Shown piece by piece: positions 1 to 64,000 of a stretch of 64,000 nt of DNA. The notes under the pieces are model-generated. The model was not told where the DNA came from. It was given only the letters and a program-made list of their open reading frames with translations, and ran no database searches. Numbering within the stretch: position 1 is the stretch's first letter; each line of letters starts with the position of its first letter. The position numbers and the translations under genes are program-made. The stretch is from Eledone cirrhosa (lineage: Eukaryota). The stretch is taken from positions 45,632,001 through 45,696,000 of the forward strand of contig OZ024741.1 of NCBI GenBank assembly GCA_964016885.1, read 5' to 3'.

Positions 1-1378
1 TGCTAAATCCATGGCCTCCAAATACCTGATACTCAAAAACTTAGCAATGTCCAGTAGTGCTAAGTTTAACATTCTGATGGCAGACTTGGTACGAGTGATG
101 AAGAACGTGTCCCACATGTGCGACCCAACAGAAATGGAAAGACACATCCAACACTTCATCAACCGCATGCAGTTCTCTGGCTACAACCAAAGAGACATAA
201 TCAGAGTATACGAAGGAGCCATGTAGAAGTATAAGACCCTCATAGAACTGGACATGAAAGGAATTTTCCCATTATACAGGAGCAAATCATGGAATAGCTT
301 AGATAGGACTAGACATAAGATAGGGAAAGCCACCTCATGGTACGACAACCAGAGATACCAGAGTGTCATGTTTGTGGACGCTACCTCTGGAGGGAAATTA
401 GCTAACCAGCGTAGAAAGGCCCTGAGAAAGACCCACTTAAAGATTAAGATGGTAGAAAAGCCAGGAACCACCATAAAATCCCTGATCAGCAAAACCTACC
501 CTTTTAAGAAAACCCACTGTACTAATAGGAAATGTATTATACGTAAAGTAAACCCCCGGATAAACTGTAAAACTAGAAACGTAGTCTATAGCATAAGATG
601 TACAGAGGGTACTTGCAGAAACATGACAACAACATACATAGGCGAGACACCTCGTAGCATAGGTGAAAGGATAGACCAACACTGGGGGGAACTAAAAGGA
701 CGAAAAACGGTTCAGTACTATACGAACATGGCAGACAACAATACGACGGTAACATAGACAACATAGAAATTAGAATAATATCTAAACATAGAAATGACAC
801 AGCAGGTAGGCAAATCAGAGAGGCCAGCGAAATAGAACTTAGAAGGCCAAGGCTAAACAATGAATGGAATAACAACAACACCCAAACAAACAATACTGAC
901 CTAACAGAAGTATAAATAAATAAATAAATACATACACAAGCACAATAACAACAAACACATATAAACACACACTAGTAAACTAAGATAGAATACAATAACC
1001 AATACACAGTCACCCAAACACGAACACATATCAAACACTATACACACACGCAAACGCATGCCCAGAGAAGACAAAAAAAAATAAATAAACAGACTAAATA
1101 AAAAGGCGTAGGCAGACAATACAACAGGAGGAAACATAATAGTAACACTGACGATGTTGCAGATGTGCAACGAAAGAACTTTGTTAGACTATATATATGT
1201 GTTTGTGTCTATATTATATCTGTATCTTTGACCGTTGGTCGGTCAATGGTAACATTGAAGACCGAATATATTAAATTAACCGATATAAAAAACACAGAAG
1301 CGAAAACCAACCAAACAGGGAGTGTGTTCTGTTATTAATTCTGGCAATATTATTACAAATATGACCCTCCCCAAGTAT

Positions 1379-1380
<2 letters not shown>
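1..1380 (+). mobile_element. 3' part of a degraded Penelope-like element (end of RT + GIY-YIG endonuclease, 3' UTR, pLTR), ending at (TA)n
   Basis: ORFs 11-226 and 254-757 are in one frame split by a stop. They read ...RMQFSGY...PLYRSKSW...VMFVDATSGGKLA...C-x4-C...NVVYSIRC...TYIGETPRSIGERIDQH (GIY-YIG) and are followed by an A/C-rich UTR, an HHR and a (TA)n tract. Confidence 0.85.
1141..1190 (+). ncRNA. Type I hammerhead ribozyme in PLE pLTR
   Basis: TAACA-CTGACGA-T-GTTGCA(GATG)TGCAAC-GAAA-GAAC-TT-TGTTA: 5-bp stem I, 6-bp stem II, minimal stem III. Confidence 0.75.
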
Positions 1381-1434
<54 letters not shown>

Positions 1435-1702
1435 CACCCCGTAATCACACACAACCCCCCTCCCCCATTTCTACTAATAGAATCACTTTCCTACACACAT
1501 ATACATACACACAATATATATAGATTCTCTCCATCTTAACATACTCCCACACACACACATAACACCCACATACACACACACACAACTCCCTCCCGCATTT
1601 CTACTAATAGAATCATCTTCCTATACACACACACACAAATAAACATACATAACTTTACTTTCTTTATTTCAATAGAATATCTGAATTCTGACACCCCAGC
1701 GA

Positions 1703-2262
1703 ACCAACCATATTCACTGAACCAGAACAATTCTCCCATCCCATTTCTCTTGATCATTATCTTTTGCTTGTCATAAAATTATCTAAAAGGCTACAAAATA
1801 AATTCCGAAATACGGGCTCGAAATTTAATGAATTTGTTCACGTGACAGTCATAATTTCATTTATAACCAATCAAATTATATTTATCTAAAAAATGCCTTC
1901 GTGAGCCATTTTTTTTTAAGTAAAAAAAAATTCAAACAAAACCGACGCGAAAGCTGATATACTTAGTCACCTGACTACATCAACCAACCAAACTTCACTC
2001 ATATATGAAAAAACAACCTGCTATATTCACTGAACCAGAACAATTCTCCCATCCCATTTCTCTTGACCATTATCTTATGTTTGTCATGAAATTCCCTAAA
2101 AGGCTACAAAATAAATTCCCAAATACGGGCGCGAAATTTAATGAACTTGTTCACGTGACAGTCATAATTTCATTTATAACCAATCAAATTACATTTATTA
2201 AAACAAGCCTTCGTGAGCCCCATTTTTAAGTAAAAAGAAATTCAAACACTCATATATGAAAA
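1703..2262. repeat. Diverged direct duplication, period about 315 bp
   Basis: tattcactgaaccagaacaattctcccatcccatttctcttga... occurs at about 1711 and about 2024, and similarity continues for about 230 bp. Confidence 0.8.
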
Positions 2263-3807
2263 AACAAGCTGCCCCCCCCCCCTTGTTTGAAGAACTTTGT
2301 AACGCGAACTGGCGTGAAATTTATTATACTTATTCACCAACCAATCAAATTACTTCTCTAAAAACCTGGCGTTTCGAGCCACTTTTTTCCATATAAAACA
2401 AGTAGCATTCAAAGACCAACCAGATGTGAGAAAAACCACAGAGCCTCCATCCCAACTCTACTTTTGAAAAGCAGAAGAACTGCGAAACCGGTAAAGGAAC
2501 CAAATAAATATATATATATTTTTTAAATAAGACTCCAGTTGCATTTTCGATTTCATCTTTTTTTCTTTATACTTTCACTCGTGTAGGACACATCGGTTAT
2601 TTTTAATTTTATTAAAAAAAAACCTCACTTTCTAATATATATATACATATATATTCTATAACTTGTGTAACCGATGGAATCAACGCCATAAAGTCGCCTT
2701 TATATATTTAAAGTAGAAACATCGATTTCCTATTTTGGCACAGGACACGTCGTCGTATAAAGGAAGTTTATTATTGTCGAATCATCAACATTTTATTGGC
2801 CAGCGTGGATTTAACTACAAAGACGAAATGTAGCCGCTGTGAATCCAGGAGTCTTAAGAAAATATAGAATCTTTATACGGGAGCCATCTTAATACTTGTA
2901 TGTGTTGTTATTAAATCTATTTTTATTGTCATTTATACGCTTTTTATAATCTTTAATATCCATGGTTTGAGAAATATAACAACATTTTCCTTTCGTAATA
3001 TATTATTAGGTACACATCTTGGAAGCGATTCATTGAAATATCCAATGTTAACAACACACACATTGTGAGAATTTACTATAAATATTTATGGATTCTTGTA
3101 TTGCTATTATCTGGAACCTGCCTTGGTATATCAGTTTAAGTAATGCAGCAATGTATTTACGAAACTGGATGTGTACCATTATTCATGAAACATTTACAAA
3201 CCTGATATAACGAGATATACACATGCCTTCCCACCGTAAGTATTTCATTCACTCCTTCGTGTGGTATAAATCCATAAAATTTCTGCTTTCTTCTACCCAA
3301 CATTATAGTCTAGAAGTCGACTGTAACTAGCAAGTAACACACAGATTTGCTATTGTTGTGCTCGCTTTGGGATTCGGATCGTTTCAAAAGTTTCTCTATA
3401 AGGTTTGATATAATTAATATCCATGCGGGATATGGGTAAACCTAAAATATATTATGAGAACAACAGTTACAAACAGAAATTGCTAATTCCTAATATAGTC
3501 ATATATTCTGACAATGTTAGAATATATGACTATATGGCCTTCTAATATGTTTAGTATGAATACAATATCAAGATTGTTATATTCTACGAGGTAATAAAAG
3601 GGTATGAAGAAGTTCATTGGCATTTTTCCATATCTTTCTAATGCAATTTAATTCTGATTTGAATTTCACGGTGAAAACTCTTGAGTAAGTTGTCATTCGC
3701 TGAATAGACGTATTAATATGGTGTATATTACGAATAATAATAGATGTGCGTATCGTGTATGTATGTATCTATCTATATATCTATGTATCTCTACCTACCT
3801 ACCTCTC

Positions 3808-3876
<69 letters not shown>

Positions 3877-3886
3877 CCTCCCTCTC

Positions 3887-3942
<56 letters not shown>

Positions 3943-3950
3943 GGCCAGGT

Positions 3951-4003
3951 AATGAGTCCTGTTACTCCGGAATTTCACCTGTTCACACAGACGATCATCA
4001 GAC

Positions 4004-4006
<3 letters not shown>
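3951..4006 (-). ncRNA. Minimal type I hammerhead ribozyme in a 66-bp island between two (TA)n tracts
   Basis: Minus strand: TGT-CTGATGA-TC-GTCTGT(GTGA)ACAGGT-GAAA-TTCCGGAG-TA-ACA, with a near-palindromic stem-loop III. Confidence 0.65.
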
Positions 4007-4082
<76 letters not shown>

Positions 4083-4112
4083 GAGGCTTGTTTGCATATC
4101 ATTATTATTATT

Positions 4113-4568
4113 CCCCCGAGGTTAACTTTGCCTTTCTTCCTTACGGGGTCGATAAAATAAAGTACCAGTTATACACTGGGATAATTGCTGGCCTTGTGCC
4201 AAATGTAGAAACAATTATTATTATTCCCTTGCCATTCTGAGTTCAAATCCCGCCGAGGTTAACTTTGCCTTTCATCCTTATGGGATCGATAAAATAAAGT
4301 ATCAGTAATACACTGGGTAATTGCTGGCATTGTGCCAAAAGTAGAAACAATTATTATTATTCGAAAAGGGCGGTGGATTGGCAGTATCGATAGAGGGTTT
4401 GACGCCATGCCTCGCAGCAAAGGGTTACGGCCCTTTATGGTCTGAGTTCAAATGCCCCCAAGGTTCACTTTGCCTTTCATCCCTACGGGGTCGATTAAAT
4501 AAAGTACCAGTAATACACAGGGGTAATTGGTGGCCTTGTGCCAAAAGTAGAAACAATTATTATTATTC
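4113..4568 (+). mobile_element. Three head-to-tail tRNA-derived SINE copies (two 5'-truncated, one near full length)
   Basis: A-box-like TGGCAGTATCGA, B-box GAGTTCAAAT, core GCCTTTCATCCTTACGGGGTCGATAAAATAAAGTACCAG (resembles the Meta/MESC SINE core, from memory), tail GTAGAAACAATT(ATT)n. Confidence 0.85.
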
Positions 4569-5184
4569 TACAAACTCAGATTACATTTTTAATATATATA
4601 TATATTTCTTTAGGTTTATTTTTCTAATAATTTATTTTTCAATTTATCATTTTGCAATTTAATATTTTTAATTTAATTTAATTTCATCCTATAACTCGCA
4701 ACATAAGTTTAACGTTCCAATTTTCGGTTCACACATTAGACCATACAGATACCCATTATAGATTCTTTGGAGTAGCATTTTTCGTGGCATTTTCTACCAT
4801 GAATGTAGTGTGACCCTTACGCAGACTCTTTCTTCCTTTTTTATTTCTTCCCCTTTTTCTTTGACGGAGAGGTGGTAGTGCATTATAAGCATTCGCCCCA
4901 TCCCCAGATGGTCATTAGTGGATTCAGTTGCCATCACTTTCAGGGCGACTGGCCCAGGTGAAGGCAGCCAGTTGGTCAGTCATCCTCTTTGTCTCTGTCT
5001 CTGATTTTTCGGACCCATGGTTTTTTACATATTCCTTTGTTATATTCCAATACCTGATTCATATGGAACCCGGTCATTGAAAGGATCATAGTATAATATA
5101 CCTTTCAAAGATTTACACCAGTCCAGCCCCCTGTTATTTTATTTTATATATATATATATATATGCATACACACACATATATATA

Positions 5185-5240
<56 letters not shown>

Positions 5241-5946
5241 ATATATACATATACACATATGTCTGAGTGTGAGTGCTTTGTGTAAAGTAAAATCAATACA
5301 ACTATACATAATGAATAGACCAGTTATCTGTATAATGGAAATTATATTGTTTATACTGCCGCAGCTTAATATACTGATCAGCAACGCCGTAAATATATTC
5401 TATGTATAATTTGTCGTTGGTAGTTCATCTTTATGTTCATTCTCTAGTGTGCATTAATATTAAGAGTGTTAAAATTGAGAAACTAGTATTGCCTGACACA
5501 CTAATTATACTAAGACTAGTGAAGTTTAGTAATTTAGAAAGTATCCTACCTATGGTGCACAGACTGGTTTACTTCAAATAATAATTCTACTTAGATCATT
5601 TAATGTAGTATAACGTGAGCTTTGAAATGGTATGAGATGGGTTCAAACCCAGTATGTTGTGATTGTGTAGTCTATGGTTGATTACATCCAACATATTTGT
5701 ATAAAGATCATGGTAATTTTCCAGTATGTAGGAAACATGCTTATTATGAAAGTGTGATGCCAGAGATGTGAAATATTGCATGTAGGAAACATGCTTATTA
5801 TGAAAGTGTGATGCCAGAGATGTGAAACATTAATCCCAACTCTTGTTATTGTTATTTACCAGGGACAATGTTGAAAAATAAAGCTCATTTGGTCACACCA
5901 TGCGAGTGTCTTGGTCAGCCTATGATCCTCTCGGCTGAACATTGTA

Positions 5947-5981
<35 letters not shown>

Positions 5982-6070
5982 AAGGAATTGTGGTAATGAA
6001 CCAGATGGACCATAAAGCACCAGAGTACTCAATACTTAGGGTAGTAGAGTGGGAAATATGAAAAAGTATG

Positions 6071-6166
6071 ACCCCGACGGCAGAGCTCAAGCCGTTTCGA
6101 CGGCTATTTCCGGACTAAATTAGAATTTTTAGCCTGGTGCATAAATATCCGAACTTGTCAAGGAGG
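6071..6166 (-). ncRNA. Hammerhead ribozyme with U3-A8 core variant (family B pLTR)
   Basis: Minus strand: CCTCC-TTGACAA-GTTCGGATATTT...AAATAGCCGTC-GAAA-CGGC(ttgagctct)GCCG-TC-GGGGT. Confidence 0.6.
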
Positions 6167-7404
6167 TACTTCCTTATATGGAAATATTGTAGTTGTCGAG
6201 AGGATTGGTTAAAATTTGTTGTAAACACAAATAGGTCTATCATGGCATTTGGTGGGAGGTAGGGGTGGCTGAACTTGCCTGTATAACAGTGGGGGGTGAG
6301 TGGAGCCGGTCAAGCGTTGAAATTGATATGTATACAGCAGATTCTAAGGATAGTGTATGAAATGGAGGAGGGAGGTTATAGAATAGGTAATTCGAATGAG
6401 AGTAGGAGACAATAAAAGATAATAGAAATAAAAAATATATATATATAGAATTATATAGTGAGAAATGAATTAAAAAAATCACAATGCTATCTTACAAGGG
6501 ATCTAACACATCTGCTATAAGTAATTAGTAAAACGTATTCGGCGAATTCTATCTTAAAATTACAGGGGTGGTTGAACTGATGCTACAGAGGCCCGATGGG
6601 CTGCATTGGGCTAGGCGAAAAGGGAAAAGCAGACGAGGAAGAAAATAGGGGGTGGAAGGAAGTGATAGGATGAGACAGGGGAAGAAGAAGACATAGAGGA
6701 AAAGAAAAGAGATACATCTACCTATGTAATCTGGGGTTTCCACTAACTTATTCGGCAATTGGCGGTGTATCAGCCCTTGTCTACCCACCCGAGTCCTACG
6801 CAATCTGTGTTTGCATGCGGTTACCAGTTCGTCTTTCTTGTTTAGGAGTTAGTCCTTCGAAAACAGCATTTGTAATGTTTCCTCCGATCATAAGTTACAC
6901 GGACGGCGTCCTCCCGTGTAAGAGTTAGCTCTGGACAGTAAGCTCCAAGTGAGATTGTAGGTTATATTATTATCTTAGAGGTCCCAGATGTGGCCCGAAA
7001 GTGTAGTGGCATGTCGCCGGACCGGGTTTCGGAAAGTATGTCGGTGTTGATAGAGCCGGGTTTGAACTCACACGCGGTTAATCCTATATAAGTTTTGTTG
7101 GAGGTGTCCGTCCTCACGTTGCACTGGTAGATCACGTTATCTTCTCGGCATTTGTTGTTGAGGGGGCACGTAGATCTATCAGGGCAGTTACACTTCCAGG
7201 TCGGCTTGCCACTAATGTCTAGGCTGTTTCTTCCATAGGGGTAGATTTTCTTTGTTGTTTGAGGAGACGATGTTTTGTGCGAAGTTAGGTGTGGTGCTGT
7301 AGGAGAGTTTGATGGTGTTTTTGTTGATTATGTTGTGGTAGCGGTGTTGTAGTGGGAAGTGTTTTTCGAGGAGCCTAAAGCAGATTTTTCGAAAATGATC
7401 TGTA

Positions 7405-8310
7405 CTACCCATACAGGAAACCAACGCAAACCTGCACTACATCCACCGCCACCCTAACCACCCTAGAAACATCACCAATAACCTGGTTTAAAACATCTCC
7501 CTCCACATATCTCGTTTCTCCGCTAATGAACAGATATTCGACGAACATGCGCCTCATTACAACTAGGCCCTCAAGCGGGGTGGCTCCCGGGAGGAAATAT
7601 CCTTTTATCCAGCTTCCCTTAGCGGAACCAGCAGGCGACACCGTCGCTCACGCAACGTAACGTGGTTCAATCCTCTCCATAATGCCGAGGTGGGAACACC
7701 TATCAAGAAAATCTTCTTTAGGCTCCTCGAAAAGCACTTCCCCCTACAACACCGCTACCACAACATAATCAACAAAAACACCATCAAACTCTCCTACAGT
7801 ACCACACCTAACTTCGCACAAAACATCGTCTCCTCAAACAACAAAAAACTCAACCCCTATGGAAGAAACAGCCTAGACATCAGTGGAAAGCCGCGTGGAG
7901 GTGTAACTGCCCTGATAGATCTACGTGCCCCCCTCAACAACAAATGCCGAGAACGTAACGTGATCTACCAGTGCAACGTGAGGACGGACACCTCCAACAA
8001 AGCTTATATAGGATTAACCGCGTGTGAGTTCAAGACCCTGCACTACCAACACCGACATACTTTCCGAAACTCGGTCCAGCGACATGCCACTACACTTTCG
8101 GGCCATATCTGGGACCTCAAAGATAATAATATAACCTACAATCTCACTTGGAGCTTACTGTCCAGAGCTAACTCTTACACGGGAGGACGCCGTCCGTGTA
8201 ACTTATGCTCGGAGGAAACATTACAAATGCTGTTTTCGAAGGAATAACACGTAAACAAGAAAGACGAAGTGGTACCCGCATGCAAACACTGATTACGTAG
8301 GACTTACCTC
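7405..8310 (+). pseudogene. Frameshifted PLE RT-thumb + GIY-YIG remnant
   Basis: ORF 7690-8247 reads HRYHNIINKNTIKLSYSTT...PLNNKC...NVIYQCNV...AYIGLT...F..LHYQH...CNLCSEE and is collinear with the C-terminus of the intact 737-aa ORF. Confidence 0.88.
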
Positions 8311-9034
8311 GCCATCAAACCCCATAACGACCCGGGTGGGTAGACAAGGGCTGATACCCCTCCCCCACTTGCCGAATAAGTTAGGGGAAACCCCAGCTGA
8401 CCTAGGTAGATGTATCTCTTTTCTTTTCCTCTATGTCTTCTTCTTCCCCCTGTCTCATCCTATCACTTCCTTCCACCCCCTATTTTCTTCCTCGTCTGCT
8501 TTTCCCCTTTCGCCTAGCCCGATGTAGCCCATCGGGCCTCTGTAGCATCAGTTTCCCCACCCCTGTAATTTTATGATAGAATTGGCCGACCGATTACGTT
8601 TTACTAACTACTTATAGCAGATGTTTTAGACCCCTTTAATTTTGTATCAGTTTTGTTACTACTCCATTTCTACAATTTGTTTCTATTCTCAACTTATTAA
8701 CCTGTAATTGTAAGATAGCATTGTGATTTTTTTTTATTCATTTCTCACTATCTAAATCTATATATTTTTTTCTTTCTATTATCTTTTATTGTCTCCTACT
8801 CTCATTCGATTTACCTATTCTATAACCTCTCTCCCCCACTTCATACACTATTCTTAGAATCTGCTGTATACATATTACTTTCAACGCTTGATCGGCCCCA
8901 CTCACCCCCTATTGTTCTACAGGCAACTTCAGCCACCCCCAACTCCCACCAAATGCCATGATATACTTATTTGTGTTTACAACAAATTTTAACCAATCCT
9001 CTTGACAACTACAATCTTCCCATACAAGGAAGTA

Positions 9035-9130
9035 CCCCCTTGACAACTTCGGCTATTTATGCACCAGGCTAAAAATTCTAATTTATTCCAGAAATAGCGG
9101 TCGAAATGGCTTGAGCTCTGCCGTCGGGGT
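9035..9130 (+). ncRNA. Hammerhead ribozyme with U3-A8 core variant (family B pLTR)
   Basis: CCCCC-TTGACAA-CTTCGGCTATTT...AAATAGCGGTC-GAAA-TGGC...GCCG-TC-GGGGT; predicted cleavage after C9125. Confidence 0.6.
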
Positions 9131-9142
9131 CATACTTTTTCC

Positions 9143-9224
<82 letters not shown>

Positions 9225-9253
9225 TGTGTGTGTGAGTGTGTTTGTGTGTGTCT

Positions 9254-9304
<51 letters not shown>

Positions 9305-9598
9305 TGGAAGCGTGTCTTAGTGATTCGGGTTTAATGTGTTCAGCTACCATCGTCATCAGTTGTAGAGAGACTTGATTTCACGAGCAGACACGATGGCAAT
9401 CACTCTTTCATTCTCGCTTTTTCTTTGTCTTCACATAGTCACTCTCTCTACGCCTCTCTCCATCTCTGTCTGGTTTGTCTCTCTCTCTCTCTCTCCCTGC
9501 TCTCTCTATTCCTCTCTCTCTCTCTCTCTCTGTATATATTCACTCTGTGAGTGAACATTGCTAATTTTCTCGTTCATATCAAGAATTTGAAGACAATT

Positions 9599-9685
9599 CA
9601 TTTTCACCTGATGAGATCAGTGATAATTGATCATGGCTTTACGATCGATCTATCTCTTATTGAAACGTGTGTCGTGATTAAAATG
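9599..9685 (+). ncRNA. Degenerate hammerhead-like motif
   Basis: TCAC-CTGATGA-GATCAG...-GAAA-CGTGTG-TC-GTGA. Stem I and both core strands are present, but stem II does not close cleanly. Confidence 0.45.
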
Positions 9686-9749
9686 ATTGGAATTTTACCT
9701 TGCTTTCAGATTTTCATTTTGATAGAGAGAGAGATAGATAGTTATATAG

Positions 9750-9827
<78 letters not shown>

Positions 9828-10002
9828 ACACACAAATAGACTGGCAGACAAACAGACAGAGAGAAACAGAGTCTGCTGTGCTGAGAACGGGAAGACCACT
9901 AATCATAGAGTACTCAATGCATGGGGAGATGCAGAGTGTGTATAGAGATAGGTGAAATCCCGATCTGCGGCGCAAAACGGACAGGAGTTTACTGCCCCTC
10001 TG

Positions 10003-10063
<61 letters not shown>

Positions 10064-10372
10064 CTTTCTCTCTTTCTCTCTCTCTCTCGCATCAGGGGGC
10101 CCATGGTACAAATTATTATGATAGGCCATGAGTTCTATGTTGCTCTGAAATAATTACTTTTAAAATAACAAGTATTGCACATATTAAGTTCAGAACTATT
10201 ATTTATACAGATAATCATCTTATTTCATTATCAATTATTTACTAAATTAATTAATTAACAGCCCAAATCGGATTTAATTAATTATTCAATTAATCGACAC
10301 AATCAAATCGGATGTACGAACCTTAGCGGTTTACAGCAAATATCTAACAACGTTGTCCCATTGTGTCTACAA

Positions 10373-10558
10373 ATAACTGTTTCTACTTCAGGCACAAGGC
10401 CAGCAATTACCCAGTGCATTACTGGTACTTTATTTTATCGACCCCGTAAGGATGAAAGGCAAAGTCAACCTTGGCGGGATTTGAATTCAGATCGTAAAGG
10501 GACGTAACTATGCTGGAAAGCATGGTGTCTGACCCTCTACCGATACTGCCAATCCACT
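10373..10558 (-). mobile_element. tRNA-derived SINE
   Basis: Reverse complement of the SINE at 4367-4568, with A/B boxes, core and tail. Confidence 0.85.
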
Positions 10559-10819
10559 ACAAATAACATATGAGAGTTGGAAGAGAATTATTAGTTATTA
10601 GGTATGTGTGTGAGCTCGTAAATAATGAAGGTATAATTATCTTCCCTGTTTAACGTACATTACAAAGTAGTATATATATATAGAGAGAGAGAGGGGGGAG
10701 GGGGAGGAGGAAGGGGGAGAGAGAAAGAGCAGTAGTTCTACAACAGTTAGTTCACCATTACCTACAAGAATTGTTTCACCTTATTCCTTTTATATATATA
10801 TATATATATATATACATCC

Positions 10820-10857
10820 CGAGCTGAAGATCCGCGAAGGTGAAACAATTGTTTTCG
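10820..10857 (+). ncRNA. Minimal type I hammerhead ribozyme next to (TA)n; diverged inverted partial copy at ~10735-10782
   Basis: CGAG-CTGAAGA-T-CC(GCGAA)GG-T-GAAA-CAATTG-TT-TTCG, with palindromic CAATTG in stem-loop III. Confidence 0.7.
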
Positions 10858-10952
10858 CTATGGTGAACTAACTGTTGTGTAACCACTTCTACCTAACTCG
10901 TCCCTTGGACTGAGTGCTCTACCACTACGGATATTACCTTCCAGTGTTCCAC

Positions 10953-11004
<52 letters not shown>

Positions 11005-11047
11005 GCGTGTATGTGTGTGTCTGCCTGTGTGTGTGTGCGTGTGTGTG

Positions 11048-11138
<91 letters not shown>

Positions 11139-11215
11139 GCATATATATATATATATATATATGTATGACAAGTTCTATCCAGTGGTGAACCAACATATAT
11201 ATGTATATATATATG

Positions 11216-11279
<64 letters not shown>

Positions 11280-11885
11280 CACAAATTCATTCGTGCGTAT
11301 GTATGTATATAAATATACATATAAGTATGCACACGTACACACACACACACTCTCTCTCTATATATATATATATTCATACATATAAATATATACATATGTG
11401 TGTGTATGTGTGTTTTGTCGTGTGTCGCACGTATATTGGCTGCAGTCCTTATCAGTGGTGAAATATTGATAACATCGTTTATCAAAATGTAGATATTCTG
11501 CTGATATTTGCAATTATTGCTGATGCTCAGAAAATACGTATTGCCCTAACACATGTATATTATTCAAAATTAATTAGTTGAAAATTTAATATAATTAACA
11601 TCATTGCTTATAGCGTATGTTATGTCGTGCATATCTCTATATATTCAACTATATATACATGTGTGTATGTGGTATTGTCAAACCTTAATCTAAAACCAGC
11701 AGCAAGTATATTATCCTTAGGGAAATATACGCTCGCTCATTTATCATTTATCAAACCAACTATAAACATATATATACAGCGGATTACTTCCATTTGCGTA
11801 TTCAAGAGAAGAGGTGTACACATTTGTGTAAAGTTGTTGCAATATATTATTACACATTAATATACAGGAATATGTTTATACTCAT

Positions 11886-11933
<48 letters not shown>

Positions 11934-11974
11934 TTATATATACACACACACCACACACAACACACACACGCATT

Positions 11975-12014
<40 letters not shown>

Positions 12015-13129
12015 TTATTTTATATATATATATATATATATAATATATATATACATACATATATACATACTTAAGAGAAGGTCCTTGAGGAAATTTATAT
12101 AATTATCTGTTGCATTAATACATATATTTGTACATATCCATATCCATATTTTTATTTCTTCCAATATTTCTCAGTTGGCTATTCGTTAATATAATTAATT
12201 TTAATGTATTACGTAAGCAAACTACAGTGGTACTGTAATAATCAGTCATTTATGTTATATATTCTATAATGTAATATATAATTCAACCTTCAAGTTAAGA
12301 CGTGACTCGCCCAAAATTTAAAATCATACACAATCGTATGTAGAGTGTATGTACGTCTGTCGACTATTGAATATTTACTTTATTTTTTCATAATGTAACC
12401 GATTCTCTGATTATGCTGTTGCTTCAATTTAGATATATATGCATTTAGCTAGACTCTTGCGAGGTTATATTTTATAGGAAAGATCTCGGTAGTCTTAACG
12501 ATGAAGAATCACTGTCTTATCATGAAAAGAAATCCTCACCTATTCTGGACGCAAGTCGTCGCAAAGGTTAACCTCTGTCTGATGCTGGTAGTGCACATTG
12601 CTTGGAACAATGTGAAATAAAGCTTTTTGCTCAAGGAAAGAATGCGCCACGACCTTATGGTTGTAATATATTATGTTAATATGAATATTTTAGTAGTTTA
12701 CCTATTTGTATACCATTGTAATACCACAGAGCAACAAACAATACATCTCTTTCGATTGTTACCCTATTTTCATCAGCTAAATGTTGACAATATAATTGTC
12801 ATAATGTACTTTCGTTCTTCCACTGGTTTCACTCAACACACTAATGCCAAATTCATTTTCTCATTCCGTTATGTATTCACGGGATTTTGGAAGGCTGTCA
12901 TTTTCATTTGAATTTTACAAGCAGGCTTTTTTATTGATCAAACAACTAGGTTATTCAGCCTCGAAACCAAAGAAAAACGTCTATTCCATTCCATTCCAAT
13001 AAAGTTATTGTTTCTAATTTTATTTTATAATGTCAATTGCCCTAAAACAGTCAGAGATATCCGTACCTGATTTCAGTAAACTATATTTAAGATTGTTTCC
13101 GGTTAGTTTTCTTTCATTATTATTTCGAA

Positions 13130-13665
13130 ATGGCGGTGGATTGGCAGTATCGGTAGAGGATCGGACGCCATGCTTTGATGCATAGAGTTGCGGCCCTTGC
13201 CATTCTGAGTTCAAATCCCGCCGAGGTTAACTTTGCCTTTCATCCTTACGGGGTCGATAAAATAAAGTACCAGTAATGCACTGGATAATTGCTGGCCTTG
13301 TGCCAAAAGTAGAAACAATTATTATTTCTAAACTTTAAGGGTGGGGGATTGGCAGTATTGGTAGGAGTTCGGACGCCATGCTTTGCTGCATAGAATTACG
13401 CCTTTTTACAGTCTGAGTTCGAATCCCGCCGAGGTTAAATTTGCCTTTCACCCTTACGAGGTCGATAAAATAAAGTACCAGTACTACACTGGGATAATTT
13501 CTGGCCTTGTGCCAAAAGTAGAAGCAATTATTATTTCGAAATTTAGCGTGGAGAATAGGCAGAATCGGTAGAGTGTTACACAAATGCTTAACGCTATTTG
13601 TTCGGCTCATTACGTTCTGAGTTCAAATCCATCCGAGGTTAGCTTTCCCTTTCATACTTACGGCA
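13130..13665 (+). mobile_element. Tandem cluster of tRNA-derived SINEs (two full, one partial)
   Basis: Repeated TGGCAGTAT(C/T)GGTAG...GAGTTC(A/G)AATCCCGCCGAGG...core...GTAGAA(A/G)CAATT. Confidence 0.88.
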
Positions 13666-13759
13666 GACCTGTTAACCTCTAAAAACCCAAACGGGGAGTA
13701 CAATGAAAAAAAAGTACCTCAAAACGGGGATAAATGAGGCAAAATAGGCAGATTTTACA

Positions 13760-13960
13760 TAATTGTTTCTACTTTTAGCACAAGGCCAGCAATTACCCAG
13801 TACATTACTGGTACTTTATTTTATCGACCCCGTAAGGATGAAAGGCAAAGTTAACCTCGGCAGGATTTGAACTCAGAATGGCAAGGGCCGTAACTCTATG
13901 CGTCAAAACATGCGTCAAAACCTGGTGTCCCACCCTCTACCGATACTGCCAATCCACTGC
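13760..13960 (-). mobile_element. tRNA-derived SINE
   Basis: Reverse complement of the same SINE family. Confidence 0.85.
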
Positions 13961-15460
13961 CATACATAATTAAAGCTATACCCATTTTCTGCGATCAGAT
14001 ATAGAACAAGTCAAGTACTGGCGTCGATCTCACCACAAATTTCTGATCTTGTGCCTAAATTAGAATCAATTATCATTCATAAACATTCATGTCATTAATG
14101 CTTATAATTTTTCGTCATATCCACAGAAACTACTAAATATTTCGTACACTTTATAAATATCTTTAGAGTATAGGTGTTTGATGTTTGTCATTGTGTTATT
14201 AATCCTTTTGATATCAAATACCTGAAACAACTGCTGTTTCTATGATACAAAGTTGTTTATTCAAAGTTTTTATTTTTATATAACACCCTCCTTTCAAAAC
14301 GCCATGTAAGCTACACTTCAGACACCACCATTAAACTGATAAATTTATTTATATAATTAAATCCCAGCAAATTCTCAATTATTTTTAGAATAATTTCAAA
14401 ATAATTAGTGATTTTCTTTAGAAATATGGTAATAAAAGTGTTAATAACTATTTAAAGTTTTCTCTTATATCATTGACATTTGTCCGTAATAATACGTAAG
14501 AAACAATGCAAATAAATGTGTTGTTATTGTTCTTGATGTTGGCTTTGTAAGAAGCAATCTTTCGACGGTTCTGTGTCTTTAATAATTACCAAAAGTCAAA
14601 TACAAGAATTTCCCTTCGCCAATAAATATTCATATGAAATTAATAAAACTAAATATAGAAAGTTTAATAAGATATGTATGTCATTGAATTATTCAAGCTG
14701 TAATGAACTGTGATTTATGGTTTTCAAATTGCTTCGTTACATTTCTTGAAACTTTGTTTTGAATGTAGACAAACTGGTCTCTATGAGATAAACAATGAAA
14801 TTTTATATAGGAAACAAATAAAACATTGATTATTGTAAAGGATGTAACACAATATAATGGAATTGTCTCGTTTGCATATCCTCCTAGTGGTGTCTCAATA
14901 GTTATATAGATAAAGATTTGTTCTGCTGCTTCTTATATTATTACGTGAAATACGTGTTCAAATTTTATTATATTTATTGAAAAGCATTATATATACACAC
15001 ATACGGACACACGCACACACACACACTCACACACACACATATATATATACATATATATACATATATACACGCATACATATATATATATATATACATATAT
15101 ACATATATATATATACATATATACATGTTTGTGTGTGTGTGTGTTGTGTGTGTGAGTGAGTCTGTGTGTGTGTGCGTGTGTGCATGTATCGCTTCACATA
15201 GCCTCGTCACGTTCTACAGAGACGTTCGTCAATGAGTAGTATCAAATGAACAATAGCGTGTTGAATAGAAGAGCTTGATAACATACTCGGCATACGCAGC
15301 ATGAATGTTCAACGAGGAATCCCATTGAAGCATCATTGAACGATAACGATCGGAATTAGTAATGCTTACATACATTTATGTAAATTGATGTTGTAGGAAA
15401 CAGAGAAAGAAAAAAGGATATTTACTCTCAAAAATATATTATCTGAGAGCAATAATGTTA

Positions 15461-15650
15461 ATAATTGTTTCTACTTTCGGCACAAGGCCAGCAATTAAAC
15501 CAGTGTATTACTGGTACTTTATTTTATCGACCCCGTAAGGATGAAAGGCAAAGTCAACCTCGGCGGGATTTGAACTCAGATCGTAAAGGGACGTAACAAA
15601 TGCTGGAAAGCATGGCGTCCGACCCTCTACCGATACTGCCAATCCACCAA
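15461..15650 (-). mobile_element. tRNA-derived SINE
   Basis: Nearly identical to 10373-10558. Confidence 0.85.
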
Positions 15651-15808
15651 TAATGTTATGTGGAATATATACAGACATATGTTGGTATATATGTTTATCG
15701 ATATGATAATGTGAGCATACATACAGACGTGGACAATTATACATACGCCCTCTATGTGCGCATGTATATATATATATATATATATATAAGTATATATATA
15801 TACACTTG

Positions 15809-15842
<34 letters not shown>

Positions 15843-15989
15843 TATGTATATATATATATAAGTATATATATATATATACTTGTATATATATATATATATG
15901 TATATATATAAGTATATATATATATATGTATATATATGTATATATATATATGTATCACCTGTGTGCATATATATGTATACACGTATATA

Positions 15990-17590
15990 TATGTATCACC
16001 TTACCCAATCCTTCACCTCTTCTGATACCTCTAGTCAGACCCTCCACCTCCTCATCTTCCCACACCCACCCCTACTCTCCTTCAAACGCGCACGCAACCT
16101 TCCGCTACCTCCTCGTTCGCAGCTCCCTAACTCCATCCCCCGTTACTCCGCCGGATCCCTTCCCTGCTCCCGACCCCACTGCCACACATGCCCCATATCA
16201 CCAACACCACTACCTTCCAGGGATCCACTAACGCACTAACCTTCCCCCTTCACCTACCACCCTCTCGCACCTTCTTCTCGCCCCCCCCCCTACTATCACC
16301 ACTAAACTATATCCACACCTCGCCACTCCACTAACACTACTAAGCCCCCCCCATACACACCACCACCGTTTTCTTCACCCTTACCACCCTTACACCACAA
16401 AAACACACAGATACCAGTATACTTTACACACCGAATTTACCTCCACGCATATCCTCTACGCTGTCTACACACACATACACATAACTCCGCACACACACAC
16501 ATACACACATATCACTCTCACACACACACACCTGCCTGTCTACACAGCTAACTACCTTCACGCACACATAGTAGTACTACTGTCACTCCCACACGCCGAG
16601 TTCAGTTTTGTCGGCACCAACTCCTCCCCTCCCTCTCACACATTGCCCTGCCATCATCACCCCCTCCAACCACGCCTCCTACTCTTCCGAATTGACCATT
16701 TCCAGTTGCGCACCCCACACTACCATTTCACTTCCACATCGCCATTTTCTTCTACTTTAACTGGGAATTTACATCACGTTGAAATCTACCTGGTATACCT
16801 TCGGATCTTTACCACACACACACACACACCAACATCTATTCAGAAAGTTAGACGCACACAAACAATTGCCCAATTTCCGCACACATGCAATGTGCACCTT
16901 AAACGAACCCACATCACCTACAGACACATCACGCATCCTCTTCTTTTAACCACACAAACACACACAAGCTTGCACATCTACACATACACCGACACTTCAC
17001 CCCATACCGCCTCCGGATCTCATTTCATCCCATCCGCCCCCCTCCATCCACACACACACATACACATACACATCCGCACCCATACAGGGACTATACGCGC
17101 ACATACATACACTCCACCCCAACACACACGCAATGGTTTTTCAAAACCCATATTCACATACACTCGCTTCCTTCCAGACTCTCACACTTACATCCGCACA
17201 TCCCCACACGGTCTCTAATTGACTTGCTTTCGCTCACTCCTCCCCCTCCCCTCCTCCCTCTACCTACCCCTTATACAATACCACATCCTTGCCATCCCGC
17301 ACCCGTACACACCTCCAACACCCTTCATTTTCACATTTTTCCAAATTCTGTTTTTAATTATTTTGATTTTCATGTTCATTATTATATCTATTTTCCCCGT
17401 CCTTTCGTCTTCCTGTCAACTTCCCTCCTTACTAACTTCCTCACTCCCTCTCGGAGTTCCTCCCTACTTTCTTGATAAAGGACTTATGTCCAAAACGTCG
17501 TAGCACACCCACCGCACTCTCACCAAGCGTGAAGCTAATAACAATGAACCATTGACTCCTGCGTTTGTTTGTTTGTTTGTCCTTTTGAAC
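15990..17590 (+). other. C/A-rich low-complexity tract between (TA)n tracts, possibly a PLE 3' UTR remnant
   Basis: Strong C-over-G skew, bounded by (TA)n. It ends with an HHR-like relic TTGATAA-AGGAC(TTAT)GTCC-AAAA at ~17472-17495. Confidence 0.4.
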
Positions 17591-17596
17591 TATATA

Positions 17597-17656
<60 letters not shown>

Positions 17657-18531
17657 AGTTAAGTTCTTTTATCCAGTGGTCTTGGATTTCCTACCTATAG
17701 TTGCTTGCACATTGTTCGGTTTGTTTGTTTTCGCTGTTTTGTTAGTATTTCTCTTTTCTTCCCCTTTGCTTTCCTTCCCTCCTTCCTTCGTTTTCCCAAT
17801 AACTTATCCAGTTATTGACGCCCCGGAGTGAAGTGGTATCTTATCTTTAAAACGTAGATATATCCTAGACCCCTCCCCCTCCCAGTAGACGACTGATGAG
17901 GAAAACTCCCTCACCCCTGTTCTTGCTTTCTTCGTATTCCCACTGCATTTTAAGTTACCTTAAATAGCAACTACACAGCCATTTCTATTCTCTCTCTCTA
18001 TACATATATATCAAAATCAAAATAAGAGCCATATATCATAAGAATAGAGGAGACGGAACTATGATATAATGTATGTCTTGCTTTCTCCTTCTTATATTTC
18101 TGATTATATATATATATATTCGAAACGTTATAAGATTAAGGAACTCTGTAGAAGTAACGTTATACAGGTATATATTAATAAAGATCGGTAGATTCGCCTA
18201 ATATGCTTAGATATACATGCAAATGTACACTACAAAAAGGAAATAGATAGGTTATTTCTTTAAAAATATAGGTGAGTTTTCAGACATAGTCATGCTTATT
18301 TAATTAGTTCTTACTATAGAGGAATGAGCATGATACAAAAAATTAATTAGATAATCATGACTATGTCTGAAGATATAACCCATATTTTTTTTTAAACCAT
18401 GATTCATATTGTATGAACTTTTTTCGTTTCGTTATGTACGTAATGTGAATTTGCTTGTGTATGTATTAAACAATTAGGTGCATCTTGAATTCTTTATTGT
18501 CTTCCCTATATATATATACACACACTCACAC

Positions 18532-18562
<31 letters not shown>

Positions 18563-19043
18563 TCGCTGTGGTTGGTATTTTTTCTGTCACCTTAATGCTA
18601 TCCTCTTTCTCTCTCCCCCTTCTCTCTCCTTCACCTCTTGTTTTCCTCCACTCCTTCTGCTGGTCACTCACTCTCGGCTGGCCCCTTCCTCACACTATCA
18701 CTCACTCACTCTCTGCTACTCCTCCTCTCTCACTTCCTCCCGTCTGACCTGCGTTAAATATTCTTTCCTCTCACTTTTCTCGTGGGTCGGACGCGTCTGT
18801 TTCTTCTCGTCATTTTATTTGTCGGACTTAGAGATTCATTGACTTGTCTCTCTTTTCCCCTCTTTACGTTGAATTACTACCATGTCGTTTGTTTCCTTTC
18901 CTCTGTTTTCCTCTATCCCGATAACTTAATTTAGTTATCGCTCGCACTGATTTTAGGTATCTAGTCTTTAATGCCAAGAAATACCAATAATATTCAGCAG
19001 ACTACTGATGACGGACATTCTTGTTTCTCGGTCTATTTTTATT

Positions 19044-19121
<78 letters not shown>

Positions 19122-19268
19122 GAGAGAGAGATTCTGCAGGGGTGTGACTGAAGAGACCACTTGCTTAACACACACGCCTAAACTGCTTGGCGCCGTGGTC
19201 GGGATTTACCCATCCCTCTCTCTCTCTTTATATATATATACTGTATATATATATATATAAAGAGTGAG

Positions 19269-19339
<71 letters not shown>

Positions 19340-20379
19340 GAAGTTGATAATAGCACGGAAAATATAATTTAGGGTCTGTTTTTTTTTGGGGGGGGGGGGT
19401 CCTGTCTTTGATTCGTCAAAGTGATATTATTGAAAAGATGACATTATTGAAAAAATGAGAGAGACAATTCTTTAAAAAAAAGTGTTATAATGTATATAAA
19501 GTATATAAAGTTTATAAAGTATTACCGGTTTCGATGTATTATTAAAATTCATCTTATCGAATTTTGAGTATTGCAATTAAAAAGAATTAATAGGAAATAA
19601 AAATTACAAATTAAATATTTGAAATTAAGTGTTGCAGTAATTTTTTTTTCCCATCTTCCTTGCTCAGAAGTGGACTGGAGAATGAGTTTTTGTGTATATA
19701 TAGAGAGAGGTGTGTAGGCATGATAGTAGCAGTAGTGTTGGTAGTTGTGTTTCTTCACAGAACAAAATTGTTTTTTTAGGGGGGTGGGGGACAAAGGAAA
19801 TATTCTGTAAATATGTGTATGTATATCTGATTGTGTTAATTGACTGGCCAAGGCTTCAAATGGGGATGGGGAATTGTAAGCTAGAGACAAATTCTATGGC
19901 AGCAGTAAGGTTGTAAAAAAAATTCTATTATTGGAATATGGTTTTAGGGAGTGTGTGTATAGTGTGAGGGTATATAACAATACACACATGTGTTGGGGGG
20001 TTGTGGTGTGTATGTGTGTGTGTTTTTCAGCCTGTCTCTCACAGGTCCCTTTGTCGTGGGAAATTAAAAAAATCTTCAAAATCTAAAAAATTCTTAAAAT
20101 CTAAAAAAACCTTCAAAATTAAAAAAACAAAACAGAACAGAGTATCAGTAGTAGCTCTCAAACAGGAACTTCTCGAATTAGTAATTTTTTCTCTCTTATT
20201 TTGTGGTGTGTGTGTAGGGGGGTGGGGTTTAATGGGGTGATTACATATTGAAATTTTATTTAAATTTGTTAATAAATACTTTTTCTTTATTTATTCTTTG
20301 TTGTTGAGTGAATCGAAGCACTTGTAAAGGGGGGGGGGGGTATTTCAAAGTTGGGTAGAGTCATTTGTGCACAATCTGC

Positions 20380-20825
20380 AATGTGGCTACTTAAGGGACG
20401 TTTTCTTGTGTTTACCTCTCGGATTTGTGATGGATGGTCATTCTTTTGCGTAATGACACACCCGGCTGTTCTATATAGTTATGTCGACTGCCACCACATG
20501 TGATTACGTAGATCAGGTTCTCCTAGTTGTAATTGAAGTTGTTTTTCACTGTGAAAGATTTGCCATCATTAAACGTGAATTTATGTCCTTCAATTAAGTA
20601 TAGGCATATTCCGAAGTTTGTTCTTCCGCATTTTGTTACCGTAAGGTTGGAGATTGGTTTGTGTATATTTGTTCCAGTGAGAATGTATTTTAGTGATTTT
20701 GGTTGACTTTTGCTGTTAATGATCTTGTGTATTTCTAGGATGTTTTTCATTTTTTCATCTTTAAATAGAATGGGGAGGTTTTGGTGTAGGAGGTCGAACA
20801 TTTCGGTGTTCTGGGGTTGATACAT
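20380..20825 (-). pseudogene. Degraded PLE linker + GIY-YIG fragment (Neptune-like architecture)
   Basis: [15 protein letters not shown]...SQPKSLKYILT...KCGRTNFGIC...FTVKNNFNYN*ENLIYVITCGGSRHNYI. The clade assignment is inference. Confidence 0.75.
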
Positions 20826-20852
20826 ATATATAAGGTATATATATATATATAT

Positions 20853-21005
20853 ATATCACAGAAAAAAGAGAATCAGTGTTGCGACGAAAGGAATTTATTG
20901 GACATATTATAATTGTTTCTCGGGCGACCAGCTCGAGAAACAATTGTAATGTGTCCAAAATAAATTCCTTTCGTCGCAACACTGATTCTCTTTTTTCTGT
21001 GATAT
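20853..21005. repeat. Near-perfect inverted repeat (about 70-bp arms, 11-bp spacer) made of pLTR ends
   Basis: 20853-20922 is the reverse complement of 20934-21005. Each arm starts with the HHR 3' half GAAA-CAATT(G/A)-TA. Confidence 0.9.
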
Positions 21006-21079
21006 CATACTCTGCTCTACGAGAGCATTGAGTGCTCATACGGCCTACCGCATACGGACGCGTTAAGCATCCAACACCA

Positions 21080-21211
<132 letters not shown>

Positions 21212-21576
21212 TATTGTTGTCTGTGTGTGTGTCCTAATTTTTGCAAAGTCTATACAAATCCACATTTCTACTCCGGTTGACTTCAAACTTGCATTTATAT
21301 ATTCTTTGCAGTCTAAATATACTAACTGAAGCATTTATTTTTCAATTTTCTGTTGTTAAAAGGGTCTTAGGCGCCGGTTCTCGATCTCCGTCGAGCCCTT
21401 ATAATATCTGTCTGTATGTCTCACTGTCTGCATAAGGCCATTGCTGACGTATTATCTTCGCTACGTTCACACACACACACGCTCGTGCGCGCACACACAC
21501 ATATATATACATATATACTTATATATACATATATATGTATATACACATATATACATATACACACACATATATACAC

Positions 21577-21656
<80 letters not shown>

Positions 21657-21770
21657 AAACACAGAAACCCATATACACATATAAGTGTGTGCGTGTGTAT
21701 ATATATATATATATTTTTATATGTATATTTATATGTGTATATGTGTATACACATATATAAATATAAACAT

Positions 21771-21850
<80 letters not shown>

Positions 21851-21982
21851 TATGTGTATAGTGGTAGATATGGTGCTTCCGTAGGCGGTATGCCAAAATT
21901 AACACTCAATATTCATCAGAGTAGAGTGTATATATTATCAAGAAAATGAAAAATCAGTGATGCATCTGGGCTTAGTTTATTT

Positions 21983-22073
21983 CGTGTTACAAATGTTTCA
22001 CCGGCATGTAGCTCGAGTCATGGTCGATGTATGGATCTGGCTGATTCTACTTCTGCGGGTTCTTTCAGGCACG
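21983..22073 (-). ncRNA. Degenerate type I hammerhead ribozyme
   Basis: Minus strand: CGTGC-CTGAAAGA-ACCCGCA...TGCCGGT-GAAA-CATTTG-TA-ACACG. Downstream sequence resembles 20975-21060. Confidence 0.55.
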
Positions 22074-22112
22074 TCTGTTATGTCCTGAGCAATATATATA
22101 TATATATATATA

Positions 22113-22227
<115 letters not shown>

Positions 22228-22307
22228 TATATTTTTTTTATAAATAAATAAATATATATAAGTATATATATGTATATATATATATATATTTTTTTTTTTA
22301 TAAATAA

Positions 22308-22348
<41 letters not shown>

Positions 22349-22589
22349 TAAATATATATATATATATATATACTTATATATGTATAAGCATGTATGTATA
22401 CGTACATACATACATGTATACAGACGTACAGTAGCATGCATATATATATATATATACATATATACATACAGGTAAACACACATATATGTACGTATCAGTT
22501 TAGCGGACGCTTATTATATCGCCCGCTTTGTTCGTTTGTAAACAAACTGAACAGCCTGAATTTATGCCGTACGGTGTTAAGGCAACCAC

Positions 22590-22652
<63 letters not shown>

Positions 22653-22679
22653 TACATACAGTGTGTGTACCTGTATGTA

Positions 22680-22757
<78 letters not shown>

Positions 22758-22989
22758 TGCTACTGTACGTCTGTATATATGTATGTATGTACGTATACAT
22801 ACATGCTTACATTTAAGTAAGTGCCGTACTAAGAGTGAGAAATGAGATTTCGTTTTCATTTTATTACAACTTAACGTTTTCGGTGCGCCTGACCGAACTC
22901 ACTCGATATGCAAATCAGGCTGCTCGGCCGTTAATTTTCATGGGGAGAGTATATACTTTCGAACGTTCAACCATCTGGCAGAGGGGTAT

Positions 22990-23032
22990 ACGGTGCTGAT
23001 GATAGCTGACAAGCTTGAAACTAGTACATCGT
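22990..23032 (+). ncRNA. Minimal type I hammerhead ribozyme, array copy 1 (intact)
   Basis: ACGGTG-CTGATGA-T-AGCT(GACA)AGCT-T-GAAA-CTAG-TA-CATCGT: 6-bp stem I, palindromic CUAG, predicted cleavage after A23026. Confidence 0.88.
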
Positions 23033-23189
23033 TCCTGTGTCAGTGTTGAACAAAAAGGTGACGTGGTTGCCTTAACACCGTACGGCATAAATTCAGGCTG
23101 TTCAGTTTGTTTACAAACGAACAAAGCGGGCGTTATAATAAGCGTCCGCTAAACTGATACGTACATATATGTGTGTGTACCTGTATGTA

Positions 23190-23229
<40 letters not shown>

Positions 23230-23461
23230 TGCTACCGTACGTCTGTATACATGTATGTATGTACGTATACATACATGCTTACATTTAAGTAAGTGCCGTA
23301 CTAAGAGTGAGAAATGAGATTTCGTTTTCATTTTATTACAACTTAACGTTTTCGGTACGCCCGGTCGAACTCACTCGATATGCAAATCAGGCTGCTCGGC
23401 CGTTAATTTTCATGGGGAGAGTATATACTTTCGAACGTTCAACCATCTGGCAGAGTGTTAT

Positions 23462-23504
23462 ACGGTGCTGATGATAGCTGACAAGCTTGAAACTAGTTAT
23501 TCGT
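23462..23504 (+). ncRNA. Hammerhead motif, array copy 2 (stem I disrupted)
   Basis: Core intact, but the 3' side reads CTAG-TT-ATTCGT, so the two core-proximal stem I pairs are mismatched. Confidence 0.7.
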
Positions 23505-23661
23505 TCCTCTGTCAGTGTTGAACAAAAAGGTGACGTGGTTGCCTTAACACTGTACAGCATAAATTCAGGCTGTTCAGTTTGTTTACAAACGAACAAAGCG
23601 GGCGTTATAATAAGCGTCCGCTAAACTGATACGTACATATATGTGTGTGTACCTGTATGTA

Positions 23662-23741
<80 letters not shown>

Positions 23742-23973
23742 TGCTACTGTACGTCTGTATACATGTATGTATGTACGTATACATACATGCTTACATTTAA
23801 GTAAGTGCCGTACTAAGAGTGAGAAATGAGATTTCGTTTTCATTTTATTACAACTTAACGTTTTCGGTACGCCTGGCCGAACTCACTCGATATGCAAATC
23901 AGGCTGCTCGGCCGTTAATTTTCATGGGGAGAGTATATACTTTCGAACGTTCAACCATCTGGCAGAGGGGTAT

Positions 23974-24016
23974 ACGGTGCTGATGATAGCTGACAAGCTT
24001 GAAACTAGTTATTCGT
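23974..24016 (+). ncRNA. Hammerhead motif, array copy 3 (stem I disrupted)
   Basis: Same GTTATTCG variant as copy 2. Confidence 0.7.
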
Positions 24017-24173
24017 TCCTCTGTCAGTGTTGAACAAAAAGGTGACGTGGTTGCCTTAACACCGTACGGCATAAATTCAGGCTGTTCAGTTTGTTTACAA
24101 ACGAACAAAGCGGGCGTTATAATAAGCGTCCGCTAAACTGATACGTACATATATGTGTGTGTACCTGTATGTA

Positions 24174-24257
<84 letters not shown>

Positions 24258-24489
24258 TGCTACTGTACGTCTGTATACATGAATGTATGTACGTATACAT
24301 ACATTCTTACATTTAAGTAAGTGCCATACTAAGAGTGAGAAATGAGATTTCGTTTTCATTTTATTACAACTTAACGTTTTCGGTACGCCTGGCCGAACTC
24401 ACTCGATATGCAAATCAGGCTGCTCGGCCATTAATTTTCATGGGGAGAGTATATACTTTCGAACGTTCAACCATCTGGCAGAGGGGTAT

Positions 24490-24532
24490 ACGGTGCTGAT
24501 GATAGCTGACAAGCTTGAAACTAGTACATCGT
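24490..24532 (+). ncRNA. Minimal type I hammerhead ribozyme, array copy 4 (intact)
   Basis: Identical to copy 1. Confidence 0.88.
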
Positions 24533-24686
24533 TCCTGTGTCAGTGTTGAACAAAAAGGTGACGTGGTTGCCATAACACCGTACGGAATAAATTCAGGCTG
24601 TTCAGTTTGTTTACAAACGAACAAAGCGGGCGTTATAATAAGCGTCCGCTAAACTGATACGTACATATATGTGTGTGTACTTGTAC

Positions 24687-24739
<53 letters not shown>

Positions 24740-24971
24740 TGCTACTGTACGTCTGTATACATGTATGTATGTACGTATACATACATGCTTACTTTTAAGT
24801 AAGTGCCGTCCTAAGAGTGAGAAATGAGATTTCGTTTTAATTTTATTACAACTTAACGTTTTCGGTACGCCTGGCCGATCTCACTCGATATGCAAATCAG
24901 GCTGCTCGGCCGTTAATTTTCATGGGGAGAGTATATACTTTCGAACGTTCAACCATCTGGCAGAGGGGTAT

Positions 24972-25014
24972 ACGGTGCTGATGATAGCGGACAAGCTTGA
25001 AACTAGTACATCGT
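24972..25014 (+). ncRNA. Minimal type I hammerhead ribozyme, array copy 5 (intact core and stem I)
   Basis: As copy 1, except a T>G change shortens stem II by one pair. Confidence 0.82.
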
Positions 25015-25171
25015 TCCTGTGTCAGTGTTGAACAAAAAGGTGAAGTGGTTGCCTTAACACCGTACGGCATAAATTCAGGCTGTTCAGTTTGTTTACAAAC
25101 GAACAAAGCGGGCGTTATAATAAGCGTCCGCTAAACTGATACGTACATATATGTGTGTGTACCTGTATGTA

Positions 25172-25209
<38 letters not shown>

Positions 25210-25441
25210 TGCTACTGTACGTCTGTATACATGTATGTATGTACGTATACATACATGCTTACATTTAAGTAAGTGCCGTACTAAGAGTGAGAAATGAGAT
25301 TTCGTTTTCATTTTATTACAACTTAACGTTTTCGGTACGCCTGGTCGAACTCACTCGATATGCAAATCAGGCTGCTCGGCCGTTAATTTTCATGGGGAGA
25401 GTATATACTTTCGAACGTTCAACCATCTGGCAGAGTGTTAT

Positions 25442-25484
25442 ACGGTGCTGATGATAGCTGACAAGCTTGAAACTAGTTATTCGT
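25442..25484 (+). ncRNA. Hammerhead motif, array copy 6 (stem I disrupted)
   Basis: GTTATTCG variant. Confidence 0.7.
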
Positions 25485-25641
25485 TCCTCTGTCAGTGTTG
25501 AACAAAAAGGTGACGTGGTTGCCTTAACACCGTACGGCATAAATTCAGGCTGTTCAGTTTGTTTACAAACGAACAAAGCGGGCGTTATAATAAGCGTCCG
25601 CTAAACTGATACGTACATATATGTGTGTGTACCTGTATGTA

Positions 25642-25713
<72 letters not shown>

Positions 25714-25945
25714 TGCTACTGTACGTCTGTATACATGTATGTATGTACGTATACATACATGCTTACATTTAAGTAAGTGCCGTACTAAGAGTGAGAAATG
25801 AGATTTCGTTTTCATTTTATTACAACTTAACGTTTTCGGTACGCCTGGCCGAACTCATTCGATATGCAAATCAGGCTGCTCGGCCGTTAATTTTCATGGG
25901 GAGAGTATATACTTTCGAACGTTCAACCATCTGGCAGAGGGGTAT

Positions 25946-25988
25946 ACGGTGCTGATGATAGCTGACAAGCTTGAAACTAGTTATTCGT
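25946..25988 (+). ncRNA. Hammerhead motif, array copy 7 (stem I disrupted)
   Basis: GTTATTCG variant. Confidence 0.7.
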
Positions 25989-26145
25989 TCCTCTGTCAGT
26001 GTTGAACAAAAAGGTGACGTGGTTGCCTTAACACCGTACGGCATAAATTCAGGCTGTTCAGTTTGTTTACAAGCGAACAAAGCAGGCGTTATAATAAGCG
26101 TCCGCTAAACTGATACGTACATATATGTGTGTGTACTTGTATGTA

Positions 26146-26191
<46 letters not shown>

Positions 26192-26423
26192 TGCTACTGT
26201 ACGTCTGTATACATGAATGTATGTACGTATACATACATTCTTACATTTAAGTAAGTGCCGTACTAAGAGTGAGAAATGAGATTTCGTTTTCATTTTATTA
26301 CAACTTAACGTTTTCGGTACGCCTGGCCGAACTCATTCGATATGCAAATCAGGCTGCTCGGCCGTTAATTTTCATGGGGAGAGTATATACTTTCGAACGT
26401 TCAACCATCTGGCAGAGGGGTAT

Positions 26424-26466
26424 CCGGTCCTGATGATGGCGGACAAGCTTGAAACTAGTACATAGT
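26424..26466 (+). ncRNA. Hammerhead motif, array copy 8 (degenerate)
   Basis: CCGGTC-CTGATGA-TGGCGGACAAGCTT-GAAA-CTAG-TA-CATAGT, with several stem I mismatches. Confidence 0.6.
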
Positions 26467-26617
26467 TCCTGTGTCAGTGTTGAACAAAAAGGTGACGTGG
26501 TTGCCTTAACACCGTACGGCATAAATTCAGGCTGTTCAGTTTGTCTACAAACGAACAAAGCGGGCGTTATAATAAGCGTCCGCTAAACTGATACGTACAT
26601 ATATGTGTGTGTACCTG

Positions 26618-26657
<40 letters not shown>

Positions 26658-26771
26658 TGCTACTGTACGTCTGTATACATGTCTGTATGTACGTATACAT
26701 ACATGCTTACATTTAAGTAAGTGCCGTACTAAGAGTGAGAAATGAGATTTCGTTTTCATTTTATTACAACT

Positions 26772-26803
<32 letters not shown>

Positions 26804-26805
26804 CT

Positions 26806-26900
<95 letters not shown>

Positions 26901-26931
26901 TTATATATATATACATATATATATATATACT

Positions 26932-26969
<38 letters not shown>

Positions 26970-27023
26970 CTTATATATATATATATATATATACTTATAT
27001 ATATATATACATATATATATCTA

Positions 27024-27115
<92 letters not shown>

Positions 27116-27139
27116 TATATACTTTTATATATATATAGT

Positions 27140-27944
<805 letters not shown>

Positions 27945-29499
27945 TATTAAACGAGTATTAAAACTGATTTACTGGATGGTTAGAAGCTCAATGCAATGGG
28001 GTTCACAAAGAGCTGTTATATACTAATTTTAAAAACATCAAAGAATTAATGCCGAACTTGAACCAACTCCTGAAGGTCAAGCTCGAAAACTGATTTAAGA
28101 AAAATGATTTAATAAATATGTTTTTTAATTTAAACATTCTTAATTTTAATTGCAGTTCTATGACCCCGTGACGAAGTTTAAGACAGCTGAAACATGTTTT
28201 CTTTCGTCTTTCTATCTGTGTTGCTTGTTTTATCACAGAAACGATTATATGCAAATATATTGCACATGGGTTACTCTACACCTTTATTCTGAATCACGAT
28301 GTAAACGTTTAAGCAGTTAAACACATTTTGAATACGAATATCTTACATTTTCAACAGAAATATTAGATAAGTATGGTTCAACGTCTTCTAATACCCCCCC
28401 CCCCCCCCCCACACACACACTTTTTTTATTTTTTGTTTGCTTTTAACTAAGATCGATGTTTGCTTGCATACCTGTCAGACAAATGTTATAGGCTATTTAA
28501 TATATCCCTTGTCAATTAGCAAAATAAATAAATATTGATTTTTTTTTTGCCACAATATACACTAGAGTTGAATGAGATGTTGCAACATTTTCTATAAACT
28601 ATTTATAAACTTCATTCAAATGCCTTCAAGTAAAAAAATGGAACCTCATTCTGGTCTCTATGCACAATATTTGGCTCACCTAAATAAATACTATTATTGA
28701 TTTTGGCCAGATTCCGCCAGTTAAATACGCCTATTCTATATTGACTTTTGTAATGTGTATGTGTTTTTTTAATATAACTCAAATAATAATGGAAAAGGTT
28801 TTAATCTAATAAACCTCAGTAAATTACTGGTCCTCGTTTATACTTACCCAAGAAACCGAGAAATGGAAACGTTAATCTATTTTCTCTCTCGATTCGAGGA
28901 CATTGTGATATATAGGAGGAGGACAAATTGCATAAAGCGATGGACATGACTTTAATAATTTCTTTGAAGCGGAAATATATTAAGTTCTACTGCTAAATGA
29001 TTCAGCTCCATGATCTCGACTCAACATGTATTTCACAAGATGCAAAAGATTCTGCTAATTCTCTGAGATGATCAATATACATACAAACATACATGATGGC
29101 TGCCCCCACGTTATCAAGTATGGCCATTGCACAATATACCATTATAAATAATTATTAATTAATTCTATCGTGCAATGCCTGTGCGGGAAGTTATTTTTTA
29201 CAGTAAGGAAAGCCTGTGCACTGAGCCAATCCCACTCTCTGAGCGACAGGAGCGAAAAGAAGAAAAGGTCAACATCATCGGTAACTACTCAGCCGCAGGT
29301 TATATATCGGAGTTATCCCAGTTTCCTGAGTTGCCTTCTCCTACATGCACACATACATACACACTCACACATACACAAGCACACAAGAACACAGGCACCC
29401 AAATACCCACACCCACACATACACACACACACACACACACACATATATAGGATTAATATATAAACTATCCTCATGATAGACCCCCAAGGGTTCGCTGAT

Positions 29500-29615
29500 G
29501 CTTGCTGGAATTTTCTCTAAGCCGTCATGCACTCCACCAGAGATTCCTATTGGTCCATGCGCAGATGTCGCTCATCCAGCACCTAATTGGCTGCCGTCTT
29601 CCCCTGCTGCCAGGC
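29500..29615 (-). mobile_element. Short decayed 3' end of an RTE-like LINE
   Basis: Minus strand reads ...GRRQPIRCWMSDICAWT..., like the RGRP.xRW.D.I C-terminus of RTE ORFs. Confidence 0.4.
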
Positions 29616-30406
29616 ACAGATCTATGTATTACATGTATTAACCATAAGTGGTTTATTGGTTGCCTTATAACTTACAAGTATCAAATAGATATACATAGGT
29701 CAGAACTTTAATTGGGGACATAATCTGAAGGAGGTTAAGTTGTAAAGTAGTTAATCCTGCATCCTATTATTTCTGATAAGACCTGTTTTATGTTTAGTTT
29801 ATTTAAAAAGAAAAAAAGAAGGATGTAACAACTACCAAGGATGTGAATAAATATTCAACAGTAATATTATTTTCTGGTATAACTATTTAAACATGGAAGG
29901 AATGGTAGTGCCGATTATCTTCTTTACGGCCTCTAGGATTGGTGTGATGTAAAGATGAACACATCATCTAAGAAGAGATCAGATATGAATACACTCAAAA
30001 CAATTTTGATTTAAACTCCGATTGTGTTGAAGGGCACCGTCGAGTCATACGGTGTGACTGGGTATGTTAACCCTGGGGAAACTCATGCTTGTCTAGACCT
30101 GAATACAGCTGGATAATTCCAGAAAATGAAAGAGCGAGAAAGAAAGTGAGAAATAGATATGGAAAAAATATCCATCCCAGTACGATACTATTTGTTAATT
30201 TACCGACCTCGAAAGGATGAAAGGCAATATTAATCAGGAGGATAATTGATATCAGGCTGCTGATAAACGGAATGAAATTCACCGCATATACAATGGATTA
30301 ACCTCAACTAAAAGCATATAAAGTTGAGGTGTGGTTAAGCCGCTCGGCGAATTACATCTACCACGCAAAATTTGAATTCACTAATTCTTAACAGATGAAA
30401 TATATA

Positions 30407-31363
30407 TCAGGTTGTTCAGTAATTAATGTAGGGCTTTAAAGATTAAATTTAAAACGACATATCTCTGACTGGTATAAACATTATTGATTGAAATAAAAAC
30501 CGATAGTGTCTATACATGTTTGCCCACAAGATACAAGTTTGTCTATTTCGATAACATAGAATTCAAAAGTTCTAGAGGCGATGAATTCGTTTAAGATACT
30601 TATTGCAGCGGCTTGGTTGTTGAAGTATTTTCCTTGCGAGATTGCAAGTCATTTGGTAAGACATCCAATGAGGCAGATTTGTGTAGCTCTATTCGATCAA
30701 CCTCGGAAGATTTGGCTCTCACTATGAGGTGTCGAGCGTTGCGTACAAGAAGATTGTATTTTTGCTATTTTCCGAGGTTGGAGACATACACTGCCACATT
30801 TTATGCATTTATCGATGGTATCTCAGTCAGGATGTTCTCGCAGCATTCAGAAAGTTGTAGTGCCTTAATCCAGCCGTGGACAACCAGAGAATCCCCATAA
30901 CCGTCTTTTTGTGAAAGGGAAGCTTTAGGAATTGTTTAATAGCTTTATTTCCATCCAACCAGCGTGTTGAATATTGTTCGTTTGTGTATACTTTCTACGT
31001 GTCATCGTTCGTCAAAATGCGATCATGTGTGGATCTTCCTCAACTTCGGGAATGAATTCACCAAACAGAATTGTTAAAAGCAAGGTTGTACTGTATATGC
31101 ATTAACACATTCTTTGCCTAAAACTTTATTGATGTTTCTTGCCATTTGTGTTGCACTGCAGACAAATTTAAGCCCATAGAAAAACATCTGGTTTGTCTTC
31201 TTAGGTTCAAGGATTTGAGAAGTAATGAGAATGCAATTCTTATTACAATTCTATTACATAAGAAGGAAACGTAGAAAGAAATAAGATATAAAATTATGTA
31301 TACCGTGGTTGAGCTTTTATTATTAAAAATGTAGAAAACATAAAAGCTTTCTGAACATCCTTA
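30407..31363 (-). mobile_element. Decayed, internally deleted mariner transposon (Hsmar1/cecropia-like)
   Basis: Minus-strand remnants: N-terminal MFFYGLKFVCSATQMARNINKVLGKECVNAYTVQPCF and C-terminal EFIASRTFEFYVIEIDKLVSCGQTCIDTIGFYFNQ*. Degenerate TIRs (tcaggttgttcag / taaggatgttcag) lie next to TA. Confidence 0.8.
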
Positions 31364-31586
31364 TAATGATTGAAGGCTGTACAGTACAGAATCTGTACTG
31401 GATGTTGACCTTAGCATTCTATGAGTTTTTGCATCTATCACAATTTGGCGGAGAAAAGTTGCTAAATACGTACGAAAACTTAATACCTTGTCATTTCTCA
31501 TAAATATATATAGGTAGAGTACATTATCTCTATTATGATTTTGAATATATATATTTATATGTAGATAAGTGTGTGTATTTATATAT

Positions 31587-31664
<78 letters not shown>

Positions 31665-31733
31665 GTATGTATGCATGTATGTATGTATGTATATATGTAT
31701 ATATGTATATATATATATGTATATATGTATATA

Positions 31734-31794
<61 letters not shown>

Positions 31795-31847
31795 AAAAAA
31801 ATAATGAATAAAACAATGAAACAGTTCCTTATATTAAACATAAAAAG

Positions 31848-31990
31848 TTCATTATTTAACGATCGTTTCTAGGACATATATGTGTTAGAATTGGCATGCA
31901 TATTCAAAAGATCTATGTACAAAATTATACAAACTATCAAAGAGAATATACATACCAACACATATATATGCTGTCTTCAGAAATAATGAA
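31848..31990 (-). ncRNA. Type I hammerhead ribozyme with long stem II (inverted copy)
   Basis: Reverse complement of 34944-35086. Confidence 0.75.
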
Positions 31991-32259
31991 GTATATTTAT
32001 TGATAATAACAACAATTCAAAATTACAGGTCTGTTTGGGAACAGATTTTAAATAGACCAATGAAATACATAAAAATTCATCAAGAAAATACAGTTAGGTG
32101 TGTGTATATATGTAAGTAACTTCGTTCACAGATATGCATAAAAATGTATGTTCACATGCATACGCATGTCGAAAAAGTGTATGTAGATTGTGTTCCCAAG
32201 AACTATTTGAAATAATGAAATCTAAGGATATCCTATTAAATAAGCGACAGGAATTAATT

Positions 32260-33170
32260 ATATCGTGTAATCATAAACTGAGAAAAACATTTAAATATTA
32301 TAAACCTAATTAATAATATATATTTTAGAAGTTAATATATAAATTAATTTAAACGTAGTTAACCTATAATTTTAATTTAATTAAAATTCTACTACAGATG
32401 AAATTAAAAAATATTGTGTAATCATAAACTGTGAAAAACTTTTAAATATTATTAACATAATTAATATATACTTTGGAAATTAATTTATTGATTAATTTTA
32501 GTTTATTTAACCTTTTATTAAAATTCCTTTACAGATGAAATATAACAAAATATCGTGTAATCAATAACAGAGAAATACTTTTTAATATTATAAGCCTAAT
32601 TAATGTACAATTTAGAAATTAATTTATAAATTAATTTTAATTTAGTTAACCTATAATTTTAATTTAGTTAGCTTAAAATTAAAATTCTAATACATTGCAG
32701 AATATCATGTAATCATAAACTGAGAAAAACTTTTAAATATATACCTAATTAATATATTCTTTACAAATAAATATATAGATTAATTTTAATTTTAGTTAAC
32801 CTATAATTATATTCTACTATAGATAAAATACAAAATTTGCTTTAATTATTATAAACCTAATTAACATATACTATAGAAATTAATATATAATTTTTAATTT
32901 AATTAACCTATAATTAATATTCTACTACCGATGAAATACTTGATTTGGCTTTCCCTATTACAAAATTCATTTCCTAAAATTGATACCATCATGTTAATAT
33001 TTTTAATTTAGTTATGCTATAATTAATACTCTACTACTGTTTAACTTCAAAATTCCGCTTTAAATATTATAAACCTAAGTAGTATACACCTTAGAAATTA
33101 ATATATTAACTATTTTTACTTTAATTAACCTATAATTAATAGTCTACTTATATTAAAATGCATAATTTAG
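32260..33170. repeat. Diverged AT-rich tandem repeat, units of about 110-150 bp, about 6-7 copies
   Basis: Recurrent tgtaatcataaactg...ttaaatattataaacctaattaa...ttaacctataatt...ctactac. Confidence 0.8.
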
Positions 33171-33435
33171 CCTTCTTTCTTACAAATACCATTTCCTAAT
33201 ACTGACACAACTATGTAAACACATATTATGATTTAAATGCAGATTAATATTCTATGTTCCTTGAAACCTATATTTACTATTTCCCACTAATAATTTTAAT
33301 CCCCCTCCCCCCCCTATAATTATTCGTATTTGTAAGCGTGGATGTATGTATGTGTACGTAAGTATGTATGTATGTTTGTGTGTTTGTATGTGAGTATAAA
33401 AATACATATGTGCGCATGTAAATAAGTGTGTATGA

Positions 33436-33490
<55 letters not shown>

Positions 33491-33935
33491 TTCAGGTTAT
33501 CAATAATGTAGTGATAATATATCGTTACGTTAGAGATGAACAGCGTACGTGCAGGTTTGCGCAACGAGTATAAATTATATTCCGGAGAAAATGTAGAAAG
33601 GATGAATATAAAATGAAAGTGCTGTTTTTTTAAATTTATCCAAAATCTCTGAAGAAGTGACAACTGATTATACATTTGCTATCGAATGCTTGCTAACATT
33701 ATATGATTACGCAAGCAGCGATACATAGGTATTCAGTCTGTTACAGAAACATATGTCAATACCTAATAAATTCCTTTTTTAAAAAAAGCACTTTCATTTT
33801 ATATTCATCCTTTCTATATATATATATATATGTATATATATGTGTATGTATGTATGTGTATGTATATGTATTTGTAGAGATGTGTGTATGTATGTGTATA
33901 TATGTGCATAATTGTCTGACTGTGTGTATTTATTT

Positions 33936-34010
<75 letters not shown>

Positions 34011-34200
34011 GGGTATGTGTGTGTATGTATATAAACGTATATGTATGTGTGTGTGTGTATATATATGTGTGTATATATATGTGTGTATATATATATGTAT
34101 ATATATGTATATATATATGTATATATATGTGTATATATATATGTATGTGTATGTATGTGTGTATGTGTGTGTACATATATGTATATATGTGTGTTGTGCG

Positions 34201-34324
<124 letters not shown>

Positions 34325-34943
34325 TGTATTTATATGTATGAGTATATGTTTTACTTGTTTATTTCTTTTATTATATTTCTTTTTATTTCTAAATTTATAG
34401 ATACATTTTTATAAATATGCTGAGTCTGACACCCTCCTTAATTACTTACTCCCGTACCTACTTTTAATTCTGCATCTAGATGTAAGTGTATGTGGCCGTG
34501 TTTATGTGTGCGCCTCAATATCCATATAGTTATAATAATAATATATACGTATGTGTGTGTGTGTGTGTGTGTGTATATTTGTGTGTGGGTGTTCGTGGGT
34601 ATGTGTGTGTTTATGTATATATGCATGTGTGTGTATGAATGTATGTATATGTGTGTATATATGTGTGTATATATGTATGTATATGTATGTATAGTTTGTC
34701 TGTGGATTATAAATATACAGAGACATTAGCCCTGAATTTTTATATTTACATACACTTTTTCGACATGCGTATGCATGTGAACATACATTTTTATGCATAT
34801 CTGTGAACGAAGTTACTTACATATATATACACACACCTAACTGTATTTTCTTGATGAATTTTTATGTATTTCATTGGTCTATTTAAAATCTGTTCCCAAA
34901 CAGACCTGTAATTTTGAATTGTTGTTATTATCAATAAATATAC

Positions 34944-35086
34944 TTCATTATTTCTGAAGACAGCATATATATGTGTTGGTATGTATATTCTCTTTGATAG
35001 TTTGTATAATTTTGTACATAGATCTTTTGAATATGCATGCCAATTCTAACACATATATGTCCTAGAAACGATCGTTAAATAATGAA
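34944..35086 (+). ncRNA. Type I hammerhead ribozyme with long stem II
   Basis: TTCATTATTT-CTGAAGA-[104 nt including CATATATATGTGTTGG/CTAACACATATATG]-GAAA-CGATCG-TT-AAATAATGAA: perfect 10-bp stem I, palindromic CGAUCG. Confidence 0.78.
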
Positions 35087-35278
35087 CTTTTTTTGTTTAA
35101 TATAAGGAACTGTTTCATTGTTTTATTCATTATTTTTTTAATGTTTTATCTTGACTCTGTATTCCGTTTATCTTTCACCGAAAGTGATTTTTGAATGCAT
35201 CTCTTCTTTCCATGATATCCGGATTACATTGAGTTCTTCATACGGATTGGACACTACCGTAAACTTTTGGTAGATTTA

Positions 35279-35327
<49 letters not shown>

Positions 35328-35384
35328 AAGGCGGGTAAAATACGTTAACCTTGGTCTTCCTCTTCTAGTGTGTCCATATATATA

Positions 35385-35921
35385 ATAGAATATAATATAT
35401 TATAATAGAATATAAAACAAAAACGAACACAGACATATACATATATGTGTTCAAATCGTAAGTGACCTGATTCGCTAAGCTGAAAAGAATACTAACGATA
35501 GACAATTGGATTTGCTTGTCTCAATTTAAGAAAGAATTAAGAAAATAAATACAAACCGGAATTGTGGTGACTACCAATCACCCGGACAACTTGTTCTTGT
35601 TTCGCAAAGTTAATTGTCAATAGAAATACCAATCCAAGCTCATCAGTGGGTGATGAATTAGTATCCTAGACACATCTAAGTATGCTATATATAAAATATA
35701 TAAAAGAGCGCACATGGCATCCTAGCGTGTTTCACAGACCCATACCACTAAAAATAGCAGCCAGGCTTACTCGACATTTGAAATAGCTCAACAAATTAAC
35801 GGAGCCGAATATATCAAAGGTATATATTGAGTTAGGAACTCAAAATAGTCTCTTACAATAAAATAGCTTTTATTGTAAGAGACTATTTTCAGTTCCTAAC
35901 TCAATATATACCTTTGATATA

Positions 35922-35922
<1 letters not shown>
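35385..35922 (-). mobile_element. Non-coding ~490-bp HHR monomer family (copy 1), ending in a 55-bp-arm fold-back at (TA)n
   Basis: Homologous to 53545-54620. Hairpin arms at 35809-35863 and 35868-35922. Confidence 0.8.
35577..35654 (-). ncRNA. Type I hammerhead ribozyme
   Basis: Minus strand: ATCACCCA-CTGATGA-GC...GC-GAAA-CAA...TTG-TC-CGGGTGAT (first stem I pair mismatched). Confidence 0.75.
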
Positions 35923-35987
<65 letters not shown>

Positions 35988-36025
35988 ATTAAATAAATGG
36001 AAAACTATATTTATAAAACCATATT

Positions 36026-36091
36026 TATTTCATTATATATATTTCGGGGATATCATATTAACAATATGCTATGCCTTCATCAGACAAAATA
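36026..36091 (-). ncRNA. Hammerhead ribozyme in inverted pLTR
   Basis: Reverse complement of 40480-40545. Confidence 0.75.
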
Positions 36092-36579
36092 CAATATAAA
36101 CAGTTTTATAGATAAATAGATTCGACATACCGTTATAACACCGACTTCATTTGAAGAGGTTTAAGCTGGCAGTGAAAAAAAGAGAGAGAGAAAAAAAGAG
36201 AGAGAGAAAAAAAAAGAAGGAAAGACAGAAAACGAAGAAAAGGAAGAAAAAGAAGAGAAAGAGGAAATGCATGGAACAAAATAGAGAGATGGAAAGATAG
36301 ATAAAGCGAAGAACTTCATGTAAAGAAACAAAAGATATATATATATAGAGAGAGAGAGGAAATAGAGATAGATACATATATATATATAGAAAATTAGGTA
36401 GTGGGAGGTCATTTTGAGTAAATGTATCAATGATACATTTATTTATTTATTTATTTATTTAGCTCAAGTATTAATGTAAGGGAGATATATAGAGAGAGAA
36501 AAAAGCTTAAACCTCTTCAAATGAAGTCGGTGTTATAACGGTATGTCGAATCTATTTATCTATAAAACTGTTTATATTG

Positions 36580-36645
36580 TATTTTGTCTGATGAAGGCAT
36601 AGCATATTGTTAATATGATATCCCCGAAATATTTATAATGAAATA
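36580..36645 (+). ncRNA. Hammerhead ribozyme in 5' pLTR
   Basis: TATTTTGT-CTGATGA-AGG...CATATT(GTT)AATATG...CCC-GAAA-TATTTA-TA-ATGAAATA. One change at 36633 breaks the stem-loop III palindrome. Confidence 0.72.
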
Positions 36646-36825
36646 AATATGGTTTTATAAATATAATTTTCCATTTATTTAATATTGTAAATATACTCCA
36701 AATATTTGTAGAGTGCTTTTATATCAGTTATAAATATTTACTAGTTGTAACCCAACAATTTTAAATATAACTTTCCATGTATCTTGCTCCAATACTGTTG
36801 AGCGCTTTATATTATAACTGGAAAA

Positions 36826-39039
36826 ATGGAATTCTTTAAGATTACTTCCTCTCTAAAAGACATACCTCTACCTAGAAACAAAGACTTTATAAAACAATTA
36901 ATAGATAAATCTGACTCTTTTATAAGGAGAATCAGGTGGCGTGCATTCCACTTTGATAAATCTAATGCAGACGAAAATGTCTCGGACTTAAACAAAGTTT
37001 TCAAATCTAAAAGAAATCCACCCCCTAACAAACTTTTATCTGACTTTGAAAACGATATAATTTCTATCATACAAGGGGTCAAATTCAAGAGAAACTTTAA
37101 AGGCCAGGAATATCTGAAAGGCATTAAGGATAACATTGAGAGCTTAGAGAAAACTGAGAAGATCTTGGTGAAATCTGACAAGACCAACAACCTCTATGGA
37201 GTGCGGAAAGACATGTATAATGGCCTCATACTGAAAGAGCTGAGGAAAAAGTACAAGGTAGCAGATAAGGCCGAACTTGAGAAAATGAATGTCGAAGCAT
37301 CTTGTATAATGCACGAGTTGGAAATTGAGAACAGAACACAACCTTTCGTGCCCAGGAAACCGAAGATCAATATGAAGGACCACAAGAGGAATTTTGAAAA
37401 TGACCTGCCAGTTAGATTGATCGCACCTTCAAAATCGGACCTGGGCAAATTAAGCAAAAACATTCTTGACAGGGTGATACAGCAAATTAAGAACTTGGAT
37501 TGTGTATCTAACCTGAGCTTGTGGAAGGGAACTGGAGAGGTGGTTGAGTGGTTTAGGCAAATTAAATATAACAATAATAATAGGTTTATTCAACTTGATA
37601 TAGCTAACTATTATTCTTCTATTACCCCTAGTCTACTAAATAAGGCACTAAATTACGCATTCAAACATACTGACCTAACTAGCAAAGAAATGCATATTAT
37701 ATTATCGGCTAGGAAAACTTTGATAGAATTTAATGACAAATTATGGACCAGAGCAGATAGAGATAGCAATTTTGACATAACTATGGGATCTTCCGACTCA
37801 GCTCAGGTAACTGACCTTGTGGGCTTATTTTTAATCAATTCGCTACATAGGAAAATACCTGGTACTACCGGAGGTTTATATAGGGATGACATGCTTTTAC
37901 TTATTAATAATAATAACCCTGAACTAAATAGAAAATGTAAACAAATTACAAAATTTTTTAATTACTTTAACCTTAAAATAGAAATTGAGAACAACCATAG
38001 AATAGTCAATTTCCTAGATATAACATTAAATCTCAACACATGTCTCCACTATCCTTTTCACAAGTTGAATGAAAACTTAAACTATGTCAACTTTAACTCT
38101 AACCACCCCAGATCTGTCAAAAACACTATAGTAAACTCAGTTCAAAAACGTATCTCTAGGATCTCGTCGAATAGAAAGATTTTCGACGAAAAGGCCCAAT
38201 ACTATAATGAAGCACTAGCTAGGGCAGGATATGCTGATAAGATTGTGTACATAGATAATGATAGACAAACTAAACAAAGTAACAACTTTTTTAATTACGG
38301 CAACAACATTAACAACTATAATAGAAAGCATTACAATAATTCCAAAGGACAAAAAAGAAATAGAACTAGGAACATAATTTGGTTTGCCCCCCCTTTCTCA
38401 CTAAACATTAAAACCCACATCGCTAAATTATTTTTCAAAGCTCTTGATAATCGCTTCCCTAGAACACATAGGTATCACTCAATTTTTAATAGGCATACAA
38501 TTAAATTAACCTACTCATCCACCAAAAATTTAGCACAAAATATTAATAGAATAAATAATAGGAACTTAAAACCTACTGATAATAGCATAAATAATATACA
38601 AGTTAACAAATGTAACTGTAGAGATAGATCTAAATGTCCGTTAAATAACAACTGCTTAGTTAAAAATATAGTATACAATTGTAATGTTAGTACTGACTCT
38701 AATTCTTTTAACTACGTCGGTTCCACATCGACGGAATTTAAACTTCGCTATAATAACCACAAGAATTCTTTCACAGATCCAAGTAAAAAATCTTCAACGG
38801 CACTATCAGGCGTACTCTGGCAACTTAAGCTAGATAACGTTAGATATTCGACGGCTTGGAATATAGTCTCAAGAGGGATTCCTTTTAATTCATCCTCTGA
38901 GACATGTGACCTCTGCGCAGAGGAGATATTCTTTATACTAAAATCTAAAAATTCCCTTAACCTACGGACAAATTTATTCAGTTGTTGCAAACATAGATTA
39001 AACTCAACGTTTAAATATAAATTTAAATTTAAAATGTAG
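36826..39039 (+). CDS. PLE reverse transcriptase with C-terminal GIY-YIG endonuclease, 737 aa, uninterrupted
   Basis: KSDKT (DKG-like motif), RT motifs QLDIANYYSSI, ITMGSSDSAQVTDL, GLYRDD, NFLDITL, linker WFAPPF and CNC-x5-CPL-x3-C, EN IVY...YVG...FKLRYNNHK...CDLCAEE. Confidence 0.95.
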   Translation: MEFFKITSSLKDIPLPRNKDFIKQLIDKSDSFIRRIRWRAFHFDKSNADENVSDLNKVFKSKRNPPPNKLLSDFENDIISIIQGVKFKRNFKGQEYLKGIKDNIESLEKTEKILVKSDKTNNLYGVRKDMYNGLILKELRKKYKVADKAELEKMNVEASCIMHELEIENRTQPFVPRKPKINMKDHKRNFENDLPVRLIAPSKSDLGKLSKNILDRVIQQIKNLDCVSNLSLWKGTGEVVEWFRQIKYNNNNRFIQLDIANYYSSITPSLLNKALNYAFKHTDLTSKEMHIILSARKTLIEFNDKLWTRADRDSNFDITMGSSDSAQVTDLVGLFLINSLHRKIPGTTGGLYRDDMLLLINNNNPELNRKCKQITKFFNYFNLKIEIENNHRIVNFLDITLNLNTCLHYPFHKLNENLNYVNFNSNHPRSVKNTIVNSVQKRISRISSNRKIFDEKAQYYNEALARAGYADKIVYIDNDRQTKQSNNFFNYGNNINNYNRKHYNNSKGQKRNRTRNIIWFAPPFSLNIKTHIAKLFFKALDNRFPRTHRYHSIFNRHTIKLTYSSTKNLAQNINRINNRNLKPTDNSINNIQVNKCNCRDRSKCPLNNNCLVKNIVYNCNVSTDSNSFNYVGSTSTEFKLRYNNHKNSFTDPSKKSSTALSGVLWQLKLDNVRYSTAWNIVSRGIPFNSSSETCDLCAEEIFFILKSKNSLNLRTNLFSCCKHRLNSTFKYKFKFKM

Positions 39040-40479
39040 TATATTTAGTTTGATTTATATTTATATGGGAAACTAGCCGATAAATTTTTGATTCCTAAAT
39101 CTTTGATTCCTTCTTTTTACTCTTTATATTGTTTATTTTTATTTTATTTTTATCTAAACATTCCTCATGAAAAATTAAGCTACCCTAAAAGCTGATGCTC
39201 CAAATTTTTTGAATAAACCTTACACTAGATAAACTTCTATATTAAATATAAGAACATATGTAGACCTAATTGGACATCATAATCTTTTTGAAATGATCTT
39301 TGCTAGATGTGATTTGATAGATAATTTTTGGCTTTGTCTTGTAATGAACTTGGCAATATATTGTCAATTAACTTTGAAGGGTTGATCTTTGTGGTTTATT
39401 TTTATTTTTATTTTTATTTTTATTTTTTATTATTGTAGTATTCTATAATATTTTTTATTTTTTATTTTATTTTTAATTATTTTTAATATCTTTAATATGT
39501 AAATTTTTAATACGTAATATTTTTTAATACGTAATATTTTTAATATGTAATATTTTTATTATGTAATATTCTTTCGTAATATTTTTTAGTTTTCTATTCT
39601 ATATTTTTACTTATTATTATTATTGTTATCTTTTTATTTTTAGTTTTGTTTATGATATATATTTTTATTAGTATATTGAAACCTGCTCTCTAGTTCTGCT
39701 TGATAGATAATCTTTTAGAGTAATGACAGGAATAATAATACACATATATGTATGCTCAAATTTTTATACCACATTGAGAATGTTTTCCGTGAACTTAGAG
39801 TTTGCAGAGTGAATCAGTTGGATTCGCATGGATGTTTGTAGCTGTCACATAAACATATGAAATTTTTAAAACTAAACATAAGATAATTAATTTTCACACA
39901 TTATGGATACTTGTCTCATTCAGGAATACTGATATTTACAATATAGTGTAAGTTTTATAAATACTAATACATTAAAACATAGGGTTTTTACGCCTCGAAT
40001 ATATCTGGCTATTTTTAAATTTTTTTCTCTCGCTATTTTTTTCCTCTCTCTATATTTTTTCTCTATATATATATCACCCTTACATTAATACTTGAGCTAA
40101 ATAAATAAATAGATAAATAAATGTATCATTGATACATTTACTCAAAATGACCTCCCACTACCTAATTTTCTATATATATATGTATCTATCTCTATTTCCT
40201 CTCTCTCTATATATATATATCTCTTTTGTTTCTTTACATGAAGTTCTTCGCTTTATCTATCTTTCCATCTCTCTATTTTGTTCCATGCATTTCCTCTTTC
40301 TCTTCTTTTTCTTCCTTTTCTTCGTTTTCTGTCTTTCTTTCTTTTTTTCTCTCTCTCTTTTTTTCTCTCTCTCTTTCTCTCTGTGTAAAATTTTTTCACT
40401 GCCAGCTTAAACCTCTTCAAATGAAGTCGGTGTTATAACGGTATGTCGAATCTATTTATCTATAAAACTGTTTATATTG

Positions 40480-40545
40480 TATTTTGTCTGATGAAGGCAT
40501 AGCATATTGTTAATATGATATCCCCGAAATATATATAATGAAATA
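40480..40545 (+). ncRNA. Hammerhead ribozyme in 3' pLTR
   Basis: As above with palindromic TATATA; 8-bp stem I with two G-U pairs. Confidence 0.77.
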
Positions 40546-40700
40546 AATATGGTTTTATAAATATAGTTTTCCATTTATTTAATATTGTAAATATACTCCA
40601 AATATTTGTCGAGTGCTTTTATATCAGTTATAAATATTTACTAGTTGTAACCCAACAATTTTAAATATAACTTTCCATGTATATATATATATATATATAT

Positions 40701-40764
40701 TTCCCACTCTACTACCCTAAGTATTGAGTACTCTTGTGCGTTATGGTCCTTACCACAATTCCTG

Positions 40765-40812
<48 letters not shown>

Positions 40813-41846
40813 AAGGAGTTGTGGTGAGGAACCAGATGGACCATAACGCACCAGAGTACTCAATACTTAGGGTAGTAGAGTGGGTAATAGGAAAAAGTAT
40901 AACCCCGACGGCAGAGCTCAAGCCGTTTCGACGGCTATTTCTGGACTAAATTAGAATTTTTAGCGTGGGAAATAAATAGCCGAACTTTTCAGGGGATAAT
41001 TCCTTATATGGGAAGATTCTAGTTGTCAAGAGGATTGGTCAAAATTTCTTGTAAACACAATTAAGTCTATCGTGGCGAGGGGTGGGAGGTAGGGTGGCTA
41101 AACTTGCCTGTAGAACAATGAAGGAGTGGGTAGAGTCAGTCAAGCGTCGAAAGTGAATTCTATACAGCAAATTCTAAGGATTGTGTATGAAACTAGGCTA
41201 GAGGAAGTAGGCGAAAAAGGATTCTAGAGAAAATAGAGAAGGGACGTTATAGAATAGGTAAATCATTTGAGATTAGAAGATAATAAATAAATAATAAAAA
41301 AATATATAGAAATATAAAATTGGATAGTAATAAGTGATAAAAAAACTGTAGAGACAAAACAGCTGCTATATTTAGTTGGTGGTGCGTTTTCGGCCAATGC
41401 TATAGAATAGGTCAATAAATTGAGAATAGAAGATACTAAATAAATAAAAAAAAATTGAAATTATAGAATTGGGTAGTAAAACGTAATACAAAATCTCTGG
41501 GGTCGAAAACAGCTGCTATAATTTTTTTTTATCACTTATTACTATCCAATTCTGTATTTTTATATATTTTTTCTTATTTATTTATTATCTTCTAATCTCA
41601 ATTGATTTACCTATTCAATAACGCTTGACCGGCGCCACCACTCCCTCATTGTTCTACAGGCAAGTTCAGCCACCCCCACCTCTCACCCACCGCCACGATA
41701 GACTTAATTGTGTTTACAAGAAATGTTGACCAATCCTCTTGACAACTACAATCGGCTATTTATTTACCACGCTAAAAATTCTAATTTAGTCCAGAAATAG
41801 CCGTCGAAACGGCTTGAGCTCTCTCGTCGGGGTCATACTTTTTTCA
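40701..41846. mobile_element. Family B PLE 3' UTR/pLTR fragments in inverted arrangement (HHR-like motif at 40902-40997 minus)
   Basis: Homologous to 5981-6480 and 8620-9143. 40810-41520 is on minus, 41521-41846 on plus, and a short plus piece lies at 40701-40766. Confidence 0.85.
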
Positions 41847-41865
41847 TATATATATATAGAGAGGG

Positions 41866-42340
41866 ACGGTTGTCCCCCTTGCTTCTGCTGGACACCACCA
41901 GAGGGCGTTAGCCCCCTGGTGTTTGCATAGCTACGGCTTCCTAAGACCGTATTTCTTCAGAAATACGAAATTTCTATACCTATTGTATAAAGCTATGCTT
42001 GAAGCGAAATCTTATTTCTTTTCTATTATAAGTTGAGCCAACTTATACAGCTTCATATGCAAATTAGATTAATTTACACAGACGAGAAAACTATATATTC
42101 TCGGCTGTTTTCAAGTCCAGAAGTCGCAAGCGGTGGGAGGGATCCTCCTGACGATGGCCAGTAAAGCCTGAAATGCAAAGACGGTTGCCCCCTTTGCTTC
42201 TGCTGGACACCACCAGAGGGCGATAGCCCCCAGGTGTTTGCATAGCTACGGCTTCCTAAAACCGTATTTCTTTAAAAATAAGAAATTTCTATACATATTG
42301 TATAAAGCTATGCTTGAAGTGAAATCTTATTTCTTTTATA
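41866..42340 (+). mobile_element. Non-coding unit with head-to-tail repeat (period 315 bp) and an HHR-like motif at ~42143-42207, between (TA)n tracts
   Basis: 41866-42025 recurs at 42181-42340. CTGACGA-T-GGC(CAGTAAA)GCC-T-GAAA-T-GCAAAG...CTTTGC-T-TC; stem I is poorly supported. Confidence 0.65.
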
Positions 42341-42344
42341 TATC

Positions 42345-42471
<127 letters not shown>

Positions 42472-42597
42472 TACGGCCGTTGGGGTTAAACATTTTCCTA
42501 TTACCCACTCTACTACCCTAAGTATTAAGTACTCTGGTTATGATCCATCTGGTTCCTTACCGCAACTCCTTCGTTATATATGTATATGTAAATATAT

Positions 42598-42790
42598 AAT
42601 AATTGTTTCTACGTTTGGCACAAGGCCACCAATTACCCAGAGCATTACTGGTACTTTATTTTATCGACCCCGTAAGGATGAAAGGCAAAGTTAACCTCGG
42701 CGGGATTTGAACTCAGAATGGCAAAGGCCGTAAATCTATACGTCAAAGCATAGCGTCCGACCCTCTACCGATACTGCCAATCCACCGCCC
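42598..42790 (-). mobile_element. tRNA-derived SINE
   Basis: Full-length reverse-complement copy of the main SINE family. Confidence 0.88.
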
Positions 42791-43360
42791 TATATGTAGA
42801 AATAAACACAGTAAATTGTGTGCCTAAAATTACGAGGGTTGTATAATGCTCAGTATTTATACTTTGAGCTTGTTAATTACAGGGTATCAATATGAGTTAG
42901 TAACTATATTTTATTTGTATTTGGGCTCCCTAACTAGGTGAGCTTATAAGTTGGGTGTATTAAGGCTATTGTTTTTTGCATATCCACTCACACCACTTCT
43001 AACGTCCAGCGCACGAGGTGAGATATTAACTCGTGTGACTTTAGTTGTATGCGTTTGTTCCATTTGACCTTATCTCTCGCTGAGGAAAGCCTACGGATTA
43101 TCTGTTACAAACACAATTATCAGGGCGAAACGGATTACATCTCTAATCTGTCCGAGAGATGAAATAGTTATTGAGACGGTCTGTATATCTATTCTATATC
43201 TTCCATTTGATTCAGGTTAAATTTATCAAATCAATGAGGTATTTCAACCCTTGTAATTTAAGACACACAATTTACTGAGTTTATTTCTACATATATTATT
43301 ATATAATTCTCAGTATTTATATTTTGAGCTTGTTAATTACAGGGAATCAATATGAGGTAG
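42791..43360 (+). mobile_element. Non-coding ~460-bp HHR monomer with short inverted 5' segment and start of a second monomer
   Basis: 42791-42841 is the reverse complement of ~43246-43294, and 42842-42900 recurs at 43302-43360. Confidence 0.75.
43072..43160 (+). ncRNA. Type I hammerhead ribozyme
   Basis: ATCTCTCG-CTGAGGA-AA-GCC...GGC-GAAA-CGGATTA(CATCTC)TAATCTG-TC-CGAGAGAT: 8-bp stem I, 7-bp stem III, GUC site at 43150-43152. Confidence 0.88.
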
Positions 43361-43362
43361 TT

Positions 43363-44220
43363 CCGTGGAGTGTGCGATGAGTTGCTGGATATTGTTCATG
43401 TTATGGAGTGGATAGCTGGAACGATGACCGATGGTGTGTAATCCGTTGGTTGTGCTGGTCGGAAGTGGGGAGATGTGGGATGCGCGCGCAACAGGAAGTG
43501 GTCAGAGGGTCAAGGCAGGATGAAGGAATAGCAGTAGAGGAGAATGACAGGTGGAGAAAGTCAGTGTGTGGTGAGGACTGTGTCTGTGTGTGCGGAGGTG
43601 CCGTGGACAGGGGAGAGGATGGGTAGGTGTGAAAGGTGGAGTGGGGAGCGGGTCATGTGGGGGGATGGAATGTGTATTAGTAGAGGTATTAGTGGGATGT
43701 GTATGTGAAGGGGTGTAGGTGGAGCGGGGAGAGGGAGAAGGAGAGAAAAGGTGTTGGGGACGGTGGAGGGAATGTAGTGTACTGGTGTGTGTGTGTGTGG
43801 TAAAGGAGGTGTTAGTGGGTGTTAGTATTATTGGTGGTGCGGAAGGGGTTGAATGCGGGTGTGTAAGTGGGGGTTAGTGGTATTTGGGTGTGTGGAGCGG
43901 GTGGTGTATGTAGGTATGGGTGGGTGTGTGTGGGAAGGTGGGTGTTAGAGTGCGTGGGGTCGGTGGGATGTTAGTGTTATTAGTTGTGGGGTGGTTGGAG
44001 TGGATGTGTGGGTGAGGGTTAGTGCTGGTAGTAGGCTGTGTGGATAGTGTGAGAGCGTATATATATGTACAGGTGCGTGTGTGCGTGATAGGGGAAGGGG
44101 TGGGGATGTTAGTATTGTTAGTTGGTGGAGGGTGGACGGGGGCGAGGTGGGGGTGTTAGTATTGTTAGTTGTGGGGTGGGAAAAGGGGGTGAGCGGTAAA
44201 AAGGAGGAGTGTGTTAGTGA
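43363..44220 (-). other. G/T-rich low-complexity tract (C/A-rich on minus), possibly a PLE UTR remnant
   Basis: Compositional mirror of 15990-17590; ends at a TA-rich microsatellite. Confidence 0.35.
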
Positions 44221-46996
44221 TACATATATATATATGTATATATACATATATATGTATATATGTATATATATATGTATATATATAATTATATATATTAAGG
44301 TTTGTAAAATTACAAAATTGACCTTTAGCTAGGAACTAAGAAAGATGATACCCATGACACCACACATAAACATCAATCTATCGAAAATAATTATATTTTG
44401 TAGCTAAGTAATTATATTATCGTATTTATCTCCATTACAGTTATTAATTCGTGCCCGAAAAAATAGTTTTAACGATTATATATTTTTAATAACTAAAACT
44501 GATATAATTATATGATTGGCACAGTAATTCTTGTTGTCAGTACCAGAGTTTAGTGATAGGGAAGAAGCGCGCTTTGGTGGACCGAGAGTCAGGTTTTTTC
44601 TTTAAGCAAGCCACTACAATTTAGCCTTTTCTAGTTTACTAAAAGGAAATGTGTATCAGTATAAGATGAGGTTTAATTCTGCAATGGACTAGCGTTTTGT
44701 CCAAGGAGTGCCTTTTACTCCTAGTCGTATAATACCATGAAAACTGGAATAAAATCCATCTGGATACATCACCGAGCTTGATACGGACTTTAACTTTAAC
44801 TGAATGTAATCCCAGCATTATGGGCTAACAAAGACACACTTTCACATTTCATTTCTATGTTATCGTTTAAGATTTCTGGTACTGATATATGGGACGTAGG
44901 CATGATCCACTTATGACACCACTACATTTGAAGGATTGATAGGGTCACCATCATGAATATATCTTCAGCCTTTTAAACCTAACAGAGACAGTCCTTCTTG
45001 GGGTCTGAACACAGCCGTTTTTCTTATAGGGAGAAAGAAGCAGAACTAAAATATCTATCTTAGTAACAGACCATTACTATATTTATCATCCTAGAATGTA
45101 TGGAATACAAAGTTGATATCGCTGGGGGTTTAACTCAGAGCACAGAGAAAGAGATCAAATAATGCAACGCCTTCCAAACCACTAATGAGATTAGCCTGTA
45201 GGAAATCGGTTAGAAAACAGATAAACAGGAACATTTTATCAATTTCTAATAGGCATAAAATGAAACTACCTGCTTTCCTACCACTAACGAATATGATCAA
45301 GGAGACCACAGGCGTAAAAGGGTTTTCAGCGCAACATCAGTCGATGGTGAACGAGAAAGATGATGGAAAAAAGAGAGGCTGATTGGTAGGGGAAAATAGA
45401 GGAGTGATTGCGTCTCTTGCAAACCTCCTAATATATAGGTCTTCCTTTATTATAGCCTCATTTGTATATTTACAAATGAAGATGCTTTGCAACTATCACC
45501 TAAAAAAGCCTATAAGCTCCAGCATCCGAATGACTTACGAAATTTAAATTGTTCAGATATACATGTACAACTCATATCTCATTTGTTCTTAATATTAGAA
45601 GTACGGAAGATGAAGATGAGAAGGATTGTCGTATTCGTGAGTTTCCAGAATAAACATAACTATGAAGTATTATTTTTCTGTGCTCAACTATTACTGCCAC
45701 TTTCTTCCATAAAGAATTCTAAAAATACTACTTCTCAAATATTATTTATTCGCTGCTATTGATCATCTACATGCACTGAGTTTATTTCGAACTTTTATTA
45801 AAGAACTAATCTTATCAGCACAAATCAATAGCGGAACATACCTCAACAAAGCAACAAATACTAAAACAAAATAACACAGTCAAACTAACTGAATTAGGTT
45901 AACAAAAATAACCACTCGTGAAATATCTTTGGTGTTTTAGCAAACATACTCATGCTTCCCAACACAATTGACCGGTTAGCTCTTGCCGCGTCCTTATCAA
46001 CAGGGTTCTCCACAACACAATGGAACCAACTGTGATCGAGGAACGTGAGGCCGTCTGCGAGACTTGGAACCGGCTCTGACTCCGTCCAGTAGACATCAAA
46101 CCCCCCTATAGCCTCGGATAGGCTAGCGCGCCAGTTCGACCAGCACCGCTTCAAGCGTATTCTTTATATTGGCTCATTGATTGTATTTCCAGATCAATGC
46201 GCAATGTCCTTTCATTATAGAATTCTGAAACCGCTTCGTTATACATTAAATTCAGGATGCTAATCTTAACGAAATATCTGGAAGTAGAAACATAAGAGCC
46301 TTCGACGTCTCCATACAGCACCTTTAAAATATGCGAAAAGCTGTGTTGATATTGATGTCAAGTAAAGGCGGGGTCTAAAACATCAATTAAAATAATGGTT
46401 TTGCATGGACTTGTAAAGTGTGTTTTGTAGTAAATTGCATTTGTTCACGCTCTTAAACCCGTGTATGTACCCTCATTTACCCTATAAGGTAGATGAGGGG
46501 ACATCCTGTAAATGTTTATATAAGAACGTATAGAGCAGAGTAAAGGAAATATGTGCTTGGTATTTCACAGGATAGTCGCTTGCCTTCTCAATATTCAGTA
46601 AAGTAACTGAGTTAATAATGGCAGACAGCAGTTTAGTTTCTTTCTTGCGATATATATCCTGGGGATTGACACAGTGATATAATTATCACAAATCTTGGTT
46701 CATCAAAATAATTATCTTGTTACAATTTAACGAACCTTCACCTCAGAAGGTGTCTAAGTATAATGGGCCATTTGTAACTAAATATTTTTAAAACAAAACC
46801 CTGTAAACAACAATATAATGTATTGATGATACAGCTTCAACTTCACACGCATTTCAATCCCGTTGGGATATATATTTTTTCAATTAGTTTGTTATTCTCC
46901 TTGTATAAATGAATTTAGACAACATTTCAACATTTATCATATCATGATATTTTATTATTTTAGATAATTTTATTTCAATAAAAATATATTGTGAAA

Positions 46997-47125
46997 GGAC
47001 GTGGTCTAGTGGTTAGTCTGTTGAACTCAAGATCTTACGATTGTAGGTTCGATGCCTGAGTCGGGAGGCGCAGTGTAGCCTTTCGCAAGACGCCTTCATT
47101 TTACATTGCCCCAGTTGTACATACC
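46997..47125 (+). mobile_element. Older tRNA-derived SINE of a second family
   Basis: A box TGGTCTAGTGG, B box GGTTCGATGCC, followed by a CORE-like ccttt.gcaagac segment. Confidence 0.6.
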
Positions 47126-47574
47126 ATCAGGCTGGAGTCTATTTATGATAGAACTGGGGTCCCTATCGTTAAATGGCTCGAGTACCCTCTTATCGGATGT
47201 GACCTCAGAGATCAGCGATACCGACAAGGGTCTGACTAATAACAGTAACCACAACAACAGCCAAACTGTACGATCGTATTTCCAATTAAGATCATTTCGT
47301 CTAATTTACCTTTGCTATAATTGTAGCTATCATGCACTCCCAGTCTGTAATACTTTCCATCACCTCATGATTACATAAACCTCCGGTGTTTGAAAATGAA
47401 AGGAATTATAACATATTATTTTATTGGTTATTTATTTTATACACCCCTGTTTCTATGGCTGTATATAGTTTAGCTGGGATGATGTACAATGTGCGATGTA
47501 GAGTATGTTATAGTATCATGGGATGAATTACATACTATGATGCTAATGTCTCTGTTTGCATTTGTGAATGATTT

Positions 47575-47663
47575 TCATTTCATCCTTACGGGGTCGATAA
47601 AATAAAGTACCAGTAATGCACTGGGTAATTGCTGGCCTTGTGCCAAAATTAGAAACAATTATT
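47575..47663 (+). mobile_element. 5'-truncated SINE (core + tail)
   Basis: tttcatccttacggggtcgataaaataaagtaccag...agaaacaattatt. Confidence 0.85.
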
Positions 47664-47673
47664 GGGGAGTTTG

Positions 47674-47775
47674 TTTAATTTCGATGGTCCCATATAGAGA
47701 CCGCATCAGATATTAAGCTGACATGACAAGAACGGATCTTACATTTCGATTTTAGCCAAAAGGCCGAGAAGCGAT
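47674..47775 (-). pseudogene. U2: 3'-truncated U2 snRNA retrocopy with 9-bp target site duplication
   Basis: The minus strand starts ATCGCTTCTCGGCCTTTTGGCTAA (U2 5' end), continues through TCAGCTTAATATCTGAT (stem IIa) and stem IIb, and stops before the Sm site. GGGAGTTTG lies at 47665-47673 and 47777-47785. Confidence 0.92.
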
Positions 47776-48028
47776 AGGGAGTTTGACAGTGTGGGTTTGT
47801 TACAAAATAAGGTGCGTGTCTTGCATACCAGAGTGCTTTACGAGTTTTTGTATCTTTTTAAATCATAGTGTAGGTTGTTTATAGGTGAGATCTCAGTAAA
47901 ACCTGTAATGAATCACTAAGCACCGTCTGACTTCCATATAGTACATCGTAATTTGGTGTGGAGATATTAGGGTCACACGCAGAGCTCGGATAGTCCATGG
48001 ATGATCAATATTTCTTCTTTAGCAATCA

Positions 48029-48665
48029 CTAGCAGTGGTATCCGGCGTTGCACGGGATAAGGTATTTTGGAACGCGGGCCGCCAACAGACCAAATCGTGG
48101 AAAAACTGCATGCCTGGACAATATGTAAAGAAAATAAACTGAATACTTTGATGGCTGAATAATCTTTAAGATTTTCCTCGATGAAGCAGGAAAAATGCAG
48201 GTGTTCACCTAATGCGGGCCCTAGGAGATCAAGTAAATGAATTTAGTTTATGTGCATAATATGCCTTGAAATTTCGGGAAATTTGGCTAGACGTAACGCC
48301 TCAAAAAGCCCTAAAAAGCTGAAAAAATGAGCGTTTTCACCTAATGCCATAGAAAAAGTTGGACTTTCTTTGCTCACGGTATGATGAAGAGACTGACTAA
48401 TACATAGTTACAATTTCAAGGTAATTGGTCTGACGTAACAACTCAAAAACCCCTAAGAAGCCGGAAAAAACGGTTTTTCACCTAATACGGGCACTAGGGG
48501 ATCAAAAAGTTGAATTTTTGTATGTGCATAACATTCCCTGGCACATAAGTAATATACATGTAAAGTTTGAAAAAAATCGGTTGGGTACTTCTCGAGTTTT
48601 AGGGATTCAAACTCACACACACACACTCACATACACACACACATCCTCAGTTTTATATATATAGA
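48029..48665 (-). mobile_element. Non-autonomous Helitron
   Basis: Minus strand A|TCTATATATAT ... CCCGTGCAACGCCGG hairpin ... CTAG|T, with internal diverged repeats (ttcacctaat...). Confidence 0.85.
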
Positions 48666-48674
48666 TTACTGGTG

Positions 48675-48860
48675 CTGTGGATTGGCAGTATCGGTAGAGG
48701 GTCTGACGCCATGATTTGCAGCTAAGTGTTACGGCCCTTCATTGTCTGAGTTCAAATCCCGCCGTGGTTAACTTTACCTTTCATCCTTACGGGTTCGATA
48801 AAATAAAGTACCAGTAATACACTGAAATAATTGCTGCCAAAAGTAGAAACAATTATTACT
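48675..48860 (+). mobile_element. tRNA-derived SINE
   Basis: A/B boxes, core and tail of the main family. Confidence 0.85.
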
Positions 48861-49435
48861 GGTGCTTTCTTTGGGGCAAATGTGATCATTCTAGATATTT
48901 TTGTGTGTCATTTTGTTTTGTTTAATATGCCATATATATGTGTTTGCTGGCAATGTTTGGGGGAATTACGTACGTAGCTCCTAGTATTTCACTGTATACT
49001 TATATTATGCAGTGGCATCAGGTTGAATCTGCTGTATGATTTCTGTTTGTTGTACCCTGTGATGTATGTGTTTGTTAAGCCGGATTAAATATTAAATGGC
49101 TGCTCGTTGTATCAGTTCTATGACCTCGAAAAGCAAAGTTTAAGTTCGGTAGGTTTTGGAACACATAATATAAATAGACATAATTATACGCTACAAAAAC
49201 ATTTCAATCAACTCACCTACGCTTATGCTTCTCACATACCTTTAAGTAGGTTGATATTGTGTGCTTATTGATTAGTTTTAATTTAGTTCCCTCTATTTTC
49301 TTATCCCCCACACAAATTCCACTGTCATAAAATATGTTAAAGAAATGAAAAAGTATAATACAGTTATATCGGTCCTTATCTTTACTCGATTAGTAACAAT
49401 ATTCCAAAACATATTTTACAGCAATATTTTCCTAA

Positions 49436-49650
49436 TGGATTGGCAGTATTGCTGGAGCGTCGGACAACATGCTTTATGGCATAGAGTTACGGCCCTTTAT
49501 GATCTGAGTTCAAATCCATGCCGAGGTTAGCTTTGCCTTTCATCCTTACGGAGTCGATACAATAAAGTACAAGTAATGCACTGAGGTCGACTTAATCAAC
49601 TTTCCCCTTCCCCAAAATTGTTGGCCTTTTGCCTAAATCAGAAACCAATA
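49436..49650 (+). mobile_element. tRNA-derived SINE, older variant
   Basis: Same head and core, longer 3' part. Confidence 0.8.
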
Positions 49651-50031
49651 TTCCCTAATCTAAGAAACAAACAATAAAATACAAGCGCCTCAATATGACA
49701 GGAAGGCTTCTAAAGGATATGAGAGTTGTCCACTTTTCCTCTCTAATTAGAACATGAGAAAATCAACACCTCCTACATAGTATACATATATGTTCATAGA
49801 AGTTGAGAATATAGCTGATATTTTGAATAGGATGTCAGAAGGGCCTCTAATTAAACTCATAAATCTTAATATTTACGATATATTCAAATTATGTAATATT
49901 CGTAAGCTATAACAGTATCGGTAACGTATGAGATTAATAATCCTCTTAAGTTGTATTGAGTATTATATCAGCCATACATTCTAGCATATAGGGATACCTA
50001 TTGTTTATTATATGGGCGGCGAATTGGCAGG

Positions 50032-50172
50032 GTCGTTAGAACGCTGGATAGAATGCTTTATGGTATTCATTCCGGCTCTCTACTCTCTGAGTTCAAATCA
50101 CGCCGAAGTCAAATTTGCCTTTCATACTTTCGAGGTCGAAAAAAAAAGTATCAGTCTAGTACTGGAGCCGAT
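50032..50172 (+). mobile_element. Diverged tRNA-derived SINE
   Basis: TGGCAGGGTCGTTAG...GAGTTCAAATC...GCCTTTCATACTTTCGAGGTCG. Confidence 0.75.
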
Positions 50173-52424
50173 TCTTCCTCTATATCTCTTTCTCATTTAC
50201 CTCTCGCTCACTTTCTATCTTTCTCTGGAAGAAATCTGCTGTACTCAGGCCTGGAGTGTGATGGGCTCCACCATGCTTTAAATGCCCAAGAAACGCCCTA
50301 AGACTCCCCCAGGAGTTACGGGACATACTATACCATTTTTTATTATTACTATGTTCTTCAAGATGAAGAGTAATAAGCTTTAACACTGTCAGAGGCTGTA
50401 AAACTGTATTTCAATCGAACGTTTGCTCATTTAGAGGTATCGAAACATGATATTTAGACAGGACACTTCCAATATACCCGTTCTGACTAGTGTAAATGTT
50501 TCAAAGAAGAATCACGATGGTATTATCAATATTTCTCAATACTAAATGAAACAGCATTTTAGAACAACTCCGAAATTCTTCTGGACTGAATAACCAACGA
50601 ATCTTATGCTTGAAAACATTCATCAAGTACTCATTTCCCTTTTGTTAAAATGTCAATGCGTTCGCTAAACCAACATTGAATACTTGTAAGCTATAATATA
50701 TTGAGGAAATTGAAAGTTTTCTGCTCTCCACAGCTTGTGAAAGACAGTTTCATTTCCTACACAAGGTAAGTATACTTTATGCATCAATTTGAGTGTATTG
50801 GATGTACTGTTAGCGAAGAAATTACTAGATACTATACAAAGAATATGCAATCAAAGTGGTTCTTCTTCGAATTTCCTCTCTCAGAAAGAACAATATATTT
50901 TAAATCCAAACAAAGAACATTGCCTGAAACCTGAATAGTACTGTTTTTATAGTTTTCAATATTGTTTCCTTTTATTTTACTTTGCTAAGCTACGTTAACC
51001 ACAGTGTTTAGTTAGTTATTGTATTTATATAGCAATCTACAACGACTGATGCCAAACTCTTAAATTGCTGCCAGTGAAGGTACATGTAACGATGTAAGCC
51101 ACCTAACGATATTGTCTATGTTATTGTTTGAATAGTTTGCTTTTCTATTCGTTATGCTGGTCATGACACAACTTTACTGAACAGATATCGATAAACTAGA
51201 TTTACTGTCAATATTTTATTAGTACAAAATGTCTCAGCTTTCCTTGGGATCTGTAGGCCAAAACATATATTCTCTCAGTTGTACTTAATGATGCTGGTTC
51301 AATTCCTGATTAAATTAACGCTTTCCATTTTTTCAAATAGGACAGCATATACTTTACATATCGACATATCGATAGGCAATAAGTGTGATTGAAAAACTAA
51401 TCGTTTTATACAGATTTTTTTCTGGGTCTATATACACACGGAATATCTCGCAAAGTTAACAGACACCTAAACCATAATAAAATTGACCTGGTTATCTATC
51501 TAGATTCTCATGTAACTAACAGACAGTCAGATGCAATGGAAATAATGTAGCGGGGAAAACAGTTTTTAAAACATTTAAACAACTGACCAAAATTAAATGA
51601 AATCCCAAGTGCGTAGCAAAGTTTCGATTCTTGTATGCAATAGCTCTGTAGACTACAGACAAGAGTTGATAAGACGGAGGATATGATATAAGGCATCAGC
51701 ACTTTCGGTAACATTACTTATAAATTTTACATTAATTTGGGGATGAACTATTCAGGGGTGGGAACTTCTTAACAACTGAAAAAACAAATACCTTAAACGA
51801 ACGAACTAAATCAGTTGAAAACGCTGCATGTATGTAAGTATATATATATTAAATTTAAGTGAAACACTCTATTTTTGGGAGTAAAAGCCAAACAGACTTA
51901 AAACATTTTTAGTCGATCTCACTTATATATCGATTTCCTTACCATGGTTTCACTTTTACAAGCAATTATTGGAGACTAATTAATACTTAATTATTATTAA
52001 GCTGCTCCTTTTGGATACTATTTCTAGCGACATTGTAAGCTTGTAAAGTAGTCCTGATATGAAGAGACATCTGTTGATGTAACGGTTCAATTACACGTGT
52101 TTTTGTACAGCATGAGGAATTACTTCCTTGACGATTTTGTGGATTCTTCAAATATTGTTCATTTCCAATAATTACTTCTTCCACATAATAAACCATGGTA
52201 GGGAGATCGTTACATAACTGAAATTGACTAAACCTTTTTGGGGTGGGGGGGGGGGGGTCTGTCTGGTTTATACTCCCATAAATAGTATTTCATTTAAATT
52301 TATTATGTAATATTGCTTCTCTGATTGATATTTTATCTATATATTTTATTCATTCATTGAGATGTTTAAGTATTAGAGACTAATTAATATTTAATTATAT
52401 ATATATATAAATAAATAAATAAAT

Positions 52425-52623
52425 ATGTATTTATTAAAATAACAGATTAAAGTTTAAGCAAAGAATCGGTGTTTTCACCCTTAACGGGATCTTCTAAAAC
52501 TTTAATTAAACTTTAATCTGTTATTTTAATAAATATTTGCTCTATGGTTTTATATATTTTGATATATATATTATCCTTATCGAGCCCTGGTCGGATTTCA
52601 GTCTTCACATTTATTATTATTAA

Positions 52624-52625
<2 letters not shown>
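52425..52625. mobile_element. Inverted pair of pLTR ends of the PLE family at 54715-57212
   Basis: 52428-52500 matches ~54803-54875, and ~52506-52620 is the reverse complement of ~54720-54832. Confidence 0.8.
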
Positions 52626-52671
<46 letters not shown>

Positions 52672-53247
52672 AGAGGAATTTAATAAGGTCTGTTTCTGTT
52701 TTTATGAGTTTAACGAGGCGTCCCAAAGTCTGAAAATAACTGTAATAATAGTCGATCGCTATGGTTAATAGTTACGAATAACGAACCAGTGCGTTAGTCA
52801 AGACACCAAGCTGTGAATGGCGGAACATTATTGGATTTCCGTCTCTATGTCTAACTTGCCTAATTTTCTCAACTATTATTTATAGTGATCGATGGCTATT
52901 ATAGTTTATTTATTATTGGGGATCTCACATTTTTAAGTTTTCAAATTTCAGTGTCTCTCTGTACTTTATAGGATAATACATACGGAAATTGGCCTAACGA
53001 TGGACTGTGCAATATCCCTAACCCTGTTTGTGTTGGCAATGGGTGTTATTATGAAGGCAGTACTGAACAGTATAGGTCCACCAGAACTCGGAAAGAGATT
53101 TTGAATGCCACCATCGAAGTACTATATCGATGACATTACAGACCTTTCCTCAAAAGAAAACTAAACATGTAAAATACTGAAACAGTTGGATGAGGTAGTC
53201 GCATCTTCCAGAATGATGTTCATACTAAACAGGAGATTGCGAACAAC

Positions 53248-53340
<93 letters not shown>

Positions 53341-53342
<2 letters not shown>

Positions 53343-53525
53343 AAAATATTCAAGACCCCGACGGCAGAGCTCAAGCCGTTTCTGTCCAGAAATAGCCTCC
53401 GAAACGGCTTTAGCTCTGGCGTCGGGGTCTTGAACATTTTCCTATTACCCACTCTACTACCCTAAGTATTGAGTACTCTGTGGCGTTATGGTCCATCTGG
53501 TTCCTTAGCACACTTCCTTCGTTAT
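53341..53525. mobile_element. Family B pLTR end with inverted 5' segment
   Basis: ggaaaat.ttcaagacccc...ccgtttc / gaaacgg...ggggtcttgaa.attttcc, then the pLTR tail; flanked by (TA)n. Confidence 0.8.
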
Positions 53526-53800
53526 CTTTATATATATATATTAAATGTATAAATTGAGTTAGGAACTCAAAATAGTCTCTTACAACAAAATAGCTCTAAG
53601 AAACAGATATTTCTGAGCTGTATATTATAATAGAATATAAAAGAAAAGCGAACACAGATATGTAGATATATGTGTTCAAATCTTAAGGGACCTGATCCGC
53701 TAAGGTGAAAAGAATACGAACTATAGACAATTGGATTCGCTTGTCTCAATTTAAGAAAGAATTAAAAAATAAATACAAACCGGAATTGTGGTAACTACCA

Positions 53801-53878
53801 ATCACCCAGACAACTTGTTGTTGTTTCGCAAAGTTAATTATGAATAGAAATACTAATCCAAGCTCATCAGTGAGTGAT
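53801..53878 (-). ncRNA. Type I hammerhead ribozyme
   Basis: Minus strand: ATCACTCA-CTGATGA-GC...GC-GAAA-CAAC(AACAA)GTTG-TC-TGGGTGAT. Confidence 0.85.
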
Positions 53879-54370
53879 GAATTAGTATCCTAGACACATC
53901 TATGTTTGCTATATATAAAATATAAAACAGCGCACATGGCATCCTAGCGAGTCTTACAAACCCACATCACTAAAATTCCGGTTTGTATTTATTTTCTTAA
54001 TTTTTTCTTAAATTGAGACAAGCGAACCTAATTGTCTATAGTTAGTATTCTTTTCACCTTAGCGAATCAGGTCCCTTACAATTGGAACACATATATCTAT
54101 ATATCTGTGTTGGTTTTTCTTTTATATTCTATTATATTATACGGCTCAGAAATATCTCTTTCTTAGAACTATTTTGTTGTAAGAGACTATTTTGAGTCAA
54201 TATATACATTTAATATATTCGGCTCCGTTAATTTGTTGAGCTATTTCAAATGTTGAGTAAACCTGGCTGCTATTTTTAGTGGCGTGGGTTTGTGAGATTC
54301 GCTAGGATGCCATGTGCGCTGTTTTATATTTTATATATAGCATACATAGATGTGTCTAGGATACTAATTC

Positions 54371-54445
54371 ATCACCCACTGATGAGCTTGGATTAGTATT
54401 TCTATTCACAATAAACGTTGCGAAACAACAAGTTGTCTGGGTGAT
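54371..54445 (+). ncRNA. Type I hammerhead ribozyme
   Basis: ATCACCCA-CTGATGA-GC...GC-GAAA-CAAC(AA)GTTG-TC-TGGGTGAT: perfect 8-bp stem I, GUC cleavage after C54437. Confidence 0.88.
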
Positions 54446-54617
54446 TGGTAGTTACCACAATTCCGGTTTGTATTTATTTTCTTAATTCTTTCTTAAATTG
54501 AGACAAGCAAACCCAATTGGCTATAGTTAGTATTCTTTTCACCTTAGCGAATCAGGTCCTTTACGATTTGAACACATATATCTATATAGCTGTGTTCGTT
54601 TCTCTTATATATTCTAT

Positions 54618-54718
<101 letters not shown>

Positions 54719-54825
54719 ATAATAATAAATTTGAAGACTAAATTCCAAAGAGGGCTCGATAAGGATAAATATATATCAAATATATAAGAACCGTAGAGCA
54801 AATATTTATTAAAATAACAGATTAA

Positions 54826-54876
54826 AGTTTAAGCAAAGAATCGCTGCTTTCACCCTTAACGGGATCTTCTGAAACT
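54826..54876 (-). ncRNA. Hammerhead motif with CAGAAGA (U4A) core
   Basis: Minus strand: AGTTT-CAGAAGA-T-CCC(GTTAA)GGG-T-GAAA-GCA(GCGATTCTT)TGC-TT-AAACT. Confidence 0.62.
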
Positions 54877-55859
54877 AACAAAGTCAATCTGTAAACGCAG
54901 AAGTGGATATTTCAAAAAATGTTGCAACCGGAGGAAGACAGGAAGACGATACTTTGGTTCGTGGAAACGTTCCCTGGCAAAGAACGGGAAAAAAACGAAT
55001 ATAATACGTCATTAATAGGAGCGGTGAAAAACAAATACACGCAAAGACAGAACCACGTTTATGGTATAAAAGAAGTCGTAGACTAATGTTCTCTTAGGTG
55101 GTTCATAGAGACGTTCTCTGGCAATGAACGGAAAAAACGAAAATAAAACATCTTATGTGGAGCGCGGAGAACAATTGCACGCAAAGACAAAACCACGTAA
55201 ATGGTATAGCTGAAGTCGTAGACTAAAATTCTAACTAGGGAACCGAATGATTCTCCGCTTCAGAGTTAAGAAAAAAGTAAATAAAATACAATACAGAGGT
55301 AATTGATATTAAATAAATACATACACGCATCCAAATACGTACATACACAAGCATACGCGAAAACACTCGCCATAGGTATACAAACCACGCACGTATAAAT
55401 GTGTGTGTGTGTGTGTGCGTGTATACAAATAAATAAGTAATTAAATAAACGTATATAAATAAATAAATACGTATATAACAAGCGCACACACATACCTACA
55501 TGTAAATACACAAATGTTCGGAGACGTACGTCAACCAAAACATGAAGTACACATATACACACACCCAACATACGTCAGAACCCGCATACTCACACAGACG
55601 CAAAACTCCCGTATACACATAACCAAAAGGATATGTACCAGAATATATAAAAATATACGCCATAAGATATACAATCAAATATACGTACGAGAAAGTATAC
55701 GTAGCTTCACAAAACATACAGGTAATATATACTTACCTATGCAAATAAGTAATGGTATAAACATAACATATACTTAGCTACCACATCAAGACGTAAAATA
55801 TGCACGTATAGATCGTACTATCCGTTAGGTTATAATGTGGGGCTGTAATACAGGAAAGT

Positions 55860-56975
55860 TTTGTGCAATTTGGGTGTGGTTGTCTTTTAGACTCCAGATA
55901 TAAGTGACGTCATATTCCTTCTTGGAGGGTAACGAAAAGAATGGGTATGCATGTAAATACGCTGCTTGAATCTATTGGCGGTTAACCCTATGTAGGCCCT
56001 ACGGGGCGTGGGTGTTTCAACCTTACATTTGTAGACAATGTTACTAGGGAGGCATTTCCCGGATAGGGGGCAATCAACCCGATTCCTACAATTACAGTTA
56101 GTACTAACTACAGGGTTGCACGTGTTCCTACGGCTAGGTAGTTTAGCTAAATTTGAAGCTATGATGTTATGTGAAAGGTTAAGAGTCGTAGAGTAAGAAA
56201 TGTTTATAGTATTTCTATTAACAATTTTACTATATTTATGTGTAGGGGGAAAATGCTTCGTAATAAGGCATAGAAACATCTTAGCTAATGGTGTGGCCAC
56301 CTCCATATTATATGGTGGGTTATACCATATAATGCGACGGGATCTATTTCTTCTAGGTCTATTCTCGTACTCTGTATATGCTACCTTATCGTCAAATCCA
56401 CTCCGAGCAAGAGCTTCAGTGTAATAAGTAGAATGGTCGTTGAAAATATGCTCGTTAGTAGATAGACGGGAAAGCCTCAACGAAACGTTTCTTATCAGGT
56501 TCTTGGTTATGCTGGCAGGATGGTTGGAATGCTTACTTATGTTATTAAGCGTATCATTCGGCTTTCTATACGGGTAATACAAGCCATTCGATAAATTGAG
56601 GGTAACGTCGAGGTAATTAACGACCGAGAGGTTGGCCTCAACCTGTATAGAGAGGTTGAAGCCTTTAAAGAAGGCTGCCAGTTCTTTTCTGAACCTGTCG
56701 CAAGCACGAGGGGCGCACTTAGTCATGGTCAAAAGACCATCATCACGGTACAAACCACCGCCCGCGTTGGGGAATTCGTCCTTGATAGAGAAAAGAAGGA
56801 AAAGGCCTATAAGATCAGTAACCTCCGCAGAATCGCTGGCGCCCATACTCACGTCGAATTGGGTACTATCGGTTTTTTAATCCAAATAGAGTCGTCGAAA
56901 TTAATCACCGACTTACGGGCATTGAGGATGACATCAACTTCAAAATTCTTAACCACTGTGAGTGTTTTAGCGAAC
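55860..56975 (-). pseudogene. Truncated PLE RT + GIY-YIG ORF
   Basis: ILNARKS...(frameshift) MGASDSAEVTDL, GGLYRDDGL, NYLDVTL, WYNPPY, CNCRNRVDCPLSGKC, IVYKC...AYIG. Confidence 0.92.
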
Positions 56976-57139
56976 GTGTAATTGTTTTTCACCGCTCCTA
57001 TTAATGACGTATTATATTCGTTTTTTTCCAGTTCTTTGCCAGGGAACGTTTTCACGAACCAAAGTATCGTCTCCCTGTCTTCCTCCGGTTGCAACGTTTT
57101 TTGAAATATCCACTTCTGCGTTTACAGATTGACTTTGTT

Positions 57140-57190
57140 AGTTTCAGAAGATCCCGTTAAGGGTGAAAGCAGCGATTTTTTGCTCATACT
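57140..57190 (+). ncRNA. Hammerhead motif with CAGAAGA (U4A) core, inverted pLTR copy
   Basis: AGTTT-CAGAAGA-T-CCC(GTTAA)GGG-T-GAAA-GCA...TGC-TC-ATACT. Confidence 0.55.
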
Positions 57191-57206
57191 TTAATCTGTT
57201 ATTTTA

Positions 57207-57314
<108 letters not shown>

Positions 57315-57915
57315 CGTGTGTGGCCTTCCACACAGTTTCATTCTACCAAATGTTCTGAACTCCCAAAGCCAGCGCAACCAGAAGCTATAGTAAGTGACAC
57401 TGGCCCACGTCGACTGATTGCGAAAGCACGTGTTTCAGAAGCTGTTACTGCGCCTATATAAAGTTAAATAGTAATTCATTCTAGGCACATATATGAACAA
57501 CGCTTGTCAATTGCTTCTGCCGTAGCCAGTCACATGCTATGGATGATCCCCAAACTGGAGAGAACTAATGAGTTTTTGTTTTCTGCTTTTCAGTAGTTGT
57601 TACTAAATAGATTATATATTTAAGACCTGTCTTCTTTCTTCAATGTTTAATTATACATTATTTCTACAGTTTCTACTCGGTGGTTATTTTCTTTCTGAAT
57701 GGTATAGTATGTATGAAAATTGTATTATACAGTAAAATCGTGATCTGTCTCTAAATGAATGTTTCCATAATGTCCAGATATTTTAAGATTAAGTATGAAT
57801 ATGCATGATGCTAATCACATGTTCAAACAATACTTTCATGCAATACATGCGTCTTTGTCTCTTTCTCTCAACTCGTCTGTCTGCTCTCTTTTTCTCTGTC
57901 TCTTTCTCACACACA

Positions 57916-57986
<71 letters not shown>

Positions 57987-59994
57987 TCTCTCTCTCTCTC
58001 GTATTCTGTGCGTGTGTTAGTGCATGTGTGGTGATGTCTGTTCAACGTTTGTGTAAATATTTCTATATTTTGCTTCTCCGAATTGTGAAAGCTTTATAAG
58101 ACTGTGATTTAAAGTTTATGACGAAATGAATGTGTTTAACGTGCATACTTTCATTATAAACATTAACACACTTTATTCTGTCTAAGATTTAAATCAATAC
58201 GACAGATTCACATTGTTAACCCTAAAACGGCAGACAGAAAACATATTAATAGTTTATAAATAGGATTAATTTAAGCGTCTTAAACTAAAAACAAAAAACA
58301 CAAAAAAAAATGTTTTTAACAAATTAGTTTTTATTGCTGTGTTCACGTTATTTTGAACGAATGGCAACTCCCGCTCACATTGTACAAGAGAAATCCTTTT
58401 TTTCCTACATGAAATCTTTTGCCAGAATATTTAAAAAGCAGCCAGGTTTGCCTAGCCAACACGAATATGTAAATAATTACAGGCGTGTATTGTTAATGCG
58501 ATGTTGTAATATATATTTCCTCGTGAATGTAGCAAAACGAAGTTAAAACCTCATCTCTAAATGATATTATGAACACTGCATATGATAAGTAAGCGAAATA
58601 AAAGTGCTCCAAAAGGTATCACTATTTATTTATTTATTTATTCATTTATTCATTCATTTATTTAATATGTTCATTTGTCCAGAGTGAAATGAACAGAATT
58701 TCTGCATGTCAATTGAAATTTATTTTGACTAGATACATTGCCGTGTTTTTCTTCCACGTAAAAAAGAAAAGAAATATCGCATTCATAGATTTAATTTTTG
58801 ACTTTCTATATTACTGCACATGATAGGAAGAGAAGAAATTACTGATGAAAAGAAACATTAAAATAATTAAATGTGATGTCCTGTCAAAATATTGTGATGG
58901 TTCCTTATTGAAATTCATTTGCCTCTACTGCTTCATGAAAAGAAAACATTTGAGTGATTTTTATAATATGACAGTTGAGATTGCGTGTAAACGTATTTCG
59001 TTTATATATATATATATTTTTTTTTTTCATTGGTTTAAAAAATTCATTTCTAATATTACTGCTGAAAGAAGCAGAGAAATAGCAAAATAAGGAGAAATTC
59101 TTACAGAATTTATCTCTAATTTCTGAGTTCAGGTTAGAATGGTGCAAAAATTCTAATAAACTTGCATATTGTGTTGATAAAATATTTACTATCATATTAG
59201 TGCTCTAGTCTTGCTGTAAAACTTTTTTTCTGTTGCGAATATGAGATATTAATATTGCATTGAAAGAGGAAACGCTACCTATTTGGATGAGTATGAAATC
59301 TTCCGTTCGATTCTTTGATGCGAAACTTACAATTATTAAGAAGGAATGCAAGGCTCCTGTGTTAGCAAAGAATGCCATATTGCTATTATTTCAAATGGAA
59401 TAGAATTGAATAGACTCTCAGTAGTTTCAAGGATATGTATTCCCTTTGTTCGAACAACGGACCCGCCTGTTCATGAAATTAACGTGCTAGCGGTTGAGGA
59501 TGCCAGAGTCAAGTGCACTCATAACTTAATTCTCAGGGAGATTCATTATGAAACAGTATAACAAGATTGACGCTTCGAATTACAGGGAAAGTCCATCTGA
59601 AATGAATCTAAGTATTTTCTGTCAAACCAATAGCATTCACATGAGTTGGACTAACTCGAGGTTAAGGTAAATTAGTAATGGGCCATGAGGCCACGGGGAT
59701 TAATCCTACCCGAGACGTTATCATTGCGAAACAAACATCTTAACCCTTTGGCCATATTGCGTCCAAATATGAATCTTTAAATTTGCATAATTATACGTCG
59801 GTGGATTGGCAGAATCGGTAGAGAGTTGGACAACATGTTTCGCAGCATAGGGTTAGGCCTTTTATAGTAGAAACAATTATTATCCATTTTGAATGACATA
59901 ACGTACACGTTGAATACCAAACTACATATATTTCTTTAATATGATCGAGACATTAAATATGAAAACTGATCTTCTACGCAGTCTATATATATAT

Positions 59995-60026
<32 letters not shown>

Positions 60027-60117
60027 AAATTATAAATTGAAGAACAGTCAGACAAAATATATCCACACTCATATATGTATCTGTGACTATGTTTAAATAT
60101 ATACATATATATGCTTA

Positions 60118-60168
<51 letters not shown>

Positions 60169-61574
60169 CTTGAGAACACGCTTTTCTCTATCTATGGTTT
60201 GGTAATGATTGAGTTATTCTATGCCCAGCTCTTCCTTTAGACTCAGTGGTCTACCAATGTCCAATAGCATATATCTTTGTTAGCAATGATGCATTGCAAG
60301 TCGGGGGAATACTTAAATTGTTCAATAAAGCAAATCGATCTTAACGGAACAACTTTTCGCAGATTCTTTATATGAAATTGGGTAAATGGATAGTGTAAAC
60401 AATGTCTATACAATCTGGTCGTGATTTCTAATTAATATACGCTGTCTAGTGTATTCATAATTAAATAGCTGAACCAACTGCCATAATAATCTATTCATGT
60501 GGTTCGGATTTTTTTCTTTTTAATGAAGTACACATTTGTAATGTCTATGCACAGATAATAGAATAGACTGTATTCTTTAGAAGTTCCCCTTATATATCTG
60601 TAACTTGTTGAGCCATTTCCACTAAGTGATTGTATAAACATTTGCTTTTAAAATTTAGCCCATATATCCAACAACACAAGCTTTCGCAGCACAATAATCT
60701 TATGTTACTTCAATATATCTATTCTATAGCTACAATTATAGCATCAAAGTCCCTTTGCTTAGCGTATCAATAATTAATTAACTTACATTAGATAGTTGAT
60801 CACTTAGTGGCTAGATGTAGGTATTGTATTAGCATTGATAAACTTCAGTTGGATCACGTATACTGTTTCAACATTGATATGAATATTGCGCTACATGAAT
60901 TATTAAACATCAGAAGTTGACGTTAGTTTTACATTCATTTATATTATGCAGTGTGGAAACCATGCAATTCTACAGGATGTTGCAGTAGTAATATCCTTTG
61001 AAAATTATATATAATTTGTTCTGAATCTAAGCACTAAAGTAAGCCGAATCTTCCGAGTACACCATGTAAACACCTGGTAAACATAGCTTCACAATATAAT
61101 TCACGAATAGTCGAAAGGTTGCTTATATACATATATATTTATTTTTCTGTTTTATATATAAATGATATTTGAATCAAACTCACAGAGTCCGGTTTGTTTT
61201 AATAGATTATATATACAGAATTTACATTATTAAAATGGACATCTATTTAATTTATACCTCAAGTTAACAAAGACTACAGATAAATTGTTAGTAACTGCGT
61301 ACGATGAACTAGATAGAATACGATAACTTCTCTGAAATGAGATTTTGAAAGTCATTTATCATGCGATTTTGAAGCAGTAAACATTTCAAAAAATGATTTA
61401 TATTTTTGTAAAGCGAAATGTAAATTGGTCTAAGTAGGAGGTATCATATACCATATTGGCTGTAAGGAATTATCTTAAAAGAAAAATAAATCTAGCACAG
61501 AACATCATTTAATCGTCAATCTGTTAATCATACTACCACATAATATACATGTAAATTTACATACACGAAGTCTC

Positions 61575-61659
<85 letters not shown>

Positions 61660-61836
61660 TCTCTTCTCTCTCTCTTTCTCTCTCTCTTTCACTGCCATAT
61701 ATATGTGTGTGTGTGTTTGAGTGAGAGAGAAAGGTTAGGTGTGTGTTTATGTGAAAGGATGTGTATGTTTGGGCTAGCGTGTGAGGATGTGTGTGTATGT
61801 GTGTGAGAAAGAGCTTAGGTATATCTTTGTGTGAGG

Positions 61837-61881
<45 letters not shown>

Positions 61882-62370
61882 CGCAGAATGTATGTATAGG
61901 TTAGTATTTTTATTTTACCGTATAATCATACCGAGAGGAGAAGCACAAATTTCAGGATCTAAAAGACTGATGGAACCAAGGAAGAAATTATTCCAACGAT
62001 CCACGACCGTTAACCAGAGTAGGATTTAAACCTTGCGAGGCCGGGGCATTCCAGGTTTGAGGGGTGACTGATACGTACATAATTAGAATACCCATCAAAC
62101 ACTCCAATTTTACATATCAAAGTTAGCTTGGCGCAAGTAATAGGAACCACAAGGTTATACTTACAAGTATTAAATTAAAAAATTGTAACCTAAAACTAAA
62201 ACACCTAGTTAAGGGCACAAATAAATTGCTACGGCCGTCGCTGATGCACCCCCCCCCCAACTGCAGGGAACCTGAGGCAATGTCCACATTAAATCCGGCC
62301 CTGCCCTTAACGGGTACCTGATGTCAACGACCGAAGAGCTAGAAAAACAAAGTGGAACTCGCCAGGATTA

Positions 62371-62448
62371 AAATCTATTCTGAGAGAGTCGGAACAAAGA
62401 AGACAAGGCATTTAATCATCCACTTTAACTTTCTGATATGAATGGGAT

Positions 62449-62514
<66 letters not shown>

Positions 62515-62592
62515 ATCCCATTCATATCAGAAAGTTAAAGTGGATGATTAAATGCCTTGTCTTCTTTGTTCCGACTCTCTCAGAATAGATTT
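62371..62592. repeat. Perfect 83-bp inverted duplication centred on a (TA)n tract
   Basis: 62371-62453 is the exact reverse complement of 62510-62592. Confidence 0.92.
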
Positions 62593-62610
62593 CTTTAATA
62601 TGATCGAGAC

Positions 62611-62678
<68 letters not shown>

Positions 62679-62680
<2 letters not shown>

Positions 62681-62862
62681 AAAAGATTCAGGACCCTGAC
62701 AGCTGCACTCCGGCCGTTTCGACAGCTAGATCTAGCTGTCGAAACGGCCGGAGCGCCGCCGTCGGGGTCCTGCCTCTTTTCCTATTACCCACTCTACTAC
62801 TCTAAGTATTGAGTACTCCGGTTCGTTATGGTCCACCTGGTATCTTACCAAACCCTCTTTGT

Positions 62863-62865
<3 letters not shown>
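62679..62865. mobile_element. Family B-related pLTR end with inverted 5' segment and a 46-bp perfect palindrome
   Basis: ctccggccgtttcgacagctaga|tctagctgtcgaaacggccggag at 62708-62753, followed by the pLTR tail. Confidence 0.8.
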
Positions 62866-62912
<47 letters not shown>

Positions 62913-63111
62913 AATATACATATATAGTCTTGACGCGACGGCTGAGCTCTTGCCCTTTCTTCAACACCTATTTTCAACTTCAGAGTCCGGAACTGGCTGT
63001 TGAGTCCCGTTTATTTTTAATATTAACGTAACCTCCTACCCGAAGTATCGAGTACTCTGTTGAGTAATGCCAATTTAAAACAGAATCCATCCTCATATAT
63101 ATATATATATA

Positions 63112-64000
63112 TTGGGTGTGGATGGTATTTAAGAACAGATTTATGGTTTAAAAAACGCTTATATAATAAGAGAAAAGAACTGTATTCTTACAAAAGTCAC
63201 ATAAACATAAAGTCAAACTATCATTTTAATAATTTCATCCAATAAAACCACCATAAGCATCAATAACTACCTCTACGCGTGGTTGATATTGTTTACAAGC
63301 TCGGATTAAGTGGTCCTTGTTCATAGCGGAAAGACTCGAACTTTGCGGCTTTCACAAAATCTTTTGTGCTAGGAGGGTGTTCATTGAAATATTTCTCGAC
63401 GATGCTCCATATATAGTAGTCCAGTGGATTGAGATCTGGAGAATTAGGCCAAATGTTGGCGGTGATGTGATCATGCAATTTTACGGCCAATCATTCTTGT
63501 ATCATTTGAGTCGTGTGTGATGGTGCAGAATCTTGTTGAAAGACATAAGGCTTTTCATTGCATACACTGTTGACCCAAGGCTTAACAACTTTATCTAGAA
63601 CCTCAAATACATAGCAGCATTTACCTTAAGGCCTTATGGGAAAAAGTGAGGAGGATCACATATCCTTCATTGTTAACAACACCCAAAACCATAGCACTTG
63701 CAGGAAATGTTGTGTGCATTACTCTTGGAACCTCAGAAGAGTCTGCACATAGTCACCTACATTTCTTCTGTTAGTTATTTGGTCCTGATCAAAGTTTTTC
63801 TCATATGAGAAAAACCAAATCACATCATCTTCTGATGGATTTTTAAGTGTGTTCAAAAGTCTTTTGGATCTGATTAAACGGTTTTCTTTTGTTTTTTTTC
63901 TGATATGAATTGACCTCTCCTCACACCGTAAGATTTGTATGAACATTTTTTGCAATTGACTTCATTGATTTTCTTCGATTGTCATCAATGTTTGCTTAAC
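63112..64000 (-). mobile_element. Decayed Tc1/mariner-superfamily transposon (maT/DD37D-like), running off the window end
   Basis: Minus strand: WFFSYEKNFDQDQ, FQQDSAPSHT, IWPNSPDLNPLDYYIWS, with frameshifts; ends at TA. Confidence 0.82.

Follow-up and report, generated by a model that had tools for sequence, protein, structure and literature searches.

Metazoan non-LTR retrozymes, in the accessible part of PMC7229834, are non-coding tandem repeats with units of 150-450 bp and one type I hammerhead ribozyme each. They have a GC content below 50%, thousands of copies and a highly self-paired predicted circle, they occur in genomes with Penelope-like elements (PLEs), and their circles have been seen by Northern blot. 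For vertebrate retrozymes, Li, Clavereau and Pollet (10.64898/2026.07.22.740005, accessible part) propose an origin from PLEs through pLTR homology and prefer local amplification; of nine predicted Xenopus retrozyme dimers, only one cleaved. That the circle is the reverse transcription template and a PLE the source of the enzyme is offered as hypothesis in the parts available of 10.64898/2026.07.22.740005 and PMC4209133. The EN+ PLEs Neptune, Poseidon and Naiad, as far as 10.1101/2021.04.23.441226 and PMC11167929 are accessible, leave partial tandems, 5' truncations, an inverted 5' copy and a one-ended tail in microsatellite targets, and have two internal reverse transcription starts downstream of the hammerhead.

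The window, a stretch of 64,000 nucleotides from Eledone cirrhosa (contig OZ024741.1, positions 45,632,001 to 45,696,000, forward strand), holds an array whose sequence supports its being one insertion of a very abundant non-LTR retrozyme. The family is like the metazoan retrozymes in its non-coding tandem units that run to a few hundred bp, one type I hammerhead each, low GC, thousands of copies, self-paired predicted circle and accompanying PLEs, with units somewhat above their size range. The U.U at the base of helix II is as in the axolotl HHR_Amex2, and HHR_Amex1 shares the very short, palindromic helix III (accessible part of PMC7229834). That part of the source does not describe (TA)n targeting, two fixed 3' ends, inverted arms, a TA hairpin inside the unit, a U6-like module or marks of editing, and the circles of the window family are predicted ones where the metazoan circles have blots. 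Like the vertebrate retrozymes, it falls inside a size range of 51-972 bp, would depend on PLEs, and has consecutive complete hammerheads (units 4 and 5), the arrangement that the accessible part of 10.64898/2026.07.22.740005 calls 'active'; unlike them, no pLTR homology was found for it, and its link to PLEs is insertion anatomy and chimeras. All the EN+ PLE insertion features named above recur here, but the family has no ORF, a canonical rather than min-type hammerhead, a tail of 57 nt instead of 30-40, and can have several units in both arms. With its one-ended tail, inverted 5' arm, 5' truncation and microsatellite target, the family appears to work like a PLE-mobilised passenger. Related families may stand in the supplements of PMC7229834 and 10.64898/2026.07.22.740005, which lay outside this comparison.

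The features of the locus, in window coordinates, are as follows.

22092-22385, no strand: left TA-rich flank, the target microsatellite.
22386-22592, minus strand: inverted arm, unit positions about 189-411, terminating at the 'short' 3' end.
22593-22654, minus strand: second small inverted fragment (TA run and flank) at the arm junction, from reading the sequence.
22655-22872, plus strand: leading partial unit, 5'-truncated.
22873-26772, plus strand: eight tandem units, starting at 22873, 23345, 23857, 24373, 24855, 25325, 25829 and 26307.
22908-22955, plus strand: octamer ATGCAAAT (22908-22915), with a TATA box from 22950; each unit has the pair.
22916, plus strand: array-fixed T>C relative to other loci, first copy.
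22926, 22942, 22943, 22947, 22983, 23008, 23173, 23253, 23277 and 23318, plus strand: array-fixed A>G relative to other loci, first copy.
22990-23032, plus strand: intact type I hammerhead of unit 1, seated on its extended stem I (about 22966-23050).
23157-23287, plus strand: long TA-cored self-complementary hairpin of unit 1, with the short 3' end at its foot.
23462-23504, plus strand: hammerhead of unit 2, with a broken stem I; the identical lesion is in units 3, 6 and 7.
24490-24532, plus strand: hammerhead of unit 4, intact by descriptor.
24972-25014, plus strand: hammerhead of unit 5, passing the descriptor with stem II one pair shorter.
26716-26772, plus strand: 57-nt PLE-type 'tail' from short to long 3' end, with a small hairpin and a T-rich stretch.
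26773-27137, no strand: right (TA)n flank, the target microsatellite.

The eight head-to-tail units are 472, 512, 516, 482, 470, 504, 478 and 466 bp long, with a GC content of 0.30-0.36 and an internal TA run of 29-75 nt. They are non-coding (in a dimer, no stop-to-stop frame exceeds 77 aa), and both the number of units and the inverted partial monomer ahead of the array bear out the initial annotation. Its description of the monomers as near-identical holds loosely, as pairs of units differ at 3-20 of 425 sites, above the mean of 0.9% in typical arrays. Units 2 and 6 differ at 4 sites and units 3 and 7 at 3 sites, which gives the array a lag-4 similarity: units 2-3 and 6-7 are duplicates, from a local duplication of part of the array. 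Local unequal crossover, which the initial annotation had named as its own alternative, therefore applies in part to this locus, and does not account for the family.

The family is dispersed through the 3.0 Gb genome, as had been expected, with thousands of matches at many loci. At least 12,242 monomers were counted with a 22-mer outside the ribozyme, and the exact 40-nt hammerhead matches 10,122 times, that of a second subfamily 4,370 times. Of four sequencing runs, two contained the family with its subfamily variants, a third had 18 contig pieces and the fourth had none. Insertion ends were classified at 50 loci chosen by their position on one contig, 31 of which have at least two hammerhead-bearing units. 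Two classes take in 75 of the 83 3' ends (41 long, 34 short); they are fixed 57 nt apart, and the second subfamily has the same pair at the same distance. Two arms are present at 31 of the 50 loci; 25 of these combine one long with one short end, none has two alike, and 6 are unclassifiable. TA-rich DNA lies beyond 59 of 75 ends, against 147 of 1240 background windows, and in young short arrays the 3' ends are fixed and the 5' ends ragged. Direct repeats of 14 nt or longer across the ends, TA repeats aside, were found at 0 of 50 loci, and TA targets would hide target site duplications. One locus, L049, has a single inverted flank duplication. Fixed 3' ends, inverted arms, a one-sided tail and (TA)n targets together uphold the proposal of a retrozyme with PLE-type insertion. 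The idea that the internal (TA)n carries the target motif within the monomer fails: the insertion ends come 60-120 nt after the run, which forms the core of a long RNA hairpin.

Monomers diverge by 0.9% within an arm, 0.6% between arms and 4.5% between loci. Synthesis of the second arm by fold-back of DNA misfits L047 and L051, where each arm has sequence absent from the other; for the window array fold-back may still apply. Arrays of 40 or more units with higher-order repeats occur at L206-L208, and dimer repeats at L204 and L205. The two dimer-repeat loci were considered as one dimer-circle lineage, which their differing variants rule out.

One CTGATGA core stands in each unit (22996, 23468, 23980, 24496, 24978, 25448, 25952 and 26430), with a stem-loop III that is palindromic, as had been reported, and reads ACUAGU, and, in unit 1, a predicted cut site after A23026. 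The hammerhead has a helix I of 6 bp, a helix II of 4 bp with U.U at its base and a helix III of 2 bp. The min-type is defined by a bulged base and G10.1-C11.1 (PMC4209133); here there is U.U at 10.1-11.1 and no bulged base. The motif thus has the 'canonical' type I layout of metazoans, seated on a stem I that is long and extended, and is not 'minimal' as first described. One hammerhead per unit is right at the level of cores (8/8) and of the family, but in this array the type I descriptor accepts only 3/8, namely units 1, 4 and 5. In units 2, 3, 6 and 7 the 3' strand of stem I is broken beside the cut site, and unit 8 likewise fails. A scan with hammerhead models, the check first proposed, gave a divided answer: the purpose-made descriptor found those three units, and an Rfam search returned no hammerhead at gathering score or at E<=10, only TA-driven microRNA noise. 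The descriptor found no reverse-strand hammerhead in the monomer, and isolated 66-nt folds are no stabler than shuffles (z -0.08 to +1.67).

At the level of the family, the hammerhead is real. When the monomer is dinucleotide-shuffled 3000 times, the descriptor has 0 matches, and among seven hand-picked variants both sides have changed in 5 of 16 named pairs (0 of 500 shuffles), with 4 of the 5 pairs resting on a single sister-family row. Between subfamilies the ribozyme changes at N7, in loop II and at one stem I pair (G.U, U.G, A-U). The window's exact variant has only 15 matches, and a local accident is ruled out because the family version differs from it by a single loop base.

The octamer and TATA box resemble the U6 and U6atac promoters of the same genome, where an ATGC(A/T)AAT element and a TATA box are present in U6 (L099-L101) and, with a variant element, in U6atac (L149). 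The spacing from octamer to TATA is 42 nt in the monomer and 41-43 in two sister families; it does not match the 46-48 nt of U6-type promoters, being 4-6 nt shorter. The genome's U1 and U2 promoters have no octamer, which tells somewhat against a Pol II snRNA promoter as the module's origin. By eye, a TCAG-like word stands about 26 nt ahead of the TATA in both U1 and U2. A run of 7 or more T would stop Pol III. Such runs are present in 24 of 44 scored tails, so Pol III read-through sits badly with the tails. Newt satellite 2 (snRNA-type Pol II) and schistosome Sm-alpha (Pol III) are hammerhead repeats that carry an internal promoter of small-RNA type, according to the accessible parts of PMC2220036 and PMC6765202; the monomer is like them in having such a module, and unlike them in that it matches U6/U6atac rather than U1/U2 and has a shorter spacing. 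In our literature search, retrozymes, a Pol III promoter and rolling-circle copying came together in one review only, with subscription papers mostly outside its coverage.

The monomer cut at its own sites is predicted to fold as a circle at -158.6 kcal/mol (z -7.1, 60 shuffles), largely through the TA hairpin, of which the second subfamily and a sister family have a TA/TG-rich counterpart. All eight window units share the 10 A>G and the one T>C, and the inverted arm has G at 3/3 of the A>G sites it covers. Two haplotypes were examined for uniqueness in the genome: a 27-mer with the 22942/22943/22947 haplotype has 7/7 of its matches inside the window array, and a 43-mer with three A>G at L047 has one match in each arm there and none elsewhere in the assembly. 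Variants were then counted at 99 loci (98 without the window) and at 44 loci of the second subfamily. At the 98 loci, A>G:T>C is 17:5 for locus-fixed and 31:46 for monomer-private variants (p=0.003). Inside the hairpin it is 12:1 against 5:19 (p=6e-5), or 12:9 against 5:20 without the rarity filter (p=0.014), and outside it 5:4 against 26:27. The second subfamily gave 4:1 against 22:22, too few for replicating the bias. The 5' neighbour is G at 0/24 locus-fixed A>G and at 16/117 A overall.

This bias among locus-fixed changes points to ADAR-edited monomers that were copied repeatedly, probably as circles. The same edits in all units suggest repeated copying of one RNA molecule, and A>G common to several units and both arms was found at L052 (3/3), L067 (5/5), L090 (6/6) and the window (9/9 and 10/10), with two of those fixed sites present again at another of the sampled loci. 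These patterns lend indirect support to an RNA template that was copied repeatedly and was probably circular; many locus-fixed variants, being 2-of-2 across arms, show one RNA used twice without showing a circle. Our literature search found no paper linking retrozymes with ADAR beyond a general circRNA review, most subscription papers being outside its coverage.

We are led to think that the family is probably a non-autonomous hammerhead retroelement, driven by the RT/GIY-YIG protein of a Neptune-type PLE, with rolling copying of an edited monomer. The octamer and TATA box seen in each unit would drive plus-strand transcription into the next unit by one polymerase or another. Pairing of palindromic stems III between neighbours may then help the hammerheads to cut the multimer into monomers of about 470 nt, which a host ligase would close into circles, both as in known retrozymes. 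ADAR would edit the TA-cored hairpin and occasionally the entire monomer, leaving the strand-biased A>G. The PLE protein may nick both strands of a genomic (TA)n, following the chemistry in the accessible part of PMC11167929, with reverse transcription starting on each strand from a different one of the two fixed sites that lie 57 nt apart. This would give an insertion whose two arms stand head to head, one ending short and the other tailed. Because the RT would circuit one monomer repeatedly, the edits would be the same in every unit and in both arms. The window array may come from a heavily edited RNA, with later local duplication and decay (5/8 ribozymes damaged), and looks like a dead end: no daughter copy is in the assembly.

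The same element and helper could instead use a linear read-through template, a multimer or slightly more than a single unit, with crossover, slippage or a homogenised source array spreading the variants and the hammerhead only trimming. On a linear RNA both arms may start in one unit, and hence share edits. Local duplication is visible in the window's paired units and at L204-L208, and is what Li et al. prefer (10.64898/2026.07.22.740005, accessible part). In the accessible part of Frangieh et al. (PMC11167929), the hammerhead was dispensable for insertion of the single PLE reconstituted in vitro, and uncut RNA was the main substrate. A linear multimer with independently edited units, however, predicts an excess of private A>G, where the hairpin has 5 A>G against 19 T>C, and the shared A>G span multi-unit, two-armed loci, two sites recurring at another locus. 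Young short arrays also have the fixed 3' and ragged 5' ends of RT products. We judge the linear template unlikely, though it deserves consideration.

A PLE helper, as the rolling copying of an edited monomer would need, has a candidate. Two chimeric insertions (L059; L062/L240) join the monomer, at TA-free junctions, to one Neptune-like PLE family. Their PLE partners are 91% identical over 750 bp, and the rule of one short and one long end holds across both elements; this family is our candidate helper. Neither the monomer's tail nor its ribozyme has sequence in common with the candidate's end. The window has PLE-like ORFs, and a screen of 147 locus records with five PLE bait proteins had hits in 41. 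Pfam gave nothing above cut-off for the window's four such ORFs, and in the Atlas GIY-YIG/RVT-like clusters serve as leads.

Could the monomer be a coding PLE's pLTR, or derive from such a PLE by deletion, with the master copy unsampled and the arrays partial pLTR tandems? Its tail, its inversions and its (TA)n targeting are marks of PLEs, and of 57 Xenopus retrozyme families 24 have a match among known elements, PLEs in 21 of 22 cases (10.64898/2026.07.22.740005, accessible part); the 147 records were drawn from several thousand loci. In none of the 147, however, does the monomer flank an ORF as a terminal repeat, whether ahead of the start or behind the stop, an RT and GIY-YIG ORF between pLTRs was not found for it, and direct monomer-PLE junctions fall at differing points in mid-ORF. 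The pLTR hammerheads of PLEs in the same genome have a bulged base and a long helix II (the type of PMC4209133), which the monomer's lacks, and the monomer has no similarity to the ends of the window's PLEs. We regard this origin as improbable. A satellite or foldback repeat at the DNA level, with hammerhead and A>G bias incidental (error-prone repair synthesis, or G.U selection), is very improbable: it has the empty Rfam result, the unremarkable stability of the isolated motif and a 5' neighbour that is T, C or A and never G, a bias that a WA-preferring polymerase would partly fit, but against it stand thousands of dispersed loci with fixed 3' and ragged 5' ends, compensatory changes in the hammerhead, private mutation with no sense-strand A>G excess, and a count of 0 in the hairpin for locus-fixed C>T, a change that tolerance of G.U would raise too.

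We would tentatively add, at somewhat less than an even chance, that the ADAR barcodes record one circular monomer copied repeatedly, on both target strands, by a Neptune-type PLE complex holding its own and the retrozyme RNA (hence one short and one tailed start), that the circles come from a U6-derived promoter common to several unrelated hammerhead families, and that hyper-editing sterilises copies. The family permits a genome-only test on thousands of young loci, in which A>G barcodes discriminate between rolling-circle copying, linear multimers and local amplification, and the chimeric insertions point to a helper family and hence to a protein for assay on the monomer.

The array in the window is real, and it is partly as first described. 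The initial annotation's eight units of 466-516 bp were found in their place, with TA-rich DNA flanking the array on both sides. The pieces of the array are:

22386-22592, inverted piece of the array
from 22655, 5'-truncated leading piece of the array
22873-26772, eight units of 466-516 bp

Of the sequence features given for metazoan non-LTR retrozymes in the available text of PMC7229834 and Li et al. 2026, the array showed all that were tested, which bears out its reading as a candidate retrozyme. It failed the tested features of an autonomous Penelope-like element (PLE).

A hammerhead had been annotated in every unit. The core CUGAUGA...GAAA-CUAG-U is indeed present in each, but a self-written type I descriptor (core, stem II with a basal mismatch allowed, stem III, and a stem I of at least 4 bp) was passed only by units 1, 4 and 5 of the eight. 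A lesion common to units 2, 3, 6 and 7 breaks stem I, and unit 8 also fails; none of 3000 shuffled monomers matched. An Rfam search returned no hammerhead, and the stability of short isolated hammerhead folds was unremarkable. The motif has a 6-bp helix I, a 4-bp helix II and a 2-bp palindromic helix III, and the predicted self-cut of unit 1 falls after A23026. By the definitions in the accessible part of PMC4209133 it is a canonical type I motif and not a minimal one, as first labeled; the min-type is that of PLE ends. Axolotl HHR_Amex2 likewise has U.U at the helix II base. Subfamily changes inside the ribozyme fall at N7, in loop II and at one stem I pair (G.U, U.G or A-U). Across seven hand-chosen variants both sides changed in 5 of 16 named pairs, four of these coming from a single sister-family row and three further candidates being excluded from the alignment; this was seen in 0 of 500 shuffles, and slid registers gave 0-1.

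Every unit also carries ATGCAAAT, followed 42 nt on by a TATA box that precedes the core by about 46 nt. The U6 genes of the same genome have ATGC(A/T)AAT at -76 to -78 and TATA at -30, U6atac has a variant element in the same place, and the U1 and U2 genes have no octamer. The same element pair occurs in at least two sister hammerhead families among the fetched loci and in two more candidates in the window. The distance from octamer to TATA is 4-6 nt shorter than in U6, and 24 of 44 scored tails have 7 or more T, a run that should stop Pol III, so Pol III is at most a candidate for the polymerase that uses the module. Judged by its sequence, it is a promoter-like module from which the monomer may be transcribed. 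Internal small-RNA promoters are known from newt and schistosome hammerhead repeats (as cited in PMC2220036 and PMC6765202). Read by eye, the U1/U2 genes (L119-L148) have TATA near -31, and their AATTA element stands farther from the gene than the U6 element does, a plant-like spacing code. At 47602-47775 (- strand) there is a U2 snRNA-like copy that diverges in its 3' half and is probably a pseudogene.

The family is large and dispersed. In the 3.0-Gb genome, the exact 40-nt hammerhead, one loop base off the window's, occurs 10,122 times, the second subfamily's hammerhead occurs 4,370 times, a 22-mer taken from outside the ribozyme has 12,242 matches, and reversed control queries had none. 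The family is also young, with a mean difference of 0.9% within arms. Some arrays of the element are long and locally amplified: L206-L208 reach 40+ units and show higher-order repeats, L095/L178 has about 20 units, and L204 and L205 consist of dimer repeats.

Related families were seen as well. A sister retrozyme family with a period of 469-476 bp (L043:348-1007, - strand; L028/L098:948-1603) shares stem III, the octamer and the TATA; its stems I and II covary, and it has a tail hairpin. Another (L062:4550-4780 and upstream in L153) combines octamer and TATA with a hammerhead that is mismatched, A.A, at the stem II base. A two-armed tandem hammerhead repeat of about 295 bp (L049:5430-7601) has U.U there and a palindromic stem III, and the octamer was not seen within 130 nt. 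In the window, a hammerhead-like repeat with octamer and TATA upstream adjoins the array at 27290-27447 (- strand), partially duplicated near 27700-27847. A partial tandem of a further family lies at 41850-42335 (+ strand) and ends in TA; it has an octamer at 42057 and a TATA, and its hammerhead is degenerate, U.U standing at the stem II base.

Insertion ends were surveyed at the 50 loci containing the first 100 exact hammerhead matches on one contig. Of 83 3' ends, 75 fall in two classes, short at q404-419 (34) and long at q461-472 (41), where q is counted from 22873. Two arms are present at 31 loci: 25 of these combine a short with a long end, at no locus do both ends belong to the same class, and at 6 an end could not be classed. 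The DNA beyond 59 of the 75 classed ends is TA-rich, versus 147 of 1240 background stretches. The window array has its short end on the inverted arm and its long end at 26772, and the second subfamily has the same pair, 57 nt apart. One short and one long end per locus is the PLE tail pattern, upholding the annotated PLE-type insertion: in the available parts of these papers, the tail occurs on one end only (Craig et al.) and is attributed to a pair of internal sites, 3' of the hammerhead, at which RT starts (Frangieh et al.). It is very likely that PLE machinery moved the retrozyme. The ends lie 260-320 nt beyond the cut site, so a cut linear monomer copied from its end did not serve as template. 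The internal (TA)n, initially taken for a carried target motif, is instead the core of a long hairpin; its length varies by slippage, and it is itself a landing site. Beside insertions, flanking DNA around TA runs is duplicated in inverse orientation (L049 ends; L009, L046 and L073 flanks), with the same 25 nt of target at both ends of L049 in opposite orientation. Promoterless U6atac copies directly after TA runs (L150, L151, L158) are retro-copies into the same target.

At two loci, monomers are joined without intervening TA to the same PLE family (91% over 750 bp), which we call Neptune-like from its Cys motif and the description in the available text of Craig et al. This family has its own short and long ends. 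L059 pairs a retrozyme short end with a Neptune long end, and L062/L240 a Neptune short end with a retrozyme long end. We read these two chimeras as single insertion events using both RNAs, which would make the family a candidate helper; they may also be nested insertions followed by deletion. No sequence common to the monomer and the candidate helper was found. Other direct monomer-PLE junctions (L041, L239) involve other PLE families. The window has a Neptune-like PLE at 35984-40679. Its RT/GIY-YIG frame of 736 aa (36829-39036) is open, its pLTR hammerheads lie at 36588 and 40488, and its inverted arm has a hammerhead at 36083; about 90 nt separate its short end from its long end, and they stand in TA. 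Further hammerhead-like cores at 9608 (+), 35646 (-), 53870 (-) and 54379 (+) are probably PLE ends, and PLE ORF fragments lie at 227-757, 7567-8247 and 55887-56876.

The window units differ from other loci by 11 fixed changes on the ribozyme strand, ten A>G and one T>C; one of the ten sites, 22983, is A/T-polymorphic elsewhere. The inverted arm has G at all three covered array-fixed A>G sites, and a 27-mer with three of the window A>G has 7 genome matches, all in this array. At L047, three A>G common to both arms are found nowhere else. A variant carried by two of two monomers, one in each arm, needs only one RNA used twice.

The asymmetry was counted in 99 loci, of which 18 had been chosen because they resemble the window and 7 because they have one base in common. 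A position was scored when at least 25 loci covered it and a majority of at least 85% agreed. Columns close to a gap or to either end of the alignment were dropped, as were duplicate records and variants in more than two (or 4% of) other loci. A>G:T>C was 24:6 for locus-fixed and 33:49 for monomer-private variants, or 17:5 and 31:46 without the window (p=0.003). All of the excess falls within the TA hairpin (12:1 locus-fixed versus 5:19 private; outside, 5:4 versus 26:27). When variants were allowed in at most 0, 1 or 4 other loci, the hairpin contrast gave p=0.026, 9e-5 and 6e-5, and it was weaker unfiltered for rarity (p=0.014). Private changes in the hairpin (q285-415; 31 T and 23 A scored) lean towards T>C. 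Counts from 44 loci of the second subfamily, with the long satellite L206-L208 omitted, went in the same direction, 4:1 versus 22:22, not significantly. A 5' G stands beside 0 of 24 locus-fixed A>G, versus 16 of 117 A, and ADAR preference fits this absence. ADAR is the putative source of the asymmetry.

If the units of a linear multimer had each been edited separately, private A>G should be in excess, and they are not. The simplest reading is that one edited monomer was copied repeatedly. Variants shared within one arm (A>G at 11 loci and T>C at 4, by a count made by eye) call for a circle, for local amplification or for a source that had been homogenised. For most short arrays we think it likely that a circular monomer, whose RNA would be transcribed, cleaved and ligated, was copied repeatedly; a linear template followed by local amplification seems unlikely. 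Local duplication did add to this array: of 425 sites, 3-20 differ between any two of its units, units four apart being the most alike (6.8 differences at lag 4 versus 10.9-15 at other lags), and units 2/3 and 6/7 have a ribozyme lesion in common, so part of the eight-unit length is a later duplication. The array's edits also strike the promoter-like module, and the haplotype tested had no daughter, so the locus is probably inactive.

The monomer is very unlikely to be the pLTR of a PLE, since among 147 locus records screened against five PLE bait proteins (PLE matches in 41) it was never the terminal repeat of an ORF. A circular template and a PLE helper are hypotheses in the available text of PMC7229834 and Li et al. 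2026. Related families may already be in the supplements of earlier retrozyme papers, and what is new is evidence on the retrozyme's template and helper.
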